Source: Eledone cirrhosa (lineage: Eukaryota). From it: 64,000 nt of DNA. The stretch lies in assembly GCA_964016885.1 (NCBI GenBank), contig OZ024743.1:2480001-2544000 (forward strand). Reading direction: 5' to 3'. Shown here in pieces: positions 1 to 64,000 of the stretch. A program made the translations under genes and the position numbers. The notes beneath the pieces are model-generated. The model made no database searches, was not told the DNA's origin, and saw nothing but the letters and a program-made list of their open reading frames with translations. Numbering within the stretch: the first letter of the stretch is position 1; each line of letters starts with the position of its first letter.

Positions 1-849
1 CCTTTTCAAGAATTTCGTAAATTCAAAAGTTCCAAAGTAAATGTTTTCTACACCTTTATTCATAGGTGGCGAATTGGCAGGGTTATTAGAAAGAGTGGAT
101 ATAATGGTTTGTGGTATTTGTCCTGGCTCTCAGTCCTCTGAATTCAAATCCCATCTAGATCAACTTTGCCTTTCATTCTTCCCGGGTTGGTAAAAGAAGT
201 ACCAGTCAAATACTGGAGTCAATTCCTCAACTATATCTCTTTCTCACTTCCTCGTTATCATACTTTCTCTTTCTCTCAAATAAATCAACTGTATTTAGAC
301 CTGAAAAAGGGATGGGATATGCCAAGTTTAAAAATCACCCAAGATACTGTATCTCACTATAGTGCCCCTATGTCTTCATCAGGAGTTACAGGTCTATATG
401 CCAAGTTTAAAAAACATCTAAGACATGCTGTATGTCACTACTGTATCCCTCCACAAATATATAAACCTGTAACTCCATCAGAGGCTTTGTACATCCCTGT
501 TAATAAATTTACTTCCACTAAACTAACTTTGCCAACTCCCCTTTATCTCTATTCTCTGTAGGCAATAATTTTATTTTATTTTTTAATGACTTAATGACAT
601 GATCATTTTTAAAGGGTATATAGGTCTCTTTTTTATTGTTGTTTATTAAGTTCCTATGAATAATTATTTGTGTATATGTGTGTGTTTCTATGCATATGTA
701 TGTATCTGGCTTCTTGTGTGTTTATCTGTGTTTGTCTATATATATATCTGTGCGTGTTTATCTATGTGTATGTATCTGTATCTGTGTGTATGTGTCTACT
801 TTAATATTCTATTTCTTCTGTGTTTCAGTAAATAATTCTGTTAACAACA

Positions 850-21620
<20,771 letters not shown>

Positions 21621-21739
21621 ATAAATATTTATATATATATATACACACACATACACACATATATATATACATTGGTGCAGTCTCGGTTACACACTCTGTA
21701 TTTATACAGATATAACCTTATCATATATATTTATACGCA

Positions 21740-22080
21740 TGCAAAAAGTAAACAGAAATAACAAAGCAAATGACACAGTACAATGAAGAAATATATTAGT
21801 TTCATACTTGATAGATATTTTAGGAAAAGAGTCTTAATATTACAGGTGCTAGTCCTTCATCAGATCCTTCAATAGAATGAGAAATTAAAGAAGAAATAGA
21901 AAGACAGAGGAGAGTGAGCAGGGGCAGAGATGAAACAAAAATTTCTTCGAGAAAAAGCAGGTCTGTTCATATTGCCATCTCCAAAACGTTAAGGACTCTT
22001 TTCCTAGTATATCAAGTGTAAAACTAATATACTTCTTCTGTGTATTTGCTTTTGTTATTTCTGTTTACTTTTTGCATATA
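21740..22080. mobile_element. Full minus-strand copy plus abutting inverted partial copy of the hammerhead-bearing repeat
   Basis: 21740-21981 is the reverse complement of the 15076-15295 family (CTGATGAAGGACTAGCACCT at 21843-21863); 21982-22080 restarts on + at aaaacgttaag. Confidence 0.65.
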
Positions 22081-22198
22081 TATAAGTTTACATGGACCCT
22101 CAAATTCATTTGGATTCCAACATTGGATTTTTACACTGACTCTACCTGAACTTCCACCTGAACATCTTTTCAAATCACTGGACTTTTTCATACATACA

Positions 22199-22253
<55 letters not shown>

Positions 22254-23118
22254 AGTGTGTAACTGTGTAGTGGTTGTGTGAATTAGTTAACTTCTCTTGT
22301 ACAAAACTCATTAAAAATAGTACCAGCAGCAACAACCACCACAACAGCAAAAACCATATTTACCAAACCTCAACTCTTATACCCACATATTTTTCTTCTT
22401 TTTTTTTTTGTTTTATTGTTCCCCCTGCTATTTTCAAAAGGTATATTGAAGTGAAGGTTATCTCAGTTTTCAACTGGATAAACATCATCACCATCGTTTT
22501 TACATCCAGTTTTCCATGCTGGCATGGATTGGACTGTATTGTTTGAGACAATGTTTTACAGTCAGATACCTTTCTTCACACCAACCCTTTTAAACACCTC
22601 TTACAACACTCAGGGATATGGTATACCTATTCTAAACTTGATGTCCTTCTTGATACAAACTGTTTTTGTTATCTCTTATGACACTCAAGGATATGATGTA
22701 CCTATTTTAAATTGGATGCCCTTCTTCACACCAACCCTTTTTAGTCACCTCTTATGACAGGAAGGGATACAGTATACTTATTCTAAATAGTGGGATAAAC
22801 ATGTCAGTTGTTAACCACAGAGTGTACTCACGGGAATACTTTGAATCCAGCACTGCCTGCAAACTAATATAACATTCTGAAGTTACTCAGTGCTCCCGCT
22901 GCCTATAGTGATAAATTGTACATCCTTCCTCCATTCTACTTACTATAGGTAGTCTGAATCAGTAGGTATATTCTATTTGGCCATAGACACAAATTAGTAT
23001 TGGTCACTCTGACTGTCAGCTTGATCTGGTCAGCTGTGATTCTATATTTTCCCGGTGATCATCAATAAATTCGCTGCTATACTCTAATCTTTAGTTGGTG
23101 AAGGAGCATGGCTTAGAG

Positions 23119-23410
23119 CAGTCATGGGCAATCTGCGGCCCACGAAGCTTTCTGAATGGCTCGCCGAAGTCACTTAAGTGAAATCTTTCCGAATTTTTTA
23201 CCCCAACTTTTCAGTTGTAATTTATCTTTCCGAATTTTTTACGATCAAAGAAAACAATGTGTACGAATTCTGAAAAAACAAATCAAAACAACCTGAGTTA
23301 CAGCCCTTTTTCTTTAATGTGGGCACGAATGTAAATTAGCGCGTGTGGCCCGCCTGATGATGAGCCATATCTCATGCGGCCCACTTCTCGAAAAAGGTTG
23401 CCCCTGCCTG
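23119..23410. mobile_element. hAT (Charlie-like) MITE inserted in a tRNA-derived SINE B
   Basis: 8-bp TSD GCTTAGAG (23111-23118, 23411-23418); TIRs CAGtCAtGGGCAA / TTGCCCcTGcCTG; decayed relative near 46760-46903. Confidence 0.88.
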
Positions 23411-23689
23411 GCTTAGAGGTTCAGGTGTTCCACTCACGATTATAAGGCTGTGCGTTTGATTCCCTGTGGCATGTTGTTTTTTTGAGAAAGACACTTTATT
23501 TCATGTTACTTTAGTCCACTCAGCTAGTAAAAATTAGTTGAAGCTGTAATTCAAAGGGCCAGCCTTGTCACATACTTGTGTCATGCTGAATCTCCCTGAG
23601 AAGTATATTAAGGGTACACATTGTAACTGATGACATCAATTCCCATTTTTCTTCTCTAATTTGTATTAATTTATTATTGTAAAGAGCTG

Positions 23690-24275
23690 GTGGTGTGCTA
23701 ATGAAGAAGAGAGTGTCATTGAAACTGAAGGGAAAGATGTATGCTACATATCTGAGAAGTGCCTTGGTTTATGCGAGTGAGACATGGGTGATGAATGTGG
23801 AGCAGCAGAGAAGGCTAGAAATAACAGAATTGAGAATGGTTCAGTGGATGAGTAGTGTGCTGCTGAGAGAGGGGGATACAAACAATGAATAGCAGAAGAT
23901 GATGGGAATAGAACCAATGATGGATGTTGTGAAGAGAAATGGAATAAGATGGTTGGGTTGTGTGTTGAAGAAAGATGAAAGTAACTGGGTAAGAGAGATA
24001 CAGGCAGTGCTGAATGTTATAAAAGAGATATGGAATAAGATGATTGGGTCATATGTTGAAGAAGAAAGTAACTATGTGAGAGGAGTGATGGAAATGAATG
24101 TGGAAGGAAGTAGAGTGAAAGAGAAGACCAAGAAAGGCATTCTAAAATGATGGAGGAAGAAGTGAATGCTAGGGTGTTAAACGAAGAGGTGGATATAGAT
24201 GAATGAGCAAAATTGAAACTCTTGTTATGGGGCCTACAATGCTGACCCTTACTTTAGCAGGGAAGATAGCCATAA
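23690..24275 (+). mobile_element. Old degenerate RTE LINE 3' fragment
   Basis: SLKLKGKMYATYLRSALVYASETW..E.RM..WM; IRWLGCVLK. Confidence 0.75.
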
Positions 24276-24475
24276 ATGTCTGTTGTTGTTGGTGGTGGTA
24301 GTGGTGGGCAGCATCAATTCTTAATACATCATTCATTTGTATTACAATATCAAACACAAACACTGAAAATTATTTATTTATTATTGTGTAAATATATGTG
24401 CATAAATAAACATATTTATTTGTATATACATATATCTTTGTATGTATATATATATATATATATTAGTATACATAC

Positions 24476-24515
<40 letters not shown>

Positions 24516-24588
24516 GGTGTTGGATGCTTAAAGCATCCGTATGCAGTAGGCCGTATGAGCACTTGATGCTCTCATAGAGCAGAGTATG

Positions 24589-24910
24589 ATATCACAGAAA
24601 AAAAGAGAATCAGTGTTGCGACGAATGGAATTTATTGGACATATTACAATCGTTTTTCTAGCGACCAGCTCGAGGCACGATTGATGTGATGATCGAACCT
24701 GACTCTGAAAATGACAAGGTCCTCAGATACGTCTTGATTCTACAAAGAAAAATCTGCTTTGTAGAATCAAGATGTATCTGAGGACCTTGCGATTTTCAGA
24801 GTCAGGTTCGATCATCACATCGATCATGCCTCAAGCTGGTCGCCAGACAAACGATTGTAATATGACCAATAAATTCCATTCGTCCCAACACTGATTCTCT
24901 TTTTTCTGTG

Positions 24911-24914
<4 letters not shown>
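24589..24914. repeat. About 325-bp near-perfect palindrome (two ~158-bp arms, 9-nt spacer)
   Basis: atatcacagaaaaa..tacaaag [aaaaatctg] ctttgta..tttttctgtgatat. Confidence 0.93.
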
Positions 24915-24941
<27 letters not shown>

Positions 24942-25481
24942 ATTTCATTAACTGTGTAATTATTTGTACATAGTTATAAATAATTTCTGTAATAACACAA
25001 ATAGAAATTGCACCCAGTAGATGATTCTAATGAAAACTATACAAATTAATTGTAAAGCCATGTACACACATATACATACACAGATATCTATTAGGCAGTA
25101 CATCTAATGTTGAATCTTTCACCATATCCCAACCAAGGTATGTGATATCTCACCCTCCCTTTACTTATGAAATACAGGTAATTTGCAAATGCTGTGATAT
25201 TTTGTCATCCAGCATCCGGAATATAAAAAGTGGGCTTTAATGTGATTTACAACTAAGAAACTATCAACCAAATCTTCAAATGTAAAAATAATTTCTTCCA
25301 GTAATACTAAATCATTCTCCTACACAGAATATTCCAATTCATATACTACTGTAAACAATACTCCTGGAAAGAAAACCATTATTTTTGCTACCTTGGTTCA
25401 CTCTAAGCTTCACATTCCATACACAAACACTAACATTATCTTCATATGCCTCTTCACTTACTTTTCATATTCATCCTTTAA

Positions 25482-25691
25482 CCCTTTAGCATTTAAACTG
25501 GCTGTATCCGGCCATAATTTTCAATTCAAACCAGTTGTAACCGGCCACTCATACTTATGTTAAGGTATTGTTCTCAAAATAAATAATATCAAAATCTCAT
25601 AGATTCGATATTATGTGAAATTATTATGTAAGATAATGCCTTTACCATAAAAATACAATAGTATATACAGAGTTATGCAAATGCTAAAGGG
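25482..25691. mobile_element. piggyBac-like MITE
   Basis: TTAA|CCCTTTAGCATT..AATGCTAAAGGG|TTAA; inverted copies at 51456-51663 and about 43781-44000. Confidence 0.85.
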
Positions 25692-25846
25692 TTAAGTTGC
25701 CAAATACAACAAATTCTTCATTGTTATCTATATTTTATATTAAAATCTTCCAACTGTTACATGAGTTTTGTTTTCTATATTTAAAAAAAAAATTGTTAAA
25801 ATCATACATCTAACAATTTTATGAGTTTTAAATAGCTTTAACGTGT

Positions 25847-26458
25847 AACATCCTGTACCACATGAAACTGCATGAGTACAAAACACACTGTAACTACATC
25901 ACATTCAAAATTGAAGTCTTTACTCTAATACTGTAAATTTTCACAATCTGCCCACTAGTAAAAATACTATAAACATTTGAATTTACAAACCACAGGAAAC
26001 CACATTAGCAAAACATTCTTGAAAAGTGCAAAACAGCACCATGATTGCATCACATTAAAATTAAAGTCTTTAATTTATTACACTGCAAATTTTCATAATG
26101 ATCTGTCCACTAGTAAGATATGATAAACCTTTGAATTAACAAACCTGTTTTTAGTTATTTTCTGCTAAATCATTTCAGTATGTTAAGAGTTAATACTGTA
26201 ACTTTTCATAATGGTCTGTCAAGGAGTAAAGATATTAACATTTGAATTAACAAACTTGTTTTAAGATATAAAATTGCTATAAACATTTGAATTAACAAAC
26301 CTGTTTTTAGATATTTTCTGCTAAATCATTTCAGGCTATTAAGAGTTAATATTGCAAATTTTCACAGTGCTCTGTCCAGCAGTAAATATATTATAAGCAT
26401 TTGAATTAACAAACTTGTTTTAAGATATTTCCTGCTAAATCATTACAGGATGTTGAAA
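25847..26458. mobile_element. TIR element with internal tandem expansion
   Basis: aacatcctgta..tacaggatgtt termini; repeated tttgaattaacaaac blocks; relatives at 44070-44240 and 58759-58955. Confidence 0.6.
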
Positions 26459-26897
26459 GTTACAGTAATAATTACCAATAATATGCTGAAAGTATTTTTC
26501 GTTTATTGATTTTGTCTGCTGGCAGGAGCTGTACCCCAACCCAGGCCCATCACCATATTGAAGAGGGGCTACATGATTGCACCCCCCCCCCCTTTACTTT
26601 TCAATGGGGCACCCTCAGATTTAGCAAATATGATGATATGCTTCTTCAGAAGCACTGACACAGAATTATTACCAATTAGATTGTCCACCTAGAAGGTTCC
26701 AAAACCTAGCAGCCCACACACACTCAGTACCTGAGTACCCAAGTCTTGTGACATACTTGCACATGGCCTTTGCAAACTCTCCAAAATTGTTGAGATTGGT
26801 ATGGTTAACATTCCTCTTGAACAATTACAAATTGAAAACTATTAAACAGCTTTCAATTCAATATCAGTAATATACTGAGCATCCATTCTACCAACTA

Positions 26898-26998
26898 CAG
26901 GATGTCCCAAAAAAATGTACACACAATTTGAATACCTGTACAGGCAATATTTATTAGAATGCTGTTGAAGTGTGTATACATTTTTGGGAAACACCCTG
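26898..26998. mobile_element. Tc1/mariner-type MITE
   Basis: TA|CAGGaTGTCCCAAAAA..TTTTTGGGaaACACCCTG|TA with TA TSD. Confidence 0.85.
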
Positions 26999-27399
26999 TA
27001 TATCAACTAGCAATTTTAAGCATCTAATCTGCATATGACACAATCGATTTTGGATATGTAAATATAGTTCTCCTATAAATATATTTTTTTAATGATTCTA
27101 GTTATTGACAGACCATAAGTAACTAGTTTATCATGATTCCAAAGTAATGTGGACTAAGTACCTTATTGAAGGTTCTTTGGTGCTAAGAGTTTTTCTTTTA
27201 ATTTTATTTGAGTTTGTAATTGTATTATGCATGGTGTGTTTTTAGTTAGCTTAAGCTTATTGTATTTTGTTGTTGGGTATGTTTTTTAATACTTAGAACT
27301 ATGTTAAGGGTGAAAATATCTGTGGAATGCTCAGCCACTTGCACATTAATTTTACTAGCAGGCTGTTCTGTTGATCAAACAACTGGAACACTTGTCATT

Positions 27400-27757
27400 G
27401 GAACCAATAAAGGTTCACCATATAGTTGTTGGAATTGTCTGAGGTTCAACTTGTAGCCATCGGAACTGACAGGGGTCCAACACATAGTTGACAGAATTGA
27501 CAGGGCTCCAACTCATATTTGTTGGAACTGATACAGGTTCAACTTATAGTTGTCAGAACTGATGGAGGTCCAACTCATAGCTGTCAGAACTGATGGAGGT
27601 CAAATTCATAGTTGTCAGAACAGATGGAGGTCCAACTAAGTCGTCAGAACTGATGGAGGTCCAACTCATAGTTGTTGGAACTAAGAGAGGTCCAACTTAT
27701 AGTTGTCAGAACTGACAGAGGTCCAACTTATAGTTGTCAGAACTGGCTGAGGTCCAA
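27400..27757. repeat. 30-bp minisatellite, about 12 copies, amplified from a SINE body
   Basis: Unit atagttgtcagaactgatggaggtccaact. Confidence 0.88.
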
Positions 27758-28644
27758 CGTACACCCTCTCTGATAGTGCCACCCCAATGACGCCAGATCT
27801 CACCTAGTGATACCACTGTTCTAACTCTAACCATAAATATAACTGTAACTGCAACCCTTAAACCTAACCTTATACTCTAAACCTAGCCCCTGAGATTAAA
27901 CTTTATCTCTAGCCTCTAAACCTAAGCCCTAGCATTGATTTATATAATGTTTATTTCAATTTGAAGAATCCCTTACACCAGCCTGATCGAGTAGACTTAT
28001 GATCTTGTTCAACGATGTTCCAACCGAGGTCACCCCCTGTTCCAACCGAGGTCACCCCCAGCTATATTTCTCAACATAGTGCATTCTTCCAATGGGTCCT
28101 TTCATTAATGTGTAGGACCTCCTTTGATTCCAGCTGTTTGATCAACGGAACAGCCTGCTAATGAAATTAACGGGCAACTTGCCGAGCATTCTATAGACAC
28201 GCGTATCCTTCACGAAGTTGTAGTTCTGAATCACAGCTCCAACACATTTTCTCCAGCTGTGTGGACTGGAGCAACTAAATAAGATACCAGTCTCAAGAAC
28301 AAAATGCGCCGCTGAGAATTGAACTCACGAACTTAAGATTGTGAGCCAAACACCTTAACCGGAGATTTGACAGCTAGTTTAAACAGATCGAGCAACTGTA
28401 GGATAGTTTCCTTGTTCAGCACCGACAGATAATACTACTTCATAGACGTTGTGCAGCTGCAAAACAGTACACACATATGCGAGTACACGTTTACACTTAC
28501 AGACACACACGGTGGAATAAACATGCACATGCACACATGGGAACACAAACACGCAGAGACACACACAAGGGAACATAAGCACATACAATTACACAAATTT
28601 AATCAAACTAGGTCCCACATTATTCAGAAGTAGAGCGGCAATGT

Positions 28645-28666
28645 GTGACGTCACTTCCTCTTCCGG
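28645..28666 (+). promoter_or_regulatory. Overlapping CRE/ETS motif (GTGACGTCACTTCC) plus a second ETS core (CTTCCGG) in the THOC2 proximal promoter
   Basis: Perfect TGACGTCA palindrome overlapping CACTTCC, 30-50 bp upstream of the THOC2 ATG in otherwise CpG-poor DNA. Confidence 0.65.
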
Positions 28667-28695
28667 AGTGTGAAACATTTATGCTCCCGAGTAGA

Positions 28696-28760
28696 ATGGC
28701 TACCATCAAAATTACCGTGGAGGCCTGTAAAAATTGGGAAAAAAATGGGAAAATAGAATT
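28696..28760 (+). CDS. THOC2: THOC2 exon 1
   Basis: [23 protein letters not shown]|gtaagt. Confidence 0.88.
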
Positions 28761-31700
28761 GTAAGTAATATATTATTGATCTCTAATTTTATATTTATCA
28801 TCCACAGCGACATTGCAATCATTTCAGACAGCCTAAATTAATGTTGTAGTTATGACGGTTATATATATATATGTATACACATACAAATATATATTTATAT
28901 ATATACATCCTTGCATACATACAGGTACATATTTGTGCTACAAACGCCAAGCGGGAGTCGGTTGTTTTATGTTATTTATCAAAGAATAGACTTCATGCTT
29001 GGAACTTGTTTTAAGTTGATGCTTTTGATAAACCCTCATTAGTATTTTGCCGAACCATAGATCGTAAAACAGATTAAATCAAGCAAACATCAGTAATTTC
29101 TCTGCCATTAAGTTAGTAACAATGCCACCAAGATGACGGCATGAACGTCACAGAAACTAGTTTTCTTTTTAAAAAAAGCAAAAAAGAAAAACCTTGCCTG
29201 GAATAATTAAATGAAAGCTAATATTTAAGTTGTCAATTTTAATACATCTTCCGCCGTTAACTATGAACAGCATGTAATCTTTTTTGTTTTTGTACAAATA
29301 TCATGTGTGCGGCTTTATGTAAGAAATCATGTCTGTGATTATTATTATATATATATATATATATATATATGCAAAAAGTAAACAGATAAAGCAAACGACA
29401 CAATGAAGAAATATACTAGTTTAACGTGTTATATGCCGTCTTAATCAAAGATATGTATGACCATGCTGTACGCCGTTAATGATATAGAAAATGACAGGAT
29501 GGTCACGGCTGGAACATCGATACTAGATCTGTTGGTTTAGCAATGAACTGGAGCTGAACATCAATGCCACCAATACACAAGAAAGTCTCTACTCGTTTGA
29601 CTTGTTAGAAATAACAGCCATGTCTCCTTAAAAACGGAAGGACACACTGGATCATGAATGTAAGTGTCCTGATGTACTGACCTGAAAACGATAAGATGAT
29701 GTGCCGCAACCTATTTTATCATGTCTGCTCAACTAGGGGGCAGGCCTATGGCTACACATCATAGATCCCACCAGCCAACGAGATAGAATTTACTCAGTCG
29801 CTCTAGTTGCTAGAAATAGCTCCCAAAATTGTCTCAAATCATTCCTGTCCTTTTAAAGAGCTTGGACACATTATGTAACAAAATGACAGACTGAATTGTA
29901 GCAGCTAAAGAGTTGTTTTTTTTTTAAATATATAGTGCTGAGATTATTGAAAAATGTAGAAGGACGTTGTTGTGAGAATTGCATTTATTGTCCTAAGTCT
30001 GCTCACTCATGACAATCTCAGAGTTAAACAACATGGTCTATTACTTTTTAAAGATTTTTTTTCTTTAGCCAAATGTTTGAGTAACTTGACAAATTCCTTG
30101 CTGAATCTATACAGAGCTTCAAGGAGACAAAATATCCCTCTAATATAGCAATACCTATGTATCTTTAATACCTTTCAGGATATACAAGATATTAATGTTA
30201 TAACAACAGGCTATGATTAATTTTAAAAATTAATCATTGTAATTATTGAGACACATGTTGGCTCTGATCAAAGGTGTTTCACATATCACCATCTCGTGTT
30301 CTGAGGTATTGTATATCTCGAACTACATGCTTTGAAGTGTCCTTTCCTTTTCCAAGACAGTAAGGGCGCAATTTGAGGCAGCATTGACTGTCATTTCATG
30401 CAAGTCGAGCGATTGCGTCGATGCTCTTCTGTGTACCTGTTTTGGTATTTTGATTATCTTATTTAATACTAGTTTGCTGCCTTAAAGCAAAATTGTATAT
30501 TTATTTATATATTCAAAGCTTAGGGCACCAACTCAATTCTTTCTGTTGCCTTTTCTCACTCTCCTGTTAATGAACAATCTCTCCCACTGATAGATAAGTA
30601 TCTATAGTCGCTTAAGTAGGAGTGTATGTATAATAGTAAGTAGTACATTTTTTACTGGGCTAAAAGTGCAGACTAGTTTCGATGTTCACTTGTGAGCTTG
30701 TCACAGTAGTTAAATGCATTTAAATACCCTACATGAAACTGCCCTTTTTTCTACAAAGCTGTTTGTTATAAAATGTTTATGATTATTTTTAAAATGTTTC
30801 ATCACAATTTTAGGTTAGAACCTTTATGTTCTGAACATCTGGTTCTACAATACAAAACTTTGTTTTAAAGTGTGTATTTATCTAAAAAATCTTGTCATGT
30901 TATGCAAGAACATTTATGTTCCAAACACCAGCTTAATAATGCGAAAGTTAGTTATTACAAAAGCGCTCCAAATTCTTGATTATTTTCAAAATTATTCGAA
31001 AATCTTATACATTGTCTTTCATTAGAAATATGGCTATGGAAGGGTTTAAACGACAGTATTTTAATTTTGTCAACACGAATTATTCTTGTGAAATGTTTTT
31101 ATGATCAATATCTGCGTGTATGTTAGTTGGCCGGTTGGCTAGCTGTTGATGCTCTTACATTCTGATCTTTGGTGAATTTTATTTTATCTGTATTTATTTG
31201 TTTATTTAAACAGGTTTCAATAGTTTTGTACTTTTCCATATTTTACTATTTAAAAAAAAACAACAAAAAAACAATTATACTATGGACTCGATTTGGGGGG
31301 GGGGGTTGTTAAATTTGTTTTACCGCCCCAGCCGAACAAAGTTTTATCGTTGCTATTTTATAATTTAGACAATTAATTGTTGGACATAGAACAATGTAGA
31401 CGATTGTGTATTTTATTTACATTATATTCCCTTCGACTTATCGATTTCCAGTTTTTATGTTTAGTAGAAGAGCGAATAAAAAGTATGAAACGTTTTCGTG
31501 GCCATATTGTATGTTTTCTTCTCGATATTTTATAAACTTCCTCCTTGATCAAATAGCGTGCTCTGATGATAGATCGACAGATAAGGAGATTATGTAAACC
31601 TATAAAGTATTAATGGATAACTTTCAAAAGTTAAGTTGCATGTGTATTCTATTTGTTAAAACCCATAAATCTGAGCTATGTTTATCATTTAACAGTATAA

Positions 31701-34700
31701 AGGTAACCGTGACTGCTTAAATTTGTATATAAATTTATACATTGAGTATTTAAACATGTCGGATCCACGTATGTCCCTGTAAATTAAAAAAATGATAAAT
31801 ATCTTGAATCGATTTTTAAAAACCTTTTGGGGTTCTTATCAGAAGATGTGTATATCATCTCAACAATCACAAGGAAATACGTGAGGGACTTGTATACCTT
31901 ATCATTTATAGTAATCAATGAAATGATGTATTAATTTGCATATTATTAGCACTCGGGTTGGTAGTTAATTTTGATATAACCTACTAATGGCAACAGACGA
32001 GATATCAGGGAGGACAGTGACTTTGCGAAACAATAAGGTAGATGTGACAATTAAAGCCAAGAGACAGGCATGGAAACAATGGAAGTACGGGGAGAAGTTG
32101 GGTACACTACTTACAGGCGAGGAGGGAACCTAGACGACAAGTATACTTAGCAAGAAGGGAAGCAGAGAAAAAAAAATTCAAGCATGTTTTGCAGCATGAG
32201 AACCAAAAACTGGAGGTTTCAAGATTGCAAGGTAGTGTGTGTTAGAGAAAATTGCGATGGCATTGGTGAGAAGTGTGTACGGGATGATAAAGGTGCACTT
32301 GCTCTCACAAGTGCCAAGAAGAAAGCTGCGTGGAAGAGCCATTATGAAAGATTACTGAATGAGGAGAATACATGGGAGAAAGAGACTTTATCCCAAGTGG
32401 ATCCCATAGAGGGCCCAGCAGTATAAGTCAGTAACAGCGTAGTTAGTAAGGCAATTAAGTATATGAAAACAGGGAAGGCAGCCGGTCCATCGGGTATAGT
32501 TGCCAAGATGCTGAAAGCATCTGGGTCGGTAGATCACACCATAACAACACATATTGTTAACCAAGTAATACTAGAGGACATCATACCAAATGATTGGTGC
32601 AACAGCATCATTGTCAAATACTGCAAGGGTAAAGGAGATGCACTAGATAGAGGAAACTATTGAGGTATAAAGCTGATGGACTAGGTCATGAAAGTAACAG
32701 AAAGAGCACAGCTGATTAGGGACCGAGTAAATCTAGATGAGATGCAGTTCAGATTTGTGCCAGGCAAAAGCACCACAGATGCTTCCTTGTGAGGCAGTTA
32801 CAGGAAAAGTATCTAGCTATATGATGTGGAGAAAGCTTTTAACAGAGTGCCCCGTGCCATAATCTGGTGGGCTCTTAGAAAACTAGGAGTAGATGAATGG
32901 CTTGTGAAAGCTGTACAAGCCATGTATAGGGGAGCAGTCAGCAAAGTTAGGATTAAGAATGATTATAGCGAGGAATTTAGCGTACAGGTTGGCATCCACC
33001 TGTTTATAGTATTGCAGAAGGGTTTAAGAACGGATGTCAATGGGAACTTCTCTACGCAGATGATCTTACACTCATAGCTGGAATTTCTAAACATGGAAGC
33101 ACAGCCTAGAAAGAAGGGGTCTTAAAGTCAACCTGATAAAGACTAAGGCCCTAGTAATTAGAAGAGAAAACAAAACCCAAATCTCCTCATGGAAATGGCC
33201 TTGCTCAGTATGTAAGAAAGGTGTAAGTAGAAATTCCATCCTCTGGTTGTAGTGGGATCTCGGGAAGTTTAGCTAAGAATGTAGGCTTTACATGTAGCAA
33301 ACGACCACAGGAAACAAGTGCTACCAAATTCTGGGAGGGCTCAGTAGAAACAGTAGACAGCTTCTGCTACCTGGGTGACCGAATTAGCAGCAGAGGTGGG
33401 TGTTTTGAAAGAACAGTAGCCAGAGTAAGAACAGGATGGAAGAAGTTCAGGGAGCTACTACCACTGCTAGCTACAAAAGGCTTTTGCCTCAAAATGAAAG
33501 GCAGACTGTATGATGCATGCATACGAACGACAATGTTGCATGGCAATGAGACCTGGACACTGTGTGCAGATTTCTTGCGTAGATTGGAAAGAAATTAAGC
33601 TTGCATTCTCCAATAGATGTGTAATAGTAATATATGTGAACGGCAAAGCATAAACGAACTGAGAGAGAAACTAGGCATAAGAGGAATCAAATGCTGTGTG
33701 CAGGAAAGGAGATTACGTTGGTATGGACACGTGATGCATATAAAGGATGATAGCTGCATAAAAAGGTGCAGAGCGCTCAAAGTCGATGGAAGCCTTGGAG
33801 TGCGGAGACCCAAGAAGACCTGGGATGAGGTGATAAAAGCTGGCCTTGACCAATTGCACTTCTCAAAGGCGATGACACAGGGGTGAGATCTCTGGCACTA
33901 CCCAGTAATACAGAAGACCCGACTTCCCACAGGCAAAGGCCATAGCTGAAGCATATATACAGTACCCCCCCCCCCCACCTCATCCTCCCACTGTAAATTG
34001 GACATGTAGGTGTCACGACAAAAAGCATCCAGCCCACACTGTAAAGTGGTTCTGTAGGCATCACGACAAAAAGCACCCGGTACTCACTGTAATTGAGGTT
34101 AGCATTAGGAAGGACATCCAGCTGTAGAAACAAAGCCAAAATCAGTTCCGTATGAGCAAGACATCATCACCTGACCTAGCATTGCCCACAATAGGACAAC
34201 TCGTCTAACCCATGCTAGTGTGGTAAAATAGACATAAAACGGTGATGATGATGATGATTCAATTATGCATAAGCAAAGCATATGTATATATTGTCAGCTG
34301 CCCAGCTTCCCCAAACGCCTCACATACTATAAGCTTAAAAAAATAATTTGCCGATAATTCCTGGTATTTAAAATTTTTATTCTGTTCAGTTATGGATGCA
34401 GTGGCCCTCAACTTCACTGCAGCGTCTAGAATGTCTGAAGGAGCAAAAGAGTTGCTAACTTTCACATCCCAAAATGTATTGGAGTTTATTCACTCTTTAT
34501 GTATTAATGTCTTTGTGTCTGTAACAAATCATAACAAAGTAGCTAGCACAATGGAGAGTATGAGAGCATGTGTTTTAGTACTCTCCATCTTCTGGCTTTG
34601 TGGTTAGTGCATTAGATTCACAGTCATGAGATTGTGAGTTCAATTCCCAGTCCAGCTGTGCATTGTGTCCTTGAGCAAGACACTTTCTTTGACAGTGCTC

Positions 34701-37700
34701 AAGTTCACTCATCTGGAAAAACGAGTTGCGACGTCTCTGGTGCCAAGCTGTAGTGGCTTTTGCCTTTCTCTTGAACAACATTGGTGGTGTGCATGGGCAG
34801 CTACTAGTCTTCCACAAAGGTACTTGCGAGATGTAGACGTTTACAACAGAATTACAGAAGATAATACAAGATTCTACTGAAAAATCATGGGCATCGAACA
34901 AATAAGCAATGAAAGCATTCACATGACAATTAAGCAACATGTGGGCAACCGCAAAGACCTGCTAACCACTGTAAAAAAATGAAAAGTGAGATGGTATAGT
35001 TGTGTGACAAGATCTGATGGATTGATCAAGACTATCCTCTAAGGAACAGTTCAGGGACAAAGAAGAAAAAATAGATGGTTAACATCAAAAAATGAACTGA
35101 TAAAGACTTTGGTTGAGACATTCCTTTTTCTTTTCCAACACACATAAAACTAATAAGTGTACTTGCATATATATATATATAATCCTTTTATGTCCGATTT
35201 TCTGTATTTGTGTGGGTTGGATGGGTCTTCCAGTACAACTTCCCTCCACCTACTTTGTTCCTTCATCATTTTGTCAGGTTGTGTTTTGAAATCTACTCTC
35301 ACCAATTCTTTCTAAGTCTTTTTTGGTCTTCCTCTACTGCAGCTTCCTGACACCTTCTTCACCCATACACATCAGTAGTCTTCTCTTTGGCATATTATAT
35401 TCAGTTCCTCATATAGCCAGTTTTTCTCTCAACCCAGATATGCTTTGCTATTCATGCAAATTAACATCACACAGTCTTCATTTCTCTCCAGAACTTAGAA
35501 TCAAAAGAGTAAATTTAGCAAAAACCAAAATATTAAGTAGGAAAGAAGATAGGGCACCAATCCCATTAGGGAAGTGGCTTTGCTCGATATGTAGAAAAGG
35601 AGAAAGTATTAACTCTATATAATGTACATGATGCAAATCTTGAGTACACAAGAGGTGTAATGGGATATCAGGCAGGCTAACAGGAAAGGAAGACTTTGTA
35701 TGTGGTAGATGTTCAGGGACATTTGCTAGTAAGAGTCATCACCGTTTTACGTCCATTCTTCCACGCTAGTTAGATGGGTTGTCCTGTTGTGGGCAATGCC
35801 AGGTTAGGTAACCATGTCCTGCTCATACAGAACTGATTTTGGCTTGATTTCTACAGCTGGATGTCCTTCCTAACACCATTAATAATAATAATAAAATACA
35901 TAATATAGACCTTTTCCAATCCCAGGAAGGATCCATAGAAGTGGTTTTTACCTTCTGTTACCTAGATGATATACTTAGCTGTGGAGGAGGGTGATTGGAG
36001 AGCATAGTAGCTAGAATAAGGACAGGATGGAAGAAGTTTAGGGAACTGCTACCCCTGCTAACAACAAAAGTTTTCTTCGTACAAATGAAAGGTTATTGTA
36101 TGATGCTTGTGCGTGAAGTGCTATGCTGCATGGTAGTGAGATGTGGACAGTGAACGCTGAGAACATGCGATGGCTAGTGAGAAATGAAGCAAGCATGTTT
36201 CGATGGATGTGTAATGTTAATGTGTGAGAACGACAAAGCATGAATGAACTGAGAGAGAAACTAGGTATAAGAGAAATCAGAAGTCATGTGCAGGAGAGGA
36301 GATTGTGTTGGTATGAACATATGATAGTTTGGTGAAGATGGGTCTAGTAATCCCAGTCGAAGGAAGCCACAGTAGAAGTTGGGAGAGCTGATCTCAGATC
36401 GCTGAAGCTTACATAGGAGTTGACAAAGGAACACAACAAGTGAAGAGATGCTGTACTGAGAAGGACACATCCAACCCATGCAAGCATGTAACAACAAACA
36501 TAAAATGATGATAATATATGTGTGTGTATATATATAATTTTTTTTTTTTTCTTCTTTACAGCATTAAATTGTGCAAAGGAATTAGCAATGTTTCAAATTT
36601 AGAGACTTCAGATTTGCCATTCCACAAAGCTTTATATGATTTGTTTATCAGTGTTGTACGAGGGTATATGAAACCTGATCATGCTGTTTCAACAATAACA
36701 GAAATAGTAGTAAGTATTCTTTTTTGCTTATTTCAGTTCATGTGATATTTTTTAATACTTTAACAATAAACGGTAGTAAATTGGCAAAGTGGTTACAAAA
36801 TACTTTGTGCTCTATATGAAAGCATGTACAAATGTTATGATATTATTCACTCACAGATACATTTAGGTATCCACCATGTTAAGAGCAAAAACAAATTTTG
36901 TCTTTTTTATTTTCGACAAAGCTGGCCGCCATAAAATCACTTGGTATGCAAATGAGGCTAATCAGCCAATGTATACATTTGAGAACACTATGTGGGTAGC
37001 AGTAATGAGCAGAATTCACAATCTTGACAAGGAGCAAGAGACTCAGAAACAATTGTCAATTGTTTTCTCTCAGCTACTGCTGGAACAAAAGGATGACATT
37101 GTTATCTTTACCACGTGGTGTTTTATGACGCTGTTTACTTGTAAACAAACCGAATATTAATAATTGTTTCTACTTTTGGCACAAGGCCAGCAATTACTCA
37201 GTACATTACTGGTACTTTATTTTATCGACCCCGTATGGATGAAAGGCAATATTAATGAAAACCGAATATTAATAATGTTATGATATTATTATAATATTAT
37301 TATTATTATTCACTCACGAAAACATATATGTCTTGCTATGAATGTCTTAAACTGTGATCTTGTCAGCTATCTCAGCAGGCATGTGAGAATGCCAGACACT
37401 AATGTTTCAGGATCTTTTAATCCATCATCAATGACATTTACTCGCTCGGTATTGAGGCAAGAATAAACTATAGCTTACATACAACTTTATTACAAATCAC
37501 ACTATGTTAGTGCTACTAATAATTAATTCCAGCCAAGTTAAGCATACACTGTATGCAGATGTTTTAAACACAAAAAGTACTGAATAAATGGCACTGATGA
37601 TGGATTGAAAAATCCTAAAACACTAGTGTCTGACGTTCTCACACAGCTACTGAGATATTTGTAACATGATCATAGCTTAAGACATTCATAACAGGACTTA

Positions 37701-40700
37701 TTTATATTTATCGAACATAAACATATTTTATATGCCTTCATATACACCTCTATTATAAATCACGCTATGTTATTACTGGTGATAACTTTGTATTCTGAGC
37801 TCAAATTTTGCCAATTGGCAGAGTAGTTAGTGTCTAACAAGTTGTTTTGTGATATTTGTTCTGACTCTTTATTCTGAGTTCAACTTCTGCTGTGGCCTAC
37901 TTATGTGGTCGACTTAAGCCAACAAAACACTCATCAATCTCACAGGGCTTTAACTGTCTACAGTGGTGAAATATGTCACCTGTGGGAGTTGCACTTAATT
38001 AGAGTTAATTGGATTCAGTTAATGGATGAGTCTTGTTTATAAACAGTATGTTAGATCTCTATTGGTTCTGATTTACAAGTCTTCCAATTGTTTGACCAAC
38101 TAAACAGCCTGCTCATTAAATTAACGATTAAGTAGCTGAGCAGTTTACAGACCCAAGAACCTTTAATGTAGTTCTCGGTAATTGTGTGTCATAAACTAAT
38201 TTTTTCCAGCTGAGTGAACTAGAGCAACATGAAATAAAGTGTCTTATTCAATGACACAATGTCCTCCAGGGAATCTAACTTATGATCTATGAGCTTGCAA
38301 TCATGAGTAAAATGTCCTACCCACTATGCTATGTTCCTTCACTGACACAATATAGTGACCATGGTATGAAACCACTAATTTATTGGCTGGTTTTCCATTA
38401 CCAAGTTCACTCAGACATCCATGCTCTCATTTTTTAATATATTTATTTTTTATTGGTTTGTCTAGTAGGGTTTATGCCTATGGCCATCACAGCCACTCTG
38501 AGATCAATGTTTTTTGTCTAGAGAAATGGGCTGTGCTTATGGCCATCACAGACTCTTTCAGATCAATTAGTTATGTCTAAGGCTATCACAACTCTCAGAT
38601 CAAATGCCCGTGACACTCAAAGGCTCTCTCAGAACACTGGTTTATCTAGAAGGGTCTGTGCCCGTAACACTCACAGGCTCTCTCAGAACAATGGTTTATC
38701 TAGAAGGGTCTGTGCCCGTAACACTCACAGGCTCTCTCAGAACAATGGTTTATTTAGAAGGGTCTGTGTCTATAGCCATCACAGACCCTCTAAAATCAGA
38801 GGAAGTGGCTATGTGTTTTCTCTGAGATAGGAATAATCGCTGTAGTTAACATTCCTCTTCTAGAGGATCAATATTTGGGGGAAGAAGTTTTTGGTGTAGT
38901 GCTTAGTATGTGTTTGGTATAGTGGACACAATATGGGTTACAAAAGGAAGAAAAGTGAGGCAGGTGTGCCAATGGGGTGGCATAAGACCAATCAGCTCTG
39001 AGGAGCAGAGACCATTGTAGAGGAGCAAGAGCTTAAAGTGTGATGGTGAATAATTTAATGCCAATCACTCAAGTGCCCTTAGGATGCAGTCTAGGATATC
39101 TGTGTAGCAGCAGCAGCACCATTCCATATGTAGGACCAGTACTCCATTGTGAGTCTAGGACATCTGTGTGTAGCAGTAGCAGCACCAGATGTGAGAGTGA
39201 TACTGTATTGTGAGTCTAGGATGTTATTTAAACTTATGTTTTTTTTTTCCTTAGAACATCTGTTGCTTGGATATTATTGATGAGCAATTTCATATTGATA
39301 TTTTAATATCTACCTTTTTTTTTTCTAGGACTTCCACAAAGAGCTACCTTCATTACTTGCCAGCATTCTCAGCATAATAGGTAAGGGAAAAAATTCTGTT
39401 AAATTTCTTCTTTTTATTCTACCAATGTTAATAGAACTCAGCCTAGATTAAATTTGGCAATGCTTTGCAGAAAGTAGCAAAATATCAAACTGAATTTTGA
39501 AAGTAACTGGCTTCAACATGTTTGTTTTTACTATGAAAATACCCAAGCAAGTTGGGCATATAAGTCCCTGGAGATGGAAAAAGTGAACATTGTTGCCTGT
39601 GGGAGTTGAACTAATACCTGACGCATGTCGGATAGCTGTGTTACCATTACACCAAAACGTGATTGACCCCTTACCCATCATTTCTAAGCCATATCTATCA
39701 GCCAATGGATGTAAACAAAGAATCAGTCATAGTCAGTAGCATTGAGCAAATTTTGTTCGGTTATTTTCACAAAGAATTTTGAAGCAGCTTATTTTAAGTT
39801 AACATACTTTCAAAATTGAAAATCTGCTCAAACATCTTGAATATGATTAATTCTTTGTTTATCAAACTGAATATTAAAAATGTTATTGAAAGAATTCTGT
39901 AGCTATTGCTGCACACTGTTTCATGAAAAGCAGTTGTAACATCATGAGAAGGAACCTCATCATAGCCAGTTTCCTGTCATAATTGGACTTGACTGTGGCA
40001 ATGGCAAACTCCTCGACAGATTAACCCTCTTCCCTTTTGAGGGAGGCAATGATCTTCTGCGACTCATTCTCTACTTCCAACCTTGTTATTCGGCCATGAA
40101 CCCTGGCTCTGCTGCCCACAATCCAGAGGAAAGGAAGATAGTTAAACACCAGGGCCTAACAGACTTCTTGGTCCCTGCACTGCTGATTTCCTCTGTAAAA
40201 TTGGAAAGATGATGGCCCGCTTGAGGAGGGAGCCCCATGAGGTGGGGTTGCTGTTGCAGCATGTGACTCTGGCCATTCTCTGCAGTAATGCCTTTGCTAT
40301 TTTGTTTGCGGGGTGCAGCTGAGGCACCACTCAAACAGGGGTGTAGTGTCTGACCCTCCTTTTGCTTGATTCTTTTTGTTTTTTTTGTTTTTGTATAAAT
40401 AGCTTTATAAAATAAAATGAAACACTTATTTAAAAAAAAAGAAATGGAAGGTTATAAGGATTAACAATTTCTACGTAGATTATTGCTACATTGTCTTTTC
40501 TTTGTCTTTGTGAAGAATGTGGTATGTTCTAAAACAGTAACTCACCACATGGTTCTTATATAAAATAATGTTGACAGATTTTAAAAATTTAAATAGGAAC
40601 CCATTAATATGGGTGGTTTTGATTCATAGAACCAGAGCTGGTTTTGGATAGGTTGTTATTGGGATAGTTAAATAGGAACCCTTTAAAATGGTGGCTTTAT

Positions 40701-43700
40701 TTCATAGAATCGGAACTGGTTTTGGCTAGGTTGCTATCAAAAGAGTTAAATAGAAACCCTTTAAAATAAATGGCTTTGATTCATAGAACCAGAGATGGTT
40801 TTGGCCAGATTTGTATCAGAATGGTTAAATAGAAACCCTTTAAAATGACTTCTTTCATAGAACCAGAGCTGGTTTTAGTTGGGTTGATATCAAGAGTTCT
40901 TCCTTTGTTGAACTTCAAACTATATCTGCTGAAAAGAAATAATTGTAGATAAACAAGATTTGGTTGACTTACAAAGCAATAGGAAATTTGAAAATAAGTC
41001 ACCAGATAACTATAATAATTATTTCTACTTTTGGCACAAGGCTGACAATTATCCCAGTGCATTACTGGTACTTTATTTTATCGACCTCGTAAGGATGAAA
41101 GGCAAAGTTAACCTCGGCGGGGTTTGAACTCGGACCATAAAGGGCCGTAACTCTTTGCTGCAAAGCATGGCGTCCAACCATCTACCAATACTCCCAATAT
41201 AATAATAATATTTGAATAAATCAAAGAAAGTAGCCTTGGTAAGAAATGCTCACAGGGAGCTAAATCACATGTCTTGTACACCATGCTTTTCTGTCTACTT
41301 TTCTCCATCTTCAAGATGATTTATTCAACTACTATTTATAGTTATCTGATTGTGGCAACTATATTTTCAAATTTCAAATAAGTTTTAGTTTCTCGTGTTA
41401 TAAACTGTCTTATATTAATGTAACCATGATTAGCGTATAATATCTCTATATCTTCTCCTTGTCTAGATGTTGAGTCAAGTTGCAGCGATGATAAACAACA
41501 GCGAGATCGATTTCTTCTGCTGGTTTCTGGCATGGTGGTAAGTTTTCTGAAACTTATATTTTAGAAACTCTAAATAAGATGTAATGTAACTCATGCTGTA
41601 AAGTGCCTGACATTAGGGAAGACATCCAGCTGTAGAAACCAAGCCCAAAATGGAGCATATGAGCAATATGTAATCACCTGACCAGTCTAGCTTCAGTATG
41701 TAACAGCCTGTTTAATTCATGCAAGAATGAGGTAGATGTTAAGCAGTGATGATGATAATGTATTAAATTCTAATTGTCTGAAAGCAATTATTAAAATAAG
41801 AATTTTTGGACCACTAATCTTATGTTTAAAGATGTAATCATTATCATTATATATTTGCCCTACACACTGGCATGGGTTGGACAGGTTGTCATAGTCTAAA
41901 ACATGACAAATCAGTGAGACCTTCTGTTGCTTATACATTTCATATTTGACATAGTTTATATGGCTGGATGCCCTTCCTAACACCAACCATCAACAAAGTG
42001 AACTGGGTTTGTTTTATTGTGGCACCAGCACTATCCTGGTGTAAATAGGAGAATGATAATGATGATCTTTTTGAAAATTAAAGCAAGGATTGTTTTGTGA
42101 GTAAAAATTGAAATTTATTTTTTTATTTTTTTTATTTTTCAGGGTATTGTGTCTGATTGTGTTCTGAAAGAGAGATTAGATCAAGAGACTTTAGAATGTG
42201 TTGGTTTAATACAGTCTAAACAACTCTTCCAACAGAAATATGTCAAAACCAAAACAAAACTCTAGTAAGTTTGTTCAAAATGACTTTTCTTTCTGATTAT
42301 TTTTCTACTTCTCTTGGAACAATTTTAATTCTTAACATTTTGTAATACATTTGCAGAAAATATCTTTTAAAAATGTGTGTTAATTCAAATGTTTGTAGTA
42401 TTTGTGAAAATTTGTATTATTGGGGTAAAGATTTCAATTTTTAATGCGATGATGTTTTAGTGCTGTTTTATACTTTTCAAAGTAGTTTAATGTAGTGCTA
42501 AAGTAGTTTAATGTAGTGTAGGACATTAAGAGTTAAATATGTTGAATCCAATTTATTTTAGGTTTTCTCATGTAAAGATTTTACATTTAGTTTTCTTTTA
42601 GAGAATAATCAGACTCAGCAATAAGTGGTGGTGGCTGGTATGGTTAAGATGTAATAAAATTGCTGCAAGGTTTTATCCTTAGGCAAGTCACATTTGATAT
42701 TACTATGACACCTTGGAAAAGTGTTATTTGATCTGACTGGGGCATCTAGAGAAAGTGTCATTTGATCTCACTGTGACACATTGATCAGGTAGATAGAGCA
42801 CATTAGCCTTGTTTGGCAGTCTGACTAGAAGGATCACTCTGATTTCAAAATCAGAGTGGAGAGGACTCCTTAGTCACCTTTATGACATCCTTTAAAGTGG
42901 CTAACAGTTTCATCATTGTGATGAAGGTGGATAAGCTGCAGCTCGGTAACCTTTTTCCTAGTAATGGTTTGGTGAGTATTCAGAACCCACCAACATCATG
43001 TTTTTCCCCTGTGAAAATCATGGACATACAGCATTATATAGATAAGCATTAGTGCAATTATCCATAGTTCCCAAACCTCAAGAATGAGGATGGGTAACAA
43101 CCAGACCAGTGATACTTTTGGCAATTGTCATTTGATATCATTGTGATACCTTGTCATTTGCTATCACCACAGATTGATAGAAACCTTGAGTGATGTTGGG
43201 ACAGGCTAAAACTGTGTGGCAGCCTACCCTATGAACCGAATTTGTTTTTGAATGGTTTATTAAAAAACGAAGCATTTCATCAAAGTATTGTATTATCTTT
43301 ACACCAGAGATTTAGTTGGACTTTTTGGAAGGTGTCATAGCCCTGCCAGAAATAAGTGGGTGAAGAAGAATAAATAAATAAATGAGTGGATCTATAATAA
43401 GAAATATCAACATTTTAAAAATCAGCTGTTTATCATCTGGTAGTGATAAAATATGTTTGATATCTGATAAAATATGATTGATAGAAAACTAACATTAATT
43501 CATAAAAATGTCATTTTTAATTGTTTTGTTAGAATATATATTTCATTATCTTCTGTCTGTGTATAACACCTGGCTTGTTATTTTGTACAGCTACAAACAA
43601 CAGAAATTCAACCTACTCCGTGAAGAGAGTGAAGGTTATGCCAAACTTATGAGTGAACTAAATCAAGACTTGTCAGATGGTCTTGGGCATTTGCAAGTGT

Positions 43701-46700
43701 TGGAAACGATCAAGTCATTAATAGGTTGGTAAACTAAGTTATATTACCTTCTCTTTAGGAATGATTTATGTACATCTTCTACCTTTAGCATTTCCATTAC
43801 TCAATATATACTTTGGTATTTTCGCAATAAAAAATTTATCTCACATAATATCAAACATAATATCTCACATAATATCAAATCTATGAGATTTTGGTATTAT
43901 TTATTTTGAGAACAATACCTTAACATCAGTATGGGTGGCCAGTTTGGGCAGAAAGAGGTGAGAGAATTCTGGCCAGATATGGCCGGTTTAAATGCTAAAG
44001 AAATCCAGAATTACCAATAGTATTTAATTTTTCAATTGTATAAGCTACATTTATTAATTACTGCCAGAATTAACTCTTAACTAGCAGAAAATATCTTTAA
44101 AAACAGGTTTGTTAATTAACGTTTATAGTATCTTTAGTAATGGACAGTACTGTGAAAATATTTAGTATTAAAGACTCCATTTTTCGATATGAGGCAGTCA
44201 TATTGCTGCTCTTAGGTGTCTAAGAATGTTTTGTTGATGCAATTTGTGTAGTACAAAATGTTAGAAGTTATAAAGTTGCATTGTTTAAAAGTAATGAAGT
44301 AATGTTGCTCAATAAGGTGCATAGCTCAGAGATCTGGGAGTACTCCAGGTAGAGCTGCGAATCAAGAAATCACAACTCCAGCATAATGAACATGTGATTA
44401 AAATGCCTAAGGAATGAAATGCTAGATAGATTTCATGAGTAAACCCAACTGGCAGGAGACCCAGAAGCAGACCACAAATAAGATGACTGGTCTTGTATGT
44501 GTTTATTTTAATTATTGTATTATATAATGATATATATGGTATGTATAATTATATTGTATACTATAAAGTGGTAGTGCTGGTGTCATGATAAAATGCATCC
44601 AGTTAACACTGAAGTGGTTGGCATTAGGAAGAGCATCCTGCCATTAGAAACTATACCAGAATGATTTGTCTAACCTGAAACCCATGCAAGCATGGAGAAT
44701 AGATAAAATGGTGTTGATGATGATGATGAATTATATTGTATATATGAATTATATTGTGTATATAATTATATTATATTTAAATTGTTCCTTTGAAGGTTGC
44801 TTTGATCTTGATCCCAATAGAGTACTTGATATACTGCTGGAATCGTTTGAGTGCCGTCCTGAAAATGAGCAGTTTTATATTGCATTGTTTAAACTGTATA
44901 TGAGTGAACAGAAGACCTTGTGTCATGTACTTGGGTTCAAATTTCATTTTTATCAGGTAAACAATTCAGTCCTTTTCTTGTGTGCATGAATATTAATTTT
45001 TAACATAGGCACAGGGCCTCAAAGTTTAGGGGAATGTCTAGACAGTTACATTATGTGCACTATATTACTGCTATTTTCTTTATTGTTCCCCAAAAAGACG
45101 AAAGGGAAAGTTGAAACTGACAGTATTTGAACTCATTGTGTAACCATTTTTAGAGCATAAAAATAATTCTAGTACACATTGTAAAGTGGTTGGCATTAGG
45201 AAGGATATCCAGCCATAGAAACCAAACCAGAAACAATGTATAAACAAGATGATGCCACCTAACCAGTATGTCCGAACCTGACAACTTGACAACCTCTCTC
45301 ATGTTGGTGATCTACATGATAAACACACCCAGTACACTCTATAAAGAGGTTGGTGATAGGAAGACCATCCAGCCATAGAAAACTGTCCAAATAAAGGGTT
45401 TGGAGGACTATTCAGCTGTGTTAAAGACATGACAGTCTTTCTAGTACTGGTCTCACAATCAAATACATCCAGTAAATTCTGTAGAGTGCGGGAATGTATG
45501 TAAGCAAGATGCAACCCCCAGCCCATCTGAGAGGTCAGTAGCTCTAATTAAGTACTGACTTGGTTTGTGATGACGCATTCAACACTAACTAGCTGGGAAA
45601 ATGGGTGTTAAATGATGATGTTATTGTTGATTAGCCCTTAATTTATATATATATCTATTTCTTTTCTAGTCTGCTGCTGAAGATAGTCCAGATTCTTTAT
45701 ATAAAATTGCAGCTCTTTTATTAAAACATAACTTGATAGAACTGGATGACTTGTATCCACATGTAAGTATATACATTTATAAACTGCTAAACATTGGATT
45801 AAATGCCTCACTCTTTGTTCCTTCTCACTGCACTCTAGTATATAAATTTATAAACTGTTAGATTTTACTTTGGTTAGTTTCCCGGCAGTGACTTGGAAGA
45901 GCTGTTAGAACATCGGATTAAATGTCTTAGTGTTGATAAGTAAAGCACCAGTCCAGTAATGAGGTTGATTCTTCCTTTAATCACTTTCTTACCTTTCTGG
46001 AGAAGGATGGGCTCTACCAGGTTTTAAAATGCCCTTGACATGCTGTGTAACCCTACGGTAACCCTACAAATCTGGCAGGAATTAAGGGCTCTTTCTTTTC
46101 CTATTTTATCTTCTTTACTCAATTTACATTGGTCAAAAAATTTATTTAATGAATTAATTTGCCTTTGCAAAACATTTGGAGTATTTTCTTTCCAAAAATG
46201 TACACTAAACAATGAATTATTATTAGTCTTATTGATTCAAAATTGAATTACCAATATCTTCGTTAGTATGATTATAGATATGGAGGCACATGGCTTAGTG
46301 GTTAGAGCATTGGCCTTGCAATCGAAAGGTTGTGAGTTCAATTCTCAGACCGGGTGATGTGTTGTTTCCTTGAGCAAGACACTTTATTTCACATTGCTCC
46401 AGTTTACTCAGCTGTAGAAATGAGATGATAGGGACTGGGGTCCATATCATTCCACTGCAAAGTGGTCGTGGAGGTGCCACGGCAAAAAAGCACCCAGCAC
46501 TCACTGTAAATGAGGTTGGTGTTAGGAAGGGCATCCAGCTGTAGAAATCAAGCCAGAGTCAGTTCCCGTCCCACCCTTGCAAGCAGGGAAAAGCGGACGT
46601 AAAATGATGATGATGATGATGATATCTTGATAATGTTCATATAATTAAAGATATCTTGGTAATGTTAATATAATCTACAAAAAAAAATGGAACATGAGAC

Positions 46701-49700
46701 AAAATCTATTTTGCCTGAAATTGCCCCTGGTTTTATGAAGGAAAGCCATGTTTTAATGCAGTCAGGGGAAAACTGCATCCTATTTGGCTTTCTGAATGCC
46801 ATGTTTAATTAAAAATGACCATGAATATTTTTAATGGTGAGACCTACCTTATGATGAGCCATATCTTATGGGGCCCACTGCATTTAAAAGGTTGCTCATG
46901 CCTATTTTGAAGTGTTCAAATTTAAATTCAAACCTTACATCTTAATTTTTGTTAGAACTTTTTCTTAAGTTATGTTCAAAACACTAACTTAATAATGAGA
47001 AGGTTAGTTATTTTACTAAATCACTCAAATTTTTGATTATTTAATACATTTATTGAAAATTGTAGACACTTTATTTCATTAGAAATATGGTAATGAAAGG
47101 GTTAAGGCAGTTTGTTTCATTAGGAATATAATAACAAAAGAGTTAAACTGTTTTATTCAAACTCTAAAGTTGAGCCAATAATGAACTTTTTTTCTGTCAT
47201 TGCTTTTATAGTTGTGTCCTGTTGATACTAGCATTATTGAATATCACCAACGTATTTTGCTGGAAGCTAAACAGCTGGCTCGGAAGCTTAGTATAGTTTG
47301 TGTGTCAGACAAAGCCAACGAGAGGGACAAGGAAAATGATAATGATGCTAAAATCAATTTAGTAAGTAAACAATTTGGAGCATTTGTTAAACGTTTTTTC
47401 ATTGGCTGAGTTGTTAGTGTCGAACAAGTACCTAGCAGTATTTGTTCTGGCTCTTTAAGCTCTTGAGTTCAAATGAGGTCAACTTTGCCTTTCATCCTTC
47501 CGAGGTTGATAAAATAAAGTACCCGTCCAAAACTGGGGTTGATTTAATCAACTTTGCCCTCCTCCACAAATTTTCTGGCCTTGTGCTAAAATGAGAAAGT
47601 ATTATAATTAACATTAGAATTATTAGAAGTTAATTTCTTGTTTTTATTTTCCTTATTTCTTTTTAGCAAGACAGCAATCAGAAACTTGGCTTGTGTAAAG
47701 CTTTGCTGGGAGTTGGAGACTGGCCACATGCTAAAGCTATTATGGATAGACTTCCAGACTATTTTGCCACATCTCATAAACCTACAGCTCAAGCAATGTG
47801 TGCTTTAATCCATTCTCTAATTGAACCTATATATAGAGAGTAAGTTGCATTTTAATCTTACATCAGTTCATATTTAATAAGTCCTCAATTTGTTAGGATC
47901 ATTATCTTCATCATCAGTTTACATTTGCTTTTCCCATGTTGGCATCATTGGACGGCTTGTCACAGTTTGAATCAGTTCTGCTTCTAAGTCACTGCTATCC
48001 TAAATGAGTTAGGTTCCATATTTCACTTATATGTTACATTTTTAGCATTGTTTCTACAGCTGGATGCACTTTCTATCACCAACCACTTTACAAAGTGTTC
48101 TAGGTACATTATCTTGGCACCAGCACTAAAGAGGTTGTCTTACTTTCAGAAAGACTAAAGTCTTTTCTACTGTACATTTTCTCCCTTCATTTGTTCACCA
48201 GCACTAGAGATGTTTTGTCTTCGTCAAAACTAAAAGAGTCCCGTCTTCCCGACACTGATTCTCGTTCCATTCTGTTCCACACAATCTGATGAGTTACATA
48301 TCTTATAAATAAATTAAACCAACCGTATATACTTGAATATAAGCTGGACTACCCCTCCCCCCCCCCCTATTTTATGTCTGAGGAATAGGTGGAAATCCAA
48401 ACCCCATTTATATAAACTGAGGTAGCTAATCAACACATTGTTTAAATGGCATATATAAGCCAACCTCCCATTTTACCATCAAATTTTTTATTTTTTTTAT
48501 TTTTTGGTCACATATTCCTCCACTTGTATTTGATATAAATTTAATACATGTGAAATGAAATGTAGATTTCTTTGCAATTTAAGGTGACATATAAATATGA
48601 CAAAATTCATTATTCCAACTATTAATGATGTGTTCGATAATGAGAAAGTTAATTATATTACAAATTCTTTCATTATTTTCAAAAATATATGAAAGTCGTC
48701 AGCAGTATCTTTCATTAGAAATATTGTAATGAAAAAGTTATTGGAATTTCAGCACTCAATTATGTAGTTCTCTCAAATTTGATATATATTTTTTATCATT
48801 TTTTCTTCTTAGAAACACTGGTTTTCCTGCAGCAGTTTTGAAAAGAAAATCAAAAGACAAACTCACAAATTTAGAAAAAGCTGGTTCTTTCCTCAAACTC
48901 TATGAAGATGTTTTTCCAATGTTGACCTATCTTGGGCCACATGCTTCATATGATGTCATTCTGTTGGTGAAATTTATTCGAATTGGCAAAAGTTTTATGA
49001 TCAAAGTATGAATTTTTTTTTTTTTGTAATGATGTATTGTGTTTACTAATTAATAGCAGTGTAATCAAACTAATTTAGCCAAAACATTTAACATTTACTT
49101 TATAATGATGAGTTGTCAGTAGTGGACTGATTGGCAGAGTTGTTAGTAACAAATTAAATGCCTTGGTATTTGATCTGGCTCTCTGCACTCTGAGTTCAAA
49201 TCCCACTGAGGTCAACTTTTACTTTTCAGCTTTTGAGTGGTGGGGTCAATTAATATAATACTAGTCATGGGGATTTGCAGAATTGTTAAAGAGTCAGGCA
49301 TGATTCTTTGTGGAATCTGATCCAGCTCTGTGTGTTCTGAGTTCAAATCCAGGCGCTGGTTCATATTATCAGCAATGGCAATATAGTTTTCTTCATCTGA
49401 TCTGGCAATTGGCTCCATTCCTTTATCTTCATGGTGAAATACTATTTTAATATCGCTACATACACATCATTTCTGAAGCCTCAGTGGATAGTACAAATTA
49501 AAGAATAATTTTACTTATCTTTCTTTCAAAGTGCAATGCTTTATCTACAGATAGTCTGTTCAGTCATTATCTTGTTTTACCTATTTCTCAGGTAAGTGGA
49601 TTAGCAGAATCATTAGAGCATTGGACAAAATACTTTGTGGGATTTGTGCACTTTTTACAGTCAGTTCAAATCTCACCAAAATCAACTTTACCTTTCACCC

Positions 49701-52700
49701 TTATTTTGAAGGTTTTGGGGGAAAGTTAGTAGTATTTAAGATTTATATTCAATGTATGAGATACAGACAAAAGTTAAAATGAAATGGCAGAGAGGGTGTC
49801 TTAAACAGCGAAACACAGAATTTAAAGTTTTATGTATTATATATTTATATAAAAATTATATATGAAACTTGTGTTTTCAGCGTCAAGAAAGAAAAATTAA
49901 AGCTGAAGATGATGTGACATTCTATGGGCTCCTCACTATATTAGATGAGGTACTATTACCTAGCTTGACACTACTTCCTTCTAATTGTTGCCTCTCAGAA
50001 GAACTTTGGAGTTTTCTTAAGTTATTCCCCTATGAACTGAGGTAAGTTTTCCGATCACTATTTTTATTTTTTAGATTGGATTTCAGAATTTAAAAACACT
50101 AATTAATTTTCCCATTTCTATAATAGTTAATAATATTCTATGCAGCATAATCAATATTGACTTATGCATTTATAAATGAAATTTATTTTTTTAAGAATTG
50201 GGCTATAATGGGATTAAAAATCATTTTTTCCCCTCTTTACTAGAAAATTATCAGATATTTGTGCATATTAGCCCCTTCAATACTGATTTTAAAAATATAA
50301 TAATCATTTTTAATTGAAAATTTTTAGCTTTGATCAAATAAAACTAGCAATATGTATTTTTATGTGCACTTTTTGGTTTTTGAAACTCTGCAGTGACACA
50401 GATAGATGTTCCAACTGTATTATAAATTGGGACAACTTTATGGGTAGATAGATAGACAGACTGGTAAACAGATAGATGTACCAACTGTATCAGCTGTAAC
50501 TTTATCCTAGTATTTTCCCCATTGTTCAATATGATTAGCAATAAAAATAAGACATGTCTTATACAGGTAGAATAGATAGACAGACATGTAGATAAACTGA
50601 AAGGTAGATGTTCCAACACGATTAAAAAAATTGGGACAACTCTATCCCAGTACAATCCACATTCTTCGATATGGTTAGCAATAAAAATGAAATAGATATA
50701 CAAGTAGGTAGATAGATACTGGGAGCATTGTTTCTATGGCTAGATGCCCTTCCTAATGCTAATCACTTTATAGCATGTACTGGGAACATTTTATCATGCC
50801 TCTGGTACTACCACCTTACTGTGTGGATTGAGTGCTTTTCTTCATGGCACAAGCACTACCACTTTGCAGAATAGGTTGGGTGCATTTTTATTGTGGCACC
50901 ATCACTTGGGAGGTGGTGTCATACTACTGTGGGAGAGGAAATGTTGGAGAGAGTGAGGTTGTTTATATTTATTGAAAAATCTTCCACCACCATTTTATGT
51001 AGGAAGCTTTATGTTCCAAACACTTACTTAATAATTATTTCAATGGGCCAGTTTTATCACAACATGAATCTCCCTGAGAATTACGTTAATGATACACGTT
51101 TTCTGTAGAATGCTCAGCCACTTACTTGTTAATTTCATAAGCAAGCTGTTATGTCTAAACCAGTGGAGGTCCATTCCCCTTATTGTTGCACAGTAGATTA
51201 AACTCCAGTTAATTAAAATGTTTTTGTTCTTTATTAATTCTTTATTGAAATGTCTTTAATCTCAGATACCGTCTGTATGGACACTGGAAAAATGAAACCT
51301 ACACTTTACATGCAAAAATGATACATGCCAAGGTTAGCTGTTTAGAAAGAGCCAAGTATATCATGAAGTAAGCAGAATTTTATTGTTTTGTCAAGTAATC
51401 TATTCTTTTGGTTGATAATATTCTGAATACATCAACTTGTTTAGATGTCTCTTAACCCTGTAGCATTTACATTACTCTATATTTATTGTTGTGTTTTCAT
51501 GTTAAAGGCTTTATCTCACATAATATTGAATCAACGAGATTTTGATTTTATTCATTTTGAGAACAATACCTTAAGATTGGTATGAGCAGCCAATTAAGGC
51601 TGGTTTGAATAGAAAGAGGTGAGAGAATTCTGGCCGGATATGGCCGCTTTAAATGCTAAAGGGTTAAACATACTAGACCTAGCTGGCAAGTAAAAAATAT
51701 TTATGTATGTTAGATTAAAGTAGGGTGTTTCAATGCAGGCCTTTTGACTATGGAGAATAGTTAAACAAGTCAGGCATACAAGCCCCCAGAGACAGGATTT
51801 GTGTGTGACTCAAATTCATACTTCCTGAATACCGGATGGCTGCAGTACCATTACACCAAAGCGAACTTGACCACTGACCTGTCATTTTCAAGCTTCCTCC
51901 ATATATTTTAAATTGTTTTAGCAAATGTGTTGAATTGATTGAAGAAATGATGTAAGTGATTGCTTATTGGAGTCATCTTTATCATCATCTAACATCTACT
52001 TTTCCTGGTGAAACAAATTGGACAATTTTACTTATTTATATTCTTGTTAACAGCCTGTTTTTCTCCTTCATTCTTCTTATATAGACGACTCTCTAAAGAA
52101 AATGTCAAACCATCTGGAAGACAGTTAGGTAAACTCAGTCATAGCAATCCTGGAGTTCTCTTTGAATATGTAAGTACTTTGTTCTTTGGCATTCTCCTCC
52201 TCCTTATATCAAACAGGATAGTAAATTGGTAGAGCATCAGATAAAATGCCACTGTGGTATTTATTCCGGCTCTTTATATTTTGATTTCAAATCCTGCCTT
52301 TCATCCTTCCAGAGTCATCATCATCATCATCATCATCACCGTTTTACGTCCGTTCTTCCACGCTAGCATGGGTTAGACGGGTTGTCCTGTTGTGTGCAGT
52401 GTCTGGTCGGCTGACCATGCCTTGCTCATACAGGAACTGATCTGGCTTGATTTCTACAGCTGGATGCCCTTCCTAACACCAACCTCATTTACAGTGAGTG
52501 CTGGGTGCTTTTTCGTGGCGCCTACACGTCCACTTTACAGTGTGGGCTGGGTGCTTTTTTGCCGTGGCACCTCCACGACCACCTTGCGGTGTGGGGGCAT
52601 ATTGTTTATATGCTTCAGCATGTACCCATGGGAGGTCGGGTACCCTGTATTACTGCGTGACGCCAGAAGTCACGGTCGTGTGTCATTGACTTTGAGAGGT

Positions 52701-55700
52701 GTAGTTGGGTAAGGTCGGCTTTTATCACCTCATCCCAAGTCAATAAAATAAAGTACCTGTAAAGTACCGGGGTGAACTTAGTTGACTTTTCCTCCCTCCC
52801 AAAATTGCTGGCCTTGTGCCTAAATTAGAAACAATTATTATATTGAATGGCAGGAAATTGATCAAGTTGATAGAGCGTCGGACAAAATGCTTTTCTGCAT
52901 TTCCTCCAGCTCTTTGTCCTGAGTTCATTCTTCCGGGTTTGATAGGGGATATGAAATCCTGAAATAATTGGAAATATGATGTGTCAAGTCTAGCTTATTC
53001 TATGCCACTATGGAAAAATAGACATAGATTTCTTTATTTTATTTATAATAATAGACAGTATATTTTGCTTACATATGTTTCCATACTCAAGAGTGTACTG
53101 GATACATTTTATTATGGCATCAACTCGAGGGAGGTTGTCATATCTTTGACACAACTGGAGGATCTTCTCAACCCTTAGTTTGGCAACTTTTCTATGGTTG
53201 GATGCCATTCCTATCACCAACCACTTTACAAAGTGAACTGTGTGCATTCTATCATGTCACCAACATTGGGGAGGTCATGTTTTTGATACACCTGAAGAAT
53301 TCTCTCAACATTTTACTTCATATTTGTAGCAAATAAAACTTTATTTTGATAAATTTTTTTCCTATTCCTAAATTTAAAAATGTATATACAAACAAATGAA
53401 TGTCATTCTTTATGTATTTTTTGTCTTCTATTTTTGTGCAGGTTCTTTCACAAATTCAGAAATATGACAACTTTATTGTGCCAGTTGTGGATTCACTGAA
53501 ATATTTAACATCATTGTCTTATGATGTCTTAGCTTGTATCCTTGTGTATTTTGATATTTAAACAGCTTGAAATTTAATCATGTCTACATCATCATCATTT
53601 AACATCTGTTTTCCCTGCTAGAAAGAGTTAGACAGATCTTCTAATAGAGCTACTGACCTCTCAGAAGGGCTGAGGGCCTGCATTTCACTCACATACATTG
53701 CCACACTCATCATGCTCAGGCAATATATGTATATATATCATCATCATCACTGTTTAGCATCCATTTTTCCATGCTAGTATGGGTTAGATAAGTTGTCCTA
53801 TTGTGAGACAAGCCAGGTCAGATGACCATGTTGTGCTCATACAGAACTAATTTGGGCTTGGTTTCTATGGCTGGATGACCTAGAATGTGGTTGGTGTTTA
53901 GGAAGGGCATCCAACCCTAGAAACCAAGCCAGAAACAGTTCTGTATGAGCAAGATACAGTCATCTGATCTAACTTGTCAAACTCATGCTAACATGGAAAA
54001 TGGATGTTAAACAATGATGATGATGACTGGTTTGTGTAATTACAGTAGAAGGAAGACGCAGTAGAGGTAGACTTCGAAACACATGGGCGGAGGTGGTGAG
54101 AGCAGACCTCAGATCGCTGAAACTCGCGGAGATGACGAAGGACCGTGACAAGTGGAAAGATGCTGTGCTGAATAGGACCCATCCCACCCTTGCAAGCAGG
54201 GAAAAGCGGATGTAAAATGATGATGATGATGAAACAGCATGTCATAAGATTGGTATTTTCATATTAATGTATCAGATGACAAAGAAATGTCACAGATTTG
54301 TCCAAGCTGTGCTATTATGGGAAACAGTTGTAAAATGATGAATATATTTTTGAAATACAAAAATTTAATGCTATAATAAACTTCTGTCTCTACAAGGATA
54401 TTTCTTTATGACATTTTTACTTTTCAATCACATGTGTGACATTTGCTGGAAAGTAGGGTATAGCTCTACTGTGAAAAGACCAAATTGCTCCTGTAGGAGT
54501 CTGCTTAGCATTTTACAGGGTTTCACCTTCCTCCTCATTTAATGTCTATTTCCCCTGCAAGTAAGGCTTTATATCATGGCACATACTTCAAATCCTTGAG
54601 ATGTGTGCCATGATATAGTGATTGAGAAGTATTTGTAATGGCTATTTTTAACATTTTATTGGTGTTTTTAAATCTTTTAACCAACATATACTATATAAGT
54701 GTGTAGAATTTTACAGAAAATGTAAACTTATTGCACAAAATTTGATGTAAAATTACACAAGCAGGGGTCAACTGCACTAAATCAAATTTACAACTACAAA
54801 AGCAGGGGTCAACTGCACTATATAGATTTAAAACTTCACAAGTAGGGCTCAACTGCACAAGATTAAATTTATTTCTACACATGCAGGAGTTAATTACACA
54901 AAATTAAATTTAGAATTACACACACACACAAGGCTCAACTGCACAAAATTAAATTTAGAACAACATAAGCAGGAGTCAATAACAGTTCATTAAAATAGTC
55001 TCTGACCCTTTTCCTCTCCAAGGTCAACAAACTAATATATTGAGGTTGATTCAATCAACTGTATCTCTTCCTTGGAAAGATTTGCTTTGTGCCTAATTAA
55101 AAGCAATCACTAATTAGATTGTATCATTTTATATTAATACTCAATATCACTTAATGTTTAATGATGATGGTGGTGTTTTTTTTTTTTAACTGAACCTTTG
55201 TATTCTGAAGATTTCTTTGATTCACTGTTAACCTTAACGCTCCCAAGATTCTGTTGTTGAAGCTGTTGCTAATCCTGACCGCGAAAGACTCAAACATGAT
55301 GACACAAATATTTCTCTTTGGTTACAAAGTAATTTTTTTTTAATCATAATTATTACATTCTTATAACTATTTAAAATTATACATTAAAAATCTTTTTTTT
55401 CCTTAACATTTAGATCATGTGAAAGTTGTCATTTCCCTCAAATGAGTTCTTGCTTTCAATTCTCAGTTGAAGACTTAGTATTCTAATAAGCTCAGCAAAG
55501 GCAGGAACTCTGCAACTTCCAATTTCTCTTTTTCCTTTTCATGGCTATATTTCAATTAATTAATGAAGAATTTTGAGAGATTTACAAAAGTTATTATTTC
55601 ATTACGAAGATAGTAACTTAACATATCCTATATAAAATTATGTTGGAGGGTTTCAATTTAAATAAAAATCCTTTAAAATGGGTGGTTTTCTTTCATAGAA

Positions 55701-58700
55701 CCAGAGCTGGTTTTGGCCAGGTTAGTATCAATAGGATTAATATAAGGCTTTTGTGATTACCTCTCCCCCAAAAAGAAAACTTTTTTTTTTACATATGTGA
55801 AGTTTACACTCTGTTGAATTCACTTATGTTACATTAGAGATATGATAATTCAAACTGTAATAACTTGAAAAGAAATTTAGAAAAGTCTGACAGCTTTGGT
55901 ACACAACATTGAAACTTGGTACTGTTTTGATTAAAAAAAAAAACCTTCTAGTAGTCAGACTGTTTTCAGGAGAATGGTGATAAATTTTCATACTAAGATT
56001 AGTACTTAATACACTTAATCCTTTAACAACCAATCTATTCAAGACCACTGCTATTAAAGTGTTCAAATTTAAATTCAAATCTTGGACTGAAATCTTATTA
56101 CCTGGGAGATAATATTACAAATCAGTTGTTAAATATTCGTCTTTTATTCAGAGTTGTTAGAGCGTATGACAAATGCATAGCAGTATTTGTTCCAGCTCTG
56201 TACATTCTAAGTTCAAATCCTGTGAAAGTCACTCTCATAATTGCAGTAGAACTATGTTGATGATCAGGTCCCACATGGTAGGATGAATATTTTAAAACCA
56301 AGAAATGAATGAAAAATATAAAGTTAAGTTTTTGTGTTATTTTAAATTGACTCCTCCAAGATGCTATTGTTTTAGTTTCAACACACAGGGTTTCAGATCA
56401 AATCACCTGTCAGACAAGAAGTCTTAGGTTCTTCCGCGCCTTTCGGTGCATCGAGCAGTAAGTAGTCGCCAACGGTCACAATCAGCGGCGGCTTTTTTGC
56501 GTCCGTGCGAAGTGATGTTGGCTGCCATCAGGTCTTTATGGAACATTCGTTGCCAGGTGATCCTGGGGCAACCCTGCTTCCATTTGCCACCAGGTGGAGT
56601 CCAGTTCATCACTGTTTTCGAGTGTCGTTCGTTGGACAGGTATAGCCATGACTAAAATGACACTTTCGTGATGTAATGTTTGGAAATTATTTATAACAAA
56701 AAAGTAAATATAGTAATATTTTGTTAGATTTCTTTTGTAATTGTAGTTTATCTTTTTTTTTTTTTTTTGTCAGGTTTAGCAAGTTTTGCTGGCTCTGTAT
56801 GTAGAAAATACCCTGTGGAATTGGCAGGTCTGATGCAATATGTTGCTAATCAGCTGAAAGCAGGTAAAAGGTATGTCTCAACAAGAATCGATTCTATAAT
56901 AATTATCTGGAGTGGTGGTATGGCTGTGTGGTTAAGAAGTTTATTTGCAACCACACGATGTTGAGTTCTCTCGCTCCTGCATGGCACTTTGGCCAAGTGT
57001 GTTCATTAGCTTCGGGCCAACCGGTGCCTTGTTAGTGAGAGACAGAAACTTATTGAAGCTCATTATGTGTATATGTGTATAAGGGCGGTGGATTGGCAGT
57101 AGCGGTAGAGGTTCAGACGCCATTTTTTTGACGCATAGAGTTACGGCCCTTGCCATTCTGAGTTCAAATCCTGCCGAAGTTAACTTTGCCTTTCATCCTT
57201 ACGGGGTCGATAAAATAAAGTACCAGTAATACACTGGATAATTGCTGGCCTTGTGCCAAAAGTAGAAACAATTATATGTATATGTGTCAGCCAGTACCTG
57301 TAAAATGACATATCAGTGCCATTTATATCCCTCATAAATACTGCGTACTGTAGTTTGACAGGTTGGTGTCAAGAAGGGTGCATATTATATCCCCGACATT
57401 AGAGAGGTTTTCATGCTCCTTGACATTACTGCTCTCAACCTACAGAGTGTACTGGCAGCATTATATTGTGTCACCAACCTAGAGGTGTTTCTTGATACGT
57501 TTTTTTAACATAATTATAATTATCAATGTAATTTATTACATCATCATATCCATTTTATATATTGATTCATGTTTTATTTTTCTCTGTGTTCTCTATTTTT
57601 GTAGTTTTGATCTCCTATTGTTGCGAGAAATTGTTCAGAAAATGGCTGGCATTGAAATATCTGAAGAAATTACAGATGATCAACTTGAGGCTATGTCTGG
57701 AGGAGAGCTGCTTCGTCAAGAGGTAGTGTAATCTATAGAACATATCAAGGTTAAGATTCTTCATCACTATTTCACATCTGTTTTTCGTGCTAACATGGAA
57801 AAGCAGACGTAAAATCGATGATGATGATGTTAGCATGGGTTAGACGGGTTGTGATGTTCTGTGACTAGGCAGGTCAGATGACCACATCTTGTTCATACGC
57901 AACAGTTTGGCATGGTTCCTATGATTGGATGTTCTTTCTTATGTCAACCACTTTCAGAATATACTGTATGCATTTTATTACGACACCAGCACTTACCACT
58001 TTACAGTGTGTATTGAGCGCATTTTAGCATGCTGACGCCTTGATCAAATTTGTGCAGTACACTCTGTAAAGAGGTGGTACTGGTGTCTTGATAAAATGCA
58101 TTTAGTATATTCTATGAAGTGGTAGTGCTGATGTAAAATGTATCCAGTACACTCTGTAAGGTGATTGGCATTAGGAAGGACATTCAACTTTGGAGCTGGA
58201 GCAGAAAAGCAAGATGAGGTCCATGACAACCCATCTAACCTATATTAGTGTGGAAAGCAGACATAAAATGGTGATGTATGTGTATGATGAGTTTCTTGTG
58301 AAAGTGCATTACCTTTTTAATTTTTTATACCTAATTATAGTTGGATTTTTCTACCAAAATCTATAAAAGAATTTGCTTAAAATGCTTTCCTATATTTACT
58401 TTCACGCCTTTTAAAAATTTTTTTTTTAGGGTGGTTATTTTGCTCAAGTTCGAAATACTAAGAAATCTTCAACCCGATTAAAAGATGCTCTACTAGAACA
58501 TGACCTTGCATTATCCCTTTGCCTGCTTATGGCCCAACAACGAGATGGTGTTATATACAAAGAAGGCAACGAACGCCATTTAAAACTGACTGGGAAACTT
58601 TATGATCAGGTATTTTATCAGCTCAGTATATATATATATGTATATATATATTTTTTTTCACTGCTTCTTTTCATGTATTTTTCGTTCCTATTATCATCAT

Positions 58701-60229
58701 TTCATTTAATAGTTGTTGATAATGAAGGCTGAATACTGGCAATTAGAAGATTTAACTTTTAACATCCTGTACTGCATGAAATCACATTAAGAAGACATTC
58801 TTGAAAAATACAAAACAATGTTGTGGCTGCATCAGATTCAGTATTCATCTTTACTGCAAATTTCCACAATGATCTGTCCACTAGTATAAAAATTTGAATT
58901 AATAAACCCATCTATAGGTATTTTCTTATAAATCATTAGAAAATGTTTGAGTTAATTAATAAATAGTAGTTTTATGTAACTTATTTTTTATATGACTGAT
59001 TTTTCTTTGCTGTAGTGCCAAGATACTTTGGTTCAGTTTGGAAGCTTTTTATCAATGCAACTAAGTACAGAGGAGTTTATCAAGCGGCTACCACCAATCA
59101 ATGAATTAATTGGTGTCTATCATGTCCCCCAAGATGCTGCTTTCTTTCTATGCAGACCATTATATTCATATAGAGTCAATGTAAGTATTTATATTGTATT
59201 TATCAAATCTATTTTGATAAACCCTTTTCAATCTTTGTTTAAATGTTTTATTATAGACCTTCTTGGTACTGTTCTCTATCTCTAGTCATTATATCTAATA
59301 ACTATATCTATGCTTCATAGTCAGATCAGATCATTAAATGATGATGTTGATGATGAACATATACTTTCCTGTTTTGTTAAAAAATAAATGTTTTGTTTTT
59401 TATTTTATTTTTATTCAGACTAAATTTGAGGAATTGAAAAAAGCCGAGAAGTCTAGTAAACAATTGTCCAGTCAACAAAAGGTAGGTGTTTGTTACTTTA
59501 TCTTTTAAACTGTACAATTGTGTACACCAGGCGTATCGAACTGAAGGACTCAAAAGGGCCATTACGTTATTGGGTATATTGTCTACCTATTCTTTTGGCC
59601 AATTACATCCCAAGAGGGGCCAACTTGCTGCAGAAGGGTTGTATTATCTGTTAGTCTTTTAGGCCAATCACTTATCATGAGAGTCCAGCCTGCTGGGATG
59701 AGGTATATTATCTGCTCTCTTACTGGGAAGGAGTATACTATCTGCTGGTCAATTACTTCCCACGAGAGCCCAACTTGCTAAGAAGGGTTATACTATCTGC
59801 TCGTCTTTTAGGTCAATTACTTCCCATGGGAGACTAATGTGTTGGGAAAGAGGTACACTATTCCATCTCTGCCCACTTTTTTATCTTCTGTCTCGTGGGT
59901 ACTTTACCCAATTTTTCAACTATTATTATAATTGCCAAGGTTGACTTTGCCTTTCATCCTTATGGGGTCGATAAAATAAAGTACCAGTAATGCACTGGGT
60001 AATTGCTGGCCTTGTGCCTAAAGTAGAAACAATTATTATAATTATCTATGATGGGACCATGACAATTTCAAATTTTCCAAATGTTTTGTAAGCCAACCAG
60101 ATGTTTAAAATAATTGTTGTTTTACATTTTACAGACTCAGAAATATGTTGAAGCAAGTTCCATTGTTATGGAACCTGTGATTGAGTTGATTCGTCCATTG
60201 TATCCTGCTAAGGTGTGGGATGATCTGAG
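28696..60229 (+). CDS. THOC2: THO complex subunit 2, 5' part (22 coding exons, about 867 aa; gene continues beyond the window)
   Basis: Exons join in frame. Motifs [75 protein letters not shown] and LMAQQRDGV match recalled THOC2/Tho2. Confidence 0.97.
31990..34258 (+). mobile_element. Degenerate RTE LINE (stops, frameshifts, deletions) in THOC2 intron 1
   Basis: Colinear with 15319-17239 protein ([28 protein letters not shown]); 3' UTR and (GAT)n tail. Confidence 0.92.
34290..34475 (-). mobile_element. Degenerate restriction-like-endonuclease (CRE-like) retrotransposon fragment
   Basis: [15 protein letters not shown]...A...[13 protein letters not shown]...CEAFG fits the WD.T..D..A.S/E..K..KY/ET.G pattern. 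Confidence 0.6.
35495..36512 (+). mobile_element. Degenerate RTE LINE fragment interrupted by an inverted RTE 3'-UTR piece (35735-35880)
   Basis: [18 protein letters not shown]; continues after the insertion to the (GAT)n tail. Confidence 0.82.
36562..36709 (+). CDS. THOC2: THOC2 exon 2
   Basis: tacag|[24 protein letters not shown]|gtaagt. Confidence 0.9.
37388..37438 (-). ncRNA. Type I hammerhead ribozyme motif (core C3>U variant)
   Basis: aatgtca-tTGATGA-tGGATtaaaagATCCt-GAAA-CATtaGTG-TC-tggcatt. Confidence 0.6.
37587..37637 (+). ncRNA. Type I hammerhead ribozyme motif (core G12>A variant)
   Basis: aatggca-CTGATGA-tGGATTgaaaAATCCt-aAAA-CACtaGTG-TC-tgacgtt; GUC cleavage triplet ending at 37630. 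Confidence 0.6.
38450..38800. repeat. About 58-bp minisatellite
   Basis: Unit ggtttatctagaagggtctgtgcccgtaacactcacaggctctctcagaacaat. Confidence 0.85.
39329..39380 (+). CDS. THOC2: THOC2 exon 3
   Basis: tctag|[18 protein letters not shown]|gtaagg. Confidence 0.9.
39935..40320 (+). mobile_element. Degenerate CRE-like (RLE) retrotransposon 3' fragment
   Basis: [69 protein letters not shown] resembles the DGKRPDG.TL.P and QR.S.AIQRGNA motifs. Confidence 0.6.
40590..40895. repeat. About 77-bp tandem array derived from the end of a TTAA-bounded MITE
   Basis: Repeated ttcatagaaccagagctggttttgg..agttaaatag; single copy at 55670-55742. Confidence 0.8.
41013..41200 (-). mobile_element. tRNA-derived SINE A, well preserved
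   Basis: Reverse complement of family A consensus. Confidence 0.85.
41467..41537 (+). CDS. THOC2: THOC2 exon 4
   Basis: tctag|[25 protein letters not shown]|gtaagt. Confidence 0.9.
42143..42264 (+). CDS. THOC2: THOC2 exon 5
   Basis: ttcag|[24 protein letters not shown]|gtaagt. Confidence 0.93.
43591..43724 (+). CDS. THOC2: THOC2 exon 6
   Basis: tacag|[26 protein letters not shown]|gttggt. Confidence 0.94.
44796..44956 (+). CDS. THOC2: THOC2 exon 7
   Basis: tgaag|[21 protein letters not shown]|gtaaac. Confidence 0.94.
45670..45762 (+). CDS. THOC2: THOC2 exon 8
   Basis: tctag|[31 protein letters not shown]|gtaagt. Confidence 0.93.
46282..46623 (+). mobile_element. tRNA-derived SINE B head joined to RTE 3' modules
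   Basis: tggcttagtggttagagc..gagttcaattc, ccttgagcaagacactttatttcac body, then RTE UTR segment and (GAT)n tail; other SINE B copies near 23105-23620, 28240-28360, 34593-34715. Confidence 0.75.
47212..47361 (+). CDS. THOC2: THOC2 exon 9
   Basis: tatag|[18 protein letters not shown]|gtaagt. Confidence 0.92.
47667..47839 (+). CDS. THOC2: THOC2 exon 10
   Basis: tttag|[27 protein letters not shown]|gtaagt. Confidence 0.93.
48813..49005 (+). CDS. THOC2: THOC2 exon 11
   Basis: cttag|[30 protein letters not shown]|gtatga. Confidence 0.93.
49881..50041 (+). CDS. THOC2: THOC2 exon 12
   Basis: ttcag|[32 protein letters not shown]|gtaagt. Confidence 0.93.
51266..51367 (+). CDS. THOC2: THOC2 exon 13
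   Basis: ctcag|[21 protein letters not shown]|gtaagc. Confidence 0.94.
51456..51663. mobile_element. piggyBac-like MITE
   Basis: TTAA|CCCTgTAGCATT..AATGCTAAAGGG|TTAA. Confidence 0.85.
52085..52169 (+). CDS. THOC2: THOC2 exon 14
   Basis: tatag|[29 protein letters not shown]|gtaagt. Confidence 0.95.
52315..52740 (-). mobile_element. RTE LINE 3' fragment inserted into a SINE A
   Basis: Nearly identical to 6560-6975; SINE halves ctttcatccttccagagtc| and |aataaaataaagtacc on either side. Confidence 0.9.
53442..53535 (+). CDS. THOC2: THOC2 exon 15
   Basis: tgcag|[32 protein letters not shown]|gtatcctt (U12 donor). Confidence 0.93.
54041..54231 (+). mobile_element. RTE subfamily-2 3' fragment inside the U12 intron
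   Basis: Reverse complement of 18187-18380. Confidence 0.88.
54750..54980. repeat. About 38-bp minisatellite
   Basis: Repeated gcaggggtcaactgcac..aaattta. Confidence 0.8.
55248..55328 (+). CDS. THOC2: THOC2 exon 16
   Basis: ccaag|[29 protein letters not shown]|gtaatt. Confidence 0.92.
56424..56650 (-). mobile_element. 3' fragment of a different RTE-type LINE
   Basis: [33 protein letters not shown]. Confidence 0.7.
56774..56870 (+). CDS. THOC2: THOC2 exon 17
   Basis: gtcag|[35 protein letters not shown]|gtatgt. Confidence 0.94.
57085..57275 (+). mobile_element. SINE A nested in an older SINE
   Basis: Full head-to-tail family A copy flanked by attatRtgtatatgtgt duplication. Confidence 0.85.
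57605..57722 (+). CDS. THOC2: THOC2 exon 18
   Basis: tgtag|[26 protein letters not shown]|gtagtg. Confidence 0.94.
58430..58609 (+). CDS. THOC2: THOC2 exon 19
   Basis: tttag|[28 protein letters not shown]|gtattt. Confidence 0.95.
59016..59180 (+). CDS. THOC2: THOC2 exon 20
   Basis: tgtag|[28 protein letters not shown]|gtaagt. Confidence 0.94.
59419..59481 (+). CDS. THOC2: THOC2 exon 21
   Basis: ttcag|[21 protein letters not shown]|gtaggt. Confidence 0.9.
60135..60229 (+). CDS. THOC2: THOC2 exon 22
   Basis: tacag|[24 protein letters not shown]|gtaagt. Confidence 0.92.
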
Positions 60230-61951
60230 GTAAGTAAAATATCAGGATAAGGGGAGGAGGAGGCTGAAATGTCAGGAATCGGATCAAAAGTCAAAAAATT
60301 TTAACATAATAGTGAATATAATCCATACATCAATGGGGCACCAGAATATAAACATAACATATGAAATATCTAAAAGAACATAAGTCAACATCAAAGTGGC
60401 TTATGTAGTGATGATTGCAACGATATTCTTTACAGCTTATTATTTTCTTTTTCTCCTACTGCAACAGTGTAGATATTGTTGGCTCTTCATTCCCTTTAGC
60501 TACCATGCTTTGATGGATGTGTGGGTAAGCTGAGAGAGAAATTGAGTATAGGAGGAATCAAATGTGGTGTGCAAGAAAGAAGACGGTGCTGATATGGATA
60601 TGTGATGTGTATAGATGATTGCTAGGTGAAAAAGTACCAGGAGCTCCCTGTATGTGTGTGTGTGTGTGGGGGGGGGGGGGGGGCTCTGTAAGCATGGAAA
60701 AAGGATGATGATTAGGATTAACTGAAAGCTTGAATAGAATCATTTTGATAGAATAACTCAGAAATAAACAACATATATTTTACTGACAAAAAATTTAACT
60801 GTCTTCTTTTTTAATGTTTCATAACTAGAAATTTGATTAGAAATTGTCTTGAAACAAATCTGTTTTGGAAAATTAATATTGATCATCTGTTAAACATATC
60901 CATTATTTTTTTTCACACTCACATTTTTTAGTAAACTCTTGATACAAAGCTGCCTGAAATTGCCTTTGGTTTTTCAATGCAGTCTGTTTATTTTAAATTA
61001 TTTATATTTATCTAAAAACCATCCATTGTTATTTGATACAAGAACATTTATATTCCAAACATCAGCTTGTTCACTATTCATATTAAGAAAGTTATTTTAC
61101 TAAATCACTTCAAATACTTCATTATTTTAAACATCATTTAAAAATCACAAGCAGTAGTTTAGAAATATGGTAACAAAAGGGTTAATGACAGGCTGTGTGT
61201 TTCATTAGAAATATGGTAAAAAAGGGTTAATCATATCAAAGTTTTCTATCATTCTTCAATGATTATTGCATTTCATAGTTAGTAATTCACTTTTACCAAT
61301 ATTAAAATTACAATTTTAACAATATTCTGTGCTCTTATCATCACACCACCAACACTATCACTCCATCATCACAACCACCACCACTATCACTCCATCATCA
61401 CAACCACCACCACTACTATCACCTCACATACACATACAATCACTACCACCACCGTTACCATCTTTATTTTACATCCGCTTTCCATGATGGCAAGGGTTGG
61501 ATGGGTCACCATGGTCTAAGACTAGATGGATCAGAAAACATCTTGCTTATATGTTCTATATTTTGTCGTGGTTTCTACAGCTGGATGTCTTTCCTAACAT
61601 ACTAATTTCCAGAGTGAATTGGGTGCATTCAATTGTAGCACCAGCACTACCATTTTACAGTGTACTGAATGTATTTTATCATTACACTAGCTAGCACTAC
61701 CACTTTACAAAGTGTACTGGGTGCAGTTTACCATAGCACAGGTACTACCACTTTACAGAGTGTAGTTGGTGCATTTTATTGTGGCTCCAGCCCTACCACT
61801 ATACAGTGTACTGGGTGTATTTTACCTTAATATCAAATGAATATGAGAATTGTAGGGTTTTCCCCCACTGCTAAAATTTGTTAATGAAATTTTGCCTTTT
61901 TTCATACAAAGTAGAATTTTTTTAGCTATACAGATTACACAATTATCCTCA

Positions 61952-62908
61952 TCTATATATATAAAACTGTGGTTGTCTGTCTGTCTATCGATTTTTGGCA
62001 CACATCTCCTCTTAGAATCTCTCACGGAATTGCACCGAAATTGCTATACTTGTACATTGAGCCCTAGCGAAGACATCGGAAAAAAAAAATTTCAAATTAA
62101 CCCACCCTATGTGACGAAATCGAATATAATGTATCGATTTTTGAGCGTAAGTTATCAGTTATTTCCCTTTGTTCTGTTTACATTGAGCGTCTTACGTAAA
62201 AAATTACGCTGGCTTTCTCAGCGTTTAAAATGACATTAACACAATACACGAACAGACAGTTGTCGAGCCAGCAAAATATTGACCTGCAAAATTCATCAGT
62301 TCGAACACTAAGCTTCCGTTTTGCTTCATTTCCATTTAAAAGCATTTTAAAACAATATTTTTACTTGAAAACAAGTCTATTTAAAGACTACGTAAAACAA
62401 GCAAATATTTCGTCGTTAGGCGTGCAGACAGACAGTCGTGCAGAGAGGTGATATAGGCGTGCAGACAGACAGTCGTACAGAGAGGTGATATAGGCGTGCA
62501 GACAGACAGTCGTGCAGAGAGGTGATATAGGCGTGCAGAGAGGTGATATAGGCGTGCAGACAGACAGTCGTGCAGAGAGGTGATATAGGCGTGCAGACAG
62601 ACATAACTGATAATTTGGTTACGCTAATGTTTTTCTCTGCGTTGCAGTGTTTACATTTTCGATCTTTGTTAATAAATAACCAGTGCAGTTTCTATCCCCA
62701 GCATCCTCTTTTGTTATAACATTCGGGTTATCGTTATGTTTTCTTAACTTCATAAGGCATATTGTTGGTTGAGGGAATATTAATCAAAAACACCACATGC
62801 AAGTCTGCACAGTAGACACTACAGTTTTTAAGCCAAAAAAGAAACTTAACATTGTAACTTTAACACAGCTACTGAGCGACCCCGAGCAACGCCGGGCTTT
62901 ACTGCTAG
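61952..62908 (+). mobile_element. Non-autonomous Helitron with internal 33-bp minisatellite (62418-62602)
   Basis: A|TCTATATATATAAAA start; cccgagcaacgccggg hairpin; CTAG|T end. Confidence 0.85.
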
Positions 62909-62911
62909 TTA

Positions 62912-63792
62912 TCTATATATATAAAATTGAGGATGTATGCCTGTGTGTGTGTGTGTGAGTTTGAATCCCTAAAACTCGAGAAGCACCCAACCGACTGTTT
63001 TCAAACTTTACACATGTAATACTTATGTTTCAGGGAGTGTTCTGAGCAAAAAAAATTCAAATTTTCAATGCCCTAGGAACTGCATTAGGCGATTTAGCGA
63101 TCTCTCTCTATAATTCTTAGTTTTTCTCTTTGTAGATACATACATATAACGTTGCACCCTTATAATATCTGTCTGTATGCCTGGCTGTCTGCATTACGTC
63201 AATTCCCTGAGGATGACTGTCTCTGTGTGTGTCTGAGTTTGAATCCCTAAAACTCGAGAAGTACCCAACCGATGTTTTTCAAACTTTACATGTGTATTAC
63301 TTATCTTTCAGGGAGTGTTAAGCACATTAGGTGAAAAACTGTGTTTTTTAAAGCTTTTTAGGGGTTTTTTGAGGCGTTACGTCAGACTGATTTCCATGAA
63401 ATTGTAACTATGTATTAGTCAGTCTCTTCTTCATACCGTGAGCAAACAAAATCCAACTTTTTTATGGCCTAGGGCCCGCATTAGGTGAAAAACTTCATTT
63501 TTTCAGCTTTTAGGGCTTTTTGGAGGCGTTAAGTCTAGCTGATTTTCCCGAAATTTCAAAGCATATGCGCATTAAAAAAATTAATTTTCTTGAGCCCCTA
63601 GGGCCCGCATTAGGTGAAAACCTGCATTTTTCTTGCTTCATCGAGGAAAATCTTAAAGATTATCCAGCCATCAGAGTATCCGGTTTATTTTCTTGACATA
63701 TTGTCCAGGCATGAGTTTTTCCACGGTTAGGTCTGTTGGCGGCCCGCGTTCCAAAATACCTTATCCCGTGCAACACCGGGTACCACTGCTAG
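62912..63792 (+). mobile_element. Second non-autonomous Helitron, directly in tandem
   Basis: A|TCTATATATATAAAA start; cccgtgcaacaccggg hairpin; CTAG|T end; internal duplications. Confidence 0.85.
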
Positions 63793-63890
63793 TCTGGAAT
63801 ATTTTAAACACTGAATTCGCTCAATCTGATCAATAGATAAATAGTTAGTTTGGCAGGCAGATGTCTAACTACTCTCAGAATAATTTAAGT

Positions 63891-63977
63891 AATCACTAAA
63901 ATTCATGCCTTACAGTTATATCACTAAAATTCATGCCTTACAGTTATATCACTAAAATTCATGCCTTACAGTTATAT
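63891..63977. repeat. 28-bp tandem repeat x3
   Basis: atcactaaaattcatgccttacagttat. Confidence 0.9.
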
Positions 63978-64000
63978 TTTCTTTTTTATGATACTATACA

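Follow-up and report, generated by a model that had tools for sequence, protein, structure and literature searches.

What is the inverted repeat that lies inside the THOC2 gene of Eledone cirrhosa, and how did it come to carry two sequences resembling hammerhead ribozymes? The window studied here, i.e., 64,000 nt of contig OZ024743.1 from a genome of 3.0 Gb, had received a first-pass annotation that described two inverted arms, each with a hammerhead, around a spacer. We propose, with a probability of roughly two in three, that what remains at this locus is a degraded copy of a ~310-nt tandem hammerhead repeat, one that was inserted by a reverse transcriptase (RT) of the Penelope-like element (PLE) type, had its own U6-type promoter and a cycle of RNA circles, and is now inactive.

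The gene context of the repeat is clear. THOC2 is on the + strand, with Pfam THOC2_N matches in the later exons, from 43592 on. Three coding exons, which we take from their likeness to be those of THOC2 (the first being its N terminus), join in phase: exon 1 (28696..28760, from the ATG to a phase-2 GT donor), exon 2 (36562..36709, bounded by AG and GT and phase-compatible with both neighbors) and exon 3 (39329..39380), all on the + strand. A candidate exon at 31450 was phase-incompatible and was dropped. Since the exons join in phase and THOC2 is on the + strand, the element lies in the second intron between coding exons, bordered by exons 2 and 3, and its right arm is in the sense of the pre-mRNA, just as had been proposed.

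The arms are there, but the element is not built as two arms around a spacer. Positions 37368-37443 and 37582-37657 are inverted copies of each other (76 nt, 83% identity), and a second inverted pair is found at 37319-37363 and 37664-37708 (45 nt, 80%). However, the putative spacer is unit sequence, as 37479-37522 recurs at 37742-37785 (79.5%). The actual extent is 37320-37785, past the previous end at 37696 of an element that had been drawn from 37330. Searches with a profile of natural copies resolve the locus into two pieces, whose matches overlap by ~20 nt. The first consists of 1.15 units of the ~310-nt repeat with two internal deletions (37475..37785, +; nhmmer 240 bits, profile columns 30-390 of 391), and the recurrence given above is its terminal redundancy. 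The second is an inverted, 5'-truncated copy joined to it head-to-head (37494-37320, -; 158 bits, columns 137-314), as the inverted repeats also indicate. The locus is thus one decayed full unit with a head-to-head inverted fragment, not a pair of terminal repeats around a spacer. Nor is the two-armed form the design of the family: most copies are pieces of the tandem unit in a single orientation, and the core is present in both arms at 7 of 146 loci. In each of three runs, all from one sample that is possibly the assembly's own, one short-read contig covers 37316-37759 without differences. There is no ORF of at least 70 aa over the element. The alternative raised at the outset, terminal inverted repeats (TIRs) of a DNA transposon with a target site duplication (TSD), does not fit: no TSD was found at the THOC2 copy, where the longest shared word is 7 nt, and therefore the copy is not a DNA-transposon TIR pair. 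The family also lacks the mark of MITEs and other DNA transposons, i.e., fixed-end TIRs in most copies together with a TSD, as no inverted partner is present at 63 of the 80 anchor loci.

Both arms have the hammerhead layout described previously: stem I, a CUGAUGA-type core, a GGAU/AUCC stem II, GAAA, stem III and C17. Absent from that description is an unpaired U on each side of stem II (U10.1·U11.1). The hammerhead in sense to THOC2 (type I; 37587..37637, +) has its CUGAUGA at 37594-37600, one G·A mismatch in stem I, the U·U at the base of stem II, a palindromic stem III and the lesion G12>A at 37617. The column map predicts the cut after 37630, the position expected earlier. Its antisense counterpart (type I; 37388..37438, -) has C3>U at 37431, so both core lesions are where they were first seen, and a C>T at 37402 that makes its stem III, which had been called palindromic in both arms, imperfect. 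Neither arm has the complete type I core (C3 U4 G5 A6 N7 G8 A9 / G12 A13 A14 / A15.1-U16.1 / H17), and both hammerheads are predicted to be inactive. A covariance-model search had been suggested as a check, and with Rfam it found no hammerhead family in 36500-38500 at E values up to 10; the putative hammerhead identity rests on motif, family and covariation evidence, not on Rfam. The + strand of the element folds into one long hairpin (z = -13), and a MIR2606 match from Rfam (38.6 bits, cut-off 139.7) reflects this hairpin. Because the arms pair with each other, stems I-III of the sense hammerhead are unformed in the folded full element (pairing probability ~0), and in the THOC2 pre-mRNA such pairing would mask the sense ribozyme. 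The hairpin expected in this pre-mRNA (37310-37790, +; -152 kcal/mol) is also a candidate substrate for A-to-I editing.

To what family does this fossil belong? Searching with the THOC2 element brought up 866 candidates, of which 40 were scored and gave 84 matches, and a second family copy brought up 1424 candidates, both totals being first-look counts; a 22-mer outside the ribozyme had 80 exact matches in the genome and none in the control. The family has many hundreds of copies. From 154 fetched loci we dropped 8 duplicates and built the 391-column profile with natural copies among the remaining 146. Columns 21-78 recur 313 columns later, and ten pairs of same-strand hammerheads are 270-334 nt apart (three more, at 719-1342 nt, are separate insertions); the repeat is thus a tandem one with a unit of ~310 nt. 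Upstream of the unit, full-length copies have the preceding unit and not an ORF. With a non-coding tandem unit within the 150-450 nt of non-LTR retrozymes and one type I hammerhead in each unit, the family qualifies as a non-LTR retrozyme, i.e., a non-autonomous PLE derivative. The active form of such elements has two consecutive intact hammerheads on the same strand; the THOC2 copy has one on each strand, both lesioned, and few copies fit this strict tandem definition because most hold fewer than two ribozymes. A few old loci (L045 and L154) have two ribozyme regions behind the first promoter region and could be past source copies.

The copies were inserted in the manner of PLEs. Next to the main piece there is an inverted piece at 17 of the 80 anchor loci and a tandem piece at 12, and across the 146 loci 49 junctions are head-to-head and none is tail-to-tail. 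Among the 199 pieces of at least 60 bits (two satellite loci having been dropped), the 3' end falls within columns 360-391 in 117. These ends peak near 361 and 390, the second peak being in part the edge of the profile; the 5' starts are spread. Near the cut site there are only 3 ends and 9 starts. This combination of 5' truncation, partial tandems, head-to-head inversion and a preferred 3' end is the Penelope-type pattern, for which PMC8557442 describes partial tandems, an inverted 5'-truncated copy and a tail of 30-40 bp. The median divergence of the copies from the commonest letter of each column is 11.7% (9.4% and 10.4% for the THOC2 arms), by which measure the family is old. The suggestion that the locus is a relic of a non-autonomous ribozyme-bearing retroelement family, here with Penelope-type inversion, is supported.

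The ribozyme is best seen at the level of the family. The main subfamily, with 87 of 137 rows, has the sequence CUGAUGA, U, GGAU/AUCC, U, GAAA, ACACUAGUGU, C. Its commonest letters give the full type I core, in line with the early idea that the consensus would restore what each arm has lost. A strict descriptor, with 10.1 and 11.1 paired, does not describe the family, as 91 of 132 rows have U·U there. This U10.1·U11.1 is a published natural variant (PMC3088659), and the axolotl HHR_Amex2 has the same U·U at the base of stem II (PMC7229834). Another subfamily, SA (29 of 137 rows), shows CpG decay at positions 4-5 and at 10.1, with A at 11.1, and has an 8-nt palindrome in place of the 10-nt one; its median divergence is 13.1% versus 11.7%. 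The pattern of decay implies an original C at position 4 and a C·A at the base of stem II; U4C is known as a natural variant of low activity (PMC3088659). When five short natural copies were folded as monomers, the form of minimum energy was not the catalytic fold, as expected from the weak stem III.

Among 14 natural copies (12 distinct) from four families, a hand-picked and related set, 95.9% of the stem cells are paired, compared with 29-45% in slid controls, and double changes are found at 8 of 13 pairs. The stem covariation sought at the outset is therefore present across the families; within the family of the THOC2 copy the changes are mostly CpG decay, not compensation. In 61 anchor-selected rows, and leaving out CpG-like columns and positions 4-5, the ten core columns have 65 changes against the 88.8 expected from the flanks (P = 0.005). 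Since core columns are less mutated than flanks, this suggests that variation among the source elements was lower in the core than outside it. The copies themselves have decayed: among 80 main-subfamily rows (the 87 minus 7 dropped for gaps) the core is intact in 24 and has at least one lesion in 56, and among the 61 anchor rows, all subfamilies included, it is intact in 6. C3>T is present in 11 of 138 rows and G12>A in 8 of 138. As only 24 of 80 comparable copies are intact, two lesioned arms in THOC2 are the expected outcome, and this copy is predicted to be an ordinary dead fossil that lost its promoter boxes and its cores by neutral decay.

The genome contains further hammerhead families. 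A relaxed core pattern has 2,103 genomic matches and none in the control, and nearly all of those listed belong to a younger sister family (L235-L264) with a ~437-nt unit, an A·A at the base of stem II and a near-identical stem III. A third family (L231:7959-9580 and L310-L338) forms very young tandem arrays of 456-502-nt units joined through a (TA)n tract, and these arrays do show the active form of retrozymes. A fourth (L311 and L339) was detected by the promoter pattern alone; its hammerhead, 57 nt past the TATA box, pairs A with U at 10.1-11.1 and has a stem III palindrome of 6 nt. An unrelated young family (L155-L184) has a canonical Hammerhead_1, with 19 of 74 matches exceeding the Rfam cut-off, and shows inversions as well as (TA)n ends. 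An RT-like frame follows it in L184, so that it is probably an autonomous PLE. We found no nucleotide likeness between the RF00163 (Rfam Hammerhead_1) family and the family of the THOC2 copy. Another locus, L220, combines a 938-aa ORF with two candidate hammerheads in inverted orientation to each other, whose core is CCGA.

How could such repeats be transcribed? All four families share an octamer-type box and a TATA box, ~90 and ~50 nt upstream of the ribozyme; in the first three, the octamer-type box, ATGCAAAT, is 88-93 nt and a TATA-like box 47-51 nt upstream of C3. In the family of the THOC2 copy the octamer is exact in 36 of 90 rows and has at most one mismatch in 72 of 90; of 30 sister-family loci, 16 have it within 130 nt, and in 11 of these it is at -90 to -93. 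Host genes have such a pair of boxes too. Of 12 distinct sequences upstream of U6, which come from 3 genomic loci, 9 have an octamer-type box at -76 to -78 (the other 3 sequences lack it), with a TATA box near -31, and the one RNase MRP gene has both boxes. Upstream of U1 the octamer-type box is absent from that position in all 8 loci examined of 14 fetched, and 47.8 kb of flank contain no combination of octamer and TATA box. In the genome, 20,141 sites match the two-box pattern, compared with 12 in the control. We fetched 30 from the 100 that were listed, and all 30 lead to a hammerhead 47 or 57 nt past the TATA box, intact in 27 cases; 28 belong to the third family and two to the fourth. Because the matches are copies of few families, they represent at most four independent promoter events, and the four families may share an ancestor. 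On this evidence the boxes are likely to be a built-in promoter matching that of the host U6 and RNase MRP, not U1. At the family level the upstream box and TATA box are those of a type 3 Pol III promoter as in U6 and MRP, but their spacing is not, being 41-42 nt in the repeats versus 45-46 nt in U6/MRP; in insects, such spacing is tightly kept (PMC1761439). In the family of the THOC2 copy the boxes are not more conserved than the flanks (87 changes versus 94 expected, P = 0.25). In two side observations, most U6 genes are in a ~1.8-kb tandem array on C19 (the U6/MRP loci being L265-L294 and L309), and the U1 genes share an AATCAGT-like box near -58 (L295-L308).

The THOC2 copy retains remains of these boxes at 37552..37579 (+), identified from an alignment with other natural copies. 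Half of the octamer is lost to a deletion of 17 nt after 37556, and a 30-nt deletion after 37579 removes the whole TATA box and the predicted start site. The inverted copy has a degenerate TATA-like box (37474..37482, -; columns 148-156), its octamer having been truncated away.

The unit structure, the tandem dimers, the inversion pattern, the core, the cross-family covariation and the boxes common to U6 and RNase MRP are features of the genome; for the cycle that connects them we infer transcription, double cleavage, circularization and reverse transcription around the circle. Transcription from the U6-type promoter of each unit would begin ~15-25 nt upstream of the hammerhead. If the copy is a tandem, the RNA would extend to the next hammerhead and undergo two cuts, aided by the pairing of palindromic stems III in a dimer, and the cut RNA would then be closed into a circle. 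Reverse transcription around this circle by a PLE enzyme would begin at a preferred site, 120-155 nt beyond the cut, and would restore a ribozyme preceded by its promoter. Linear retrocopies lose an external promoter, whereas here it could be kept because reverse transcription would run around the circle; such copying would also explain why the cut-site junctions are intact.

The element and its promoter could also have been propagated from a linear multi-unit RNA in the manner of SINEs, probably produced through leaky Pol III termination at T-runs or by Pol II, with the ribozyme trimming the 5' end and no circle being formed. T6 and T7 runs are present between successive hammerheads in the young sister and third families, and thus Pol III would stop before the unit is complete; some 3' alignment ends do coincide with T-runs, at +205 to +214 in 7 of 28 cases in the sister family and at +359 in 5 of 28 in the third. 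Moreover, satellite 2 of the newt is transcribed by Pol II from an snRNA-type promoter (PMC2220036). The family of the THOC2 copy has only a T4 in its unit, and on the sense strand of 118 rows its T5+ runs are fewer than its A5+ runs (30 versus 123). It argues against a linear template in that it ends at columns 355-391, where there is no T-run. The cut site is spanned intact in nearly all copies, and abundant circles have been reported for the retrozymes of mussel, coral and axolotl (PMC7229834). We therefore regard a linear template as unlikely, though it is the first alternative to consider.

If a PLE moved these repeats, is there one that could have encoded them? PLEs with RT and GIY-YIG are abundant in this genome (150 scored of 10,596 candidates). 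Four such loci (L224, L225, L228 and L233), which presumably belong to a Neptune-like clade, encode an RT, a CxxC linker and a GIY-YIG domain, and have, ~380 nt beyond the ORF, a hammerhead with the U·U. No RT/GIY-YIG ORF between PLE terminal repeats (pLTRs) was found beside the THOC2 element, in line with the first impression that it has no coding partner in the window, or consistently beside family copies. In the search for linked ORFs that had been advised, tblastn of 97 frames from PLE-bearing loci against the 146 loci returned mostly other repeats and no consistent ORF, and none of the 20 long-ORF PLE loci has the family of the THOC2 copy or the promoter boxes in its own terminal repeat. 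One candidate (L195/L215), taken for a PLE with a matching hammerhead, was a sister-family insertion beside a PLE on the opposite strand. These results bear on another explanation, in which the repeat is no more than a 5'-truncated pLTR from an autonomous PLE now extinct, with the boxes being the promoter of that element or a chance likeness. The insertion signature is identical, the hammerhead with the same U·U follows the ORF of Neptune-like PLEs at 4 of 20 loci, and retrozymes are held to derive from pLTRs (preprint 10.64898/2026.07.22.740005). We consider this explanation improbable, as the unit is preceded in full-length copies by another unit and not by an ORF, no ORF was consistently found next to the family in the tblastn search, and the hammerheads that are linked to ORFs lack the octamer.

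The idea that selection inactivated the sense ribozyme in THOC2 intron 2, or that its hairpin was kept for a role in the host, is very hard to sustain despite the strength of this hairpin and the depletion of retrozymes from Xenopus introns (preprint 10.64898/2026.07.22.740005), because 56 of 80 copies are lesioned anyway, giving a probability of about 0.5-0.67 that both arms would be, the divergence of both arms is within the family range, the hairpin masks the sense core in any case, and the antisense arm is equally broken, by a lesion for which no selection through the THOC2 RNA could account.

The proposed promoter-bearing retrozyme, multiplied through RNA circles, can be compared with known elements. 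The non-LTR retrozymes of metazoans (Cervera & de la Peña 2020, PMC7229834; Li, Clavereau & Pollet 2026, preprint 10.64898/2026.07.22.740005) have the same non-coding, AT-rich tandem unit of 150-450 nt, the same single type I hammerhead in each unit and co-occurring PLEs. In contrast, the family of the THOC2 copy is old, dispersed, mostly smaller than a dimer and frequently inverted head-to-head; its stem III palindrome is longer (8-10 nt) and its units contain U6/MRP-type boxes. Retrozymes seem to harbor no promoter, according to a 2020 review in which read-through is assumed (PMC7761336). With pLTRs and their minimal hammerheads (PMC4209133; PMC8557442) the family shares the 5' truncation, the partial tandems, the inverted 5'-truncated copy, a tail of ~30 nt (the distance between the 3'-end peaks at ~361 and ~390), the palindromic stem III and an extra nucleotide after A9. 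It differs from them in lacking an RT/GIY-YIG ORF and in having a stem I of 7 bp and a stem II of 4 bp, which is not the minimal type. Newt satellite 2 and the schistosome Sm-alpha repeat are also tandem hammerhead repeats with an internal promoter of their own, read by Pol II in the former and of the Pol III kind in the latter (PMC2220036), but the boxes found here match U6/MRP rather than U1 and include a TATA box. The boxes resemble the type 3 Pol III promoters of the host U6 and RNase MRP genes, with the same octamer-type box, followed by NAG and a GTATA-type TATA box; the boxes of the repeats differ in lying closer together, as given above, and inside a mobile unit. What is new is thus the presence of U6/MRP-type boxes in four families of retrozymes, the newt and schistosome repeats being the precedent for promoters as such (PMC2220036). 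In the literature covered we found no description of octopus retrozymes or of a U6-type promoter in them; supplements and most subscription papers were outside this scope and could list these families. The main text, as available, of a 2026 octopus repeat annotation does not contain the words "hammerhead," "retrozyme" or "promoter" (PMC13282606).

These families could have a common history. Somewhat against the odds, we suggest that a radiation of at least four retrozyme families, with over 20,000 copies, captured an external U6-type promoter from the host and kept it through ribozyme-driven circularization, while tolerating core variants (U·U, A·A and C·A at stem II; U4C). If true, this would be a class of self-promoting retrozymes that solve by means of RNA circles what retroviruses solve by means of LTRs. 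With U6/MRP boxes at a fixed distance from the ribozyme in four families, the transcription of animal retrozymes becomes testable on near-identical young arrays. Tens of thousands of such promoters, if active, would supply small or circular RNA in sizeable amounts. The boxes would then also define a compact (~80 nt) U6-type promoter for this group of animals, which could be useful for the expression of guide RNAs.

The surroundings of the THOC2 copy hold other features. Just left of it there is a direct duplication of ~24 nt (36831-36854 and 37274-37317), the second copy of which is enlarged by TA repeats; it brackets an insert of ~420 nt with pieces of a very abundant repeat, and is perhaps the TSD of that insert. 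A 54-nt minisatellite (38454-38798) is found just 5' of THOC2 exon 3, and a TMEM144 exon (19113-19694, +) lies upstream of the gene. Finally, a frame with an RT and a PHD finger occupies 15320-17239 (+; Pfam RVT_1, E = 3.5e-32), and just upstream of it, at 15177, there is a motif resembling a hammerhead core.
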